In this document: one piece after another, positions 1 through 64,000 of the stretch
Layout: every line of letters starts with the position of its first letter
How positions within the stretch are numbered: the stretch's first letter is position 1
Assembly (NCBI GenBank): GCA_040220235.1
Contig: JAVJTO010000055.1
Length of the DNA stretch: 64,000 bases
Direction: 5' to 3' (one strand)
DNA from: Coleofasciculus sp. B1-GNL1-01
Lineage (GTDB): Bacteria; Cyanobacteriota; Cyanobacteriia; Cyanobacteriales; Coleofasciculaceae
Position numbers and translations under genes: made by a program
The notes under the pieces: generated by a model
Told to the model about the DNA's origin: nothing
Databases searched by the model: none
What the model saw: the letters and a program-made list of their open reading frames with translations, nothing else

Positions 1-490
1 AACAATCGCACTTGGGGACAATCCTCACTTCTACTATACGGTTAGCCACTTGACTGGTCAACTCAATATTAGTTCCTGATAGTTTGACTAATCCTTTTCT
101 TCTGGCTACTTTACTGATCGCTTGAATTGTATAAATTAGAAGATTTCGTCCTTTTTTTGTATCTTTGTAGCCAGGTATTTTCGGTCTACCTATAAATTTA
201 TCGGGATGCTTTTTAAATTCAGAGTTCGCGGCGAAAAAAGATTTCCAGTTCCGCTCTAATCCCCTTAAAACTTGCTGCGATACTTTCGCGGGTAAGGCTT
301 TGTATGGCTCTGTGTTTTTCATCATAGTAGCCATCTGATTATAAGTCAAATACCCATGACCATAAATCCAGTTTTGACGGATGAGATAATTGGCTGAGTT
401 ATAAAGATTTTTAGACTGCCAAGACAAGCGATCTATCGATCTCCAAAAACGATGACCTTTTTTGATTATATGTCTTTCCGATAGTAGCAT
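1..490 (-). CDS. tnpB: TnpB of an IS607-family element (5' part; runs off the window edge)
   Basis: Not in the ORF track. Manual translation from ATG at 490 (TAATG overlap with the tnpA stop) gives MLLSERHIIKKGHRFW...SKNLYNSANYLIRQ...YKALPAKVSQQVLR...WKSFF...GRPKIPGYK, a typical TnpB N-terminus. Confidence 0.9.
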   Translation of the reverse strand, partial: MLLSERHIIKKGHRFWRSIDRLSWQSKNLYNSANYLIRQNWIYGHGYLTYNQMATMMKNTEPYKALPAKVSQQVLRGLERNWKSFFAANSEFKKHPDKFIGRPKIPGYKDTKKGRNLLIYTIQAISKVARRKGLVKLSGTNIELTSQVANRIVEVRIVPKCDC

Positions 491-1071
491 TATTGTCCGT
501 GAAATTTTAACTCGGCTATAATCTTTTCGGTTTTTCGTTTCGACCTTCTTAATCCGTACATCCGCGAACAAAAGGAAGTGATAATGGCGATTAAGTCTTC
601 CATTAATTCATCTGTTTTATCCTCACTTTGATTGACAATTTCAACTTTCTTGTCTAATTCTTTGAGGAGGATCTCTATATAATTCGTTCCAAATCTAGCG
701 AGACGATCTTTATGTTCTACAATCAAAATATTGTAGTTTGGGTCTACTAGGATTTTTGCTAATTGTTTTCGATTGTCATTTAAACCACTGCCAATCTCTT
801 TGACAATTTTATAAATTTTGTAGCCTCGGGCAATTGCATAATCTTTTAACCGCTCTGCTTGTCGATCTAGATTATCTTTGTTTTGGGCGCTGGAAACTCT
901 TGCATAAATACAAGCTATCAAGTCAGGTTTCAAGTTGTCCTCAATCGCCTCTGAAGTTATGATAATCGTACCAGACGGCAATTGATAACCCGTCAAATTT
1001 CCTTGTTTCCACCACCTCCAGGCAGTCCGATAACTGATTCCTGCTTTTTTGGCATAGTCTGATAGTTTCAT
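490..1071 (-). CDS. tnpA: IS607-family serine recombinase transposase TnpA
   Basis: N-terminal MerR-like HTH (GISYRTAWRW), YARVSS catalytic motif, EIGSGLN and EHKDRLARFG motifs. Confidence 0.95.
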   Translation of the reverse strand: MKLSDYAKKAGISYRTAWRWWKQGNLTGYQLPSGTIIITSEAIEDNLKPDLIACIYARVSSAQNKDNLDRQAERLKDYAIARGYKIYKIVKEIGSGLNDNRKQLAKILVDPNYNILIVEHKDRLARFGTNYIEILLKELDKKVEIVNQSEDKTDELMEDLIAIITSFCSRMYGLRRSKRKTEKIIAELKFHGQ

Positions 1072-1464
1072 GTTTATATATTACCAAACATGACTATATC
1101 TGACTATATTGTTATTGAAAGTTTACAATACCCTGAGTAGGCTATATCCTGCTCAGAGTCTTGATTTTATGGACTTTGTAGGGGTTACTAAGTCTACCTA
1201 ATAATAAAAAAAGATAGCCATTTAGCATTCAATGCGCTGAAGTGTCGCTCTTATCCTTGCTCCTGCTTGCATGAACTGTCGGCACGGATCAGAAGAGTAT
1301 CCTCGAACTACCTTGGCTCTCTCTTGATTGTGTAACCATTGCTCTAACCCTTAGTCAATTCATAGTCAAAGTCAATAGTCAAATCGACAAAAATTTAGAG
1401 GAACAGCGCCACCGTAAGTAAGGCTATTCCCCTGAAAAACTTACTCTATAAGGTTTCTAATAAA

Positions 1465-1537
1465 TGGCTCAGGTCGGATTTGAACCAACGACCTTGGGCT
1501 TATGAGTCCCCTGCTCTAACCACTGAGCTACTGAGCC
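1465..1537 (-). tRNA. trnM: tRNA-Met (CAT), probably elongator
   Basis: Reverse complement GGCTCAGTAGCTCAGTGGTTAGAGCAGGGGACTCATAAGCCCAAGGTCGTTGGTTCAAATCCGACCTGAGCCA: 73-nt cloverleaf with CAT anticodon. Confidence 0.95.
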
Positions 1538-1557
1538 GTTTTTTTTACAGCCTCCTT

Positions 1558-1586
1558 AATTTAGCATAACGCTTACGTGAAGACAA
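1558..1586 (-). promoter_or_regulatory. Putative sigma70 promoter of tRNA-Met
   Basis: TTGTCT-N17-TAAATT with an extended TG, about 20 nt upstream of the tRNA. Confidence 0.5.
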
Positions 1587-1697
1587 GCTTTTTTCCAACA
1601 TCTATCCCCAATCAATTTATCAATTCGGTAATGGGTAAGACACCTATATTGATGCCTACTCATTCAGTTCGTAGTCAGGGAACCTGAGCCCTAGATT

Positions 1698-1784
1698 GGG
1701 TTGGGTTTCGACTTCGCTCAACCCAACCCCCCTATACCATTTAAGCTGTGTTCCGTTAGAAGAGGCGTTGCTGGCAACGCCTCT
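1698..1784. repeat. Two short palindromic dispersed repeats
   Basis: GGGTTGGGTTTCGACTTCGCTCAACCCAACCCC (related copy at about 17931-17973) and AGAGGCGTTGCTGGCAACGCCTCT. Confidence 0.7.
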
Positions 1785-1811
1785 CCAAAGTTCTGTCACT
1801 CAGCAAATCAA

Positions 1812-4430
1812 CTACCGCTTATCAGGTAGAAAAGCCATGGGATTAACGGCTCCGCGTCCTCCTGGATGAACCTCAAAGTGCAAATGGGGTCCGGTACTGT
1901 AACCCGTACTACCCATTTCCGAAATTTGTTGACCTTGGTCAACCTCTTGACCCCGGCGCACCAAAATTCGATGGTTGTGGGCATAGAGGGTCAAGCTACC
2001 ATCCGGATGTTTGATTTCCACCAATTTGCCGTAGCCACCGGAATTCCAACCAGCGGTAACGACAACACCAGGGGCAGCTGCCACAATCGGTGTACCGATA
2101 GGAGCTGCAATATCAATCCCCTTGTGCATGCGTCCCCAACGCATCCCGTAGCCAGAGGTCAAAACCCCCTTGCTGGGCCAAATATAGCCATTAAATCGCG
2201 CAGGGCTATCCGGCAAGTACATATCCGGAGCGGACAGAGGAGGCAATTGAGGTGCAACTGTTGTCCCAACCGGGGTTTGCAGCATCGGGTTATAACTTGC
2301 TGGTGGGGCTGGGGCGGCGGCTACAACCTGCTCCTTCGGTTCAGATGGGGTTGCCGCAGGTGGCGGTACTGCGATGGGAACTGAAGTGGCTTGAGTTTCC
2401 TGTTCATACCGCTGCGGATTGAATTCCGGATTGACCCTAACGGGTATTGATTGCTCAGCTACACTCGGCGCAACTGGCGCAGATGGAACTACCACTTCGC
2501 TCGGTGAACTGGTCTGACCCGTGGTTTGCTGACGGCGATATTCTGCCCGCATTCTCAGAATATCCGCCCTCAAGCGTTCAACGTAGGGGTTGTCCCCGGC
2601 GTTAGCGGGCTGATTCCGTTTCGCCTCTAACGCGATAGGGGTATTGGTTGGGGCGTTTTCACCAACGGAGGATTGGGTAAGAACAGTTGATGAAGCGGTT
2701 GGCGGTTGAGATGTTGGTACTGTTGGGGTAATCGGTGAGGCGGATGTTGCTGTGGTGGGAACAACGACTCTGGGTGCTTCAACCTCTGGTTGGACTGAGC
2801 GAGTCACCGAATTGTTGGATTGCTCCTGAATCCCCGGTAAAAACGTGACTCGTTGCTCAGATGACTCAGCCGATGGCGGCGTGGGAATGGTGAGCTGTTG
2901 ATTGACCCGAATCAGGTTGGGATTATTTAAGCCGTTCGCTTGAATTAATTCAGAACGGGATAAACCATAACGACGTGCGATCGCGTCTACTGTATCTCCA
3001 GGTTTAACCGCGTAAGTACTCGTCGCCGCTCTATTGGCTACCACCGTTTCCATCACCACGGGCTGCGGTGTTGGGGGTTGAGCAGTGATTTCTGGCGTTG
3101 TGACGGGTTCCAGCTTTGAATTGGGGAAGGTGATCGGTGTTTGGTCTTCCGATACCTCTGGTGAGGTCAAATGCTCTGGACTTGGCGTAGGAACCGGAAT
3201 CACCACGGATGAGGGTGATGGCTTCGGTGTGTTTTCCTCAATCGCCAGAGACGCGGCTGTGTCTGGAGTGGGAACCGGAATCACCACAGACGATTCCGAT
3301 GAGCGAGCCGCTTTGGATTCTGACCCTGAGGCGGCTTCGGCGTCTGGAGTGGGAACTGGAATCACCACGGGTGACTGGTATCCATTAACCCCTAAGGACT
3401 CCACCGTCGGTGAGGCGGCAATTTCTGGAGTGGGAACCGGAATAACGACAGGAGATTGAGATTGATTGACCGCCGTTGAGTCTACTGTCGGTGATGCCGC
3501 AATTTCCGGAGTGGGAACTGGGATACCAATAGGACTGTTAGAATTCGTCGCCGCTGACGCTGGGATACGTTCTGCCCCTGGGAGACGGGTTGCTGACGCG
3601 GAGGGCGTCGCTGCTGTTGCTGTTCGGTTGATGGACTCCTCAGACCTCAACTCCGCCAGACTGTCATTTAAGCGGTTCCGTTTGTGTTTTAAATTATCAA
3701 CAGCAACATCTTGTCTCGCCTTAAGCAGGTCATCGACCTGACCCGGAACGGTGACAGATTCACCCGTTTTGAGCTGACCGGATGCGGATACCCCAGTGGA
3801 GTTCCGTAGCTGATTTGGCTCGACTCCATAAGATTTGGATACGGATTCGACCGTTTCTCCCGGTTTAGCCTCGTGAACAATACCGTTCACAGTCGGGATT
3901 TTTAGCTGCTGTCCAACTGCAAGATTGGCGTTAGGTTGGACAGGATTCGACGCCGCGATCGCTTCTGGAGCTACTTTATAGGTTTGCGAAACCTCCCATA
4001 GCGTTTGCCCTTCCTGTACATTGTGTTGTACGACAGGTTTCGATTGGGCTGGCGATTGGGCTGGGGTTGGAGCTGGTGTAGCTAGCGGCAGTTTCGAGCG
4101 CTGGGCAACGTCTGGTTCGCTTTCTGTTGGCACAGACGCAGGCGTTGACACGCCAACAGGCAAAGTTGTCAGCGTTGGCTCAGAGGCAATGGGTTCCAAG
4201 GCTACGGCTTCATCACCTTGTTGGGGTAACAACAAGCTGGAAGCTCCCATGGAAATTGCCAATCCAATCATGGCAGCAGAAGTCCTAGCTCTGCGGTTAC
4301 CTTCGGTCGGAATGGTTGCGCCGACTGGCGGCTTCTCCCCAGAAAGCTTTAACAAAGCCTCAAAGGAGTGGGCGGAGTTGGCTGCACACGAAGGAACCTG
4401 TTTAACCTTCTGCGTAAATGTCCGTTTCAA
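1812..4430 (-). CDS. LysM-domain M23 peptidoglycan endopeptidase (NlpD-like)
   Basis: Three LysM-like segments and C-terminal M23 motifs HKGID and GPHLHFE. Start moved to TTG 4430 (MKRTF), which follows a GAGG RBS. Confidence 0.9.
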   Translation of the reverse strand: MKRTFTQKVKQVPSCAANSAHSFEALLKLSGEKPPVGATIPTEGNRRARTSAAMIGLAISMGASSLLLPQQGDEAVALEPIASEPTLTTLPVGVSTPASVPTESEPDVAQRSKLPLATPAPTPAQSPAQSKPVVQHNVQEGQTLWEVSQTYKVAPEAIAASNPVQPNANLAVGQQLKIPTVNGIVHEAKPGETVESVSKSYGVEPNQLRNSTGVSASGQLKTGESVTVPGQVDDLLKARQDVAVDNLKHKRNRLNDSLAELRSEESINRTATAATPSASATRLPGAERIPASAATNSNSPIGIPVPTPEIAASPTVDSTAVNQSQSPVVIPVPTPEIAASPTVESLGVNGYQSPVVIPVPTPDAEAASGSESKAARSSESSVVIPVPTPDTAASLAIEENTPKPSPSSVVIPVPTPSPEHLTSPEVSEDQTPITFPNSKLEPVTTPEITAQPPTPQPVVMETVVANRAATSTYAVKPGDTVDAIARRYGLSRSELIQANGLNNPNLIRVNQQLTIPTPPSAESSEQRVTFLPGIQEQSNNSVTRSVQPEVEAPRVVVPTTATSASPITPTVPTSQPPTASSTVLTQSSVGENAPTNTPIALEAKRNQPANAGDNPYVERLRADILRMRAEYRRQQTTGQTSSPSEVVVPSAPVAPSVAEQSIPVRVNPEFNPQRYEQETQATSVPIAVPPPAATPSEPKEQVVAAAPAPPASYNPMLQTPVGTTVAPQLPPLSAPDMYLPDSPARFNGYIWPSKGVLTSGYGMRWGRMHKGIDIAAPIGTPIVAAAPGVVVTAGWNSGGYGKLVEIKHPDGSLTLYAHNHRILVRRGQEVDQGQQISEMGSTGYSTGPHLHFEVHPGGRGAVNPMAFLPDKR

Positions 4431-5423
4431 AAACGACCTCCTAGTGTGTGACGAGCACTTAACAGTTCCTAAATGGTTTTCCCAGTCAATAAGGGATCTC
4501 ACCCTAAAATGTGATTTAGATCACGGACAGTGAACATACTTAGGCAAGAGTACCCTGCTTTTTTGATTTAGACAAGCTAATCTGACTGGATAAATTTCTA
4601 GTTGTTGACGATCACCGCTCGATTCACCCTTTATGAAGCCATAACTCGCTGTCTCTGGACGAATATATTTTCATACTTGATAAACGAGACACGGTTGATA
4701 GTCGGGCGGTTTTTGCCAAGGGTTGTGCATAGAACATACAGACTTGACAGGCTTTTCTCCGGAAGAGGGCTAGAGTTTCAAACCGAACTCTAAAGTTGGT
4801 TTGTTGCTTTCTCAGCCTTCTAGACTATCCGGTGATCGCAGGATTTAGCAACTGTATAGAGCTCAAGCTCATAGTCTAGCAACCGATAGTTTAGCAGTTA
4901 ACGATTACAGACGGCACTTTACGTGAATTTTTGGTAAAGAACAACCGTACAGTCTACCCAAGCTTTCCCGGCTTAGGAACGCTGTTGTCGGTGACTTCTC
5001 CTTTGCTAAAATCGCGCTTTCTCTTACGGATATAGGGTTTGAGGCTCCTGAGGCAACCTGCTTAGGATGATTAAAATCTATCAATCCGCCTCGATTGGGC
5101 AGGACTCTTCTGTATAGAAATTTCTTATCAAAGGAGTGGCTTTTCCGTATTCTAGATAGCTGAATTCAGCGTCATTAATTTTTTGGCAGAGATAAATAAA
5201 GAACATGCCATCTCCACAAAGGGGGAACTTGTTAAATTTTAATTAATTTTAATTAAACATTGATCCGATTAAATAAAGTTATATATACGGCAGTATACAT
5301 AAATGTAGTATCTTGTTGTACGTTTAAACGCTTCAGGTCAAGCCAAGTCTCAGGAATTAGCGGCTGCTGAAGGTGGAGGTTTATTCTTTTTAAATACTTG
5401 AACGCTATCAGGGAATGGTCTTC

Positions 5424-5885
5424 CTAGATCAGGTATCCCAATTGACGCCGTGCTTCAAACAAACCCAAAGCCGCGCTGACGGAAAGATTTAAACTGCGAA
5501 CACCGGGTTGTGTCATTGGAATAACCACAGTTGCGCCACACTGAGCTAAAACAGATGGGGACAATCCTTGGGTTTCGCTGCCAAATAACAACCAGTCATT
5601 GGGTTGAAATTGGAATTGAACATAACTGTATTGCCCAGAAGTGCTGAAACCAATCCATCGCCCTCCCAGCTTTTGGGAAACCTGATTAAATGCCTCCAAG
5701 GTTTCATGGTAGTGAAACTTGACATAGGGCCAATAATCAAGTCCGGCTCGCTTGAGGTAGCGATCGCTAATTTCAAATCCCAAGGGTCCAACTAGATGTA
5801 ACTCCGTGTCTGTAGCGGCACAGGTACGGGCGACATTGCCTGTATTGGGCGGAATTTGGGGGCAAACTAAGACAACCCTAAGCAT
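5424..5885 (-). CDS. trmL: tRNA (cytidine/uridine-2'-O)-methyltransferase
   Basis: PQIPPNTGN, RAGLDYW, FGSETQGL and RSLNLS SPOUT motifs. Confidence 0.93.
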   Translation of the reverse strand: MLRVVLVCPQIPPNTGNVARTCAATDTELHLVGPLGFEISDRYLKRAGLDYWPYVKFHYHETLEAFNQVSQKLGGRWIGFSTSGQYSYVQFQFQPNDWLLFGSETQGLSPSVLAQCGATVVIPMTQPGVRSLNLSVSAALGLFEARRQLGYLI

Positions 5886-6064
5886 AAAACCTCAAACCTC
5901 TTGTCAATCTTACCCTACACACTCAGGGAAACTGAATGAATTGGATTAGACCCATTGGAAATTGTGATAGTATATGTTTTTTTAATATCAGCTTTTGGGG
6001 AGAAGCTGATTAGATATTTTAATTTTTAGCCCGAACAGTCTTGACAAATCATCCCTCCTGGTTA

Positions 6065-7210
6065 TTAAGCCACTAAAGCCTGACACAACTTATCTTCAAG
6101 TTCGTTTTCTTGTTCCGCCATGTCTTGAATCGCTCGGTTGAGAATTTGCTGGGTATCAAAGCCCACAGATTGCAGTTGTAACCATTGTCCGGCTGTATTC
6201 CCTTGGCGGAGAATTTTTTTCAGGGGAGAAAGGAAACAACTGAAGCCTTTCGCTTTGGCAATAGGTAAAACCTCTTGATAGAGTTCATCAATCCATTGCC
6301 GTGCCGAAATCGTTCTGCCATCCTGCCAATGGGTGAGTTTTGCATCTAAGCTAGAACGAGCAACCGCCATTTCGTTGGCGTCGGTGAGGGCGACTAAGTT
6401 AGCAGCGCGAGTCGATGTTTGACCTCCGTAGAGAGGGTCAAGACTCGGATCATTTAAAAGCTGGATCAAACGGGCTTCTAGTAAAGCAGTTACCGCCAGC
6501 AGGGCAATCGGATCAACGACTAAATCACAAATTCTCAATTCCAGACGATTTAAATCATAAGGGCGTCGATTACCATTGGGACGAACCGATGACCAAAGAT
6601 GGCGAACGTTACACATGGTTCCCGCTTCGAGTTGGGCTTCTGTCCACTCAATAAAATGAGCATGGCTTTCAAATAAAGGAACCTGAGACGGGGTTTTGGG
6701 AAAAATTGCCCAGCGCGTGGAGTGATACCCTGTGGCTTTTCCATCGAGAAAGGGAGAGGATGCACTTAACGCCAAGTATAAGGGGGCTTCTACCCGTACC
6801 AGACGGCAGGCTTGCATCAGCAGTTCTGGGTCAGCAATGCCCACATTAATATGAACACTCGCCGTGACCACCTTAGTGCCGTAGGTTTGCTCAATGTAGT
6901 CATGATAAGGGTTTTGCGGGTCAGAGCGGTAGAAGCGATCGCTCCCCCCTAGAGACAGGGTACTGCCGGGAATCAGGGTGTAGTTTCCCAGGGTTTTCAG
7001 ATAAGCGCGGAGTTGTTGGCGCGGGCGTACTAAAGCGCATAAGAGGCGATCATAGCCACAGAAAGGAGCGGTGGTATATTCGACATTGCGGGTATCCGGT
7101 TCCCGCATGAAGCCATCCAAGGATGCCACAATCCGATCAGAAAGACCGACAATTTCCCCCTGGGGAGTGCCAGTATACATTTCAATTTCAAAGCCTTTCG
7201 ATAGCAGCAC
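6065..7210 (-). CDS. gshA: Glutamate--cysteine ligase (cyanobacterial type)
   Basis: LLSKGFEIEMYTG, EPDTRNVEY, SVHINVG and NRLELRICD motifs. GTG start at 7210 after AGGAG. Confidence 0.92.
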   Translation of the reverse strand: MLLSKGFEIEMYTGTPQGEIVGLSDRIVASLDGFMREPDTRNVEYTTAPFCGYDRLLCALVRPRQQLRAYLKTLGNYTLIPGSTLSLGGSDRFYRSDPQNPYHDYIEQTYGTKVVTASVHINVGIADPELLMQACRLVRVEAPLYLALSASSPFLDGKATGYHSTRWAIFPKTPSQVPLFESHAHFIEWTEAQLEAGTMCNVRHLWSSVRPNGNRRPYDLNRLELRICDLVVDPIALLAVTALLEARLIQLLNDPSLDPLYGGQTSTRAANLVALTDANEMAVARSSLDAKLTHWQDGRTISARQWIDELYQEVLPIAKAKGFSCFLSPLKKILRQGNTAGQWLQLQSVGFDTQQILNRAIQDMAEQENELEDKLCQALVA

Positions 7211-7301
7211 GGTATCTCCTAGAGCTGGGTAGAGCAACCTCTTAACTCTTCAAGTGTATCAGTGGAAAGAGATTGACTATAAATTTTAAAGATTCTAGTA
7301 G

Positions 7302-7330
7302 GTAGGGACACGGCAATGCCGTGTCCCTAC
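7302..7330. repeat. GTAG-type REP palindrome
   Basis: GTAGGGACACGGCAATGCCGTGTCCCTAC, a perfect inverted repeat. Confidence 0.85.
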
Positions 7331-7396
7331 AGGTAACGCCAGAACCACCAATTTGCCTATGTCCTATCGAGTCAAAGCTTCCATTCCCGGTTCTGT

Positions 7397-8311
7397 TCAC
7401 ACCCGATGACGATAAACATCATTAGCGGCACGATGGAGGAGAGAGTGACGGTAGATTAATGCTTTCATGTCATCTCCATAGCCACCTCCAATCACCGTAG
7501 CGACAGGGTAGCCTGCGGCGATACAGGTACTGAGTACCTGCATTTCACGGCGGTAAATTCCCGTATCGGTTAAGGCTAGCTTACCAAAGCGATCGCAGGC
7601 ATGGGTGTCTACTCCAGCATCATAGAGAACCAAGTCAGGCTGAACCTCAGACAAGATATCAGGGAGATAGTGGGCTAAGGTTTGTAGGTAAGCATCGTCA
7701 TCCATACCCACCGGGAGAGGAATGTCAAGATCACTTTTTTGTTTAGTGGCGGGGAAGTTGACCTCACAGTGCATCGAGAAGGTAAAGACAGTGGGGTCAT
7801 TTTGAAAAATAAACGCTGTACCATCTCCTTGATGAACATCGAGGTCAAGAATTAGGATTTTTTGGACTAATCCCAGAGTCTGGAGAACACGAGTCGCGAT
7901 CGCTAAATCATTAAAGATACAAAAACCTGATCCGTAACTGGGAAATGCATGATGAGTTCCTCCCGCCGTATTACAAGCAATACCATGAGTCAGGGCAAGT
8001 TGAGCTGTCAGGATTGTCCCCCCAACCGCCGTACAGGTTCGCGTCACCAAGCCGGGACTCCAGGGTAATCCAATCCGGCGCTGGGCTTTCGGGTCAAGTG
8101 TGCCGTTGCAGTAAGCCTGGATGTAGTCAGGGGTGTGGATCAGTTGAATCCATTCTGTGGGTGGAGGATTGGGAGTGTGGATGTTTTCAGGAGTGACAAT
8201 CGTATCGGCGAGGAGGAGTTCACAAAGTTTGCCAAATTTGGACATGGGAAAACGATGTCCAGGTGGAAGGGGGGTAACGTAGTCGGGGTGATAGACGATT
8301 GGCAGGTTCAT
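7397..8311 (-). CDS. Histone deacetylase family protein
   Basis: GHRFPM, GGTHHA, GFCIFND, DLDVHQGDGT and GGGY motifs. Confidence 0.93.
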   Translation of the reverse strand: MNLPIVYHPDYVTPLPPGHRFPMSKFGKLCELLLADTIVTPENIHTPNPPPTEWIQLIHTPDYIQAYCNGTLDPKAQRRIGLPWSPGLVTRTCTAVGGTILTAQLALTHGIACNTAGGTHHAFPSYGSGFCIFNDLAIATRVLQTLGLVQKILILDLDVHQGDGTAFIFQNDPTVFTFSMHCEVNFPATKQKSDLDIPLPVGMDDDAYLQTLAHYLPDILSEVQPDLVLYDAGVDTHACDRFGKLALTDTGIYRREMQVLSTCIAAGYPVATVIGGGYGDDMKALIYRHSLLHRAANDVYRHRV

Positions 8312-8423
8312 GACGGTGGTAGCTACTCAGTCATGAACTATTGTCATTGATTGGTTCCTCCCCGTTTCATTGACCGCTGTATAGGCTTATTTCTCGCCTC
8401 TTTGTAGAATGTCGCTAACATTA

Positions 8424-8566
8424 AGAGCCTGGAAATAAATTTCCGGAACCTAAAGCTAAAGTAAGCTAAAGCTTACTAGGGAAGCGTTTGAACCCGTTAA
8501 AACGGGTTTAAGCTTTTAGCCGGTAGATGCGGAGCGGCTTCTCTTCGAGTACTTTAGTTCAGGGCT
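8424..8566. mobile_element. Palindrome-rich MITE-like repeat with a nested short insert
   Basis: Stacked hairpins (CTGGAAATAAATTTCCGG, AGTAAGCTAAAGCTTACT, AACCCGTTAAAACGGGTT) with an apparent insert GTAGATGCGGAGCGGCTTCTCTTCGAGTAC. Confidence 0.55.
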
Positions 8567-8621
8567 TAATTCTCCTTCAGAAGGAAGAGGCTTAGGGTAA
8601 TGTAAACCTGACTGGTGTTGC

Positions 8622-10361
8622 TTACTGAGAATTTTCATAGTTCGCGATCGCGTCTAACATTTTCTCCCTACCACCATAGTACGATTGGATGGTTTCAGCG
8701 ATTTCCATGGCGCGATCAGACTTACCCGCAACCGCTAACTCGCGCACGATTGTATCCAAGGTACTGGCTTTTACCCAGAAGTTTTCAATGGTTTTAGCAA
8801 GATGAATGGCTTGTTCATACTGTTTTGCTTCTATTAACTCGTATATAATTGCAGCAAATGCCTTATCTTTAGCCACGTCATTTTGTATAGTTTTAGCCCT
8901 ATTTAGCGCTTGGGTATATTTGCTATTTTGGGCATAATTTAACGATTCATAAATTATTTTTCCGTCTTCTCCCAAAGTCGTAGACATTTCTGAATAATCA
9001 GAATCTACTCTTTTTGTCCCCACTCCACATTCTAGTACACCATTGCTTAAAGCTGGAGGAGTAGGATATTTCATCCCAGGAGATTGCGATTCACAGAAAA
9101 TGGCTACTGTTGTTAACTTACTCTTATCCTGGTTATTGAATTTTATAAATACACCGCCAACAAAGCTTTTAATGTGGCTTTTCTTTGGAATTGCATAGTT
9201 AAAAGCATATAAGGAAGTAGTATGAGTTGAATAGATGTAAGATTGTGTTTCCAGTGCTATTCCTAAACCAAGATCACCCATGTAATCAGCAAAGTAATTT
9301 TTATCCCGAAAATAAGATTGTTGCGCCCGATTCATTGAAGCAACATACTGCTTTGCTTCTGATTCATAGGGACTTGTACCCATCTTCTTGATCGTAGGCA
9401 AGATTAAGCCAAAAACAACCCCAGCAGTAATACTAAACTGAAGTGTTATTAAAACAAAGAGACGTAGATAGCGAGATTTACGTCTATTTTTTCGGTGAAT
9501 ATCTTGCACAAAATTAGCAATTATTTCTCGACGAATCGCATCAATTTCTAGCAATGCTGATTTAGCTTTTCTGGCTTGAGTAAACCGTTTTTCTAGCGCT
9601 GGTTCAGTCATCATCTCAAGCCATTTTGCAAAAACATGATTTAAATTAACTTGAATATTTTTCTGGAAGTCCAGTCGCATATCAGACTGCGGTAAATTAG
9701 CAGGAGCAATACCTGTCAATAGATGAATTAATGTTGCTCCCAAGGCATAAAGATCACTGGCGGGTACAGCACGCCCCCAGAGTTGTTCTGGTGGCGTATA
9801 GCCGCTAGTTCCGACGACAGTAAACGTGACACCTTCAGCTTTAGCTTTATCTTGCACCGCACCGAAATCAACTAGATAGATTTGATTGTTTTTTCCTAAA
9901 ATTAGGTTACTTGGCTTAATGTCGCGATGGATAATAGGGGGACTCAGTTCATGCAAGTCGGTTAAAATAGTCAGAATCTCTTCAGCAAAGCAACGGACTT
10001 GATGTTCGGGAAAACGTTTACCTTGATCAAGCAACTGTTGCAAAGACTGACCAGGAATGTATTCTTGTACTAAGGCAAACCAACGTAATCCAGTACCATC
10101 TTCTTCGTCCACTGAAAAATAGTCGAGATAGCGAGGAATCCGGGGATGATTGATATTTTTGAGAACCTGAGCTTCCCGTTCAAATAATTTGAGATGCTCC
10201 CATTGCATCTGAGGACTAAAGGGGAGTAATTTAATAATGACTAATTGTTGTTTAGATTCGGAGGCTAAATCAAGGGCTAGCCAAGTCTGACGACTCGGTC
10301 TTTCGCTAAGTTTTTCTTGAAGTTGATAGCGTTTCTTCAACTGACACATTGTATTGAACAT
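8622..10361 (-). CDS. Ser/Thr protein kinase with TM helix, type IV pilin-like G/H domain and helical-repeat tail
   Basis: HRDIKPSN, DFG and GYTPPEQ kinase motifs; hydrophobic helix; EAKQYVASMNRAQQSYF pilin-like motif. Confidence 0.88.
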   Translation of the reverse strand: MFNTMCQLKKRYQLQEKLSERPSRQTWLALDLASESKQQLVIIKLLPFSPQMQWEHLKLFEREAQVLKNINHPRIPRYLDYFSVDEEDGTGLRWFALVQEYIPGQSLQQLLDQGKRFPEHQVRCFAEEILTILTDLHELSPPIIHRDIKPSNLILGKNNQIYLVDFGAVQDKAKAEGVTFTVVGTSGYTPPEQLWGRAVPASDLYALGATLIHLLTGIAPANLPQSDMRLDFQKNIQVNLNHVFAKWLEMMTEPALEKRFTQARKAKSALLEIDAIRREIIANFVQDIHRKNRRKSRYLRLFVLITLQFSITAGVVFGLILPTIKKMGTSPYESEAKQYVASMNRAQQSYFRDKNYFADYMGDLGLGIALETQSYIYSTHTTSLYAFNYAIPKKSHIKSFVGGVFIKFNNQDKSKLTTVAIFCESQSPGMKYPTPPALSNGVLECGVGTKRVDSDYSEMSTTLGEDGKIIYESLNYAQNSKYTQALNRAKTIQNDVAKDKAFAAIIYELIEAKQYEQAIHLAKTIENFWVKASTLDTIVRELAVAGKSDRAMEIAETIQSYYGGREKMLDAIANYENSQ

Positions 10362-10393
10362 AATGTTTTTTTACCTGTTTTATAAATTTTGAT

Positions 10394-11539
10394 CTAATCA
10401 GGCTGATTTTGAAAAAGTTCTACAGCTATTTTTGAGGCTATTTTGAATGTAACAAAAAGGAAAGGCAATAATGCTAACATTAGAAAGAATTGCCCACCTT
10501 CACAATCCTGAAAACAGAGTCCAAGACCCAACATATAAAAGGCAACTACTAATGTGGTGATCAAATAAATAATCAAGATTATCAGCAAAAAAATATCAAC
10601 TATAATCTTTGTTGGCATTGAAATAGTCCATGAGCGTAAAATGTTTTTCCTGGATAAGCATTTTTTGGGTGTGCGATGAATGTGCCGAGTCTTATCAACA
10701 TAGTGCCGATTACTATTTTTCAGGTTTGACAAGGCTTGAGACGTACAATTAAATCGCCGCTCCAAATTTGGATCAGTGAGGGATTCCAGCCAATTCACAA
10801 AACTAGGACTTAAACTGACTCTATCGCGAAAATGAATACGTAAATTTTGCTGAGGTAAATCAGCGGGTGCTGTCCCCGTTAATAAATGAATTAATGTAGC
10901 GCCCAATGCATATAAATCTGAGGCGGGAACTGCTTTACCCCAAAATTGTTCGAGGGGGGCATAACCTGCTGTACCGACAACCGTAAACGTGACTCCTTCA
11001 ACCACAGTGGGATCAGCGACGGCACCAAAATCAACTAAATAGACAGATGTACCTTCAGCCGCATCGACATTCTCTTGAAAAATTAAATTACTGGGTTTAA
11101 TATCGCGATGCAGTACAGGTGGATTCAACCCATGTAAATAGCTCAAAATCTCTAAAACTTGAATCGCAATGGAGCGTACCTGAGCAAGTGTGAAATGCTT
11201 CCCCTGATTAAGTAATTGCTGAAGCGATTGACCGGGAATATAATCCTGTACTAAACAAAACCAGCACAATCCTTGACCCATCTGTTCATCTAAGGAAAAA
11301 TAATCCCGATGTTTCGGGATGCGCGGATGGTTCAGCGCTTTGAGAACCTGCGCCTCGCGTTCAAAGAGTTTAAACTCGTCCCACTCCATCTGAGGACTAA
11401 ACGCCAGTAGCTTGACGATTACCTGTTGTGGTGGTGTTTGGGTGGTATCTTCAGCCAGCCAGGTTTGACGCCCCGCATTTTGGGAGAAGCATTGTTGTAG
11501 TTGGTAGCGATTCTGTAAGAGTTGTTTGGCTTGTAGCAT
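10394..11539 (-). CDS. Ser/Thr protein kinase with two C-terminal TM helices
   Basis: HRDIKPSN, DFG and GYAPLEQ motifs; hydrophobic tail. Confidence 0.9.
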   Translation of the reverse strand: MLQAKQLLQNRYQLQQCFSQNAGRQTWLAEDTTQTPPQQVIVKLLAFSPQMEWDEFKLFEREAQVLKALNHPRIPKHRDYFSLDEQMGQGLCWFCLVQDYIPGQSLQQLLNQGKHFTLAQVRSIAIQVLEILSYLHGLNPPVLHRDIKPSNLIFQENVDAAEGTSVYLVDFGAVADPTVVEGVTFTVVGTAGYAPLEQFWGKAVPASDLYALGATLIHLLTGTAPADLPQQNLRIHFRDRVSLSPSFVNWLESLTDPNLERRFNCTSQALSNLKNSNRHYVDKTRHIHRTPKKCLSRKNILRSWTISMPTKIIVDIFLLIILIIYLITTLVVAFYMLGLGLCFQDCEGGQFFLMLALLPFLFVTFKIASKIAVELFQNQPD

Positions 11540-11604
11540 AGAAGGGCGCTTCCAGAATGGGGTTACTCAGACCTATCTCTGAATCTAGGAAGCTTATGCA
11601 GTTT

Positions 11605-11895
11605 GTAGAGACGTTCCATGGAATGTCTCGCCTCTACACCAATCCTTTGCTAGCCCGTTGGAAGCGCCAAAACCCTTGATATACGTGACTCATAACGGGA
11701 TGTGGACAACCTATCTCCAAACCTCTCTCCTGCGAGGAGAGAGGCTTTGAATTCTCTCTCTTCCGTGCAATAAAAGCGAAGTATCCTCTGGTCTCCCCGC
11801 ATAACAAAAAGCGAAGTATCCGCTAGTCTCCCCCTTTTGAAGGGGGACGGAAGGGGAATCTAAAAAGGGGAAACGAAGAGGGTTAGGTTTTTCCA
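11605..11895. repeat. REP plus a hairpin-rich dispersed element with an internal duplication
   Basis: GTAGAGACGTTCCATGGAATGTCTC..CTAC; hairpin CCTCTCTCCTGCGAGGAGAGAGG; two copies of AAAAGCGAAGTATCC.CT.GTCTCCCC. Confidence 0.6.
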
Positions 11896-11933
11896 ATTCA
11901 CCAGTAATATCTTCAAGGGAAGCGAGTAAAACA

Positions 11934-11965
11934 AATGACTAATGATGAATGACAAATGACAAATA
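11934..11965. repeat. Heptamer STRR (TGACAAA/TGACTAA-type)
   Basis: Tandem heptamers. The same family occurs at about 47500-47550 and 49753-49815. Confidence 0.75.
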
Positions 11966-12157
11966 AATCAAGCCAATCCCTGAGAAAAAAAACCTGCCCA
12001 ATAATAGGGATGAGAAAAAGGCTGTTTCTCCTGCACCAACGACTGCAAATGATGCTGCTGTACCTGAATCTTATCCTAATAAATCCCTGGAACAATAAGG
12101 ATGTCATGCAGATAATCAATGTCGCTGAATTGAGCGTTTATTATGGGTGTTTAACGT

Positions 12158-12184
12158 TTAGGGCGCTAAAGCGCAACTACGAAC
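12158..12184. repeat. REP (GTAGTTGCGCTTTAGCGCCCTAA family)
   Basis: Identical reverse-complement copy at 45368-45394. Both copies lie immediately after stop codons. Confidence 0.8.
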
Positions 12185-12186
12185 GT

Positions 12187-13902
12187 TTAAAAGCCTAAAT
12201 CGGCTTTGGCGGCATCGGCGGCGGCAAATACTTCTTCATCTGACTTTTCATCCCAGGAGGGTTCGCCAATTTCTGTGTAGAATGTTTGATCGTAGGGACG
12301 AGTTCGCACGACAACGGGCATGGGTACGGCATGTCCTAATATTAATGCCTGTTGTTTGGAATCTAATTTAGCTAAAACCGATCGCAAACTTTGACCCCCC
12401 GAAACCCCGGTAAAGATCGCCTCGATGTCTTTATCATCATTCAGTAAACAGGTAATTCGGGTGCCAACCTGGGACATAACCTCATTATCAATCCCCGATG
12501 GACGCTGATCGACAATCAGTAATGTAACAAAATATTTCCGCATCTCGCGGGCAATAATGCCAAAGATGGTTTGACGCACTGTGGCTGAATCTAGGAAACG
12601 GTGCGCTTCTTCAATCGTAATCACCAATGGGCGCGGGCGATCGCATGGATTTTTGCTTTGCAGAAACTTCTCCGCCTTCCGCACGTATTTACCATGAATG
12701 CGGCGTGTCATCACATTCGTGGCTAGCATATAGGACAGCATATTCGATTGAGAGCCAAATTCCACTACCACATGCTTCCCCGCATCTAAGGATTGCAGAA
12801 TCTGGTCAATATAATTTTGGGGACAAGTACTTCGTATGTACTTTAACTCCTCTAGACGCAGTAACTTGCGCTGTAATGCCATAATTGAGGACTTATGTCC
12901 CCGCTTCTCATCGCAAAATGTCTGAATATCCTCATTCGTCATATTTAGGAGGTGAGTAATCCAGGTTTTGCCAAATTCGTTGCGGAGAATAATCGCATTT
13001 TCTAAACTCGTATCAGACAGGTTTAATTCGCCTCGCACCAGGGAGATATCTTCGACTTCAATTTGATCGAAACCAAGATACAATTCCTGGGCGTCTCGAA
13101 TCCCTCGGCGTTGGGTGGATTCCGGGTCAAGGGTGTACACTTGGACTTGATTGGGAAAGAGTTGGCGTAATCCTTTAACGGTACTAAATTGTTTTCCTTC
13201 TGATACCGCTTCCCATCCATATTCGGAGTGCATATCGAAGATTAAATTAACCGCCGCTTGCTTGCGAATTATCCCGGATAATAATACGCGAGTCAGAAAG
13301 GATTTCCCGGTTCCCGATTTGCCAAACACACCGTTACTGCGTTCCACAAACCGATCCAGGTCTAAGCAGATTGGCACGTCCATGTCAAGGGGTTGACCCA
13401 CCGAAAAATTCCGTCGATGGGGGTCATCTTCCCAGCCAAACACCGCCCGGAAATCTCGTTCACTGGCGTCATAGACTTGGGAGAAGTGACTGGGAATTGT
13501 TTTCACCGGAAGCAATTCCATATCCTCGCTACTTTGAGGTTGAAACGACGCTAAAGGACTTTTGCCATTCAGGTTCAGGTTAGGTGTTTCCCGTTTTCCC
13601 TCCGTTGGCGTGAACATCAGCATCGGAGTTAAATTGATCGTCCCAAACGTGCCACTTCCGGCAAGAACCTCACGTAAAAAGCTATCGTTGGGATGGGGGG
13701 GATTCGCCCAAATCCGCTGACTAGAGGTTCCTAGCGCCACATCCGTCAGCATACAGAAAAAGCGCGATCGCATCCCTTGAACCACCAGAAACTTACCCAC
13801 ACGCATATCTTCGACGGAGACATCCGCGTGTAATCGCACTTCCAATCCGCCGGAAAGAGAACCTTGAATGACTGAACCTAAGGGTTTATCTACATCCATC
13901 AC
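12187..13902 (-). CDS. HerA/DUF87-family ATPase with HAS barrel
   Basis: N-terminal LGSVIQGSL barrel, Walker A GKSGTGKS, FDMHSEY, IEEAHRF, AREMRKY and DQRPS motifs. Confidence 0.88.
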   Translation of the reverse strand: MMDVDKPLGSVIQGSLSGGLEVRLHADVSVEDMRVGKFLVVQGMRSRFFCMLTDVALGTSSQRIWANPPHPNDSFLREVLAGSGTFGTINLTPMLMFTPTEGKRETPNLNLNGKSPLASFQPQSSEDMELLPVKTIPSHFSQVYDASERDFRAVFGWEDDPHRRNFSVGQPLDMDVPICLDLDRFVERSNGVFGKSGTGKSFLTRVLLSGIIRKQAAVNLIFDMHSEYGWEAVSEGKQFSTVKGLRQLFPNQVQVYTLDPESTQRRGIRDAQELYLGFDQIEVEDISLVRGELNLSDTSLENAIILRNEFGKTWITHLLNMTNEDIQTFCDEKRGHKSSIMALQRKLLRLEELKYIRSTCPQNYIDQILQSLDAGKHVVVEFGSQSNMLSYMLATNVMTRRIHGKYVRKAEKFLQSKNPCDRPRPLVITIEEAHRFLDSATVRQTIFGIIAREMRKYFVTLLIVDQRPSGIDNEVMSQVGTRITCLLNDDKDIEAIFTGVSGGQSLRSVLAKLDSKQQALILGHAVPMPVVVRTRPYDQTFYTEIGEPSWDEKSDEEVFAAADAAKADLGF

Positions 13903-14068
13903 TGTTAGGGTTTGAACGAAGCCAAGCCTATCTTATCGTTCTCTTCTGGGTTATTGGGCGTTTTGCCTCGATTCAAGAGTAAATTAGCAATTTTTTTCAG
14001 GAAACCAGATGAATAAATAAGATTTGGGCAAAGGAAACAGATAATACATAATTTTAATGCCTCTTAGC

Positions 14069-15457
14069 TTATTGAAATCGGTTCAGGGAATTCCCTAACT
14101 GCAAATCCATCCCTTCTCTACGACTACGAAGGTCATAGTAAATTACGGCTTTTATGGCTTGCCAGAAGGGTATAGGAAAAGCTAGACCACCGAGAAACAA
14201 TGCAAGATTGAGTAAGAAATACAACAAGCCGAAGAAGCCAGAATCCGATAATATCGCAGCGAAAACAACTTGAACAATCCAACTCACCACCTGAACAATA
14301 GCAGCGATGGGAATGGTAATGATATAGGCAACAAAGAATATCCCCACAAGACGTAAGACAAATCCCTTGGTCAAGAGCCAGCTCCGACCAATGGTTGAAG
14401 TCGCATCTACATTATTTTCAATGGCTAGGGGAAGTTCAACAATTGACAGGCGCGAATAAAGCCAGATATATCCAAACATCAAGGCTATCCCAATCACCAA
14501 TGCCAGTAATAAGAATATACCAATCTTCACCGGATCTGGGTTGAACAGAAAACCCATCACCATTGCTTGTATTGGCAATACACTAGCAACAATACCAAAC
14601 AAGACACTGAACCCGATCATTGCTCCCCAAAAAATCAGGATCACCAAAATTCCGGCGAAGAAGAAACTCCACATTCGAGGATTGATATGGCGACGAGCTT
14701 GAGTAACTGTCTCTGGACGTTCGCTTAATTCCCTGAAGGCAAGACGAGAGATTAGCGCTGAGTTAGCCGAGAACTTAGCCCAGCCATAAATCGGTAATAA
14801 TGCCCACAGACAGGCTCGAAAAGCTATACCAAGGTAGAGTTTAAAATGATCGCGATACAAACGCAGACCCGCACTAACCACATTACCCACACTGAGGGGT
14901 TTCATGGGTTGGCGAGGTTGGGAATGGCGGGATTGAGTGCTACGGTGTGGAGTAGAGTCCCTCGGTTGTCGATTGTGTGAGGATGTATATCCTCCAGCAG
15001 AAGCGTGTCGAGGAACTTTGGCAAAATTTGAACCCGGTGGTGGTTCTAAGTCCGGAGATTGGGAATTGGAAGATGTATCATTTTCAGCCGCCATATCTGG
15101 GGGAGTTGGATGCAGATTTAAATCGGGATCTGCATCGTGAACATCTGTGACTTGAACGGGTGAGGAATCCATCTCAAAGCTTTGTGTCCAAGCAAAAGAG
15201 TCTTGTCCTTGCTGACGCCCATAAATTTGCACCGTTTTAATTGTTTTAACGCCTAGCTTGGTTAAACCCTGACGAATAAAAGGAACTGTCGCCTTTTGGT
15301 TGGGAACTTGCGCTGATTCCAGCAAGATTTGCAAACAATCTTCTTTGCGATTAACCTTGGCGACGATATGCTTGGCTCGCAGTGAGCGGTTAATCATTGC
15401 TGCAATTGCTTTCGGATTACCTTGCTTCGCAAGCTTTAACACGTTTGGCTCAGCCAT
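14069..15457 (-). CDS. Membrane protein (DUF975/GDPD-membrane-like) with cyanobacterial 'LAKQGNPKAIA' N-terminal domain
   Basis: PLSVGNVVSAG...YYDLRSRREG membrane domain, joined by a low-complexity linker. Confidence 0.7.
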   Translation of the reverse strand: MAEPNVLKLAKQGNPKAIAAMINRSLRAKHIVAKVNRKEDCLQILLESAQVPNQKATVPFIRQGLTKLGVKTIKTVQIYGRQQGQDSFAWTQSFEMDSSPVQVTDVHDADPDLNLHPTPPDMAAENDTSSNSQSPDLEPPPGSNFAKVPRHASAGGYTSSHNRQPRDSTPHRSTQSRHSQPRQPMKPLSVGNVVSAGLRLYRDHFKLYLGIAFRACLWALLPIYGWAKFSANSALISRLAFRELSERPETVTQARRHINPRMWSFFFAGILVILIFWGAMIGFSVLFGIVASVLPIQAMVMGFLFNPDPVKIGIFLLLALVIGIALMFGYIWLYSRLSIVELPLAIENNVDATSTIGRSWLLTKGFVLRLVGIFFVAYIITIPIAAIVQVVSWIVQVVFAAILSDSGFFGLLYFLLNLALFLGGLAFPIPFWQAIKAVIYYDLRSRREGMDLQLGNSLNRFQ

Positions 15458-15672
15458 AGCCCTGTCTCCAGTTGGGGTAAGTTGGGATTAGATCGAAGCG
15501 GTCAGCAGATAGGAACTAACCTTCACAGATTACTCTAGATTTAGCGGCATATTCTACGCCAAATGTCCCTTTTTGTGATAATTATTTACATTTCCCGATA
15601 AAACGTCAGAAAAATATACTTTTAGGTGTCAGGCTACGGATGTTAAGGGAAAGGGGAATCGGAACTTCCAGA

Positions 15673-17736
15673 TTAGAATTGAAATCCGAGTAAATTCCAG
15701 TACGCTAACACCCCAATGAAAACGAAGGCGGCTAATGTGATCACAGAATAATGCGATCGCGCCCCAAACGACCAATCGTGATTTTTCCAAGCTAACACCG
15801 TAAAAGCCAGTAATCCCACGCTAGCCAAAGCGGTTAAGATAGGAATTGCCAAGAATGCGATCGCCACAGGAAGAACGCCATAGACTAACTTCCAGACGCC
15901 GATTAGCCAGAGTGACAAGGGTAAGCCAATCAGGAAGACTAGATTTAACGTTGCGATCGCGCCTCCCAATAGCCAAGCTGAGTTATACTGCTGTTTATCT
16001 GAACTAGGCTTACCCCGCCACCATTGAATTAAGGGTTGTATGATTCCCCTAATCATGGCGGATAGGAACACCACAACACAAAAGCTGACGAGTCCAAACT
16101 GCACCCAAATCCCTTCATACCAGGATATACGCTCATACGTGCCAATTTTAGGAAACAGGGGATTGTAGGCAAACGTAATCTCTCCCGCCTCATTTTCCTC
16201 AAACGCCGTAAACGTCGGCGTATCCACTCGTTTAAATAACAGGGGTGCTACAGGTTCGAGTTGAACGGGTTTAATTTTATTCAAAAAGAAGAGATTGGGC
16301 GTCTGAATTTGCAATCGGTTGTCATCACCTTTTTTAATCTGGATATGTTTGAATGATCCTGCTAGTTTTGCCAACGTATGGCGAGGATATTCCATATCTC
16401 GATAAGTCCCCGTAAACCGATCCAGTTCTACCTGGGAAGCATCAAGGGATTGAGTCGCTGTAGACTCTTGGTCAACTGGAAAATAATGATCGAAAAACTG
16501 AGTAAGGAATTTACTATGAATTCCGCTAAAACTATTAGAGGCAATGAAAATACCAATATTTTGGCTAGGAATTAACGTCAGCGAACTCGAATACCCCCGT
16601 AAGCTGCCTAAATGCCCGATCGCCCGCATATTATTAACCAGACGTTCCCGAAACCCGTAACCGGTTCCAGGTAATTTTGGGTGAGGTTTAAAGTGAGTCT
16701 GGTGCATGAGTTTCGCCGTATCCGCCTCTAAGATACGCTGGTTTTGATAACGCCCCTGTTGCAAGTGAGCAATCATAAAATGTGCCATATCCGTGGCGGT
16801 GGCACTGAGGGAGGCGGCGGGTGCAATATTAAGGTAGAGGTAGGGAACCGCTTTGTAGTTACCTTTTTGATACTGATAGCCAACTGCCAAATCATCCGCT
16901 AAATCCGGTGGTGGAGGTTGAGCAAAGCTGCTGCGCTGCATATCTAGGGGTTGTAAAATATTGGCGTTGATATAGTCCATATAAGGACGACCTGATATCT
17001 GTTGCACCAAGTAACCCAATAACGCGATCGCATGGTTAGAATAGCTGTAAAATCTTCCCGGTTGCCAGACAATCGGTGGCATATACTCAGCCAGATAATC
17101 CCCTAGAGGTGTCATCTCCTGTTCAGTGCGAGCGGCGAGTCCCACCAGACGCTTTGTGCTACCATCGGTATGCATCATTAGCTGGGCAAAGGTCACAGGT
17201 TGAGAATGGGGGTTGTCGAGTTGAAAGCGTTCCAGGTATTGGCTAACATCATCCTCTAGATCAATCCGTCCCTGCTCGTATAATTGCATTGTGGCGGTAG
17301 CCGTGAAGACTTTAGACAAAGAGGCAACCCGAAACACCGTGCGATCGGCAACAACGGGAGTTTTTTTCTCCAGGTTGGCATAGCCATAGCCTTTGGCAAA
17401 AAAAACAGTCCCATCTTTGACCACAGAAATGACTGCACCCGGAACGTGAGATTTGGACATCTCTTGGTCAAAGAAATTATCTACATAATTGGCAAATTCT
17501 TGTTGGCTAATAATTCCAGGCGTACCTGGTGCTGGGGAAACCGGGGGTTCTGTTTCAATCGCTTCCTGCGGTTGGCGATCTAAAATGGGAAACTGCAAGG
17601 GTTCTTTTTTCGCCAATGCGGGAAACCCCGACAGGGACAGAAACAGGATGAATCCAAGTAGTCCGCTAATAATTCCCTTAAACCATTGCTTCAAGGGTAA
17701 TCTATGCTGGGTTTTGTTAGCCTGCTGTGGGGTCAT
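15673..17736 (-). CDS. Serine hydrolase (beta-lactamase class C family), membrane anchored
   Basis: SxxK (ASLSK), YSN and HxG motifs; signal peptide; four C-terminal TM helices. Confidence 0.88.
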   Translation of the reverse strand: MTPQQANKTQHRLPLKQWFKGIISGLLGFILFLSLSGFPALAKKEPLQFPILDRQPQEAIETEPPVSPAPGTPGIISQQEFANYVDNFFDQEMSKSHVPGAVISVVKDGTVFFAKGYGYANLEKKTPVVADRTVFRVASLSKVFTATATMQLYEQGRIDLEDDVSQYLERFQLDNPHSQPVTFAQLMMHTDGSTKRLVGLAARTEQEMTPLGDYLAEYMPPIVWQPGRFYSYSNHAIALLGYLVQQISGRPYMDYINANILQPLDMQRSSFAQPPPPDLADDLAVGYQYQKGNYKAVPYLYLNIAPAASLSATATDMAHFMIAHLQQGRYQNQRILEADTAKLMHQTHFKPHPKLPGTGYGFRERLVNNMRAIGHLGSLRGYSSSLTLIPSQNIGIFIASNSFSGIHSKFLTQFFDHYFPVDQESTATQSLDASQVELDRFTGTYRDMEYPRHTLAKLAGSFKHIQIKKGDDNRLQIQTPNLFFLNKIKPVQLEPVAPLLFKRVDTPTFTAFEENEAGEITFAYNPLFPKIGTYERISWYEGIWVQFGLVSFCVVVFLSAMIRGIIQPLIQWWRGKPSSDKQQYNSAWLLGGAIATLNLVFLIGLPLSLWLIGVWKLVYGVLPVAIAFLAIPILTALASVGLLAFTVLAWKNHDWSFGARSHYSVITLAAFVFIGVLAYWNLLGFQF

Positions 17737-17992
17737 TCTTCAAAACGATGGAGTCGGCAGCAGAAATCGGGTGAGAATATCACAGAATGAGTATCCTCAC
17801 CTTGGTAGTTTACCCAGGTGTGAAATAGCAGAAATCTACATAGAGGATGATGATCCCAAGATGGGGTGACAAGAACTCAACATGCAAAACCAGTAGATCC
17901 AAAATGAATGCCACTGACTGGTATGCTGGTGGGTTGAGCGAAGTCGGTTGAGCGAAGTCGAAACCCACCCTACGGTATATCAAAGGGAGAAG

Positions 17993-18214
17993 TCAAACCA
18001 CTTCTAACTCATCTTCCCGGAAGTGACCGCGAAACTTTTTATCAAATTTAACCTGAATCGGTAAGTTAGCGCTCACAGGTCGCCCTTGCCATTCTGTAAC
18101 GATAGCAATGACTTCGCCTTCCATACCCTTGATATCAAACGGCTCATTGCGGTGGGCAGGATTGTGGTAAACAATAACAGATGTCTTAACTCGAACGCGA
18201 TCGCCAACTTTCAT
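17993..18214 (-). CDS. ftrV: Ferredoxin-thioredoxin reductase variable chain
   Basis: MKVGDRVRVKTSVIVYH.P.HR...GRPVSANLP...HFREDELE. Confidence 0.92.
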   Translation of the reverse strand: MKVGDRVRVKTSVIVYHNPAHRNEPFDIKGMEGEVIAIVTEWQGRPVSANLPIQVKFDKKFRGHFREDELEVV

Positions 18215-18331
18215 ACAAAAAGCTCGTTTTCTCTCCAACAGCCTACATCTTGCCAGAAATTACTCTGGCAATCCTAAACCATTCTTACACAGCAAGGTTC
18301 TTTCCTAGAGATTAGTTTGGCAACTGATCAA

Positions 18332-18359
18332 AAACGGTGCTGATTTTCCAGCACCGTTT
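18332..18359 (-). terminator. Rho-independent terminator
   Basis: AAACGGTGCTG-ATTTTC-CAGCACCGTTT hairpin with a T-tract on the minus strand, after the PIN/TRAM gene. Confidence 0.7.
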
Positions 18360-18399
18360 CCAGACCTGTAGCCACCTCAACCGCAGCCAATTCTTATGG

Positions 18400-19479
18400 T
18401 TACGCCGCCACAGATGCTTGAGGACGAGCAAAAATCATCCGTCCAGCAGATGTCTGTAAAGCCGAAGTGACCACAACTCGCATTTCAGCGCCGAGGTGGT
18501 TACGTCCTTCTTCCACAACCACCATCGTGCCATCGTCTAGATAACCTACGCCTTGAGAGGGTTCTTTCCCCTCCTTGAGGATTTTCAGTTCCAGGCTATC
18601 ACCCGGCAGATAAATTGGACGTACAGCGTGAGCCAGGTCATTGACATTGAGTACCGGAACTTTTTGCAAATTAGCCACTTTACTCAGATTGTAGTCATTC
18701 GTCAAAAGCGTGCCATTAATTTCCTGAGTCAACCGAACCAATTTGGCATCCACCGTCTGAATATCCTCATAATCAGCCGGGTGAATAATCAGGCGTTCCG
18801 GATAAGCGGTTTGCATGGCTTTGAGAATATCTAACCCACGCCGTCCCCGAATCCGCTTTTGATCATTCGCTGCATCGGCTAACTGCTGTAACTCTTGCAA
18901 CACAAACTGGGGGATGAGGAGTTGACCCTCGACAAACCCTGTATTCAACAGTTCCTCAATGCGACCATCGATAATACAACTGGTGTCGAGTACCTTACTC
19001 GTCGCTGGTTTGAGCGTCCCTTCTGCTACCAACATCGTGTCCAAGCTGTTTGGATTAATCAGTCGCAAAAAAGTCCGACCGTGGGTATCTGCCAGACTGA
19101 TTCCCAGAAAGGCAAACATCACACTGCCCAAAATTGCCGCCAGGGGCTTGATAAAGGCAAACTCCGAGGGAAAAGGTAGAAAGAAAATCGGGGCTAGCAT
19201 TAAATTCGCTAACAGCAGCCCCAACACCAAACCGACTGCCCGGGTTAAAATTACCTCAATGGGCAGTTGGCGTACCTGCTTTTCCAAACGACGATAGGTC
19301 ACCTGTACTGTTAACCCAACCGCAAAACCGATAATGGCGGTAAAACTGGCTAAAATCCAGCGTAGCGCCTCCAGATTGGTAATCTGTTCTTGCACGGAAG
19401 GCGGAAGCAGTTCAACAATGTCGAACCCTACACCTGCTCCTCCTAGGATGAATAAAAGAATAATGACAAAATCAAGCAT
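18400..19479 (-). CDS. PIN/TRAM domain membrane protein (YacL-like)
   Basis: LDTSCIIDGRI, RGRRGLDIL, TNDYNL, GYLDDGTMVVVE and QTSAGRMIFA motifs. Confidence 0.93.
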   Translation of the reverse strand: MLDFVIILLFILGGAGVGFDIVELLPPSVQEQITNLEALRWILASFTAIIGFAVGLTVQVTYRRLEKQVRQLPIEVILTRAVGLVLGLLLANLMLAPIFFLPFPSEFAFIKPLAAILGSVMFAFLGISLADTHGRTFLRLINPNSLDTMLVAEGTLKPATSKVLDTSCIIDGRIEELLNTGFVEGQLLIPQFVLQELQQLADAANDQKRIRGRRGLDILKAMQTAYPERLIIHPADYEDIQTVDAKLVRLTQEINGTLLTNDYNLSKVANLQKVPVLNVNDLAHAVRPIYLPGDSLELKILKEGKEPSQGVGYLDDGTMVVVEEGRNHLGAEMRVVVTSALQTSAGRMIFARPQASVAA

Positions 19480-19900
19480 GGTTCCAATCCAAGTGGTTTA
19501 TCTGGCAAATCTTTCGATTCTATTCAAGATTTATAATGATAGAGGTTAATCACATTTATTATATCTTTCCCTCCTTTTTGTTTTCCTATACCTATCGGCT
19601 TAGCTCAAATCTTCAGGTTTTCGTATAAGCGAGTACAGTTCTAGCCCTTTTTTGTTAATAACTCAAGATTTTTTCTAAAAATATCTTGAAATAATAAGTC
19701 TGTCAGCCTAAATGGTGAGGATCATTATGGGTCAGGGAACCGGAAAAATCAGCTTCATAATTCATAACTCATAATTCGGATATCATTGGTGGTCATAAAT
19801 TAAACAACCTTTACAAAACGTAATTTTGTTGGGTTTGTTTCCATCGATCTACTACTTGTTAATCATACGTTAAGAATTATTCGTAAAATTTTCGCCTAAT

Positions 19901-21163
19901 ATGTTAAATTTTTCAAACAAATCTGAGAAAATCATCGAGATGGGAATTGCCCATTCTGCCTACATCCATATCCCCTTCTGCCGACGCCGCTGCTACTACT
20001 GTGACTTTCCTGTCTCTGTAGTCGGCGATAAAGCCAGGGGCAGCACGTCCGGCACGATTGAGGAATATGTTGAGGTCTTAGCTCAAGAAATTCAAACAAC
20101 ACCAGCCTCGACTTGTTCTCTCTCAACTATTTTCTTTGGTGGTGGCACCCCCTCTCTGTTATCCGCTCAACAGTTAAACCGCATTCTGGATACCTTAGCA
20201 CAGCAGTTTGGCATAACTACCGATGCTGAGATTTCCATGGAAATAGACCCAGGCACATTCGACCTGTCGCAGATCAAAGGATACCGGGATGCGGGCGTGA
20301 ATCGAGTGAGCCTAGGAGTTCAAGCCTTTCAGGATGAACTATTAGGCATTTGTGGGCGATCGCACCAGCTTAATCATATCTTCACCGCTGTTGAGTTGCT
20401 CCGCCAAGTAGAGGTTCCCGACTGGAGTTTAGATTTGATTTCTGGATTACCCACTCAAACCTTAGAACAGTGGCAAGAATCCTTGAATGCTGCCATTCAG
20501 CTTGCCCCTACCCATATCTCCTGCTATGACCTAACCATAGAACCCGTCACCGCCTTTGGACGGCAGTACAGCCCCGGCATTTCTCCCTTACCGACTGACG
20601 AGACAACCGCTCAAATGTATTACCTTGCCCAGCAACTCCTTACTGATGCCGGGTATGAACATTATGAGATATCCAACTATGCTTTACCAACTCATCAATG
20701 CCGACATAATCGGGTGTATTGGGAAAATCGTCCTTTTTATGGATTTGGTATGGGGGCGGCTAGTTATGTCCAGGGGCGGCGGTTTACGCGACCCCGCACC
20801 CGGCGAGAGTATTATGCTTGGGTGCGACAGTTCATTGAAGCGAATGGGATCTGGGAAAGTCCAGAACTCTCGGACGTGGATATTTTGTTAGAAACCCTGA
20901 TGCTAGGACTACGCTTGGCAGAAGGTGTGAGTCTATCTACACTGGTGCAGCAGTTTGGCGAGAAGACTCTCGAACAGATTGGGACAATTTTGCAGCCCTA
21001 CTACCAGCAAGGCTGGGTAGAAGTTGTAGAACGAGATGGAAAAGCCTGGGATTGGCACAATGCCCAGAAACTACCGATGACTGGGCGGCTGAGATTAAGT
21101 GATCCAGACGGGTTTTTGTTTTCTAATCAGATTCTGGCTGATTTGTTTAGTCGCTGTACGTGA
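19901..21163 (+). CDS. hemW: Radical SAM heme chaperone
   Basis: YIHIPFCRRRCYYCDF, FGGGTPS, YEISNY and HN..YW motifs. Start uncertain. Confidence 0.92.
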   Translation: MLNFSNKSEKIIEMGIAHSAYIHIPFCRRRCYYCDFPVSVVGDKARGSTSGTIEEYVEVLAQEIQTTPASTCSLSTIFFGGGTPSLLSAQQLNRILDTLAQQFGITTDAEISMEIDPGTFDLSQIKGYRDAGVNRVSLGVQAFQDELLGICGRSHQLNHIFTAVELLRQVEVPDWSLDLISGLPTQTLEQWQESLNAAIQLAPTHISCYDLTIEPVTAFGRQYSPGISPLPTDETTAQMYYLAQQLLTDAGYEHYEISNYALPTHQCRHNRVYWENRPFYGFGMGAASYVQGRRFTRPRTRREYYAWVRQFIEANGIWESPELSDVDILLETLMLGLRLAEGVSLSTLVQQFGEKTLEQIGTILQPYYQQGWVEVVERDGKAWDWHNAQKLPMTGRLRLSDPDGFLFSNQILADLFSRCT

Positions 21164-22235
21164 GTGAGGGTACAGAAATTTTTCGGCTCATCCCATAGAG
21201 AAGTAGTGCCAGTGTGATAAACCCGTAAGGGAAATAGGCTGGGTTACCGATTTGACCTAAGAGTGCCGGAACAGAGGTTTTGCCCAGGTAAGCGGCGTAA
21301 AATAGATAGCCTATTGCCACATGACCACACTTGTGTTGAACTAGAGCAAATACGGTGGCAAAGGTAGGACCATAGAGAAAGGCAGCGACAGCAAACAAGA
21401 TACCCAAGGGGAAAACACTCGTCAAACTGACCACGACTAATCCAGCCAGCAGCAACCATTGCAATCGTCGAATCGGTTGGGGATTGACCCAAATGCTCAA
21501 CGTTAAACGCCCCACGGTTAATCCTCCCCAATAGAGAGAAAGCAGGGTGCCACTCCAAACAACACTCTCACCCAAGCTTCTCAAGTAAGCGCCACTCCAG
21601 GTACCGATCGCACTCTCTAACCCGACATAGAGAAAAATCACCACCAGAAAGGGGGTAGCCTGTTTCCAAGGCATGCGATCGCGCTGGGGTTGATAGTTCA
21701 AAACATGGGGCGCTCTCCAGGCTAAAGCAACGGAACCCAGCGCCAAAATTGCCACCAGTCCACACGCCAATCGCCAAGGGAGAAATGTTCCCATCAGAGG
21801 CGCACTTAATGCTCCGAGTCCAAACGTCGCATTTGCCCAGTTGAGCAGCACAATTCGCCGTTGGGGATGAAGTTCGCCAACTAAGCTGTTGCATTGGAGA
21901 TTGAGAATTCCGTCTCCAAATCCGATCAGGAGTGCGGCTAGTCCAATCCAGATAAATGTAGGGGATAGGCAGATAAGAGCGAAGGCTACCGTAACCGTAA
22001 CAAATGCCAGAGCAAACCACGGATGACGTTCAACTCGCCGCGATGCTAATACCAGTCCGACTAAACTACTGGGCAAAAACGCCGTGTAGAAGAGTCCGAT
22101 ATTCACGGTTTCACCAAATGTTGCCGTCCATTGGGGCAGAAACGCCCCGGGTGCTGCCACAATGATGCCATGTAAAAATAATCCCATAAATCCGGCAGTA
22201 GTTAGTCGCAGGGATGCTAATTTTTGAACGGTCAT
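21147..22235 (-). CDS. MFS transporter
   Basis: Many TM helices; FGLGA..AP and FLYVGLE...W motifs. Start taken as MTVQK. Confidence 0.8.
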   Translation of the reverse strand: MTVQKLASLRLTTAGFMGLFLHGIIVAAPGAFLPQWTATFGETVNIGLFYTAFLPSSLVGLVLASRRVERHPWFALAFVTVTVAFALICLSPTFIWIGLAALLIGFGDGILNLQCNSLVGELHPQRRIVLLNWANATFGLGALSAPLMGTFLPWRLACGLVAILALGSVALAWRAPHVLNYQPQRDRMPWKQATPFLVVIFLYVGLESAIGTWSGAYLRSLGESVVWSGTLLSLYWGGLTVGRLTLSIWVNPQPIRRLQWLLLAGLVVVSLTSVFPLGILFAVAAFLYGPTFATVFALVQHKCGHVAIGYLFYAAYLGKTSVPALLGQIGNPAYFPYGFITLALLLYGMSRKISVPSLTYSD

Positions 22236-22318
22236 GAATTTTTCGGCATAAAATGGCAGATATATTTGAAGGTTAAACAACAATCCCCGGTCTTCCGACA
22301 ATTGCCTAACTTATATCA

Positions 22319-25123
22319 TTGGGTTTTATGAAAAAAAAGACAACCCTGAAAACACTACTCCATACGACCAGCCATGCTATCTTCTGGCTTTGGAATCTTA
22401 CCTTTTTGCTGGTCGTTTATTTGGGTCTATTGCCCCTGATTGGGGGTGATTTGGTCGTCGCCATATTGTCTGGTGAGATTGAACCTGAATTCCTTCTCCC
22501 CTTGGTCGGTCTCATCGCCGTACCCACCGTCTGTACTCTAATTGGAGGGTGGCATTTGCGCCGACAACCGTTGGAACTAATGCGTCTATTCTATGGCGTA
22601 GAAGCTCCCCTATTTGCCCTGTGCTTGGTTCGCTTGTTCCTGCTGCGAGAACTCACTCCTGCTAGTACCTTGATCCTGGGAACAGGAGTGGCGTGCATGC
22701 TGGCATTTTTCCTGGAAGTGCTGCGTGGCTATGCTCAACGGAATCAAAAATTAGCATGGCTACAACTGTTCACTCATAGCTTGATGCTGTTAGTTGGTGT
22801 ATTCACCGGATTGTTGCTGCTGTTCTATGCCGTACCTGCGGCGGCGGTTTTAGTCGGTCAGTTCTTTGCCTTTGACTGGGTAGACGAACTGTGGTCAATT
22901 TTACAGTATGACCCATCTTTCGCTGTCTGGGGAGTGCTGGCGCTTCTCCTCTATGGCTTTAGCTGTACCCTATTCTTAGGGATGCCCTCGGCACTAGCCG
23001 CCTTATATGTTCAATCCGGGTATCGTATTATCAACAAATTTGCCTCCCAGTATGGCAAAAAACGCACGGTTCAGGGTACGGTTGCGGTAATCAGCGTCTG
23101 GATGATTCTGTTTATCTCGTTCACGACACAGCCCCAGGTTAAGGCATTTAAGCTGTTAGCTCAACCCGCCCAAACCGATAGCGCCAGAACCGCCCTCTTA
23201 GACCAGTCCGAGGCGATTCGCACCGGACTGCTGAACGCCTATTTGTCCTCTTATCGCTATCTCAGTCCTAAGGAAGACAATAACCATATCCAGGCGATGT
23301 ATCGTAGCGTCTTTGGTTTACCCGAGTCGCTTTGCCTATTTTTACAAGAGAGTTATAACCAACTGATGTCGCCGTTTTTGTACAACGGTTCGGGTTCAGA
23401 TATTGAAAAAGCCGAAAAACTCTACGCCGAATTCTTTGACACTCCCATCCAAAAAGCCGAGCGCAAGGCAGTACAACACGCCTTGCAATCCACGGCAATT
23501 ATAGACCAGGCAAAGGCAGGTGTCCTGAATATTAACCAGAAAAAGGTATGGCTGCGATCGCAACAAGTTAGCGTTACCGAACACAGGGATTGGGCGGAGG
23601 TGGAACTCTATGAGGTGTATGAAAACCAAACCAATGATGTCGAGGAAATACTCTACTATTTTTCCTTACCCGAAAGCGCCACAATTACAGGCGTATGGCT
23701 GGGAGACACCGATAAGCGATCGCAGCGCTTCCCGTTTCAAGTTTCACCACGGGGGGCGGCACAAAAGGTCTATAATTCCCAAGTCAGGCGATCGCGACCC
23801 GTTGATCCGGCGTTACTCGAACAGGTGGGACCGCGCCTTTATCGCCTCAGAGCCTTCCCAGTTCCACCCAAATTATCATTTCGGGAACAACAAAACTCAA
23901 CCGAACGCCCCACGCAAATGCATCTGTGGTTAACTTATAACGTGATGCGACAAGCACAGGGATGGGCGCTACCTCGATTAGCAGAAAAACGGAATATCTT
24001 CTGGACAAAGGACACCCAACGCTTGGGAAATGGAGGCGCGATCGCAACATCTGAAGATGAGTGGCTTCCTGCATTTTTAAGAGCAACCGATCAGCAGCAG
24101 CCAAAAGTCCATCAAGTGAATTTCCCAGAGGGTTACCAGATTACAGCAAAGCCATTAGCCAGAGAGGATTACACCTCACCCCAAGGTAAACGGTTTGCTA
24201 TTGTGGTGGATAGTTCGCGCAGTATGTCAGCCCAGGTTAAAGCACTGATAAAAACCTTCAACTGGTTAAAACAACAGGGGTTCGCGGATAACAGCTTTGC
24301 CAACAATGATGCCGATTTGTACATCACGGCTGCTGCTGGGAAACAACCTCAGCGTATGGACGATATCCGGATGTTTAATCCGGAAAAGATCACGTTCTAT
24401 GGTACACTTCAATATCAACAGATGCTGCAACAGTTTCTCCAATTGCAAGGTGATACGCCTTATGACGGCATTTTACTGGTAACGGATGAGGGGAGTTATG
24501 AATTATCCAAGGACAGTAAAGATGGGCTAGACATGCCTGCACCGTTATGGATGGTGCATCTGGGGGCATTACCACCTGCCTATGATGATGCGACTTTAAA
24601 AGCGATTCAAGATAGTGGGGGGGGTGTGTCTACAGAACTCCCAGAGGTCTTGCAGCGACTGGCAACAAAGGCGGCATTAGCCCCATCGGTGGTGAGTGTT
24701 GTGGATGGCTATGCTTGGTCGATGACAAAAACTCCCAGTGAAACCACGGCTAACAACGGTTTTGAGCCATTAGCCGCAAGGCAACTCGTGAACGGATTGA
24801 GTCAACAGATACAGGGAAATAATCTGGCTCAACTGGATGCCATTCATGCGATCGCCAAAACCTATAAATTGGTGACACCCTACTCATCAATGATTGTCCT
24901 AGTCAATGATCAGCAGCGAGAGGCACTCAAGCAAGCGGAAGCCGAAGCGGATCGTTTTGATCGTAAGGTGGAAGATGGACAAGAACAGCTTAATCAGCCA
25001 AACAATCCTTTTTCCACCCCTGTGCCTGAACCTATAAATGGTATGGTTGTCAGTTCACTCGCGATCGCGCTGATCCTATTTCTCAAGCGTCAGCAAGAAT
25101 TGAATCAGAGGGTTCATGATTAG
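22319..25123 (+). CDS. PEP-CTERM integral membrane protein with VIT-like domain (TIGR02921-like)
   Basis: N-terminal TM block, EILYYFSLPESA, DPALLEQ, and C-terminal VPEP + TM + basic tail. Confidence 0.85.
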   Translation: MGFMKKKTTLKTLLHTTSHAIFWLWNLTFLLVVYLGLLPLIGGDLVVAILSGEIEPEFLLPLVGLIAVPTVCTLIGGWHLRRQPLELMRLFYGVEAPLFALCLVRLFLLRELTPASTLILGTGVACMLAFFLEVLRGYAQRNQKLAWLQLFTHSLMLLVGVFTGLLLLFYAVPAAAVLVGQFFAFDWVDELWSILQYDPSFAVWGVLALLLYGFSCTLFLGMPSALAALYVQSGYRIINKFASQYGKKRTVQGTVAVISVWMILFISFTTQPQVKAFKLLAQPAQTDSARTALLDQSEAIRTGLLNAYLSSYRYLSPKEDNNHIQAMYRSVFGLPESLCLFLQESYNQLMSPFLYNGSGSDIEKAEKLYAEFFDTPIQKAERKAVQHALQSTAIIDQAKAGVLNINQKKVWLRSQQVSVTEHRDWAEVELYEVYENQTNDVEEILYYFSLPESATITGVWLGDTDKRSQRFPFQVSPRGAAQKVYNSQVRRSRPVDPALLEQVGPRLYRLRAFPVPPKLSFREQQNSTERPTQMHLWLTYNVMRQAQGWALPRLAEKRNIFWTKDTQRLGNGGAIATSEDEWLPAFLRATDQQQPKVHQVNFPEGYQITAKPLAREDYTSPQGKRFAIVVDSSRSMSAQVKALIKTFNWLKQQGFADNSFANNDADLYITAAAGKQPQRMDDIRMFNPEKITFYGTLQYQQMLQQFLQLQGDTPYDGILLVTDEGSYELSKDSKDGLDMPAPLWMVHLGALPPAYDDATLKAIQDSGGGVSTELPEVLQRLATKAALAPSVVSVVDGYAWSMTKTPSETTANNGFEPLAARQLVNGLSQQIQGNNLAQLDAIHAIAKTYKLVTPYSSMIVLVNDQQREALKQAEAEADRFDRKVEDGQEQLNQPNNPFSTPVPEPINGMVVSSLAIALILFLKRQQELNQRVHD

Positions 25124-25350
25124 AGGGCGATTTCAAGGTAAATTCTAGATATTTCCGGACAAGCCTTCCTACTCATTCTCATTGAATGGTCGGCTTGCTA
25201 AAGGTTCAACATCCATATTGTCGGCGGTGGTAAATTTCCTCTCCCCACCTAGAAGTCCGGAGTCATTGGCGATATTGGCGTATCCAGTATATAGTTTTAG
25301 CGATCAGCTTACCTTCATGCGGACATACCAGGGAGCTGAGACTCAAACTC

Positions 25351-25755
25351 GTGACGCAGATGGATCAAGATGAAATTAAACGATTAGGAGCTTCCCTCAG
25401 GCAGATCGATCCAGGGATATTAAGCCCAGCGAAAGAGGGGATTACCAAAGTTTGGTATCAAGGAGGCGAGCCTTATTTTGATGTAGTGGTAGAACTTCGC
25501 CACGGCAAAATTGAGTGGTTTCAATTTACCTTGCGGGGTAAATCGATCTCCTGGAAACCGGGGTTTTTGGGTTTACAAACTGGAAAAACGAATGAATTGC
25601 AAACTGATGACCTGACGTTTCATCCAGCCAGCAAATTGATTGAACATAACAATCAAAAAGATCATAAATTTATTGAATTAGCTGGCGCTATTCTAAAAAC
25701 TCGCGCCGATGAACCTATCTTCCACCAAATTCTGACATTGTTCGATGCGGCTTAG
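25351..25755 (+). CDS. Hypothetical protein (cyanobacterial)
   Basis: 134-aa ORF with plausible composition (WYQGGEPYFDV, WFQFTLRG). Confidence 0.7.
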   Translation: MTQMDQDEIKRLGASLRQIDPGILSPAKEGITKVWYQGGEPYFDVVVELRHGKIEWFQFTLRGKSISWKPGFLGLQTGKTNELQTDDLTFHPASKLIEHNNQKDHKFIELAGAILKTRADEPIFHQILTLFDAA

Positions 25756-25779
25756 AGGGTTGGGATAAACTAAACCTGG

Positions 25780-25884
25780 ATAAGCTGTCATGCATTTAAA
25801 TTGGGTATTAGTAGCGAGCAAGATGCTCGCACTACAAGGATTGCGCCATTATTGATATTAAGGTTTAAATGCCGAACAGCTTAT
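25780..25884. mobile_element. MITE (about 105 bp) carrying an internal REP
   Basis: Terminal inverted repeats ATAAGCTGT..GCATTTAAA / TTTAAATGC..ACAGCTTAT; internal GTAGCGAGCAAGATGCTCGCACTAC; homologue at 55864-55996. Confidence 0.8.
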
Positions 25885-25910
25885 CAAGTGAGGGAGTTTG
25901 AGGGAGCTAT

Positions 25911-27384
25911 AAAACTCCGTCCTCAATAACGAGTGTTCGTTCAGAACACGATGTTATAGGGCGGGGATACATGGACTCCCTCAAGCTTATCGATTCCCCT
26001 CGATGGGGATGAGATAAGCAAATACATGAAAACTTGACACAACATTATAGCTCATGTAAGTTATCATGTTTTCATGCTGACAATGACCTACGAATACAAG
26101 TTACAACCAACAGCCGAACAGATTGCCACCATCGAGCAAACGCTAGATGTATGTCGTTCTGTTTGGAATTTTGCGCTTCGTCAGCGTAAAGATTGGTGTA
26201 ACTCTCGTAAGTCACCTGTTAATGCTTGTTCGATTCAATCTGAGTACATCATTTCAGCCAATGAACCTTTTCCTAACTATCACTTATCAGCCAAACAGCT
26301 CACAGAAGCTAAGAACCAATATCCTCAACTAAAAACAGTTCATTCTCAGGTTCTACAACAGGTACTAAGAACCTTGGATAGAGCATGGGATGATATGAAA
26401 ACCAGGGGATTCGGTTTTCCACGCTTCAAAAATAAGTATCGGATGCGTTCGTTTGTTTTTCCTCAGCTAGGGAAAGACCCAATTAGAAATGATGCGATCA
26501 AGTTCCCTAAATTGGGATGGGTTCAATGGCGAGGGTCCAGACCAATTCCAGAAGGGTTTGAAGTCAGGCAAGCAAGGGTTGTTAGAAAAGCATCTGGTTA
26601 CTTTGTCATGCTGTCTTTACAGCTAAATGTCCATGTTCCCAGTCCCATGCCTCACGGTCATCCGCGAGGATTAGATTTGGGTTACGACAAATTTGTAGCT
26701 ACTAGTGACGGTGAAGAGATTAAGCGACCTCGATTCCTGAAAACCATGCAGCGTAAGCTTAAATTGCTACAACGCAGGTTAAAGAATAAGCAAAAAAGCT
26801 CAAATAATCGACATAAGCTAAACCAAAAAATAGCTAGGCTACATCAGCGAATATCTGACACCAGAAAGGACTGGCACTATAAATTAAGCCATCATCTTTG
26901 CGATGGTGCTGGCATGGTATTTGTTGAGGATATCAACTTTGTTAGTTGGCAAAGAGGAATGCTGTCAAAACACAGTGCTGATGCTGGTTTTGGTCAGTTT
27001 GTCAGTATTCTTGAATGGGTGTGTTTTCGCCGTAATGTGTATTTTGCCAAAGTCAACAAGGATGGTACAAGTCAAACTTGTCCTAACTGTGGTACACATA
27101 CAGGCAAGAAAACTTTAGATATCAGATTTCACCATTGCCATGAGTGTGGATACAAAACTACAAGAGATGTAGCCAGCTCTCAAGAAATCAGAAATCGTGG
27201 AATAGCAGCCGTCGGGCAGACGGTAGTAGAAAATGTCTGTGGACTGGAAGCGACGGGGAGTATCGGTCACGATGCTCGCTTTTGGCACGGGACGAAGCAG
27301 AAACCCAGCATCGCAAGGTGTTGGAATCCCCTACTTCAAAGACATCGAGCATAGCGAGATGGCTTAAGTAGGGGAGGATGTCAA
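25911..27384 (+). mobile_element. IS200/IS605-superfamily element with tnpB only (IS1341-like)
   Basis: Left-end hairpin (CTCCGTCCT...AGGGCGGGG), tnpB, and right-end hairpin TCCCCTACTT...AAGTAGGGGA ending in TGTCAA at 27384. Confidence 0.85.
26074..27354 (+). CDS. tnpB: RNA-guided endonuclease TnpB
   Basis: HTH YEYKLQPT, GFPRFK, RuvC GLDLG / VEDIN / RDVAS, and Zn ribbon CPNC..CHEC. Confidence 0.95.
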   Translation: MLTMTYEYKLQPTAEQIATIEQTLDVCRSVWNFALRQRKDWCNSRKSPVNACSIQSEYIISANEPFPNYHLSAKQLTEAKNQYPQLKTVHSQVLQQVLRTLDRAWDDMKTRGFGFPRFKNKYRMRSFVFPQLGKDPIRNDAIKFPKLGWVQWRGSRPIPEGFEVRQARVVRKASGYFVMLSLQLNVHVPSPMPHGHPRGLDLGYDKFVATSDGEEIKRPRFLKTMQRKLKLLQRRLKNKQKSSNNRHKLNQKIARLHQRISDTRKDWHYKLSHHLCDGAGMVFVEDINFVSWQRGMLSKHSADAGFGQFVSILEWVCFRRNVYFAKVNKDGTSQTCPNCGTHTGKKTLDIRFHHCHECGYKTTRDVASSQEIRNRGIAAVGQTVVENVCGLEATGSIGHDARFWHGTKQKPSIARCWNPLLQRHRA

Positions 27385-27400
27385 TTCTGTAATAATGACG
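27200..27400 (+). ncRNA. Predicted TnpB omegaRNA (scaffold over the tnpB 3' end/right end, plus flanking guide)
   Basis: Established TnpB architecture. The guide would start at 27385 (TTCTGTAATAATGACG). 5' boundary approximate. Confidence 0.65.
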
Positions 27401-27439
27401 ATCGGTGTAATTTTGTGTAATTAGGAAGAAGGAGACTGT

Positions 27440-28399
27440 ATGGCTGGTAGTCAGGTTGATGCCGATTTGTGGATAAGCGAGTATATCACACCTTGGGATA
27501 TCTATATTCACGGGATTACCAAGGTTTTAGCTTATAAAAAAACAGCCTATCAGGAAATGTATATTGTGGAAACAGGAGCCTATGGCAAAGGCTTAGTTTT
27601 AGACGGTAAATGGCAATCCTGTACAGGGGATGAGTTTATTTATCATGAAGCCTTGGTTCAGCCCGCTATGATTAGTCACCCTAATCCGCGTCGTGTTCTT
27701 GTATTGGGCGGGGGTGAAGGAGCAACGGTACGCGAAATCCTGCGCTGGAAAACCGTTGAGCAGGTGATGATGGTGGATATTGATGGTGAGGTTGTGGAGG
27801 CTTGCCGACAACACCTGCCAGAAATGCATCAAAATGCCTTTGATGATACTCGAACTCAACTGGTTATTGGTGACGCTCTAGAGATTTTAGACAACATGGA
27901 ACAGCAGTGGGATATTGTCATCTCCGATTTGTCTGATCCGATTGAAGAAGGACCATCCTATAAGCTGTTTACCAAAGAGTTTTTTGAGAAAGTTCAGCGC
28001 GTTCTCACACCCAATGGGTTTTTAGTCCTGCAAGCTGGACCGGTGGGAACGTTCGCGGTCAAAGCCCATGCTCGTCTAGTGAACACCTTAAATGCTGTTT
28101 TTCCACAGATACACTCCTATTGTTGCTACACCCCCACCTACGGTGAACCCTGGGGATTTGCGATCGCGTCTGCCCAAGCCATTGATTCTCAACCCAATCC
28201 GGCTACCGTTGACCAACACCTGCAAGACAAGACAACGGGGGGCTTGCGCCTAATCGACGGTGTGGCGTTATTAGGACTGTTACAAACCCCTGCCTATATC
28301 CGTCGTGCGATCGCCTCGGAAACTCAAGTCTATACCTTAAACGAACCGCCAAAATTCTTTGGTAAGGGGGCATTGAGTCAATCATCCTCTCAATCGTGA
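27440..28399 (+). CDS. speE: Polyamine aminopropyltransferase (spermidine synthase family)
   Basis: LDGKWQS, DEFIYHE, VLGGGEGAT and IISD-like IVISDLSDP motifs. Confidence 0.9.
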   Translation: MAGSQVDADLWISEYITPWDIYIHGITKVLAYKKTAYQEMYIVETGAYGKGLVLDGKWQSCTGDEFIYHEALVQPAMISHPNPRRVLVLGGGEGATVREILRWKTVEQVMMVDIDGEVVEACRQHLPEMHQNAFDDTRTQLVIGDALEILDNMEQQWDIVISDLSDPIEEGPSYKLFTKEFFEKVQRVLTPNGFLVLQAGPVGTFAVKAHARLVNTLNAVFPQIHSYCCYTPTYGEPWGFAIASAQAIDSQPNPATVDQHLQDKTTGGLRLIDGVALLGLLQTPAYIRRAIASETQVYTLNEPPKFFGKGALSQSSSQS

Positions 28400-28731
28400 T
28401 CAACTGCCGGAGAATGCCTACCTGACCCACGAGATCTAAATGTAAAATTTTGTTACAGTAAATGTAATGATTTGTTGCAGCCTTAAAAAAAATAGACGGA
28501 AAAAGGGAAAACAACAGCGTAAAATTGCCAGTAAAACCAAGTAACTGAAGTTCTCAAGACTTCCAGGGTGCAACTCTCATATTTCCTAGCTGATGCTTCT
28601 CCTTGGCAGGCAGATAGCTGTCATAGCTATCAAATCGGTTTACCCGAACAAAGCCAATCTGTCAAGTTTGAGCGAATCAGTGACCTTTGCTATAACTCTG
28701 CCTAGCTACGCCAATACTCACCCCAGAGACA

Positions 28732-30993
28732 TTGCTCATGCAGCCTAGTGGTCTGCCGTTTCATTCCTTAGCTCTAGAACCAGCAATTGATGCCAATTTT
28801 TTGACCGTCGCACCAGATAGTCCTCTGGTGGATGTCTTGGCGCTCATGAGTCGATTTCGCAGTTGTCGGTTACCCAGCCAAGTGTTAGGAACTGACATGA
28901 GTCACATCCCAGCGAATCTCCCGCAAATTTCCTGTCTGTCTCAGGAAGAAGACACTGTGTTTGGAGTTGCGGATACGGCAGCAGGTTGTGTATTGGTGAT
29001 GGAGGGAGAGCGACTGGTTGGCGTATTTACTGAGCGCGATATTGTTAAGTTAGCAGCAGCGGGTCTTCCCTTAAGCCGAGTCAATATTTCGGAAATTATG
29101 ACCCGACCCGCGATTACGCTGCAACCGTCGCCGTCTCACGATATCTTTACCGCATTAGGACTCTTACGCCAGCATCGGATTCGTCACCTGCCAATTGTCA
29201 ATGAACAAGGGCAACCCATGGGAATTGTTACCCATGAAAGTATTCGCAAAGCGTTGCAACCCGTTAACCTGCTGACGCGATTGCGCTGTGTGCAAGATGT
29301 CATGACCAGAACGGTGATTCATGCACCCGTAACCACGTCAGTGTTACAGTTAGCCCAGCTCATGACAGAGCATCAAGTCAGTTGCGTGGTGATTACTCAA
29401 GTCAGAGATTCGGAAATTCAGCCTGGGGAACAAGCCACCCTAACGCCAGCCGGATGTTCTGCTCCTTTGACTAAAGTCTCTTGCTCATGTCCAATACTTT
29501 ATTCTCAGTCCCTGATTCCCGTGGGTATTGTCACGGAACGCGATATTGTGCAGTTTCAGGCACTAGAACTAGATTTATCGCGCCTACAGGCTCAAGAGGT
29601 GATGAGTACACCCCTATTTTGTCTAGGTCCCTCGGATTCCTTGTGGCTCGCCCATGAACAAATGCAGCAGCATCGGGTGCGACGGTTGGTCGTTCGCGGC
29701 AATCAGGGAGAATTAGTGGGAATCGTTTCCCAAACCAGCCTACTGCAAGTGCTTAACCCCGTGGAAATGTATGGGGTAATCGAACTACTGCAACAGGCGG
29801 TGGAAGAACGAACCTCGGAATTAGCCCAGACCAATGAACGGCTACGCCACGAAATTGGGGAGCGTCAGCGAGCGGAGTTAGCCCTGCAAAAATCCCATGA
29901 CCAATTGAAAATTCAAGTTGAACAACGCACAGCACAGCTTACTCAAGCCAATGTCCAGCTTCAACAGGATATTCTAGAACGCCAACGGGTAGAAACAGCC
30001 CTGCGGCAAAGTGAAGCCCAGTTGAAAAAACAAACCCGCGAACTCACACGCATGATCCAGCAGCTACATTCTTATCAAAGTCAGTTGATTCAGAGTGAAA
30101 AAATGTCGTCTTTGGGACAACTGGTTGCGGGGGTGGCTCATGAAATTAATAATCCGATTAATTTTATTTACGGAAATATTGCTTACGCTTCTCAGTATGT
30201 TCAGGACGTGATGGGTTTGCTGGAACTCTATGAACAGCACTATCCTCAGCCTGTATCCGAAATTCAAGAAACGACTGAGGACATTGATTTAGAGTTTGTC
30301 AAAACTGACTTGCCTAAACTGATTAACTCGATGAAACTGGGTGCCGATCGCATTCGCAACTTGGTGCTGTCGTTGCGGAATTTCTCCCGCTTGGATCAAG
30401 CGGAAATGAAATCAGTGGATTTGCATGAGGGATTAGACAATACGTTGTTGATTCTACAAAATCAGCTCAAAGCGACGCCCGGTCTAGTTGAGGTGCAATT
30501 GATGAAGGACTATGGGGATTTACCCTCGGTGGAATGTTATCCGGGACAACTCAACCAAGTGTTTATGAATCTACTGAGTAATGCCATTGATGCGCTGGAA
30601 GAGTTGAGGCAGTTAAATGCTCAAGCCCAGTTGTCTGATGGACAATCCTCTAGTCCTTATCCCACGATTGTGATTCAGACGGCGATTAAAGAGGTGAAGC
30701 GTCCTAAACTCCAGGCAAAATCATTGTTGGTGAATCAATGGGTGGTGGTTCGCATTACTGACAATGGATCGGGGATGACTGAGATGGTGCGTCAACGTCT
30801 ATTCGATCCGTTTTTCACCACGAAACCTGTCGGAAAAGGCACAGGTTTGGGGTTATCGATTAGCTATCAGATTGTCGTGGAAAAACATGGAGGATATCTT
30901 CAGTGTAATTCTGAACCGGGGCAAGGCAGTGAGTTTGTGATCGAAATTCCGCTGCGACAGCATACTCATGTCTCTATGAGTTCTCCCCAGTAG
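28732..30993 (+). CDS. CBS-domain sensor histidine kinase
   Basis: Four CBS repeats (GVFTERDIV, IRHLPIV), a coiled coil, H-box AHEINNP, N-box and G-boxes. Confidence 0.92.
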   Translation: MLMQPSGLPFHSLALEPAIDANFLTVAPDSPLVDVLALMSRFRSCRLPSQVLGTDMSHIPANLPQISCLSQEEDTVFGVADTAAGCVLVMEGERLVGVFTERDIVKLAAAGLPLSRVNISEIMTRPAITLQPSPSHDIFTALGLLRQHRIRHLPIVNEQGQPMGIVTHESIRKALQPVNLLTRLRCVQDVMTRTVIHAPVTTSVLQLAQLMTEHQVSCVVITQVRDSEIQPGEQATLTPAGCSAPLTKVSCSCPILYSQSLIPVGIVTERDIVQFQALELDLSRLQAQEVMSTPLFCLGPSDSLWLAHEQMQQHRVRRLVVRGNQGELVGIVSQTSLLQVLNPVEMYGVIELLQQAVEERTSELAQTNERLRHEIGERQRAELALQKSHDQLKIQVEQRTAQLTQANVQLQQDILERQRVETALRQSEAQLKKQTRELTRMIQQLHSYQSQLIQSEKMSSLGQLVAGVAHEINNPINFIYGNIAYASQYVQDVMGLLELYEQHYPQPVSEIQETTEDIDLEFVKTDLPKLINSMKLGADRIRNLVLSLRNFSRLDQAEMKSVDLHEGLDNTLLILQNQLKATPGLVEVQLMKDYGDLPSVECYPGQLNQVFMNLLSNAIDALEELRQLNAQAQLSDGQSSSPYPTIVIQTAIKEVKRPKLQAKSLLVNQWVVVRITDNGSGMTEMVRQRLFDPFFTTKPVGKGTGLGLSISYQIVVEKHGGYLQCNSEPGQGSEFVIEIPLRQHTHVSMSSPQ

Positions 30994-31018
30994 AAACGGG
31001 GGAAGCAGGGGAAGCAAT

Positions 31019-31044
31019 GTAGAGACGTGCCATGGCACGTCTGG
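31019..31044. repeat. REP GTAGAGACGTGCCATGGCACGTCT embedded in GGGGAAGCA-type 9-mer repeats
   Basis: Identical copies at 37133-37156 (reverse) and 49668-49691; variant at 54127-54154. Confidence 0.85.
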
Positions 31045-31167
31045 AAGCTACGGAAGCTGAGGCACTCTGAAAAGGAAGGTTGTACAATTAAAGGCAGCAA
31101 CTCAGCATAATGGGCGAGTTGCGATCGCGCTTGTCACCCCCTGCAAAAACTACCCGTTTCCAAGACC

Positions 31168-32370
31168 ATGAGTTTATCGTTAAAGCAGCTAACCGTTTAT
31201 CTGACCTTGCTAGGCTTAGGCGGTGGAGCAGGGGTTTTAGGTAGTCGCTACCTGATGGCTGAAACCCAAGGAGTCAATCCGCCAGAAGCAGTGCCTGCGG
31301 TATTGGAACCCTTATCCCCACCTCGGCGCTCCAACCGTCCCGCTCCCGCCAATCTTAATTTTATTGCCCAAGCTGTTGAGCAAGTTGGACCAGCGGTGGT
31401 GAGGATTGATGCGGCGCGTCAGCTCAGCCAAGAGGTTCCCGAACCGTTTAGAAATCCCTTCTTCCGCCGCTTTTTCGGCAATGAGATGCCTGTTCCGGAA
31501 CCTCGTGTGGAACGGGGAACGGGATCGGGTTTTATTCTGGAGTCAGATGGGCTGATTATTACCAATGCTCATGTGATCGATGGGGCGGATATCGTCAAGG
31601 TTACATTGAAAGATGGGCGGACGTTAGAGGGTCGGGTGTTAGGGGCAGATCCGGTAACCGATGTGGCGATTATTAAAATTGAGGCGGAAGATTTGCCCAC
31701 CGTCCGCTTGGGTAACGCTGATGAGTTGATTCCTGGGGAGTGGGCGATCGCGATCGGGAATCCTCTGGGTTTGGATAATACGGTAACGGTGGGCATCATT
31801 AGCGCTTTAGGGCGATCGAGTTCTCAGGTTGGGGTTCCAGAAAAACGAGTTAGTTTTATCCAAACCGATGCAGCAATTAATCCTGGAAATTCCGGCGGAC
31901 CCTTATTAAACGCCAATGGTGAAGTCATTGGAATTAATACGGCGATTCGTGCCAATGCTCAAGGATTGGGCTTTGCTATCCCCATTGAAACCGCTCAACG
32001 CATTGCTGAACAGCTTTTTGAAAAAGGTCGGGTTGACCATCCATATCTGGGAATTCAGATGGTAACGCTGACTCCAGAGTTACGCAAAGAAATTAATCAG
32101 GATCAAGATGCGGGTTTAAAGGTGACTCAAGATCAAGGCGTCTTAATCGTCCGCGTCGTTCCTAATTCCCCAGCTCAACAAGCGGGTCTTGAACCGGGTG
32201 ATATTATTCAAAAAGTTGGCGGAAAACCGATTAAAACTGCCTCGGATGTACAAGAAGAAGTAGAAGCGAGTGAAGTGGGCGCGAATCTCGATATTGAAGT
32301 GAATCGTCAGGGGAAAACGAAAACGATTCTCGTGAAACCGGGAGCGTTTCCGGTCAATCAATTGGAATGA
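31168..32370 (+). CDS. HtrA/Deg serine protease (HhoA/HhoB family)
   Basis: TNAHV, D, GNSGGPL catalytic triad and one PDZ domain. Confidence 0.95.
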
Positions 32371-32493
32371 ATAAAATATAGTGCTGCGGAGAGAAGTTAG
32401 AACATCAGTTGATCCCAAGAGGGAATAGAGAACAGGGAACGGTTGTATGTAGTGCGAGCGTCTCGCTCGCTATTTTGTCTTAGACAAAAACGG

Positions 32494-33051
32494 TTAATCC
32501 GACAACAGTTGCACCACAAACTCAGCTGCCGTCAGATAACGTCGCCATTCTCCCCCATTCTTAAGGGGTTGTATCCCCCACCCTGGACAGCTATCCGGCT
32601 TTTCCCATAACGTTAGATGCTCCACTGGGGGGTCAGCATAAAACCTACTATCACCACTTCCCAATAAGGCGGAACTCCAGTGGGTAAAATAATCGTGACT
32701 CAGCCGATGAATGGGAAACGTTCCATATAAGGGTACACCCCACCCATCCAACGCCACCAGCGCTTTCACGGTTCCCCCAAGCATCTGCCATCCCCATGCT
32801 GCACCAATCGCACCAACTACTCCTGCACTAAAACTGATAAAAGTAACAGAGGTGTTCATTAGAGTAAGATGACGCTGTAAATAGTTCAAAATATGAATCG
32901 CTGAATAAGCAGGATACTCGTGGCTGGGAAAAAGTAATAGTTGCTGAACACGCCCTACATTGCCAGAGTCACAGCGTTGTAACCCAGCTAAAAACTCTTG
33001 TGTCAACTGTGAATTGTGAATACCGGGACAAATGATAACTGCTTTGTGCAT
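32494..33051 (-). CDS. Conserved hypothetical protein, alpha/beta-hydrolase-like
   Basis: ICPGIH, FSAGVVGA, DGWGVPL and SHDYFTHWSS motifs. Confidence 0.7.
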   Translation of the reverse strand: MHKAVIICPGIHNSQLTQEFLAGLQRCDSGNVGRVQQLLLFPSHEYPAYSAIHILNYLQRHLTLMNTSVTFISFSAGVVGAIGAAWGWQMLGGTVKALVALDGWGVPLYGTFPIHRLSHDYFTHWSSALLGSGDSRFYADPPVEHLTLWEKPDSCPGWGIQPLKNGGEWRRYLTAAEFVVQLLSD

Positions 33052-33417
33052 GATAGTGACGTAGTTTTATTTCTGCCTTCTGGCACTAGGCACTAGCGTA
33101 AAATAAAATATTATTATTGGAAATCAATGTGCTAAATCACGTCTTTTTAGCATACAGTTTTAATACTGAACCACCGTCCTCCACAAATACTCCTCAGACA
33201 AGGTGGCTGTAAATACTAATCTATTACAATTTCCGTTGGTTTCTGATCCCCATGGGTTTCTGCTCAACGTTAGAGGCGATCCATCAATTATTTTGTTTAG
33301 ATAGTAAAATGGAGGATAACCAGAAAACTCTCTATAACTAGAGCTTTAACATAACTTTACATTAGTGTATTATTTCTGTGAAGACAAGCCATAGAGCTTG
33401 AAATGGACTAGACGAGT

Positions 33418-34506
33418 ATGCAACTATTTTCCTTGAAGGAGGGAAAAACAATGGGGCTTCTACCAATCAAGACGACAACGACCACTATTGCAACAACGGC
33501 TCTTCTGAGCTTGGGGGGACTGCCAGCGATGGCATTTACAATCACGCCAACGAGTAATACAGATTTACTTCTGTATTCTTTGTTAGGGGATACGACCGGA
33601 CTGACTAACTTTGCTCTAGAGCTAGATGATGACAATCCAGACACACAGAATACTAAAGCTTTTGGTCTGTTTAGCAATGATCCCTTCGGTCTGGATGAGG
33701 GCATCGTATTGAGTACGGGTAAAGTCGAAGATTTACCCGGAGAAAACGAGGAAGATGGAGGAATAGAATTTTTAGGGGGTGAACCTCCGAATGATTTAAG
33801 TACTGATTTCGAGCCTGTAGGTTCTGAAGAAAACCCTCAGGCAGGAGTACGAGGGGATAAGATGACCCTAGAACTCAGCTTCGACGCTGACGAGACAGCG
33901 GAAAAGCTATTTTTTGAGTACGTATTTGGCTCAGAAGAGTTTCGTGAGTTCGGAGGAGATCCTGAACAAGATGCTAAATTTAACGACTCTTTTGAGCTAC
34001 TATTAAATGGACAAAACTTGGCTCTGCTGACTGATGGGCAGGAAGTTACGATTAACAATCTGATTCCTAATCGTGAAGATTCTTCCTCCTATCATCCTGA
34101 TTATATCAATAATCCAAAAGGCTCCCCAGTCAATACTAAGCTGGATGGTTACACAGAAATCTTGACCTTTGAAGGTCTACTCAATAAAAATGCCAGAAAC
34201 ACTATCGAAATAAAAATCTGGGATGTGGCGGATGGTCAACTGGACTCTGCTGTCTTCGTCAAAGGCAAGTCCCTCGGCACAAAAGATCCCCAACTAAATA
34301 CTCAACCGAATGATGATCCGTCCGATGAACCCCAATCCCCCCCAGAAGACCCCGTAACCGATCCTGGAACTTTATTTCCCCCCGATGACCCAGAACCCCA
34401 GAGTGTGCCAGAACCATCCGGCTTACTCGGATTGCTGGGAGTGGCAACTTTAGGGGTTCGGACAATGATTAGACGCAAACAGAAAGCTCACTTACAAGAA
34501 CACTGA
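33418..34506 (+). CDS. PEP-CTERM surface protein (choice-of-anchor L-like domain)
   Basis: Signal peptide; GIVLSTG, YVFGSEE, FND.F, DG.T and DSAVF motifs; VPEPS + TM + RRK tail. Confidence 0.85.
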   Translation: MQLFSLKEGKTMGLLPIKTTTTTIATTALLSLGGLPAMAFTITPTSNTDLLLYSLLGDTTGLTNFALELDDDNPDTQNTKAFGLFSNDPFGLDEGIVLSTGKVEDLPGENEEDGGIEFLGGEPPNDLSTDFEPVGSEENPQAGVRGDKMTLELSFDADETAEKLFFEYVFGSEEFREFGGDPEQDAKFNDSFELLLNGQNLALLTDGQEVTINNLIPNREDSSSYHPDYINNPKGSPVNTKLDGYTEILTFEGLLNKNARNTIEIKIWDVADGQLDSAVFVKGKSLGTKDPQLNTQPNDDPSDEPQSPPEDPVTDPGTLFPPDDPEPQSVPEPSGLLGLLGVATLGVRTMIRRKQKAHLQEH

Positions 34507-34633
34507 ATGCGATTAGCTAGTTCCTCGCGGGCTACTGGGTTTGCGATACCCATAAGTGGTAATCTAGAGAGCGGTATTGTTAAGCTCTTAAGCTGTGACA
34601 ACTCCACAGACTGACTCGATGGAGCATACATAG

Positions 34634-36175
<1,542 letters not shown>

Positions 36176-36228
36176 TCCCTTCCGTGTTTCGAGTCATTAG
36201 TCATGAGGCTGTTCTAAGCTGATGACTA

Positions 36229-36452
36229 TTCACCAACCTTGCCCTAAAAGGGACAAGGATTGACGCCAGTTTGGACAATGTAAGCGGTGAATAGCTTTTT
36301 GAGCCTAGTTCTGGCACAGACTTCTGAATACTTCCCTAGTTCGGACTATCTCTAAGCCTAATTGGTTAGGCGTTGGGTAATGCCAAGACATCTTGGACTG
36401 GGTAGGCGAAGGGACTTATTACAGGGCGAGCTGGTTCCTGGGATTATCTCCA
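36229..36452 (+). ncRNA. Orphan IscB/IsrB-type omegaRNA (HEARO-like) scaffold without an ORF
   Basis: TTCACCAACCTTGCCCTAAAAGGGACAAGG end hairpin; CTATTCACC/GGTGAATAG long-range stem; CTTCTGAATACTTCCCTAGTTCGGA hairpin and distal GGCGAAGGGA; ends GGATTATCTCC with no following ATG/ORF. Recognised from memory of cyanobacterial iscB leaders. Confidence 0.75.
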
Positions 36453-36520
36453 TTTAAAAACCAGCATTTAATTGTAAAGCTGTCTGATCAAGACAGGGTT
36501 TGGGACTCAAAGGAGTTTCG

Positions 36521-36931
36521 ATGAGCTTAACTGTTCGAGTTGTTTCTCCCGACAAAATTGTCTGGGATTCTAATGCCGAAGAAGTGATTTTGCCCAGTAC
36601 GACGGGTCAACTGGGTATATTGACGGGTCACGCCCCCCTGTTGTCAGCACTGGACATTGGTGTAATGCGAGTTCGTCCGGGTAAAGACTGGATACCCATC
36701 GCCCTCATGGGCGGATTTGCCGAAGTTGAAAATGATGAAGTAACCATTCTCGTTAATGGGGCGGAACAAGGAGAGACGATTGACAAGGAAGCCGCACGAG
36801 AAGCTTTCTCTCAAGCCCAAGAGCGTCTCAACCAAGTCCAAACCAGTGAGAATCGGCAAGAAAAAATTCAAGCCACGCAAGCTTTAAAGAGAGCAAGAGC
36901 TCGCTTTCAAGCGGCGGGTGGTATGGTTTGA
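36521..36931 (+). CDS. atpC: ATP synthase F1 epsilon subunit
   Basis: [28 protein letters not shown] and KRARAR motifs; AAGGAG RBS. Confidence 0.97.
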
Positions 36932-36958
36932 TGGGATAGAGCATTGCCCTTGAAACAT

Positions 36959-36999
36959 AAAGGAGCTATCCAGCTAACTAACGTCTGGATAGCTCCTTT
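36959..36999 (+). terminator. Terminator hairpin after atpC
   Basis: AAAGGAGCTATCCAG...CTGGATAGCTCCTTT 15-bp stem. Confidence 0.75.
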
Positions 37000-37192
37000 G
37001 TATAGGAGAAGGCAGCAGGAGTCAGGATGGGTAGAAGGAAAAAGTATCCCAGGGATAAAGGGGTTTGGGTCATCGGATTTGGTATTACTCGCTATTTTGT
37101 ATGGGTTTTTTTCCCCAGCTCCCCCAGCTCCCAGACGTGCCATGGCACGTCTCTACATTGCTCCCCCAGCTCCCCTAGCTCCGCTTCATCCC

Positions 37193-37492
37193 CTAGGCGC
37201 TACCTGTAAAGGTGACTTCTGGAAATTTTGCCTGAGCTTCATTCATGGGACGATTTTTACCTTCTTCTTGCCAGTAGTTAATCACTTCAGTGGCTTTGTT
37301 GAGCAACTCAACGCGATCCATTTCGCTAATCCAATGTTTGGCTTCCAGTTCGTTTTTGATTTGCTCCCAAGCATCGTTCCGGGGCCAGAAAAAGTAGGAT
37401 GTCAGCGGGCTAGTTCCTTTACCCACGACTTGATCGACGGCGAGTGCCACATTCTCTTCTAACCAGAGAACTTTTAAGATAAATTTAGACAA
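37193..37492 (-). CDS. ycf65: 30S ribosomal protein PSRP-3 (Ycf65)
   Basis: [36 protein letters not shown] start after GGAGG. Confidence 0.93.
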
Positions 37493-37562
37493 ACAAACCT
37501 CCAACAATAGATCAGGTATCTTATACTTAATGTACAATCAATCATTCTACAGGATAGCAAAG

Positions 37563-37645
37563 GTGAAAGCCCTCGTGATTTATCCGGGGGATGAAACTGC
37601 ACGACTTAAGCAACTGAGTTAGTCGTGGGGGTATTTACATTGACA
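37563..37645 (+). mobile_element. Orphan IS200/IS605-like left end
   Basis: AAAGCCCTCGTGATTTATCCGGGGGATGAA hairpin, second hairpin CACGACTTA..TTAGTCGTG, then TTGACA. Same layout as 25911-26040. Confidence 0.55.
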
Positions 37646-38455
37646 ACTTTAAAAGCAAGAACAAAATCAGGGTCTAGACTAGCGATCGCCGTTTTCGATA
37701 TTGATGGTGTCATCCGGGATGTGAGTGGTTCTTACCGGAGAGCGATCGCGGATACAGTCGAGCATTTTACCGCCGGAGTGTATCGCCCGTCTTCTGTTGA
37801 GATTGACCACCTCAAATCCGAAGGCTTATGGAACAACGATTGGGAAGCCTCACGAGAGCTTATCTATCGCCACTTTGAGCAGCAAGGTCAGGCGCGATCG
37901 CAGGTTGCCCTAGATTATGATAACCTGATTGCCTTTTTTAATGCTCGCTACCGAGGCGCTGATCCAAATCATTGGACAGGATACATCTGTGATGAACCAT
38001 TACTCCTCAACCCCAACTATCTTGAATATCTAACCTCAGCCGATATTTTATGGGGCTTTTTTAGTGGGGCGACGCGAAATGAAGCACTTTACGCTCTTTC
38101 AAAACGTCTCGGTTTGCCAGCCCCCGTACTCGTGGCGATGGAAGATGCCCCCGGTAAACCTGATCCAACAGGATTATTAGCAGTAATTAACCAGCTTCAG
38201 CAACAGCACCACATTGAGCAACCATTGCCTACCATCTATGTGGGAGATACCGTGGCAGATATGTACACAGTTAAAGCAGCCCAAACTCTTCATCCAGACA
38301 GAACCTGGGTTGGTGTTGGTGTTCTCCCGCCCCATGTTCAGGAAACAGCAGAACGCCGTGAGGCTTATCAACAAACCTTAAAAAAAGCAGGGGCGGCTCA
38401 AGTTTTTGGCAATGTTGAGCAGATCACCCCAGAACAAATTCAGCAATTGGTGTGA
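37625..38455 (+). CDS. HAD-superfamily hydrolase (TIGR01548-like)
   Basis: FDIDGV, WNNDW, GKPDP and YVGDTVAD motifs. Start uncertain. Confidence 0.9.
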   Translation: MGVFTLTTLKARTKSGSRLAIAVFDIDGVIRDVSGSYRRAIADTVEHFTAGVYRPSSVEIDHLKSEGLWNNDWEASRELIYRHFEQQGQARSQVALDYDNLIAFFNARYRGADPNHWTGYICDEPLLLNPNYLEYLTSADILWGFFSGATRNEALYALSKRLGLPAPVLVAMEDAPGKPDPTGLLAVINQLQQQHHIEQPLPTIYVGDTVADMYTVKAAQTLHPDRTWVGVGVLPPHVQETAERREAYQQTLKKAGAAQVFGNVEQITPEQIQQLV

Positions 38456-38472
38456 ACTACCACGCTTCAAGT

Positions 38473-38593
38473 TATAGCACTACGAGGATATGTTAGGACA
38501 TCAGTTAGTCCAAGAGGGAACAGGGAACAGGGAACAGGGAACAGGGAACAGGGAACAGTAAAGAATGTCCTAACCTGTCTTAGTACCGCTATA
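38473..38593. mobile_element. MITE containing (GGGAACA)x6
   Basis: Imperfect TIRs TATAGCACTA..GTTAGGACA / TGTCCTAAC..TAGTACCGCTATA; heptamers at 38516-38557; related left half at about 32379-32440. Confidence 0.75.
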
Positions 38594-38707
38594 CTTGTCA
38601 TCCCATCAGGAGATTTTCCCCACACCCTCCATTTTCCACCCAATCTCCTTGGACAAAGGAAAACCGTAAGCTATATTAGTATTGCTATCTTAGTATTAGC
38701 AATTTAG

Positions 38708-38899
38708 ATGCCAAAAATAGCATGGTGTATCCACATAAAAGCAATGAATTTAGACTATGATACTGCCGTGATTATGCTAGCCATCACGTTTCCTTTAGTG
38801 ATGACTTGGTTGCTAGTTAGTGGTGAATTAGAACTTTGGGCTTATTTAGGTATATATGGTATCTGTTTGTGGGGACTAGGAGCTTTAAAAAAAGAATAG
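38708..38899 (+). CDS. Small hydrophobic hypothetical protein
   Basis: 63-aa ORF with two possible TM helices. Confidence 0.4.
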   Translation: MPKIAWCIHIKAMNLDYDTAVIMLAITFPLVMTWLLVSGELELWAYLGIYGICLWGLGALKKE

Positions 38900-39209
38900 T
38901 GATAACGGAGTCATTTTTCAGCGTTAGTCTGACAAAAAAGGTGTGATAAGTAGTCGGACAAAAGAAAACCGTACTGTATTAACTTTTGCAAGTAGCCCTA
39001 AAACCCTCTCTCCGTCTACTTTCACGCCAACCTTACCTATCAAATCAAAAGCATGACAGCTTGCTGAAGGGCGTAATTTTATCATCCCCTAAAAACGCTG
39101 AAATCCTCATCAAAAGGGACGTTTACGCCCCCGAAGCCGTACCAGACTAAATTAGAGCAGAGTAAAATATTAACTAGAGTTAATTGTTCCAAAAGGGCTA
39201 AACACAACT

Positions 39210-40397
39210 ATGGACTTTCGCCTCAAGACACTCTTACCTGACTACGAAAAAGCCTTCTTGACCTGTAGCTTACAAAAAGAACAAGAATCCGAAGTTCAGC
39301 AAATTGTTGAGCGCATGAAGGATCTGCGACAACACTATGAAACCGTTGAACAAGCGACAGGCATTCCATGGTGGTTTGCAGCGGTTCTTCACTACAGTGA
39401 GTGGAACCTCCGCGAACCTGACTTATTTGTGAAAAAAGTGACAGAAATTTTATTGGCTAAGGAGTTCCATAAAGCCCGAACTCGCACCCTCGGTGCTTAT
39501 CTGTGGGGGTTTGACTTGTGGAATGGATTTAGACATGGAGTTGGAGATCAATCCGAGTGGGTTTGGGGGGGTACCACTGTTCTGAAGCATCCATCAACCA
39601 CCATTGGAGCAGCGGCGATTGTTTACTATCTCCAATCCCAAAAAATCATTGATATCCCTAAACCAGGAACAGGCATTAAAATCAAGGTCTTATCCGATAC
39701 AGTATTTAAAGCGCGACCGGATCAATCATTTCGACTCAAACCCGAAGAAAAAATCACGGTAAAAGGGGGGACTCACCTAGAAATTATTGAGGATGATCCC
39801 TCTGAGGGAGGACACGTCAAAGTCCTTTTACCGGATGGGGTTTTGTTAGGGCAGAATAATCAGAGTGATTGGTATGTTTTCAAAGAACATATCGAAATTC
39901 AAGGAACTGAACCGAATAATCGTCCCAGCGATAAAGCAGAAGAACCCGAAACTAAGATTGCTTCACCCAATAAAGGACGTCCCATCACCGTACCCAAATT
40001 AGGAACAGTCTATCTAGGCAATCCAATTCTCGAAGGTGGACACTTTAGTTGGGCGGAAGCGACAATGAATGGCTCAAGGATTCCGGTGAATAATGAAGTG
40101 GTTGAGGGGATTTTGAGAGTGGCTCATGTGATGGAAGAAGTGAGAGAATATTTGGGCGCTCGTCCGATTACTATAAATTCTTGGTATCGTGATCCAGTAA
40201 CTAATCGTAAAGTCGGAGGGGCAACAAAATCCAGGCATTTAGTGGGTGATGCGGTGGATTTTGTGGTTCAAGGAATCTCCCCACCCCAAGTTAATCAGCG
40301 CCTAGAATCCTGGTGGGGAAATCGGGGTGGATTAGCCAGTGCTAGCTCTTTTACCCATATTGATGTGAGAGGATATCGCGCTCGGTGGCGCTACTGA
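39210..40397 (+). CDS. Peptidase M15A (D-Ala-D-Ala carboxypeptidase family) with a lysozyme-like N-terminal domain
   Basis: C-terminal SWYRDP..N..VGGA..SRH..G.AVD...HID.RG; N-terminal GIPWWF...H motif. Confidence 0.85.
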   Translation: MDFRLKTLLPDYEKAFLTCSLQKEQESEVQQIVERMKDLRQHYETVEQATGIPWWFAAVLHYSEWNLREPDLFVKKVTEILLAKEFHKARTRTLGAYLWGFDLWNGFRHGVGDQSEWVWGGTTVLKHPSTTIGAAAIVYYLQSQKIIDIPKPGTGIKIKVLSDTVFKARPDQSFRLKPEEKITVKGGTHLEIIEDDPSEGGHVKVLLPDGVLLGQNNQSDWYVFKEHIEIQGTEPNNRPSDKAEEPETKIASPNKGRPITVPKLGTVYLGNPILEGGHFSWAEATMNGSRIPVNNEVVEGILRVAHVMEEVREYLGARPITINSWYRDPVTNRKVGGATKSRHLVGDAVDFVVQGISPPQVNQRLESWWGNRGGLASASSFTHIDVRGYRARWRY

Positions 40398-40557
40398 GTT
40401 TGATCTAATGCGTATTTTGGGTTTATTGTTCAGTGTTGATTGTTCATTGACTCACATCTTGCACTATTCTCAATCAGCCTATGCCGTGGCACACCTAATT
40501 GGGTAGATTAGCTATAAACTCAAAAAACATAAGAAATTAGGGGCTAAAGCCTTTACT

Positions 40558-40678
40558 ACTGGCGTGGCACAGTTAAAATTGTGGAATAGATTTGACCATT
40601 GAATCGGGCGCAAGTCTTTGCGCCCCTACGGTTTCCGGGCGTAATTCTAATTCATCAAATAAGCTGTGCCACGGCACT
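40558..40678. mobile_element. MITE with internal REP
   Basis: Ends GGCGTGGCACAG / CTGTGCCACGGC; internal GGGCGCAAGTCTTTGCGCCCCTAC; an extra end copy at about 40481. Confidence 0.7.
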
Positions 40679-40720
40679 ACTGGACTATTAGGTTTTTGAG
40701 CCTCTTGAAGAATTTCATGC

Positions 40721-41308
40721 TTACACCCTACACCCTGACTCCAGAATCTGACGGATTTGTGCCGTTTGCTGGCTATAGTCGGTATCATCAACAACGGGTA
40801 CAGCACCCTCTAGAGAAATGGGTTCAGCTATATTAATCCAAGAACGACAGCCGCCGTATTCAGAACGATAGGGTATACGTTGAACCGAGGGAAGCTTGTA
40901 GATTCGTAGTAGGAGAACATACAACGGTTGACGTGGCTTCCATTTAAAACGCCCACTGGCAAATTGTTCATTCCAGATGTGGTAGGGTAACAGGGCGTCT
41001 ACTGCGGCTTGAGTGCTGATTTGAAAAATATCGGTAATGGTTGCCCAACTGCCAATCCGTACCGTTTGCGGATGCCAACCTGAGGTGACGGGTGTTACCT
41101 GAGAGGCATAATCGGGTTTGAGTAAATGAGGCTGTTGATGTTCGTAGGTAGGATAAAGTAAAACCGGATTGTAAGTGACGTGGAAGCGATTGTTTTCTTC
41201 CCGAATGCCGCCTTTACGCAGTAGCATAATCGTCTTACCCTGTTCTAAGGCATCAACGGCAACAGCCCATTCTTTGAGTGCGTTTGTAGTTGTCAATGGC
41301 ATCATCAA
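40721..41308 (-). CDS. DUF1802 family protein
   Basis: ALKEWA, LRKGGIRE, LYPTYEHQ and YGGCRSW motifs. Confidence 0.88.
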   Translation of the reverse strand: MMMPLTTTNALKEWAVAVDALEQGKTIMLLRKGGIREENNRFHVTYNPVLLYPTYEHQQPHLLKPDYASQVTPVTSGWHPQTVRIGSWATITDIFQISTQAAVDALLPYHIWNEQFASGRFKWKPRQPLYVLLLRIYKLPSVQRIPYRSEYGGCRSWINIAEPISLEGAVPVVDDTDYSQQTAQIRQILESGCRV

Positions 41309-41370
41309 GGATTAAAACTAATTTTTTAAATAGATTGTCTTATCTTGATTCATAATTCATAATTTAGATT

Positions 41371-42255
41371 ATGTCCAGTCAGATTGTTCGTAAAGCCGTA
41401 ATTCCCGCCGCCGGATTTGGTACTCGCTTGTTTCCAGCCACAAAGGTGGTGAAAAAAGAACTATTTCCAATTATCGATCGCGATGGGCGGACGAAGCCAG
41501 TAATTTTGGCGATTGTGGAGGAAGCAAGGCGCGGTGGTATCGAAGAAATCGGGATTGTGGTACAACCGAGCGATCGCGCCATTTTTGAGGCGTTCTTTAA
41601 AACTCCACCGAAACAGGCACTTTTGGATAAACTCTCTGATGCAAATCAGGACTATTGTCAGTATCTGCAAGAGTTAGGAGAGCGGATTACTATCTTAACC
41701 CAGGATGAGCAAGAAGGCTATGGTCATGCGGTGTTCTGTGCCAAGGATTGGGTGAATCAAGAGCCTTTTTTACTGTTACTTGGCGATCATGTTTATACTT
41801 CCGATACCGAAATTCCTTGTTCTCGTCAGGTGCTAGAAATTTATGAAAAAACGGATCAAAGTGTGATTGGTTTGACAGAAATGTCTGCCGAGATTATCCA
41901 TAAAGCGGGTTGTGTGACTGGGGTTTGGCAGAAGATGAATTCTATTTTAACGGTGACACAAGTCTGTGAAAAACCGGATCTTGACTATGCGCGATCGCAC
42001 TTGCGTGTTGAAGGGATGGCGGAGGATAGGTTTTTAGGGATTTTTGGTATGTATGTCCTCAAGCCGAAAATCTTTGAGATGCTGGCTGAAAGTATTAACC
42101 AGAATCAGCGCTATAAGGGGGAATTTCAGTTAACCACTTGTCTGGATACATTACGCCAAGAGGAGGGATTGATGGGATATTGGGTCAAAGGACAATATTT
42201 TGATACCGGAATGCCAGAGTTTTATCGACAAAGCCTGATAGATTTTAGCGGCTGA
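41371..42255 (+). CDS. Sugar-phosphate nucleotidyltransferase (GalU-like)
   Basis: KAVIPAAGFGTRLFPATK..KKE, QEGYGHAV, LLLGD and EFQLT motifs. Confidence 0.88.
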   Translation: MSSQIVRKAVIPAAGFGTRLFPATKVVKKELFPIIDRDGRTKPVILAIVEEARRGGIEEIGIVVQPSDRAIFEAFFKTPPKQALLDKLSDANQDYCQYLQELGERITILTQDEQEGYGHAVFCAKDWVNQEPFLLLLGDHVYTSDTEIPCSRQVLEIYEKTDQSVIGLTEMSAEIIHKAGCVTGVWQKMNSILTVTQVCEKPDLDYARSHLRVEGMAEDRFLGIFGMYVLKPKIFEMLAESINQNQRYKGEFQLTTCLDTLRQEEGLMGYWVKGQYFDTGMPEFYRQSLIDFSG

Positions 42256-42327
42256 ATTGACACTCCAGCATTCCATGTCATCTGGAATTGACATGCACTC
42301 CAACTTATTTCCTGCCATTCTAAACCC

Positions 42328-42987
42328 ATGACGACGCTCAATGCCAAAAACTTAACTTTAGATGATGTTCATCAGCTTTTTAATTTTCACAAACAGTACA
42401 GTACCTCATTTGAATCATTATTATCTCTCGAACCTGTAACCGAGTTTGAACAGCAGCAAGTTGAGCAAACTCGCCATGAATTTGACAATCATCTTACCTC
42501 AGCCACTGCTTCAGAAGGTCAGGTTAAATTGGTTGCGGTTAGTCCTCTGTTACGATTAGCTGGGTTCTATCGCTATCCTTTACAAATTGCTGTTGAAGAA
42601 GGAATTTCCCGGATTACCATTACGGCTGAAGACACCCTAATCACAGGTCGATTTGATATCCTGGCAATTAATAAAGCTCGACAGCCCAGAGATCATGTCC
42701 CGTTTTGGGTCTTAGTTATTGAATCAAAAAATAGCGCGGTTTCTCCATCAACAGGCTTACCCCAATTGCTGACGTATGCTTATAAAAGCTTAGAGTCTCA
42801 AGAGTCAGTCTGGGGTTTAGTCACGAATGGAGAACTGTATCGGTTTGTCTATATCCAGACAGGGAATTCGCCAACCTATCAGTTGCTGCCATTCCTAAGT
42901 TTAACGGATGCTGAATCGTCTATGAAGTTGCTTCAAGTTCTAAAGGCTATTTGCCAATTACAACAGATAAAGCTATCGCCAGAGTAG
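42328..42987 (+). CDS. Restriction-endonuclease-fold protein (HsdR N-terminal-like, cyanobacterial family)
   Basis: GRFDIL, VIESK, PQLLTY and GLVTNG motifs (PD-(D/E)xK). Confidence 0.75.
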   Translation: MTTLNAKNLTLDDVHQLFNFHKQYSTSFESLLSLEPVTEFEQQQVEQTRHEFDNHLTSATASEGQVKLVAVSPLLRLAGFYRYPLQIAVEEGISRITITAEDTLITGRFDILAINKARQPRDHVPFWVLVIESKNSAVSPSTGLPQLLTYAYKSLESQESVWGLVTNGELYRFVYIQTGNSPTYQLLPFLSLTDAESSMKLLQVLKAICQLQQIKLSPE

Positions 42988-43155
42988 AAGCTGATAGGGT
43001 TGCTATTTTAGGAGTAGATTCCTTTGAGGTAAAATAGCCTTGGTAAAATGGCAAAAACGACCCAAATCATCCAGGCATTTGTGATACTCAATGACTGTAT
43101 CCGCAGGTGATCGGGTTCAGGTTAGAAAATCGGATATCGGGACAGGAAATCTAAT

Positions 43156-43390
43156 GTAGGGGCGGGTTTAGGGACAAAATTAACGGAGTCACCAATCACC
43201 TTTCTCCAAAACCCGCCCTGCCCAAATCTTTTACCCCGACATTTTTGAGGTGCGATCGCGGTTAGTAATCTGGTGGGTTTTGTTGTTCCGTTAATGGTGG
43301 GGAGGGCGGGTTTTGTTGTTCCGTTAGTGGTGAATATCTGAATTTAGCCCCTAAACCCGCCCCTACAGATTCCCTAAACCCGCCCCTACA
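43156..43390. repeat. Paired GTAGGGGCGGGTTT...AAACCCGCCCCTAC REP doublets
   Basis: Same family at 45442-45502, 47346-47405, 51411-51543 and 52616-52775. Confidence 0.85.
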
Positions 43391-43466
43391 GTTGATCAGT
43401 AGTCGGACTATGTATGATTGATAAACGTTAGCCTAAAAAATATCTATCCTCTCCAGTGGAATCTTT

Positions 43467-44567
43467 ATGATCGAAGTGGATCGTCTGAGCAAGCTCTATG
43501 GCGTCACTCCAGCAATTCAGGATGTCAGTTTTAAGGTGGAACCGGGGGAAATCCTGGGATTTCTCGGACCCAATGGTGCGGGGAAAACAACTACCATGCG
43601 GATTTTAGCCGGATATTTACCTGCCACCAGTGGAACCGCCCGAATTGCTGGGTATGATGTCCATGAAAATTCTCTGGCGGTGCGCCAACGCATCGGCTAT
43701 TTACCGGAAACCCCTCCCCTTTATCCAGAAATGACGGTTGAGGGGTTCTTGTACTTTGTCGCTCGTCTCAAAGGGGTATCCGCAGGCGATCGCACTAAGC
43801 GGGTGAAGATGGCAATTAAACGCTGTAACCTTGTAGAGAAGCGCAAAGTCTTGATCCGCAAACTCTCCAAGGGATTTCGTCAACGAGTGGGAATTGCTCA
43901 AGCGATCGTTCATGATCCACCTGCGATTATCTTAGATGAACCCACCGTCGGACTCGATCCTCGGCAAATTATTGATGTCCGCAACTTGATCAAAAGCCTT
44001 GCCGGTGAACATACGATTATCCTGTCTACCCATATTCTGCCAGAGGTGAGCATGACCTGTAGTCGGGTGGCGATTATCAACCGAGGTAAAATCGTCGCCA
44101 CCAATAGCCCAGAAAACCTGATGGCGCAATTGACGGGAGGGGCGGGCTATGAGTTAGAAGTGGATGGGGATGCAACTCAACTGCAAAAGCTATTACAAGT
44201 GTTGCAGGGAGTCTGCTTAGTCGAAATTGTCCCCACTCAACAGTTACCCCCAAATCGCTCCTTAATTCGGATTGTGACGGTACCGGGTACTGATCCGGGA
44301 CGAGATATTGCGGCTGTAACTGTGGGCGCTGGGATCGGATTGCATGAAATGCGCCGCACTCGCGCTACCCTGGAAGATGTCTTTTTAGAACTGACGACTC
44401 AGGAACGGAGGGCGGAGAACCTGGAAATAGAGACAGGGAACAATTTAGCTGAATCGCCTATCTCTGATTCTCCATCAGAAGTTCCTGAATCCAATGTTTC
44501 TCAATCCCAAGTCCCTGAATCAAAAGTCCCTGAGTCAGACGTTCCCCAATCAGGAGAAGATCGTTAA
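43467..44567 (+). CDS. ABC transporter ATP-binding protein (GldA-like)
   Basis: GPNGAGKTT, LSKGFRQR and LDEPT motifs; acidic PES tail. Confidence 0.93.
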   Translation: MIEVDRLSKLYGVTPAIQDVSFKVEPGEILGFLGPNGAGKTTTMRILAGYLPATSGTARIAGYDVHENSLAVRQRIGYLPETPPLYPEMTVEGFLYFVARLKGVSAGDRTKRVKMAIKRCNLVEKRKVLIRKLSKGFRQRVGIAQAIVHDPPAIILDEPTVGLDPRQIIDVRNLIKSLAGEHTIILSTHILPEVSMTCSRVAIINRGKIVATNSPENLMAQLTGGAGYELEVDGDATQLQKLLQVLQGVCLVEIVPTQQLPPNRSLIRIVTVPGTDPGRDIAAVTVGAGIGLHEMRRTRATLEDVFLELTTQERRAENLEIETGNNLAESPISDSPSEVPESNVSQSQVPESKVPESDVPQSGEDR

Positions 44568-45367
44568 TGCGTATACTCTTTGGCAATATTGTGGCAATTT
44601 TTCGCAAGGAATTGCAGGGCTATTTTGCTTCACCTTTGGCTTATATAGTGGCTGGGTTTTTCTGGCTATTGTCGGGGTTCTTTTTCGTGTGGATTCTATT
44701 AAGTCCCGATGGGATTATTCAGCAAGTAGCGCAACGCGATCAACTGGGAATGCCGACACCCCCTGTGGATGTAGCCTATGAGTTTTTGAATATGTTTTTG
44801 AGTGTTATGGGGTCTCTAATTTTATTTGTTCTCCCCATCCTCTCCATGGGACTCTATTCGGAGGAACGGAAGCGGGGAACGTTAGAACTGCTGGCAACGT
44901 CGCCAGTGACGAATTGGGCGGTAGCCCTGGGAAAACTATTAGGTGTGCTAACCTTTTTTACGATTATGGTGCTACCGTTACTCCTATATGAAGTGATCGC
45001 CTTGAATGCCGCCAATCCACCCATTCAACCGTGGGTTCCTTTATTAGCCCATGCTGGATTAATTTTACTCGCCGCATCAGTGCTTTCCCTGGGAATGTTT
45101 ATTTCTTCGTTAACCGATAGTTCAATCCTGGCAGCTTTCCTCACATTTGTTTTGATATTGTTCCTCTGGGTAATTGATTTAATTGCTAATATTATCGGTG
45201 GTGCTTTTGGGGAAGCGTTAGGTTATTTATCGTTGATGGAGAATTATACCAATTTAGTTCGGGGTGTTCTAGATACCAGTAGTCTTATTTTATTTGCTAG
45301 TTATATCTTTCTGGGCATATTCCTCACCGCTCAGTCGATTGAAGCGTTCCGATTCCAGCGCTCTTAA
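44567..45367 (+). CDS. ABC-2 permease (GldF-like)
   Basis: RKEL..YF.SPLAY and EERKRGTLELL motifs; TAATG coupling to the upstream gene. Confidence 0.9.
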   Translation: MRILFGNIVAIFRKELQGYFASPLAYIVAGFFWLLSGFFFVWILLSPDGIIQQVAQRDQLGMPTPPVDVAYEFLNMFLSVMGSLILFVLPILSMGLYSEERKRGTLELLATSPVTNWAVALGKLLGVLTFFTIMVLPLLLYEVIALNAANPPIQPWVPLLAHAGLILLAASVLSLGMFISSLTDSSILAAFLTFVLILFLWVIDLIANIIGGAFGEALGYLSLMENYTNLVRGVLDTSSLILFASYIFLGIFLTAQSIEAFRFQRS

Positions 45368-45523
45368 GTTCGTAGTTGCGCTTTAGCGCCCTAAGCATTT
45401 TGGTATTGATGACAAACCTGTAACTATTTTATCACTCAGTCAGGGCGGGTTTAGTCAAATCTGGGTTAGGTCAGAAACAATAATCGTAAAACCCGCCCCT
45501 ACACAATCAAAACGCTATAAACT

Positions 45524-47335
45524 ATGACAACAAAGCCGATTAAGTGGACGTATTTAAAATATCTATTTTGGTTCGGACCGATCCTGACAATTATGGGACT
45601 TACCGCCCAAGAAGTCGCGGGTGAGTGGTCTCCTGTATCCTTGGCGCTGCTAATTGCAGGACTATTGATCATTGGCTTGTGGTTCCTACTTCTAGATCAA
45701 ATCGCCCCTGGTTTTTGGGGACGCCGTTCTACCCAGGTGGGAACCAATGCGATAATTGCCACCTTAGCGATGTTTGTGATTATCGGGTTAATTAACTTTT
45801 TAGGCGTGCGTTATGGGGTACAGATTGATTTAACCGAAAATCAGCTATTTACCCTTTCACCTCAGTCACAGCAAGTTGTGAGAAATTTAGATCAATCGGT
45901 GAAAGTTTGGGTGTTTGAGAGTCCCGCTAATCCCGCCAATCAAGAACTCCTGGAAAACTACCGCCGCTATGGATCAAATTTAGAATTTGAGTTTGTTGAC
46001 CCCCAGCTACAACCTGAATTAGCCCAAAAGTTTAATGTAAATTACATAGGGGAGGTTTACTTAGAATATGGGAATCAACGGGAGTTAGTCCAAACCATTA
46101 GCCCAGGGGAACGGTTATCGGAAGTTCAGCTAACCAACGCAATTGAACGCATCACAGGCGATCGCGCGGATAAGGTCTATTTTCTCCAAGGTCATGGTGA
46201 ACGCCCATTAGAAGCGTCAGACGAAGGTGGATTATCTCAAGCCGTAAGTGCGTTAGAGACAAAAAACTTCACCGTCGAACCCCTGAATCTCGCTGAACAG
46301 CCAGCCGTTCCCGATGATGCTTCTTTAATCGTAATTGCTGGACCCAAACGAGCGTTGTTTGAACCGGAAGTGCAAGCTTTAGAAGACTATTTGGCTGACG
46401 GGGGAAGTCTGTTAGTGATGATAGATCCCGATACCAATCCCGGCTTAGAACCCTTACTATCAGATTGGGGAGTGACGTTGACGAATCAGATTGTGATTGA
46501 TGCGTCGGGTCAAGGGAGGTTAGTCGGTTTAGGTCCAGCAACCCCCTTGGTTACGCAATATGGCGATCATCCAATTACCCAAGATTTTGGAACTGGCTTT
46601 TCGATTTATCCCTTAGCGCAACCCGTGGACATGGAACCTGTAGAAGGGATAAAGGAAACCCCTCTAGTGATAACAAGTCCCCAAAGTTGGGCGGAAAACA
46701 CGCCAGAACAACAACCGTTGGAGTTTAACGAACAAGAAGGCGATCGCCCTGGTCCTTTAGTATTAGGGGTAGCGTTAAGTCGTCAAGATTCCAGCGCTTC
46801 ACCACCATCAGAACCGGAAGCGGAAGACACTCCAGAAGCTGAAGGTGAAGACACTGATGAACCCGAAGCCGAAGACACTCCAGAAGTGTCGCCAGAAGAC
46901 ACCAATGAACCCGAAGCGGAAGAAACTCCCGAAGCGTTTCTAGAAGACACCGATGAACCCGAAGCGGAAACTCCAGAAGCATCTCCCACAGCTTCGCCAG
47001 AGGAATCCCCAGAAGCCTCACCTTCACCAATCCAGACCGATGAGTCTCAGTCTCAAGAAGACGAAGCTGAATCACGATTAATTGTGTATGGTAATTCAAA
47101 CTTTGCCACAGATAGTTGGTTTGATCAGCAACTCAATCCTGATATTTTTATCAATTCCGTGAGTTGGTTAAGTAAGCGAGATGAACAAGCACTTTCGATT
47201 AGTCCCAAAGAACCCGAAGACCGCCGAATTAACTTAACACCCGTCCAATCCGGAATATTGGGATGGTTAGCCCTGTTAATTGTTCCAGCGTTTGGCTTTT
47301 TGACCGCAGGGATGCTGTGGTGGTTACGGCGGTAA
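45524..47335 (+). CDS. GldG-family ABC auxiliary protein
   Basis: DLTEN.LFTLS, YFLQGHGE and IAGPK motifs; acidic repeat insertion; C-terminal TM. Confidence 0.9.
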   Translation: MTTKPIKWTYLKYLFWFGPILTIMGLTAQEVAGEWSPVSLALLIAGLLIIGLWFLLLDQIAPGFWGRRSTQVGTNAIIATLAMFVIIGLINFLGVRYGVQIDLTENQLFTLSPQSQQVVRNLDQSVKVWVFESPANPANQELLENYRRYGSNLEFEFVDPQLQPELAQKFNVNYIGEVYLEYGNQRELVQTISPGERLSEVQLTNAIERITGDRADKVYFLQGHGERPLEASDEGGLSQAVSALETKNFTVEPLNLAEQPAVPDDASLIVIAGPKRALFEPEVQALEDYLADGGSLLVMIDPDTNPGLEPLLSDWGVTLTNQIVIDASGQGRLVGLGPATPLVTQYGDHPITQDFGTGFSIYPLAQPVDMEPVEGIKETPLVITSPQSWAENTPEQQPLEFNEQEGDRPGPLVLGVALSRQDSSASPPSEPEAEDTPEAEGEDTDEPEAEDTPEVSPEDTNEPEAEETPEAFLEDTDEPEAETPEASPTASPEESPEASPSPIQTDESQSQEDEAESRLIVYGNSNFATDSWFDQQLNPDIFINSVSWLSKRDEQALSISPKEPEDRRINLTPVQSGILGWLALLIVPAFGFLTAGMLWWLRR

Positions 47336-47549
47336 AGGTACATCTGTAGGGGCGGGTTTTACGATTATCATCTATTTGTCACCCAGATGTGACTAAACCC
47401 GCCCCGACTAAGTGATATAAAATGTTCGCATCGGAATTATGTTTTTTTAACGCAGAGGACGCAGAGGTTGACGCAGAGGGACGCAGAGGGGTCATAACCA
47501 ATGACGAATGACAAATGAACAATGACAAATGACCAATGACGAATAACAA

Positions 47550-48455
47550 ATGAAGCTACAGAAGACTACTTGGGTTTTATTAATTGTTGCCCTTTTCCTG
47601 GGAGGATTTGTCTACTTTTATGAAATCGTTGGAACTCCTCAACGGGAAGCCGCGAAGGAAGCCGAAAAGCAACTGTTTAGCTTTGAAGAAGATGAGGTTC
47701 AACGGGTTAACATTTATATCCAGGAAGAAAGCCGAAAATTTGAACGGGTGAGTGAACCTGAACCCGGTTGGCGCATGACGGAACCGAAGGATGTCCCCGC
47801 CAGTGATCCATCGGTTGCATTTCTCTTGAATTTACTCGTTGAAGGAAAGAGCGATCGCATAATTCCCAATGTCCCTCCGGAAAACCTGAAAGACTATGGC
47901 TTAGACAAACCCCAAGCCATGGTAACGGTGCGGCTTACAAACGATGAAACCCATGAAATTCTTTTAGGAAAACCAGATTTTAATAATAGTTTTCTCTATG
48001 CTCAAATTGATCCATTCTCAGACAAATCCCAGCAATCTAACGTCTTTTTAGTCCCCATGGACTTTGACTATGCTGTCAATCGCCCCTTATCAGAATGGGA
48101 GCAAACAAAAGAGGAAACACCTGAAGTAACTCAGCCATCCGATACGGAAAACGAGGAATCAACCTCTGAAACCGAACCCGCTACAGAGGAAAAAGAATCC
48201 CCTGAAAGCCAAGCACAACCCACTCCTAACAACTCTGATACTGAAACCGAGGAATCAACCCCTGAACCTGAAAAAACACCGACATCTGAGAACAAAAAGC
48301 CGTCCCCATCTCCCTCTCCTGAAAACACGTCCTCTTCCGAAGACAAAAAGCAGTCAATAGAGGATGAAACGGCTTCTCCTAATGAGGAAACAGAACCTGA
48401 AAATACCCCCAATGACTCTGAAGACGAAGATGTTTCTACTGATACAGAGGGTTGA
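47550..48455 (+). CDS. DUF4340 domain protein
   Basis: N-terminal anchor, YGLDKP motif, long acidic tail; last gene of the Gld-like cluster. Confidence 0.85.
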   Translation: MKLQKTTWVLLIVALFLGGFVYFYEIVGTPQREAAKEAEKQLFSFEEDEVQRVNIYIQEESRKFERVSEPEPGWRMTEPKDVPASDPSVAFLLNLLVEGKSDRIIPNVPPENLKDYGLDKPQAMVTVRLTNDETHEILLGKPDFNNSFLYAQIDPFSDKSQQSNVFLVPMDFDYAVNRPLSEWEQTKEETPEVTQPSDTENEESTSETEPATEEKESPESQAQPTPNNSDTETEESTPEPEKTPTSENKKPSPSPSPENTSSSEDKKQSIEDETASPNEETEPENTPNDSEDEDVSTDTEG

Positions 48456-48511
48456 AACTGTTTCCTGTTCCCTGTTCCCTCCCCTCACCATAAAACTCCC
48501 TGTAGCAACCC

Positions 48512-49606
48512 CTATTTTAAAGGATGACTGATGAAAGCGTACCTGTCATCAATTCTAACTCTGGCTACTCCTTGCTGAAATGACCAAGCACTATCAAATT
48601 GGGGCTTGATGACTAAATTCCCTATTTTGTTAATATAGCCCCACTTGTCGCCTATTTTGATCGCGATTAAGTCTTCCGAAAAGTCATAGGTGTTATCAAA
48701 CTGGGGAGCAATTAGCATATTTCCCTGCTGATCAATATAACCAATTTTATCGTTCATCGAGATGCCAGACACACCTTGGACAAAATCCCCCGCCCAATCA
48801 AAATAAGGCATAATCACAAACTCGCCTTGATGATTAATATACCCCGATTTCATTGCTTGATTCGAGACAGACGCCAAGCCTTCGGAAAAAGAACTCGCAT
48901 CTTTAAATTGAGGTGGAATCGCCCAGTTTCCGGTTTTGTCGATATAGCCATACTGGTTATTCAATTTTACCGTAGCTAACCCCTCAGAAAACGGTTTTGC
49001 TTCCTGAAATTGAGGCGGAGTAATCCAGTTTCCGGTTTTATCTACATAACCATACTGATTATTGTTTTCGACAATTGCCAATCCTTCGGAAAACAAATCC
49101 GCATCGTAAAATTGAGGTAAAATTATTACCGTGCCAGTTTTATCAATATAGCCCCAATCATCGTCTTGTTTAACTGGGGCTAATCCTTCCGCGAACGATT
49201 TAGCGCCATCGAATTGAGGTTTAATTACCCAGTTACCTGTTTGATCAATATAACCCCATTTTCCATCAACTTTGACTGGGGCTACATCTTCAGTAAACGA
49301 ATCAGCTAACTCGAATTGTGGTTGAATTACCCAGTTACCTGTTTGATTAATATAGCCCCACTCCCCATCCAACTTAACCGCAGCCAATCCCTGAGAAAAA
49401 TCATGTCCTGACTCTAACTCAAACGGGAAAGTAAATTGTACAGGAACAGCATTTTCGCTAGAAATTCGAGAAGTATGGAAACCGTTGTTAATCGTTGATA
49501 TAATCTGACATCCGGATAATTGAGTAACCAGTAAACCGAAGAAGAGACTGGTGATCTTAACAACTAGCCGATGTCTAAACTGGTAATCTAACAATCCTCT
49601 ACCCAT
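48512..49606 (-). CDS. WG-repeat (KWG) protein
   Basis: About 8 repeats of F.EGLA.V....WGYID.TG..VI.PQF. The upstream ORF-track start lies inside a REP. Confidence 0.9.
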   Translation of the reverse strand: MGRGLLDYQFRHRLVVKITSLFFGLLVTQLSGCQIISTINNGFHTSRISSENAVPVQFTFPFELESGHDFSQGLAAVKLDGEWGYINQTGNWVIQPQFELADSFTEDVAPVKVDGKWGYIDQTGNWVIKPQFDGAKSFAEGLAPVKQDDDWGYIDKTGTVIILPQFYDADLFSEGLAIVENNNQYGYVDKTGNWITPPQFQEAKPFSEGLATVKLNNQYGYIDKTGNWAIPPQFKDASSFSEGLASVSNQAMKSGYINHQGEFVIMPYFDWAGDFVQGVSGISMNDKIGYIDQQGNMLIAPQFDNTYDFSEDLIAIKIGDKWGYINKIGNLVIKPQFDSAWSFQQGVARVRIDDRYAFISHPLK

Positions 49607-49932
49607 GGGGTAATAATCACTATTTAGGGCTTGTTGAATAAGTGCTGTGGGGAGCAGGGGGAGCAATGTAGAGACGTGCCATGGCACGTCTGGAAACTGG
49701 AGGAGCAGGGGAAGATGAGAAAGTTAACTCAAAACTCTACCTTACCTGTTCCCTGACGAATGACAAATGACGTAGCTTGCTTCTCGCTTGCGCGAGTATG
49801 ACAAATGACGAATGACGATCTCCGCCGTTAACTTTAATTGTCCCCACCTACTTAACCCCTCAGTGTCATCAGTGCTACCAACCGCCCATATCCCCACTCC
49901 AATCCCTCAACATCAATCCGTGAAATCAGTGT

Positions 49933-51324
49933 TTACCGTCTTGCTACCCCTTCATTCCGGGCGGCTTGTTGTACCGCTGCGGAAACAGCCGTCACAACAC
50001 GCTGATCAAAAACAGATGGAATAATATGTTCAGCGTCCAAATCTGTCGTAGACATCAAAGACGCGATTGCTTTTGCCGCTTCTAGATACATCGTACTGGT
50101 AATCATGGAGGCGCGACAGTCGAGGGCGCCGCGAAACACACCAGGAAACGCCAGAACATTATTAATTTGATTGGGATAGTCACTGCGCCCCGTTGCCATA
50201 ACCGCGACATCCTCTAACACCAATTCTGGCTGAATTTCGGGGATTGGATTCGCCATCGCCATAACAATGGGATCTCTTGCCATCGAATGTACCATGTCTG
50301 GCGTCAAAACACCGGGAACACTGACGCCGAGAAACACATCCGCCCCCACCATGGCACCCGCTAAAGTACCACTAGATTCAACGGCAAATTCCTGCTTTTG
50401 GGGTGTTAAATCCGTGCGTTTGGTTGAGAGAATCCCTTTGGAATCACAGATCCAAATCATCTTCGCCCCAGCTTGACGTAATAGCCGCGCGATCGCAATT
50501 CCCGCTGCGCCAGCGCCATTAATCACAATTCGCACCTCTTCCAGGGATTTCTTCACCAGTTTCAGGGAATTAATTAACGCCGCTAAACTGACAATCGCGG
50601 TTCCATGCTGATCATCGTGAAACACAGGAATATCCAAGACTTGTCGCAGTTTGGCTTCAATGTCAAAGCAACGGGGGGCGCTGATATCTTCCAGGTTAAT
50701 TCCGCCAAAAACGGGAGCAATATTTTTAACGGTTTCGATAATCGTATCGGTATCTTGATTTGCCAGACATATAGGAAAGGCGTCAATTCCGGCAAATTCT
50801 TTAAACAGCATCGCTTTCCCTTCCATAACGGGTAATGCGGCTTCGGCACCTAAGTTGCCCAATCCTAATACGGCGCTACCATCTGTAACAATTGCTACTG
50901 TATTACTTTTAATGGTCAGGGAGTAAACATCTTGGGGTTCATCGGCGATCGCGTTACAAATTCGACCCACCCCTGGTGTATACGCCATGGCTAAATCAGC
51001 TTGGGTTTTCAGGGGAAGTTTGTTCTCGATGCTGATTTTGCCCCCTCGATGTAGATTGAACGTGCGATCATAGACATCGATCACCTTGATATGGGTAAGT
51101 TCCTTAACCGCTTGCACAATCTGTTCAGCGTGTTCGGTACTCGTCGCATCGATGGTGATTTCACGAGTCGTAACTTTGTGGGTTTGGTGAATCAGATCAA
51201 TCTGTCCCAGGTTTCCCCCTACCTGTGCGATCGCGTGAGTAACAGTGGCTAACATCCCAGAACGATTGGGAAGTTGGATGCGAATCGTTAAACTGAAACT
51301 GGAATTCGGTGTCAGGTCTGCCAT
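49933..51324 (-). CDS. Malic enzyme with N-terminal ACT domain
   Basis: AYTPGV, PVMEGK, NLEDI, HDDQHGTA, GAGAAG and NQINNVLAFPG motifs. Confidence 0.95.
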   Translation of the reverse strand: MADLTPNSSFSLTIRIQLPNRSGMLATVTHAIAQVGGNLGQIDLIHQTHKVTTREITIDATSTEHAEQIVQAVKELTHIKVIDVYDRTFNLHRGGKISIENKLPLKTQADLAMAYTPGVGRICNAIADEPQDVYSLTIKSNTVAIVTDGSAVLGLGNLGAEAALPVMEGKAMLFKEFAGIDAFPICLANQDTDTIIETVKNIAPVFGGINLEDISAPRCFDIEAKLRQVLDIPVFHDDQHGTAIVSLAALINSLKLVKKSLEEVRIVINGAGAAGIAIARLLRQAGAKMIWICDSKGILSTKRTDLTPQKQEFAVESSGTLAGAMVGADVFLGVSVPGVLTPDMVHSMARDPIVMAMANPIPEIQPELVLEDVAVMATGRSDYPNQINNVLAFPGVFRGALDCRASMITSTMYLEAAKAIASLMSTTDLDAEHIIPSVFDQRVVTAVSAAVQQAARNEGVARR

Positions 51325-51410
51325 GCTGGATTGATTTCGGGTCTCAAGCTTTCAATTGTAGACCGAATTCCCAGTCCGAGGGAAAGCTCTTGGTGAACAG
51401 GTGCGGGGTT

Positions 51411-51543
51411 GTAGGGGCGGGTTTTGTTGTTCGGTTATCGGTGGGGAGGGCGGGTTTTGTTGTTCGGTTATCGGTGGGGAGGGCGGGTTTTGTTGTTCAT
51501 TTATCGGTGGATATCTGAATTGATTCCCTAAACCCGCCCCTAC
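51411..51543. repeat. REP doublet with an internal 30-bp triplication
   Basis: GGGCGGGTTTTGTTGTTCGGTTATCGGTGG x3 between GTAGGGGCGGG and CCCGCCCCTAC. Confidence 0.9.
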
Positions 51544-51566
51544 AATTGTCTTATTACTTTTTTATT

Positions 51567-52001
51567 ATGACAAGTCTCTATACTGAAATCGAAATTAATG
51601 CTCCTAAGTCACAAGTGTGGCAGGTTTTGTTGGACAAACAGCAGTGGAAGTATTGGAACACGTTTCTATTTGACCGTGAACCCGAACAGCCCTTGGAAAA
51701 AGGACAAGCCGTGTCTCTGTCTTTACGACGATTACCCAAGGATGAAGAAACGGAATTTGAACCCCTGATCACACTTTTACAACCCGAAATTTGTCTGCGC
51801 TGGGTTTCATCGATTCCCGGTTTTCGCAGTGAGTACGTCTTTGAGTTACAAGAGATTGGTTTGAGTCGCACTAAATATGTTCATATAAGCCGTTTTTCAG
51901 GTATTCTCACTCGTGTTTTTGTCCCCTTTATCCGGCAAGATGAGCATCGGGGAATGCAACGCATGGCGCGGGAGTTGAAGCGGTATGTTGAGCATTTATA
52001 A
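51567..52001 (+). CDS. SRPBCC (START-like) domain protein
   Basis: TEIEINAP..VWQVL.D..W..WN pattern. Confidence 0.85.
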   Translation: MTSLYTEIEINAPKSQVWQVLLDKQQWKYWNTFLFDREPEQPLEKGQAVSLSLRRLPKDEETEFEPLITLLQPEICLRWVSSIPGFRSEYVFELQEIGLSRTKYVHISRFSGILTRVFVPFIRQDEHRGMQRMARELKRYVEHL

Positions 52002-52052
52002 TTAGGGAAAATATGGCTCTTGAGACCAGATGTTCTGCTATTCCCTAGGATT

Positions 52053-52619
52053 ATGACTACCGTATTAAACTTAAAGCCACTGACGACGACATTGACGCGA
52101 TCGCAGTTTTATCAACTGTGTGTAGCCAACCCTGATGTACCATTAGAACGTTCGCCCCAGGGAGAGTTAATTATCATGACACCGATTGGTGGAGAAGGTG
52201 GTAGCCAAGAAGCAAATCTAATTGGCGATCTGATCATCTGGAATCGCCAGACTCAGCTTGGTGTAGTCTTTAGTTCCCAAACAGTCTTTAGTTTACCTGG
52301 TGGAGGCGATCGCTCTCCAGATGTCGCTTGGGTGGAATTGGGGCGATGGCAACGTTTGAGTCAATCGGAACGAGAAAAGTTTCCGCCGCTTTGTCCAGAT
52401 TTCGTGATTGAATTGCGATCGCGCACCGACCGATTAAAGCCACTTCAGGATAAGATGCAGGAATATTTGGCAAGTGGTTTACGTTTGGGTTGGTTAATTA
52501 ATTATCAGGATCGGCAAGTGGAGATTTATCGAGAGGGAACAGAGGTAGAAGTTGTGTCGATGCCTGTTGTGTTGTCAGGGGAGGAAATATTGCCAGGGTT
52601 TAGATTAGAAATGCTGTAG
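52053..52619 (+). CDS. Uma2 family endonuclease (DUF820)
   Basis: ER...GELIIM.P, RSPDVAW, CPDFVIELRS, KMQEY and GWLI motifs. Confidence 0.92.
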   Translation: MTTVLNLKPLTTTLTRSQFYQLCVANPDVPLERSPQGELIIMTPIGGEGGSQEANLIGDLIIWNRQTQLGVVFSSQTVFSLPGGGDRSPDVAWVELGRWQRLSQSEREKFPPLCPDFVIELRSRTDRLKPLQDKMQEYLASGLRLGWLINYQDRQVEIYREGTEVEVVSMPVVLSGEEILPGFRLEML

Positions 52620-52788
52620 GGGCGGGTTTAGAGATTCAATTAAACATATCACCAATAACCTTTCAACAAAACCCGCCCTTTTCCTAGGTGTAGCCGATCA
52701 ATAAATTCTGTAGGGGCGGGTTTAGGGATTCAATTAAACATATCACCGATAACCTTTCAACAAAACCCGCCCTTTTCCTAGATGTAGC
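52616..52788. repeat. Tandem duplication of a 94-bp REP-doublet unit
   Basis: Near-identical units start at 52616 and 52710. Confidence 0.9.
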
Positions 52789-52796
52789 TAAACAAT

Positions 52797-53133
52797 TCAC
52801 GCCGCCGTACAAACAACCCGAAACCCGATATCGAGAAACCCGTAGTCTGGCACGTTTCTGAAGCGCAGAGAACAACGACAGAACCACGGATCATCAAACC
52901 ATGAACCACCGCGCATCACTCTAAAATGCTTCTGATGATCATCAATTAACCAAGCTTGACCATTTGATGGCGCATCTATATAGTTATCATGCCAATGATC
53001 AGCACACCATTCGTACACATTTTCATGCAGATCAAATAAGCCAAACGTGTTCGCTACAGGGAAACTCCCGACTGGGGTAGTTTCTTCACGATACTTACCC
53101 CTAGAACCTTCAGCATAAATATATTTGCCGTCG
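52797..53133 (-). pseudogene. 5'-truncated FGE-sulfatase/CLec-fold gene with a DGR-VR-like C-terminus
   Basis: YREETTPVGSFP.AN.FGLFDLHENVYEWCAD...RGGSW...CR...GFRVVC. An in-frame stop at about 53170 and no N-terminal part. Confidence 0.85.
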
Positions 53134-53252
53134 TTAATGTAGCCTAATGGGGTAAACCTGTCAATTTGTCAAGATTACGGTAATAGGAATTTTGCGCGAT
53201 CGCTCCTGGCATAGTGGTCAATGTTCAGAACGCCCATGTCCAGCAATTCAGC

Positions 53253-54115
53253 GTGAAAACCGACACCATCTTCTATAACCTGTTTCTCGAATTCCCACTC
53301 ACCCTTGGCAGGTTGTCGTGATCTATCCTACTCGTAGGATTGAACGAGAACAAGCGTTTCAATTTGGTGAAATCCTTACCCTCAATCGCGTCAAACGCAT
53401 TTATATTGATGAATTAGGAGAAACCCCATCCGGTTCCCTTGGGATTGAAATAGTTAAGCTGGTGATTGAGGATGAGGACACTGCACCGGAACGAGCAAGA
53501 CGATTAGTCGCACAAGCTCAAATACAGATAGATGATGAAGCAAGCCAGCACAATCTAATCAAATTAATTGAGACAATCCTTGTTTACAAACTACCCCAAA
53601 AAAGCCGCGAGGAGATTGAAGCAATGTTCAGCTTAAGTGAACTCAAGCAAACTAAAGTTTATCAGGAAGCCTTAGAAGAAGGTGAAATTAAAGCCAAGTT
53701 AGCCGCGATACCACGCATGATAGAATTTGGCTTAAGATTGCCGCAAATTGCCCAGTTGCAAGATTTACCGCTAGAGGTTGTACAACAGACAGAACAGTTA
53801 TTTCAGAAACAAAACGTTGCCGCTTTTATTGAACTCTTAAATAATCAGCGCAACCTGTTTTCAGCTCAAGAGTTGGCAGAATTACAGCAGTGGATTACCC
53901 CTGTACCGGATCAGGTTGAAGACTTATCCCAGGCGATCGCACAATGGTGTAATCAGGAATCCCATACTATACAGCGTCAGGCTTGGCGTCAAGTTCTCTC
54001 TGATTTATGGAAGGCGACGGTGGAAACGATATTGAAAACGTACCCCAAGACTCTGGATTTAACATCCTCTCCCCTAACTAAGCAAATGGTGCAACAGGGG
54101 ATTGAAGGGAGTTGA
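53253..54115 (+). pseudogene. Rpn/DUF2887-family gene with internal deletion and frameshift
   Basis: GTG 53253 MKTDTIFYNLFLEFP jumps out of frame to (W)QVVVIYP...LIETILVYKLP..SREEIEAMF...KQTKVYQEA. The central nuclease segment is missing. Confidence 0.8.
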
Positions 54116-54172
54116 AACCGGGAACTGTAGAGACGGTGCATGCAACGTCTCTACAACTATTTTTGATGAACC

Positions 54173-55417
54173 TTACTGTTGCATTTGAGTTGGCAAAGCA
54201 CCGGGTTGTACTGTCACCTCAATATCTTTGCGATCGCGGCGTAATTCTAGGTTTAAATCGCTACCTATTGGCGTCATTTCTACCGCATTTTGGACATCTT
54301 CCGCCTCTTTGATCGACTCACCATTAATTTTATGAATCACATCCCCAGCTCGCAATCCGGCTTTATCAGCAGGAGAATTTCGCATCACTCTGGCAATTAG
54401 CACCCCTTTGCTTTCCTCAATAGTCAGACCCGAATTGGAATTTTTGTTGATGTTTTCTTTCAACTCTGGGGTTAATGTGACCATCTGAATTCCTAAGAAT
54501 GGATGTTCGACTTTCCCGTTGGCGATTAATTGTTGGGCAATTCGTTGCGCTGTATTAATCGGAATAGAAAATCCTAACCCTTGAGCGCCTTGAATAATTG
54601 CTGTATTCATCCCAATCACTTCCCCAGACGCATTTAGCAGCGGTCCACCTGAGTTACCCGGGTTAATCGCAGCATCAGTTTGGATAAATTGGACGCGCTT
54701 ATCGGGAACGCCTACTTCAGAACTGGAACGTCCTGTCGCACTGATAATACCTGTGGTGACAGTATTATCTAATCCTAGGGGATTACCGATCGCGATCGCC
54801 CATTCCCCCGGTTTGAGTTGTTCTGAATCCCCTAAGGTGACAATGGGGAGATTATCGGCTTCTACTTTGATTACCGCCACATCGGTTACGGGGTCAGTTC
54901 CTAACACTTCTCCCGCAAATGTGCGACCATCTTTGAGAACCACATCGACTTGATCTGCACCATCAACAACGTGAGCATTGGTGAGAATCATCCCATCCGT
55001 GTTAATAATAAACCCCGAACCCGTTCCTCGTTCTACGCGCTGCTGTGGTTGTTCCGGAAATTGAGATCCAAAGAACTCGCGGAAAAACGGGTTGTTAAAT
55101 GCATCGGGAACTTGAGACGTTACGGTTTTGGAAGCGTTAATCCGCACGACTGCGGGTCCCACAGTATCCACAACGTTAGTAATAAAGTTGCTGTTTTGGG
55201 GAGAGGACAGGTTCGCTGGAGGAATGATTCCTCCCAACCCCTGAGAGGATTGAGGAACGATGGAGTTGGTTGAAATTTGGGGATTCCCGGAGATGAACGA
55301 GTTGGCGCCAAAGGAAACACCAGCGCCTAGCAACATCAGGGATAGATAGGTGACAGCTTTTTTTACCGGGGAAGCGTCACTGTCATGAGATTTGGATGTT
55401 TTCGTGTTGAATACCAT
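54173..55417 (-). CDS. HtrA/Deg serine protease (second paralogue)
   Basis: TNAHVV, GNSGGPL and one PDZ domain. Confidence 0.95.
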
Positions 55418-55863
55418 AATGATTCTGCTGTTGAAATAGGATTGATTTGGATGATGTCAGTTACAGTTGGTCGGAGTTTGGTTAATTCATTTCCAGGTCG
55501 AGAAAACCCGAATAAGGATCAACTTTCTCCTACCCATGGCTAACACCCCCATTGACGCTGTGATAATTATTTGCTGATAAGGTATTAACCAGGTCTGGCG
55601 TCGGTCGGTGAATCCGTTGCTTGGGAAGGAATCACAATGACCTATCGCTGACATTTATCAATGTAGATACTCGTTGTGACGTGGTTATGACAGTGTAGTT
55701 TCGCTGATGTGAAGATTTCTGGATTGGTGCTGTAGACTTCCCAGTGTTTTGGAGGAAATCCTCCCATTGAGGTTGTGCTGACCGTAATTTTAGAATACTC
55801 CCTTTTGCATAAGGGAGATGTAATCAGAAATAGATGACAACAACGTCCCTGGCTATGGCGAGG

Positions 55864-55996
55864 ATAAGCGGTTTGGTATTTAAACCTTAATATAATGCCT
55901 CCCATCCTCGTAGTGCGTTTAGCGAAGCCATGCCGCAGGCTTTGCATCTTGCTCGCTTAATACCCTAAATACCCTATTTCAATTCATCACCGCTTA
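55864..55996. mobile_element. Diverged copy of the 25780 MITE with a nested insert of about 25 bp
   Basis: Aligns by eye to the reverse complement of 25780-25884, with extra TTTAGCGAAGCCATGCCGCAGGCTT at 55918-55942. Confidence 0.8.
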
Positions 55997-56019
55997 CTGT
56001 ACTGCTACAGCAACTCGAT

Positions 56020-57129
56020 ATGAAACGCTTCTGGTTCTCTCAACCCACATCCCGACAAATTGACATCAAGAATATCGCCTTTGGCTTAGGACTCACGGGA
56101 CTCATTCCTTGTCTTCTCTTATCCTTAGCTGCTTATTTGGGCGGAGTTCACCGATATTTTGAATTAAGCTCCCACTTTAAAGTGCAATATTGCGTCATTA
56201 GTTGTATTATTTTTCTCTTATTTTTATTAGCACGACGAAAAACTTGGTGGTTGGTAAGTTTATTTTGTTTAACCCTTAATGCTGTAGACGTTATTCCCTG
56301 GTATATTCCCCAATTTTCGCCAATTAATACGTCTTCCGGACAACCGTTGCGAGTATTACTGGCAAATGTCCATAGTGATAACCAGCGTTATGCTGAGTTT
56401 ATCTCCTTGGTCAAAGAAGAAAAGCCTAAACTGCTCGTTGTCCAAGAAGTTAATCCAATGTGGTCACAGCAACTAGAAGCGCTTAAGCCTCTCCTTCCTT
56501 ACCAGATTGTGTATCCGAGATTTGATAACTTTGGCATTGCTGTCTACAGTGCGATTCCTCTGCGAAATACGGATATTAAATCGTTCACCGAGTATGATAT
56601 TCCCTCTATTTTTGCTGAGGTACAGTGGCAAGATAAAACAGTTTCTATTATTGCCACTCATCCATTACCACCGATTAATGCGGAATATTTTAAGTCACGC
56701 AATCAGCAACTTTTAGAACTGGGAAACGGGATAAAGTCAATCAACAATATTCATGCTGTCATCGGTGATTTGAATACAACCATGTGGTCTCCCTATTACC
56801 GCCAATTTATCCATCAGACTGGATTGAAAAATGCGCGATCGGGTTTTGGGATTTTACCCACTTGGCCCCAAGGTGCGCCAATGTTACAGATTCCTCTGGA
56901 TCATTGTCTGATTAGTCCAGAAATCAATGTCTTAGCTATTCGCACTGGCGGAGATATTGGTTCCGATCATCGTCCCTTAATTATCGATTTGGTGATACCT
57001 ACGTTACCAGCCAGATCCCCGACTTCTTCAAGAAGTCGGGGATCTTTATACCTAACTTACTTTCCCAATCTTCACCTGCTTTCAGACGCGCTACTTCCTG
57101 TTCCCTATTTCCCATTAAACCAACTTTAA
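56020..57129 (+). CDS. Endonuclease/exonuclease/phosphatase family membrane protein
   Basis: ANV, VQE, ATHP, GDLN, LDH and GSDHRP motifs. Confidence 0.9.
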   Translation: MKRFWFSQPTSRQIDIKNIAFGLGLTGLIPCLLLSLAAYLGGVHRYFELSSHFKVQYCVISCIIFLLFLLARRKTWWLVSLFCLTLNAVDVIPWYIPQFSPINTSSGQPLRVLLANVHSDNQRYAEFISLVKEEKPKLLVVQEVNPMWSQQLEALKPLLPYQIVYPRFDNFGIAVYSAIPLRNTDIKSFTEYDIPSIFAEVQWQDKTVSIIATHPLPPINAEYFKSRNQQLLELGNGIKSINNIHAVIGDLNTTMWSPYYRQFIHQTGLKNARSGFGILPTWPQGAPMLQIPLDHCLISPEINVLAIRTGGDIGSDHRPLIIDLVIPTLPARSPTSSRSRGSLYLTYFPNLHLLSDALLPVPYFPLNQL

Positions 57130-57160
57130 AATCCCGTAGGTTGGGTTTACGACAGGAAAC

Positions 57161-58327
57161 CTAACCGAATATAGGGCTAAAGCCCTTACTACAAGCCGAC
57201 TTCAAAATCCCTCCCTCTAACTGATAAATTGCTGCCATAATGCCATTGTCGGGATTATCCAATAGGGACGCTTTAACTTCTTGTAAATAATCCCGAATCG
57301 CTTCCCGCAAAACAGGGCGTTCAACATTTACAGTATGCTGATAATCCCAAACATCCCAGATAATAATTCCTACGCCAACAATCGGATCAAGAAACTGAGC
57401 GCCAAATTTACCAGCTACAGCGCCACCTGTTTTTGCTGCCATTTTAGCGGAGGCTTTTCCGGCAAAGGATACAGCCACTTTACTGCCAATCTTAGTGACA
57501 ACGGGAATCATGGCTTTGGCAAATAAGTACGTACTTCCGCCAACTAACACCTTTAACGATAAGTTAGAAAGATTGCCTTCCGTATCTCGAATCGTTACCG
57601 CAATATCATCCAAATATCGCTCCCATTGTCCTTGAGGAATCTGGTACTGAGTTTGGATGTTGGAAATGTTGTTTTCTAAGTCAGCAATATACAAATTTAC
57701 CGTATCTCTAGTGATATGTTCCAGTTGGAGTTGGGCAATTTTAGGGCGGAGGACTCGTTTGGTGAATTCCGTTTGGAATTCCTCCGTAATTTTTTCAGCG
57801 ACGGCTTGATTGGGAGTCGGTTTCGTGGTATCCATCCAGTGAGAGACGGCTGAAGATACCCAAACAAAAGGAGCGCTAAATTCCAGTTTCTTTTGATTAA
57901 AATAATCAAAATACCAATCCAAAAAATTGTCATCCACGCGACTCATGAGTTGATCAATCCACTCATCGAGTTGGTCTGAGGCGAACTGTTCGGCGGTATG
58001 ATGAGCATGAGTGATAGCCGTTGCGATCGCGCGATCAATCTTCTCCTGATCCGGTACAGTCCGATCAATGGTGACAATCTCATGGTTCGGCTTCTCTAGA
58101 CTCGCCGCATCGGTTGATAATGAACTGGCAATAAAACCACTCCCGATCAGCGGGATAATCACAATTAGGATCACCGCCACCCAAATATAAGGTGTCACTG
58201 ACTTAATCAACTGACTCCAGGCTTGTAGGCGAGTCGTTTTTTCTGTATAGGTGGGTTTTTCAGATGGATTGGTTAGGGACAAGGTTGGGTTATGAGTATC
58301 GTTAGAGGGCGTAAAGGCATAAAACAA
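57161..58327 (-). CDS. Hypothetical membrane-associated protein
   Basis: 388-aa ORF with a TM helix, FLDWYF.Y motif and Gly/Ala-rich hydrophobic segment. Start uncertain because it abuts a TnpB remnant. Confidence 0.75.
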   Translation of the reverse strand: MFYAFTPSNDTHNPTLSLTNPSEKPTYTEKTTRLQAWSQLIKSVTPYIWVAVILIVIIPLIGSGFIASSLSTDAASLEKPNHEIVTIDRTVPDQEKIDRAIATAITHAHHTAEQFASDQLDEWIDQLMSRVDDNFLDWYFDYFNQKKLEFSAPFVWVSSAVSHWMDTTKPTPNQAVAEKITEEFQTEFTKRVLRPKIAQLQLEHITRDTVNLYIADLENNISNIQTQYQIPQGQWERYLDDIAVTIRDTEGNLSNLSLKVLVGGSTYLFAKAMIPVVTKIGSKVAVSFAGKASAKMAAKTGGAVAGKFGAQFLDPIVGVGIIIWDVWDYQHTVNVERPVLREAIRDYLQEVKASLLDNPDNGIMAAIYQLEGGILKSACSKGFSPIFG

Positions 58328-58583
58328 CTATATTAGAACAAGTCGGGGTAGGGCATATCCAGGACTCTAAACGGACGGGGAGCGAGTGTAAGACCTCATC
58401 TGGGGCTGTTTGTGATGAGCCGTCAATCGTTCGGCTGAGACGTTCGGCGAGCGCTCAGACTTCGGCGAGCGCTCAGTCGAGCCGTCGAGTCGCGCTCACG
58501 CCGAAGCCTACCGAGAGTACGAGTAATTAAAATTGTTCGACTGGTAGGAATCCCCGTGCGTTTCACGCCAGGGAGAATGTCAA
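58327..58583 (+). mobile_element. tnpB 3'-end / omegaRNA / right-end remnant with nested palindromic inserts
   Basis: Translates TILEQVGVGHIQDSKRTGSECKTSSGAVCDEPS..[insert]..YE*LKLFDW*, then GGAATCCCCGTGCGTTTCACGCCAGGGAGAATGTCAA. Confidence 0.8.
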
Positions 58584-58646
58584 AATACCGAGATTCCCAG
58601 TGCTTGAACAGCTTCTTGCCAAAATGAGAATTGCTGGGGTTTTGAG

Positions 58647-59039
<393 letters not shown>

Positions 59040-59352
59040 TTAAGATTATGCCAAAGATCGGCGAATCCACTACCCTCTGTTAGGAAAGATTGACTCAGAT
59101 TAGCGGAAGCATTTTATAAAAAACACTTATCCTTATTGGCTTGGCGCTATGACCACCATTCAACATCAGATTGCAGGGGGTACGAGGGACGAGGGCTCTG
59201 CCGTTTGCAGTACCGTCCCCTGGTAGAGTAATCAAACTTCGATTCACCATTCAACAGCGGAGCAGCTCTTGAATATCATCACCCTCACCGCAGATGTTTT
59301 AGTTTGGGAACTGGGTTTGGAAACCAAACCCAGTTCTGCTGACCCATGCTAA

Positions 59353-59385
59353 AATGTAAAGCAATGTAAATGTATTGTCTTTTAC
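59353..59385. promoter_or_regulatory. HLR1 (RpaB) motif with an adjacent NtcA-like box
   Basis: The reverse complement of 59353-59370 is TTTACATT-GC-TTTACATT; GTA-N8-TAC at 59372-59385. Confidence 0.6.
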
Positions 59386-59459
59386 CAGACACCATCGCAG
59401 TAGACTTGAGAATGAAACTGCTAACTCCATCTTAAGTAATGGAGTCGAAGAGGAAGGCT

Positions 59460-60824
59460 ATGGGGATCGCCACAATTAACCCAGCAACGGGAGAAACGCT
59501 CAAAACCTTTGAGCCACTAGATCATGAGTCGATAGAAGCCAAACTCACCCTGGGGCAACAGGTGTTTGAGTCGTACCAAAAAACGCCAATGGCGCAACGG
59601 GCGAACTGGCTAAACGCGGCGGCGGATATTCTGGAACGGGATCAGGTCAAGTTTGGTCAGCTGATGACCTTGGAAATGGGCAAACCGATCAAAAGTGCGA
59701 TCGCGGAGGTGCAGAAATGTGCCTGGGTTTGCCGTTTCTACGCTGAAAACGCAGCGACGTTTTTAGCCGATCATCCTATTGCCACCGATGCCAGCCAGAG
59801 TTTTGTCCGCTATCAGCCCTTAGGTATTATCTTAGCGGTAATGCCGTGGAATTTTCCGTTCTGGCAAGTTTTTCGGTTTGCTGCACCCGCGTTAATGGCG
59901 GGGAATGTCGGTATATTGAAACACGCCTCGAATGTGCCGCAATGTGCTTTGGCGATTGAGGACATTATAAAGGAAGCAGGATTTCTGGAAGGGGCATTCC
60001 AAAGCTTATTAATTGGGGCTTCTCAAGTCGAAGCCATTGTCAGTGACTCCCGGATTAAAGCCGCTACCTTAACCGGAAGTGAACCCGCAGGTGCATCATT
60101 AGCCGCTACTGCGGGGAAACACTTGAAGAAAACTGTGCTGGAACTCGGTGGAAGTGATCCATTTATTGTCCTGGAAAGCGCCGACTTAGACGCCGCCGTT
60201 ACCACCGCCGTTACCGCCCGGATGCTGAATAATGGTCAATCCTGCATCGCCGCTAAACGCTTCATTTTAGCCGATGCGATCGCCGATGAGTTTGAAAAAC
60301 GTTTGGTTGAAAAATTTCAAGCCCTGAATGTGGGTGATCCAATGGAGGAAACCACCAATAGTGGTCCATTGGCAACACCAAGCATCCTGCAAGAATTAGA
60401 TCAACTGGTACAAGCTTGTATAGCCAAAGGTGCTAAGGTTCTGATTGGGGGCAAACCCTTAGATCGTCCGGGTAATTTTTATCCCCCGACTATCTTGGCG
60501 GACTTTCCTCCAGGAACCCCCGCCGACAACGAAGAATTTTTCGGACCAGTGGCGTTATTGTTTAGAATTCCTGACATTAACGCGGCAATTGCTAAAGCCA
60601 ATGCGATTCCGTTTGGTTTAGGGGCAAGTGCGTGGACAACGGACGAAACCCAAGCCCAGCGGCTCATTGATGAGATTGAAGCGGGAGCTGTCTTTATCAA
60701 TGGATTAGTTAAATCCGATCCCCGTCTACCTTTTGGCGGGATTAAGCGCTCCGGCTATGGACGAGAATTAGGAGTACAAGGAATTCACGAATTTGTCAAC
60801 ATTAAAACCGTTTGGGTGAAATAG
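59460..60824 (+). CDS. gabD: Succinate-semialdehyde dehydrogenase
   Basis: [31 protein letters not shown] and EEFFGP motifs; paired with the decarboxylase. Confidence 0.92.
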
Positions 60825-61060
60825 TTAAGAACTATGGACGGAAGAGTACAGTAGAGGCTATTGTTAAAAAAACCGAATTTTAACAATAGGATTTTGATCC
60901 TTAGCTTTGAATTTTTACCGGGGATAGCTAACAGCCAGTCCTAGCTGTAGCCCCCCTCTAACTTGTCCTGCTGAAATTTCAGCAGGCACGAATTGCAACG
61001 AAATAGGACATCGCGCCAACCATCAAACGATAACCAAAGAAAATTAAGGGGAAAATTGAG

Positions 61061-62707
61061 ATGGGCGAAATGAATACAGCCGACATGCTAGTCAGATGCC
61101 TAGAAAATGAAGGCGTCGAATATGTGTTTGGATTGCCGGGAGAAGAGAACTTGCATGTGTTAGAAGCACTCAAGCACTCCTCCATTCAATTCATCACCAC
61201 CCGCCATGAACAAGGGGCAGCCTTTATGGCGGATTTGTATGGGCGTTTAACTGGAAAGGCGGGCGTCTGCCTTTCGACATTAGGACCAGGGGCAACCAAC
61301 TTAATGACGGGGGTAGCTGATGCTAACCTCGATGGTGCCCCGGTGGTAGCGATTACGGGACAAGTGGGAACCGATCGCATGCATATCGAATCCCACCAAT
61401 ACTTGGACTTGGTGGCAATGTTTGCCCCGGTTACCAAGTGGAACACGCAAATTGTCCGTCCCAGCAATACCTCGGAAATTGTCCGTAAAGCCTTTAAGCT
61501 GGCGCAAAGTGAGAAACCGGGCGCAGTTCACATTGATCTGCCGGAAAATATTGCCGCCATGCCCGTTTCGGGGGAACCCCTGAATAAAGATGAACGGGAG
61601 AAAACCTATGCCTCATTCCGGAGTATTGGCAAAGCCGCCGTTGCCATCTCCAAGGCAAAAAATCCTTTAATCTTAGTCGGGAATGGGGCAATCCGCGCCC
61701 ATGCAGCCGAAGCCCTGACAGAGTTTGCCACCCGGATGAATATCCCGGTGATCAACAGTTTTATGGGCAAAGGCGTGATTCCCTATACCCATCCCCTTGC
61801 CCTATGGACTATGGGATTACAACAGCGTGATCACGTTAGCTGTGCCTTTGATCAAACGGACTTAGTGATTGCGGTGGGTTACGATTTAATCGAATATTCG
61901 CCGAAGAAATGGAATCCAGAGGGCAAGATTCCGATTATTCACATTGGCGCTGCCCATGCGGAAATTGACAGTAGCTTTATTCCGTTGGTGGAAGTGGTTG
62001 GCGATATTTCCGATTCGCTGAATGAAATTATGAAACAAGCGGATCGGGAAGGCAAGGCGACACCCCATGCGGTGGAATTACGGTCTGATATTCGGGCAGA
62101 TTATGAACAATATGCCAATGATGAGGCGTTTCCAGTTAAGCCGCAAAAACTCATCTATGACTTACGTCAGGTGATGGGACCTGAAGATATTGTTATCTCC
62201 GATGTCGGTGCCCATAAAATGTGGATGGCACGCCATTACCACTGCGATCGCCCTAACACTTGTATTATCTCCAATGGTTTTGCCGCCATGGGGATTGCCA
62301 TGCCGGGCGCGATCGCGGCAAAATTAGTTCATCCGGATCGGAATGTCGTCGCGGTGACGGGTGATGGCGGTTTTATGATGAATTGCCAGGAACTAGAAAC
62401 CGCCCTGCGAGTTGGTACCAATTTTGTCACCTTGATTTTCAATGATGGTGGCTATGGCTTGATTGAGTGGAAACAACACAATCAATTTGGTGACTCAGCA
62501 TTTATTAAATTTGGCAATCCTGATTTTGTCAAGTTTGCCGAAAGTATGGGGTTAAAAGGCTATCGGGTGAATTCAGTGGCGGAGTTTATTCCCACGCTGC
62601 AAGAAGCCTTAAAGCAAGATGTACCGACGGTCATTGATTGCCCTGTAGACTATGGCGAAAATCTCCGCTTTAGTCAAAAAGCTGGGGATTTGAGTTGTAA
62701 GATGTAG
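61061..62707 (+). CDS. ogdA: 2-oxoglutarate decarboxylase (ThDP-dependent, acetolactate-synthase-like)
   Basis: FGLPGEEN, RHEQ, GPGATN and GDGGF..N motifs. Position next to gabD matches the cyanobacterial TCA bypass. Confidence 0.85.
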   Translation: MGEMNTADMLVRCLENEGVEYVFGLPGEENLHVLEALKHSSIQFITTRHEQGAAFMADLYGRLTGKAGVCLSTLGPGATNLMTGVADANLDGAPVVAITGQVGTDRMHIESHQYLDLVAMFAPVTKWNTQIVRPSNTSEIVRKAFKLAQSEKPGAVHIDLPENIAAMPVSGEPLNKDEREKTYASFRSIGKAAVAISKAKNPLILVGNGAIRAHAAEALTEFATRMNIPVINSFMGKGVIPYTHPLALWTMGLQQRDHVSCAFDQTDLVIAVGYDLIEYSPKKWNPEGKIPIIHIGAAHAEIDSSFIPLVEVVGDISDSLNEIMKQADREGKATPHAVELRSDIRADYEQYANDEAFPVKPQKLIYDLRQVMGPEDIVISDVGAHKMWMARHYHCDRPNTCIISNGFAAMGIAMPGAIAAKLVHPDRNVVAVTGDGGFMMNCQELETALRVGTNFVTLIFNDGGYGLIEWKQHNQFGDSAFIKFGNPDFVKFAESMGLKGYRVNSVAEFIPTLQEALKQDVPTVIDCPVDYGENLRFSQKAGDLSCKM

Positions 62708-62735
62708 GTCTTAGAACTGGCGTTTTCTGAGTGGA

Positions 62736-62763
62736 GTAGGGGCGATTCATGTATTGCCCCTAC
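62736..62763. repeat. GTAG-type REP palindrome
   Basis: GTAGGGGCGATTCATGTATTGCCCCTAC. Confidence 0.8.
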
Positions 62764-62856
62764 CCGATGGGTTTCAGTCAGACCTGAAACCTCTAAGCTG
62801 AAGTTCCCCCAAGCAAAAAATCAAAACTGCCTCACCTGGAAGGGGGGAAATCCAGT

Positions 62857-63835
62857 TTAAGTGTTGACAATCAAGGCTTTAATCTGCTCTTTATGGTAGG
62901 AATTCATTAAAAGCTGAGTTACAAGTTCAGGAATAAAAGCTGTATTGTGTAATTTGCAAAGTTGAACAAGTCGATTTATCAATACTGCATCTATCTTTTT
63001 TGACATTACACGCTCGGATTCAGGGAAATTGGCTATGAAAATATATTCGTCATTCTGCTTCTGCGATTGTTGTATTACATAACCAGCTTTGTAAAGCAGG
63101 TAGATCGCCGAACGTAGTTCCCCACGAGTCCGATTGTGTCCGAATACTTCAATCAAATGTTTGTTTAACTTGATATAGTTTGACTATCTCAGGTGCGCTT
63201 TGGAGGAATTTCATGAATCCTCCAAACCCCAAGTTATGCTCATCAAATGCCGAGTCAATCTCAAGCATTTCGTTTTTCAGTGTAGAGAGGCTTACGCCGT
63301 CTGGAAATTTACCAAGTACACGTTCCAGCAAATCTAGTGCGTCTTCACGCAGTTGAGTTGTTTTCAGCGAGGCAGATACACCATTAGTAGTTGATTCTTC
63401 ATCAATGTAAATAAATCGATTACAAGATTTCTTGACAGCCTCGCTAAGAGCAGAACGCGGTCCAACACCGACTACAGATTTACCCAACTCTCTTAAACGC
63501 CTAAACAAAGGTGAAAAATCTGAATCTCCAGTGGCAAGCACAATCCATTCCAAATCAGGAATACGAGCCAAGTACTCCATCACATCGACAACAATTTGAA
63601 TGTCAGCGGAGTTTTTACCTTTTACTGGATGATAAACGTGGACAAACTCAAAACCGAGCAAATTCAGCTCTGGCTGACGTACACTGACTGATGCAATACT
63701 GAAATCCCCATACGCTCGACGAACCACTACACGCCCTAACTCATTAGCGCGTTCTAATAACGCTTCTCCTCCATCAGCTTTCAACCAGCCTGATAGGTTT
63801 TCGACATCCAAAAAGATTGCGACTTTTTCTGCCAT
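62857..63835 (-). pseudogene. NYN-domain + LOTUS/OST-HTH protein, apparently split into two frames
   Basis: AIFLDVEN, RAYGD, KNSADI, TGDSDF motifs, then FDE.NLGF..F.KFL. It stops at 63149 and a second ORF overlaps in another frame. Confidence 0.65.
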
Positions 63836-64000
63836 TTAGGATTCTGCTGAATTATTGCTGAGTTAATTTTTCTCACAGGACACCCTAATTCGCTTATTAT
63901 CCGATACCCAGCGTCAGTCTATCAACAACTTCCTGAAACGGGCAATGCCACGGTTGCTATATTAAGGTTGTTAATCTTCAAGGAAATGTGAGACTATCCG

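Follow-up and report, generated by a model that had tools for sequence, protein, structure and literature searches.

What stands between the genes for the beta and epsilon subunits of ATP synthase in this cyanobacterium, and what has it become there? Within the window (the whole stretch of 64,000 nucleotides that was analysed), atpD and atpC are separated by a spacer whose predicted length of 345 bp is confirmed (36176-36520, with the atpD stop ending at 36175 and the atpC ATG starting at 36521). The naming of atpD varies among cyanobacteria. The original prediction placed an intact-looking, IscB-type omegaRNA without an open reading frame (ORF) on the sense strand of this operon. An ORF-less omegaRNA in sense orientation is indeed found, although it is of the IsrB type and not of the IscB type. 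What had been missed is that the RNA belongs to a mobile element, that this element ends at the atpC ATG, and that the native leader has been lost.

Our main reading, to which we give a probability of roughly 0.7, is that the spacer holds a non-autonomous element of the IS200/IS605 superfamily (an ISC1-derived PATE), composed of two transposase-binding ends and an omegaRNA of the IsrB type, and that its atpC-side end now is the atpC leader. Herein, G000 denotes the genome of the window and G001 onward the other genomes compared. The features are collected in Table 1.

Table 1. Features of the atpD-atpC region (positions in the window)
Feature	Position	Strand	Basis
atpD (ATP synthase beta)	34736..36175	+	ORF list; stop 36173-36175; start inferred from protein sequence
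Native spacer remnant, 53 nt, with truncated native stem-loop (about 36191-36228)	36176..36228	+	Aligns to empty alleles
Would-be 20-nt guide (host flank)	36209..36228	+	Match to G001 empty allele
ORF-less ISC1/PATE-type transposon, 292 bp, 5'-TT ... CG-3', 5' of ATGA	36229..36520	+	
IsrB-type omegaRNA scaffold core (S1, SL1, SL2, nexus stem, SL4-SL6)	36229..36415	+	HEARO, model R1, covariation
SL1, subterminal hairpin of the guide-side transposon end	36237..36258	+	Identical in 4 copies; 7/8 pairs with compensatory change
SL2, with 3-nt deletion after 36264	36260..36278	+	Family alignment
Adaptor pseudoknot	SL2 loop 36266-36269 with SL5 loop 36362-36365	+	Family covariation
Nexus pseudoknot, TCCCT 36333-36337 / AGGGA 36410-36414	36333..36414	+	100% and 94% paired, compensatory changes
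Stem typical of the ORF-less family, around the former isrB start region	36430..36465	+	99% paired in 50 sequences, a figure partly built into the pattern used to find the family
Subterminal hairpin of the target-side transposon end	36476..36501	+	Same end type in isrB-coding and TnpB-coding elements of other genomes
Element-borne Shine-Dalgarno (SD) AAAGGAG, 5 nt before the atpC ATG	36509..36515	+	Anti-SD duplex -8.4 kcal/mol
atpC (ATP synthase epsilon, 136 aa)	36521..36931	+	Pfam PF02823 and PF00401

An ORF-less transposon with an IsrB-type omegaRNA

That the unit is an ORF-less transposon of the IsrB type (ISC1/PATE) is practically certain. Three sister copies on other contigs are 93-94% identical over 36229-36524 in unrelated flanks, giving four copies in this genome, and the termini (fixed from 17 loci of the genus) read TTCACC ... 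GTTTCG, followed by ATGA. The element inserts 5' of ATGA without target duplication: of ten other sites at which both flanks could be tested, seven are clean insertions, two show a 1-nt difference, and one has a short duplicated end. Copies are dispersed and polymorphic for presence and absence, with filled and empty alleles among congeners. The cyanobacterial elements ISC1-1_MA and IS605B-1_MA have TT/GT...CG termini and an N|ATGA target (Kapitonov, Makarova, Koonin 2016, PMC4810608). As described there, ISC1 elements share with ours the termini, the ATGA insertion without duplication, the subterminal hairpins, the cyanobacterial host, and an end common to TnpB elements, whereas the atpC element has no ORF, sits on a start codon (a term that never occurs in the main text of PMC4810608), and has cost its host gene the native leader.

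A Y1 transposase would move the element in trans. There are 13 matches to such transposases in the genome (PF01797); the element ends were not seen in the 200/150 nt examined around the five best of these genes, and an isrB- or TnpA-coding element with the same ends was not found in the genome. Several further observations concern related insertions. At one locus the element occupies two ATGA motifs 7 nt apart in G002 and G003 (L078, L079), G000 being the empty site. One sister copy (L094:1790-1801, G000:C71) lies at a multi-copy HTH-like gene, whose native pre-ATG bases stand in place of the final bases of the element, yielding a 7-nt duplication. The target ATG of the copy on C102 is mutated to ACG in two genomes (L086, L103, L265-L268), and at the corresponding empty site AGAGG precedes a conserved short frame that begins MKN and may be a small gene. 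Elsewhere in the window, a TnpB C-terminal domain (26989-27189) lies inside a 438-aa frame, a likely terminator hairpin stands downstream of atpC near 36964-36999, and a repeat-rich patch after atpC (36950-37190) differs wholesale between congeners.

The covariance models differ in how well they recognize the RNA. A full-length match to Rfam HEARO (RF02033), which shares the 5' stem and core motifs with the element, covers 36229-36422 at 25.5 bits (E 0.0042), below the gathering cut-off of 83 bits; since even the intact sister copies reach at most 33.8 bits, this model fits the IsrB type poorly. Model R1, built from 29 isrB-linked omegaRNAs and no ORF-less copy, matches 36229-36454 at 184 bits (E 4e-44), inside the range of the isrB-linked RNAs of the genome (89-206 bits), and gives no match in two of two empty alleles. 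The minimum free energy (z -1.41) is not significant on its own.

Much of the anatomy originally predicted can be recognized, with corrections. The end hairpin (SL1) was found where claimed. The 9-bp stem CTATTCACC (36226-36234) / GGTGAATAG (36286-36294) is present, but only six of its nine pairs belong to the element, its CTA being host flank and the last 3 nt of the guide. The loop pairing exists as the 5-bp nexus pseudoknot, although the 7-mers quoted for it are not complementary; all five pairs are intact in the atpC copy and covary in the family. GGATTATCTCC (36441-36451) does mark the place of a protein start, as it directly precedes the isrB ATG in isrB-linked relatives of the same genome; in the atpC copy it is followed by ATT, with no ORF of 60 aa within the element and no isrB in cis. 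The unit does not end at 36452, as had been proposed, and continues to 36520 with a stem (36430-36465), the second transposon-end hairpin, and the SD.

Nor is the RNA intact. The 3-nt deletion in SL2 occurs in one of 51 aligned family members, the atpC copy itself, and weakens the predicted SL2 from -3.2 to -0.8 kcal/mol; contigs from RNA libraries carry three extra letters at 36264 in four of four runs. In the adaptor pseudoknot, the loop-loop pairs are intact (97% in the family) and three SL2 stem pairs are deleted. Pairing is intact in the two pseudoknots and in every long stem apart from SL2. The omegaRNA of DtIsrB (PMC9581776), as described, has the same S1/SL1/SL2 guide adaptor, SL2-SL5 adaptor and SL4 nexus pseudoknots (group B), and NTGA TAM; compared with it, the atpC copy has a shorter scaffold, no isrB in cis, and a damaged SL2.

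The guide would be taken from the 5' flank, as had been supposed. It matches the empty allele of G001 at 20/20 positions plus ATGA (0 mismatches) and those of four other congeners with 4-5 mismatches, and has no target in its own genome with fewer than five mismatches plus NTGA. Its 3' seed is predicted to be paired in the remnant of the host hairpin (unpaired 0.11; 0.44 if the RNA is trimmed). Read-through transcription into the element would come from atpD upstream, and the plus strand of the spacer holds no promoter-like or terminator-like site, in agreement with the co-transcription proposed for the operon.

Related ORF-less copies form a family. Searching with a pattern that describes their additional 3' stem yielded 76 loci, 75 of them cyanobacterial (the one non-cyanobacterial chance match was dropped), to which 27 further loci were added; the right end was present in 96/102, the six loci lacking it were dropped, and 77 insertion sites resulted (76 after merging one more pair). 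Across 50 distinct sequences, pairing stands at 94%, 50/76 pairs show changes on both sides, and covariation exceeds all 500 shuffles and all slides, both pseudoknots included. A single origin of the ORF-less omegaRNA cores was rejected (p-AU 0.003, under a tree model that ignores pairing). Because the cores fail to group as a single clade distinct from isrB-linked RNAs, part of the covariation is inherited, and it is no proof of selection on ORF-less copies. PATEs encoding omegaRNAs, as described by Meers et al. (bioRxiv 10.1101/2023.03.14.532601), likewise have two ends, no protein, and an omegaRNA for use in trans, whereas the family here is of the IsrB type, spans an order, has its own 3' stem, and does not consist of local deletion products.

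The search for partner genes and scaffold copies in the genome gave, next to the three sisters, eight unbroken isrB frames of 370-391 aa with RuvC I and III motifs and no HNH pattern. The IsrB protein tested from this genome carries RRXRR only and matches 8DMB at E 3e-45. In a comparison of sets that differ in kinship, isrB occurs in 39/52 carrier genomes (38/51 without a duplicate) and in 31/120 sampled genomes; 13 carriers have no isrB match, two of them near-closed genomes. Side observations include an isrB frame without a stop that continues in frame into nifE as an 886-aa open frame (L225, G111), isrB interrupted at related places by apparent group II intron sequence (L036, L037, L040 on G000:C14, C74, C34; by eye), and more omegaRNA matches without an adjacent RRXRR match on G000:C29, C64, C76, C159, and C141, some at contig ends. 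In G028, from another family, an unrelated ORF-less HEARO of the IscB type (L065:849-1125, 67 bits) lies in sense orientation in the atpD-atpC spacer and begins on the atpD stop codon.

Loss of the native leader at atpC and the allele of a second species

Eight congeners were tried, two of which gave no usable atpC locus; among the six that did, five are empty and one (G002) shares the element. The empty alleles have spacers of 115-155 bp and carry 62 extra nt (100 in one case) that are absent from the filled allele. The left junction in the empty allele is CTA|ATGA, which lies 62 nt upstream of the start codon and within the 3' arm of a native stem-loop; the right junction is the atpC start codon itself, whose first four bases are the ATGA target motif. 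Upstream of the element, 36176..36228 can be aligned to the empty alleles of G001, G004, G006, and G007. Both junctions lie at an ATGA, as expected for this transposon type, but the 62-nt native atpC leader between them is missing, unlike at the sister insertions. Two insertions recombining with each other, or a deletion spanning the stretch from one ATGA to the other, may have caused this loss. An RNA-library contig of the empty allele has the same joint, skipping the 292 nt and carrying 62 letters between. The native stem-loop is predicted at -22.4 kcal/mol and its remnant after insertion at -13.8 kcal/mol.

Since no other sequence is left before atpC, the element end very likely serves as the atpC leader. 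It also provides the only SD-like site before the gene: native atpC leaders are SD-less (anti-SD duplex +0.4 to +0.5 kcal/mol), and precise excision is predicted to leave a duplex of -0.6 kcal/mol. If atpC is now translated from the SD of the element, such an excision would leave the gene without a leader. That atpC depends on the SD itself seems only slightly more probable than the opposite. The element leader is predicted to be less often unpaired (0.25) than the native ones (0.42-0.51), folding tighter; only 30% of the long ORFs in the genome have an SD, so that atpC might tolerate other leaders; and, across the family, SD ends are not needed for sitting on starts, which speaks against dependence.

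The second filled allele bears on what has been kept. Between G000 and G002 there are four differences over about 640 bp (about 36383 to 37027), a shared block that runs from within the element to just past atpC. The atpC genes of the two are 99.5% identical and their atpD genes 94.1%, while the atpC of other congeners is at 91-96%; in its 5' half, the G002 element is 97.6% identical to another copy type and 90.8% to the G000 copy. Transfer between species of a block starting inside the element would be the simplest reading of this pattern. The G002 element (R1 score 125.7 bits) lacks the guide, the host hairpin, the 5' strand of S1, and SL1. With these losses it cannot guide as the G000 copy would, and it presumably cannot move.

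The truncated allele occurs in four of four metagenome hits and in three of four RNA-library runs, in which contigs bridge atpD to the element and the element to atpC. These libraries are contigs, possibly with DNA and none with the G000 allele itself, and carry no information on transcript ends, strand, or level. In run X2, contig depth is about equal over atpD (162), element (163), and atpC (177), although contigs cannot measure levels. The element-atpC junction is present in 2/52 family genomes. Because the G000 copy is damaged, and because G002 shares the 3' half plus atpC but has lost the guide and the terminal hairpin, it looks, from a comparison of these alleles, as though the leader role is kept and the guide role is decaying at atpC.

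Start codons as landing sites

The position on a start codon is not peculiar to atpC. At 42/77 sites of the ORF-less family (41/76 merged), an ORF of at least 80 aa begins at the ATGA. The background is 5.5% of 73,980 ATGA in the genome, or 20% of non-disruptive ATGA; this background comes from one genome, and the sites are non-independent by kinship or age. Among ATGA in the flanks, 83/1715 open ORFs, and half of the long genes of the genome begin with ATGA. A scan of 50 downstream ORFs gave Pfam matches for 39 (among them atpH, S16, L19, ACP, Ycf4, ChlI, TatC, CP12, and metallothionein); PirA and Psb34 were named by NCBIfam, and prfB, counted as a Pfam miss, by eye. Core genes with an element on their start codon include atpC, atpH, rpsP, rplS, acpP, prfB, ycf4, chlI, murE, and trpE. 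In two related genomes (L109, L134), an element lies on the start of an acyl carrier protein gene, one of these proteins having a 24-aa N-terminal insertion.

Such landing is not special to the ORF-less family either, a proposal that was rejected as isrB-coding elements behave alike (raw 32/50, p 0.36). From 59 isrB loci we dropped one that was truncated, six without an ATGA end, and three with mis-called junctions (judged by eye, all counted as starts), which leaves 29/47 on starts, with folD, leuD, nifE, trpE, murQ, murE, pntB, metH, and dapB among the genes concerned.

Elements with the same end provide the control. Taking 110 of the >400 matches to the shared end and dropping three odd ends, we found on starts 10/34 with antisense TnpB, 24/62 unassigned, and 7/9 with an omegaRNA or isrB. 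Pooled omegaRNA elements (70/123) differ from the TnpB elements (10/34) at p 0.006; against the background, TnpB gives p 0.12 and all non-omegaRNA elements p 0.0003. According to these counts, ATGA alone explains part of the landing, not all. An SD in the element end as its driver was considered and rejected, with 23/42 SD ends and 27/35 non-SD ends on starts (p 0.055, in the opposite direction).

As reported by Meers et al. (bioRxiv 10.1101/2023.03.14.532601), IscB-type RNA needs outside transcription in the sense of an upstream gene, and the landing bias fits such a need. Polarity tolerance and copy age are confounders of this bias, and kin are not independent. The proposed mechanism would then be that copies in transcribed leaders obtain their guide from host read-through, that IsrB is loaded in trans, and that the empty site is nicked, resulting in retention. 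A downstream start-codon bias, seen in our family, is unreported for PATEs in the portion of bioRxiv 10.1101/2023.03.14.532601 available to us.

Competing explanations and significance

Next to the leader reading, the best-surviving alternative is that of a neutral fossil: a chance insertion at ATGA, tolerated by lax initiation and drifting, with the shared atpC block being ordinary recombination between congeners. We hold this to be the lesser probability, at well under an even chance. It would account for the absence of the element from five of six congeners, the lesions in both alleles, an SD that the family does not require, and congener flank identities of 91 to 99% in 200-bp bins, and non-SD initiation is common in cyanobacteria (PMC5397173). 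It sits badly, however, with the fact that the native leader is gone, so that the element end must serve as leader, with deletions on the 5' side only, with a shared block whose borders lie within the element and just past atpC, and with a threefold start-codon enrichment that needs some filter.

Less probable again, and in our view unlikely, is a functional trans-acting omegaRNA: matured from the operon mRNA and loaded into an IsrB of the genome, it would direct the nicking of incoming or excised empty atpD-atpC alleles and so drive its own retention. The well-preserved scaffold (both pseudoknots, all long stems except SL2, and an R1 score in the isrB-linked range), the perfect guide plus ATGA target in G001, the eight isrB frames that are unbroken and carry RuvC I and III, and the share of carriers with isrB (38/51 vs 31/120) agree with it, as do reports of standalone omegaRNAs as outlined in PMC9581776 and bioRxiv 10.1101/2023.03.14.532601. 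The SL2 deletion is unique to the atpC copy, however, and mutations of the adaptor pseudoknot abolished nicking by DtIsrB (Hirano et al. 2022, PMC9581776, PDB 8DMB). Moreover, the nearest isrB-linked RNA in the genome is only about 75% identical to the atpC copy, and 13 carriers, two of them near-closed, have no isrB match. Loading of a protein encoded elsewhere, as originally suggested, thus has its candidate proteins, but trans function is weak for the atpC copy because SL2 is damaged, the seed is paired, and the related G002 allele has lost guide, S1, and SL1.

The beta and epsilon genes are needed at 3:1, and a strong structure between them, together with the second, unrelated HEARO in the same spacer of G028 as an only hint, could suggest a co-opted processing or stability element setting this ratio, as the original prediction also offered; this is very improbable, as the insertion is polymorphic within the genus (absent from 5/6 usable congeners), the native -22.4 kcal/mol stem-loop, which was replaced and not added to, is the better candidate, contig depth (which cannot measure levels) is about equal over atpD, element, and atpC, and the literature search found no paper on it.

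For the leader reading, we expect guide function at atpC to be probably decaying, with the 3' end held in place as leader. IStrons are IS605-family elements that soften insertion harm by splicing themselves out, whereas the atpC element stays in the mRNA as a leader. Neisseria REP2 and Borrelia IR-A are repeats that place a ribosome-binding site ahead of genes; as described, REP2 brings a promoter, a ribosome-binding site, and its own ATG, and is not OMEGA, in contrast to the atpC element (PMC3184786). The ATGA target, standalone omegaRNAs, and PATEs that carry an omegaRNA have already been described in print (PMC4810608, PMC9581776, bioRxiv 10.1101/2023.03.14.532601, PMC13565253). Among the titles and abstracts searched, none was found on start-codon landing or leader replacement by such elements. 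The present analysis adds the control with TnpB elements, the loss of the leader, and the block shared across species.

Compared with TnpB elements that share their end, omegaRNA elements lie on core-gene start codons about twice as often. This bias puts into testable form the open question of whether transcribed sites are where IscB/IsrB elements insert or where they are kept, and at atpC three natural alleles exist (empty, filled, and filled plus truncated) with which to ask whether a transposon end has turned into a core-gene leader. More speculatively, and with the odds rather against it, ATGA-targeting omegaRNA transposons may be leader parasites, kept on start codons because this place gives host transcription for the guide and because their end works as a portable leader. 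At atpC, this leader would have become irreplaceable, crossed species, and be on its way to immobilization: domestication in progress.
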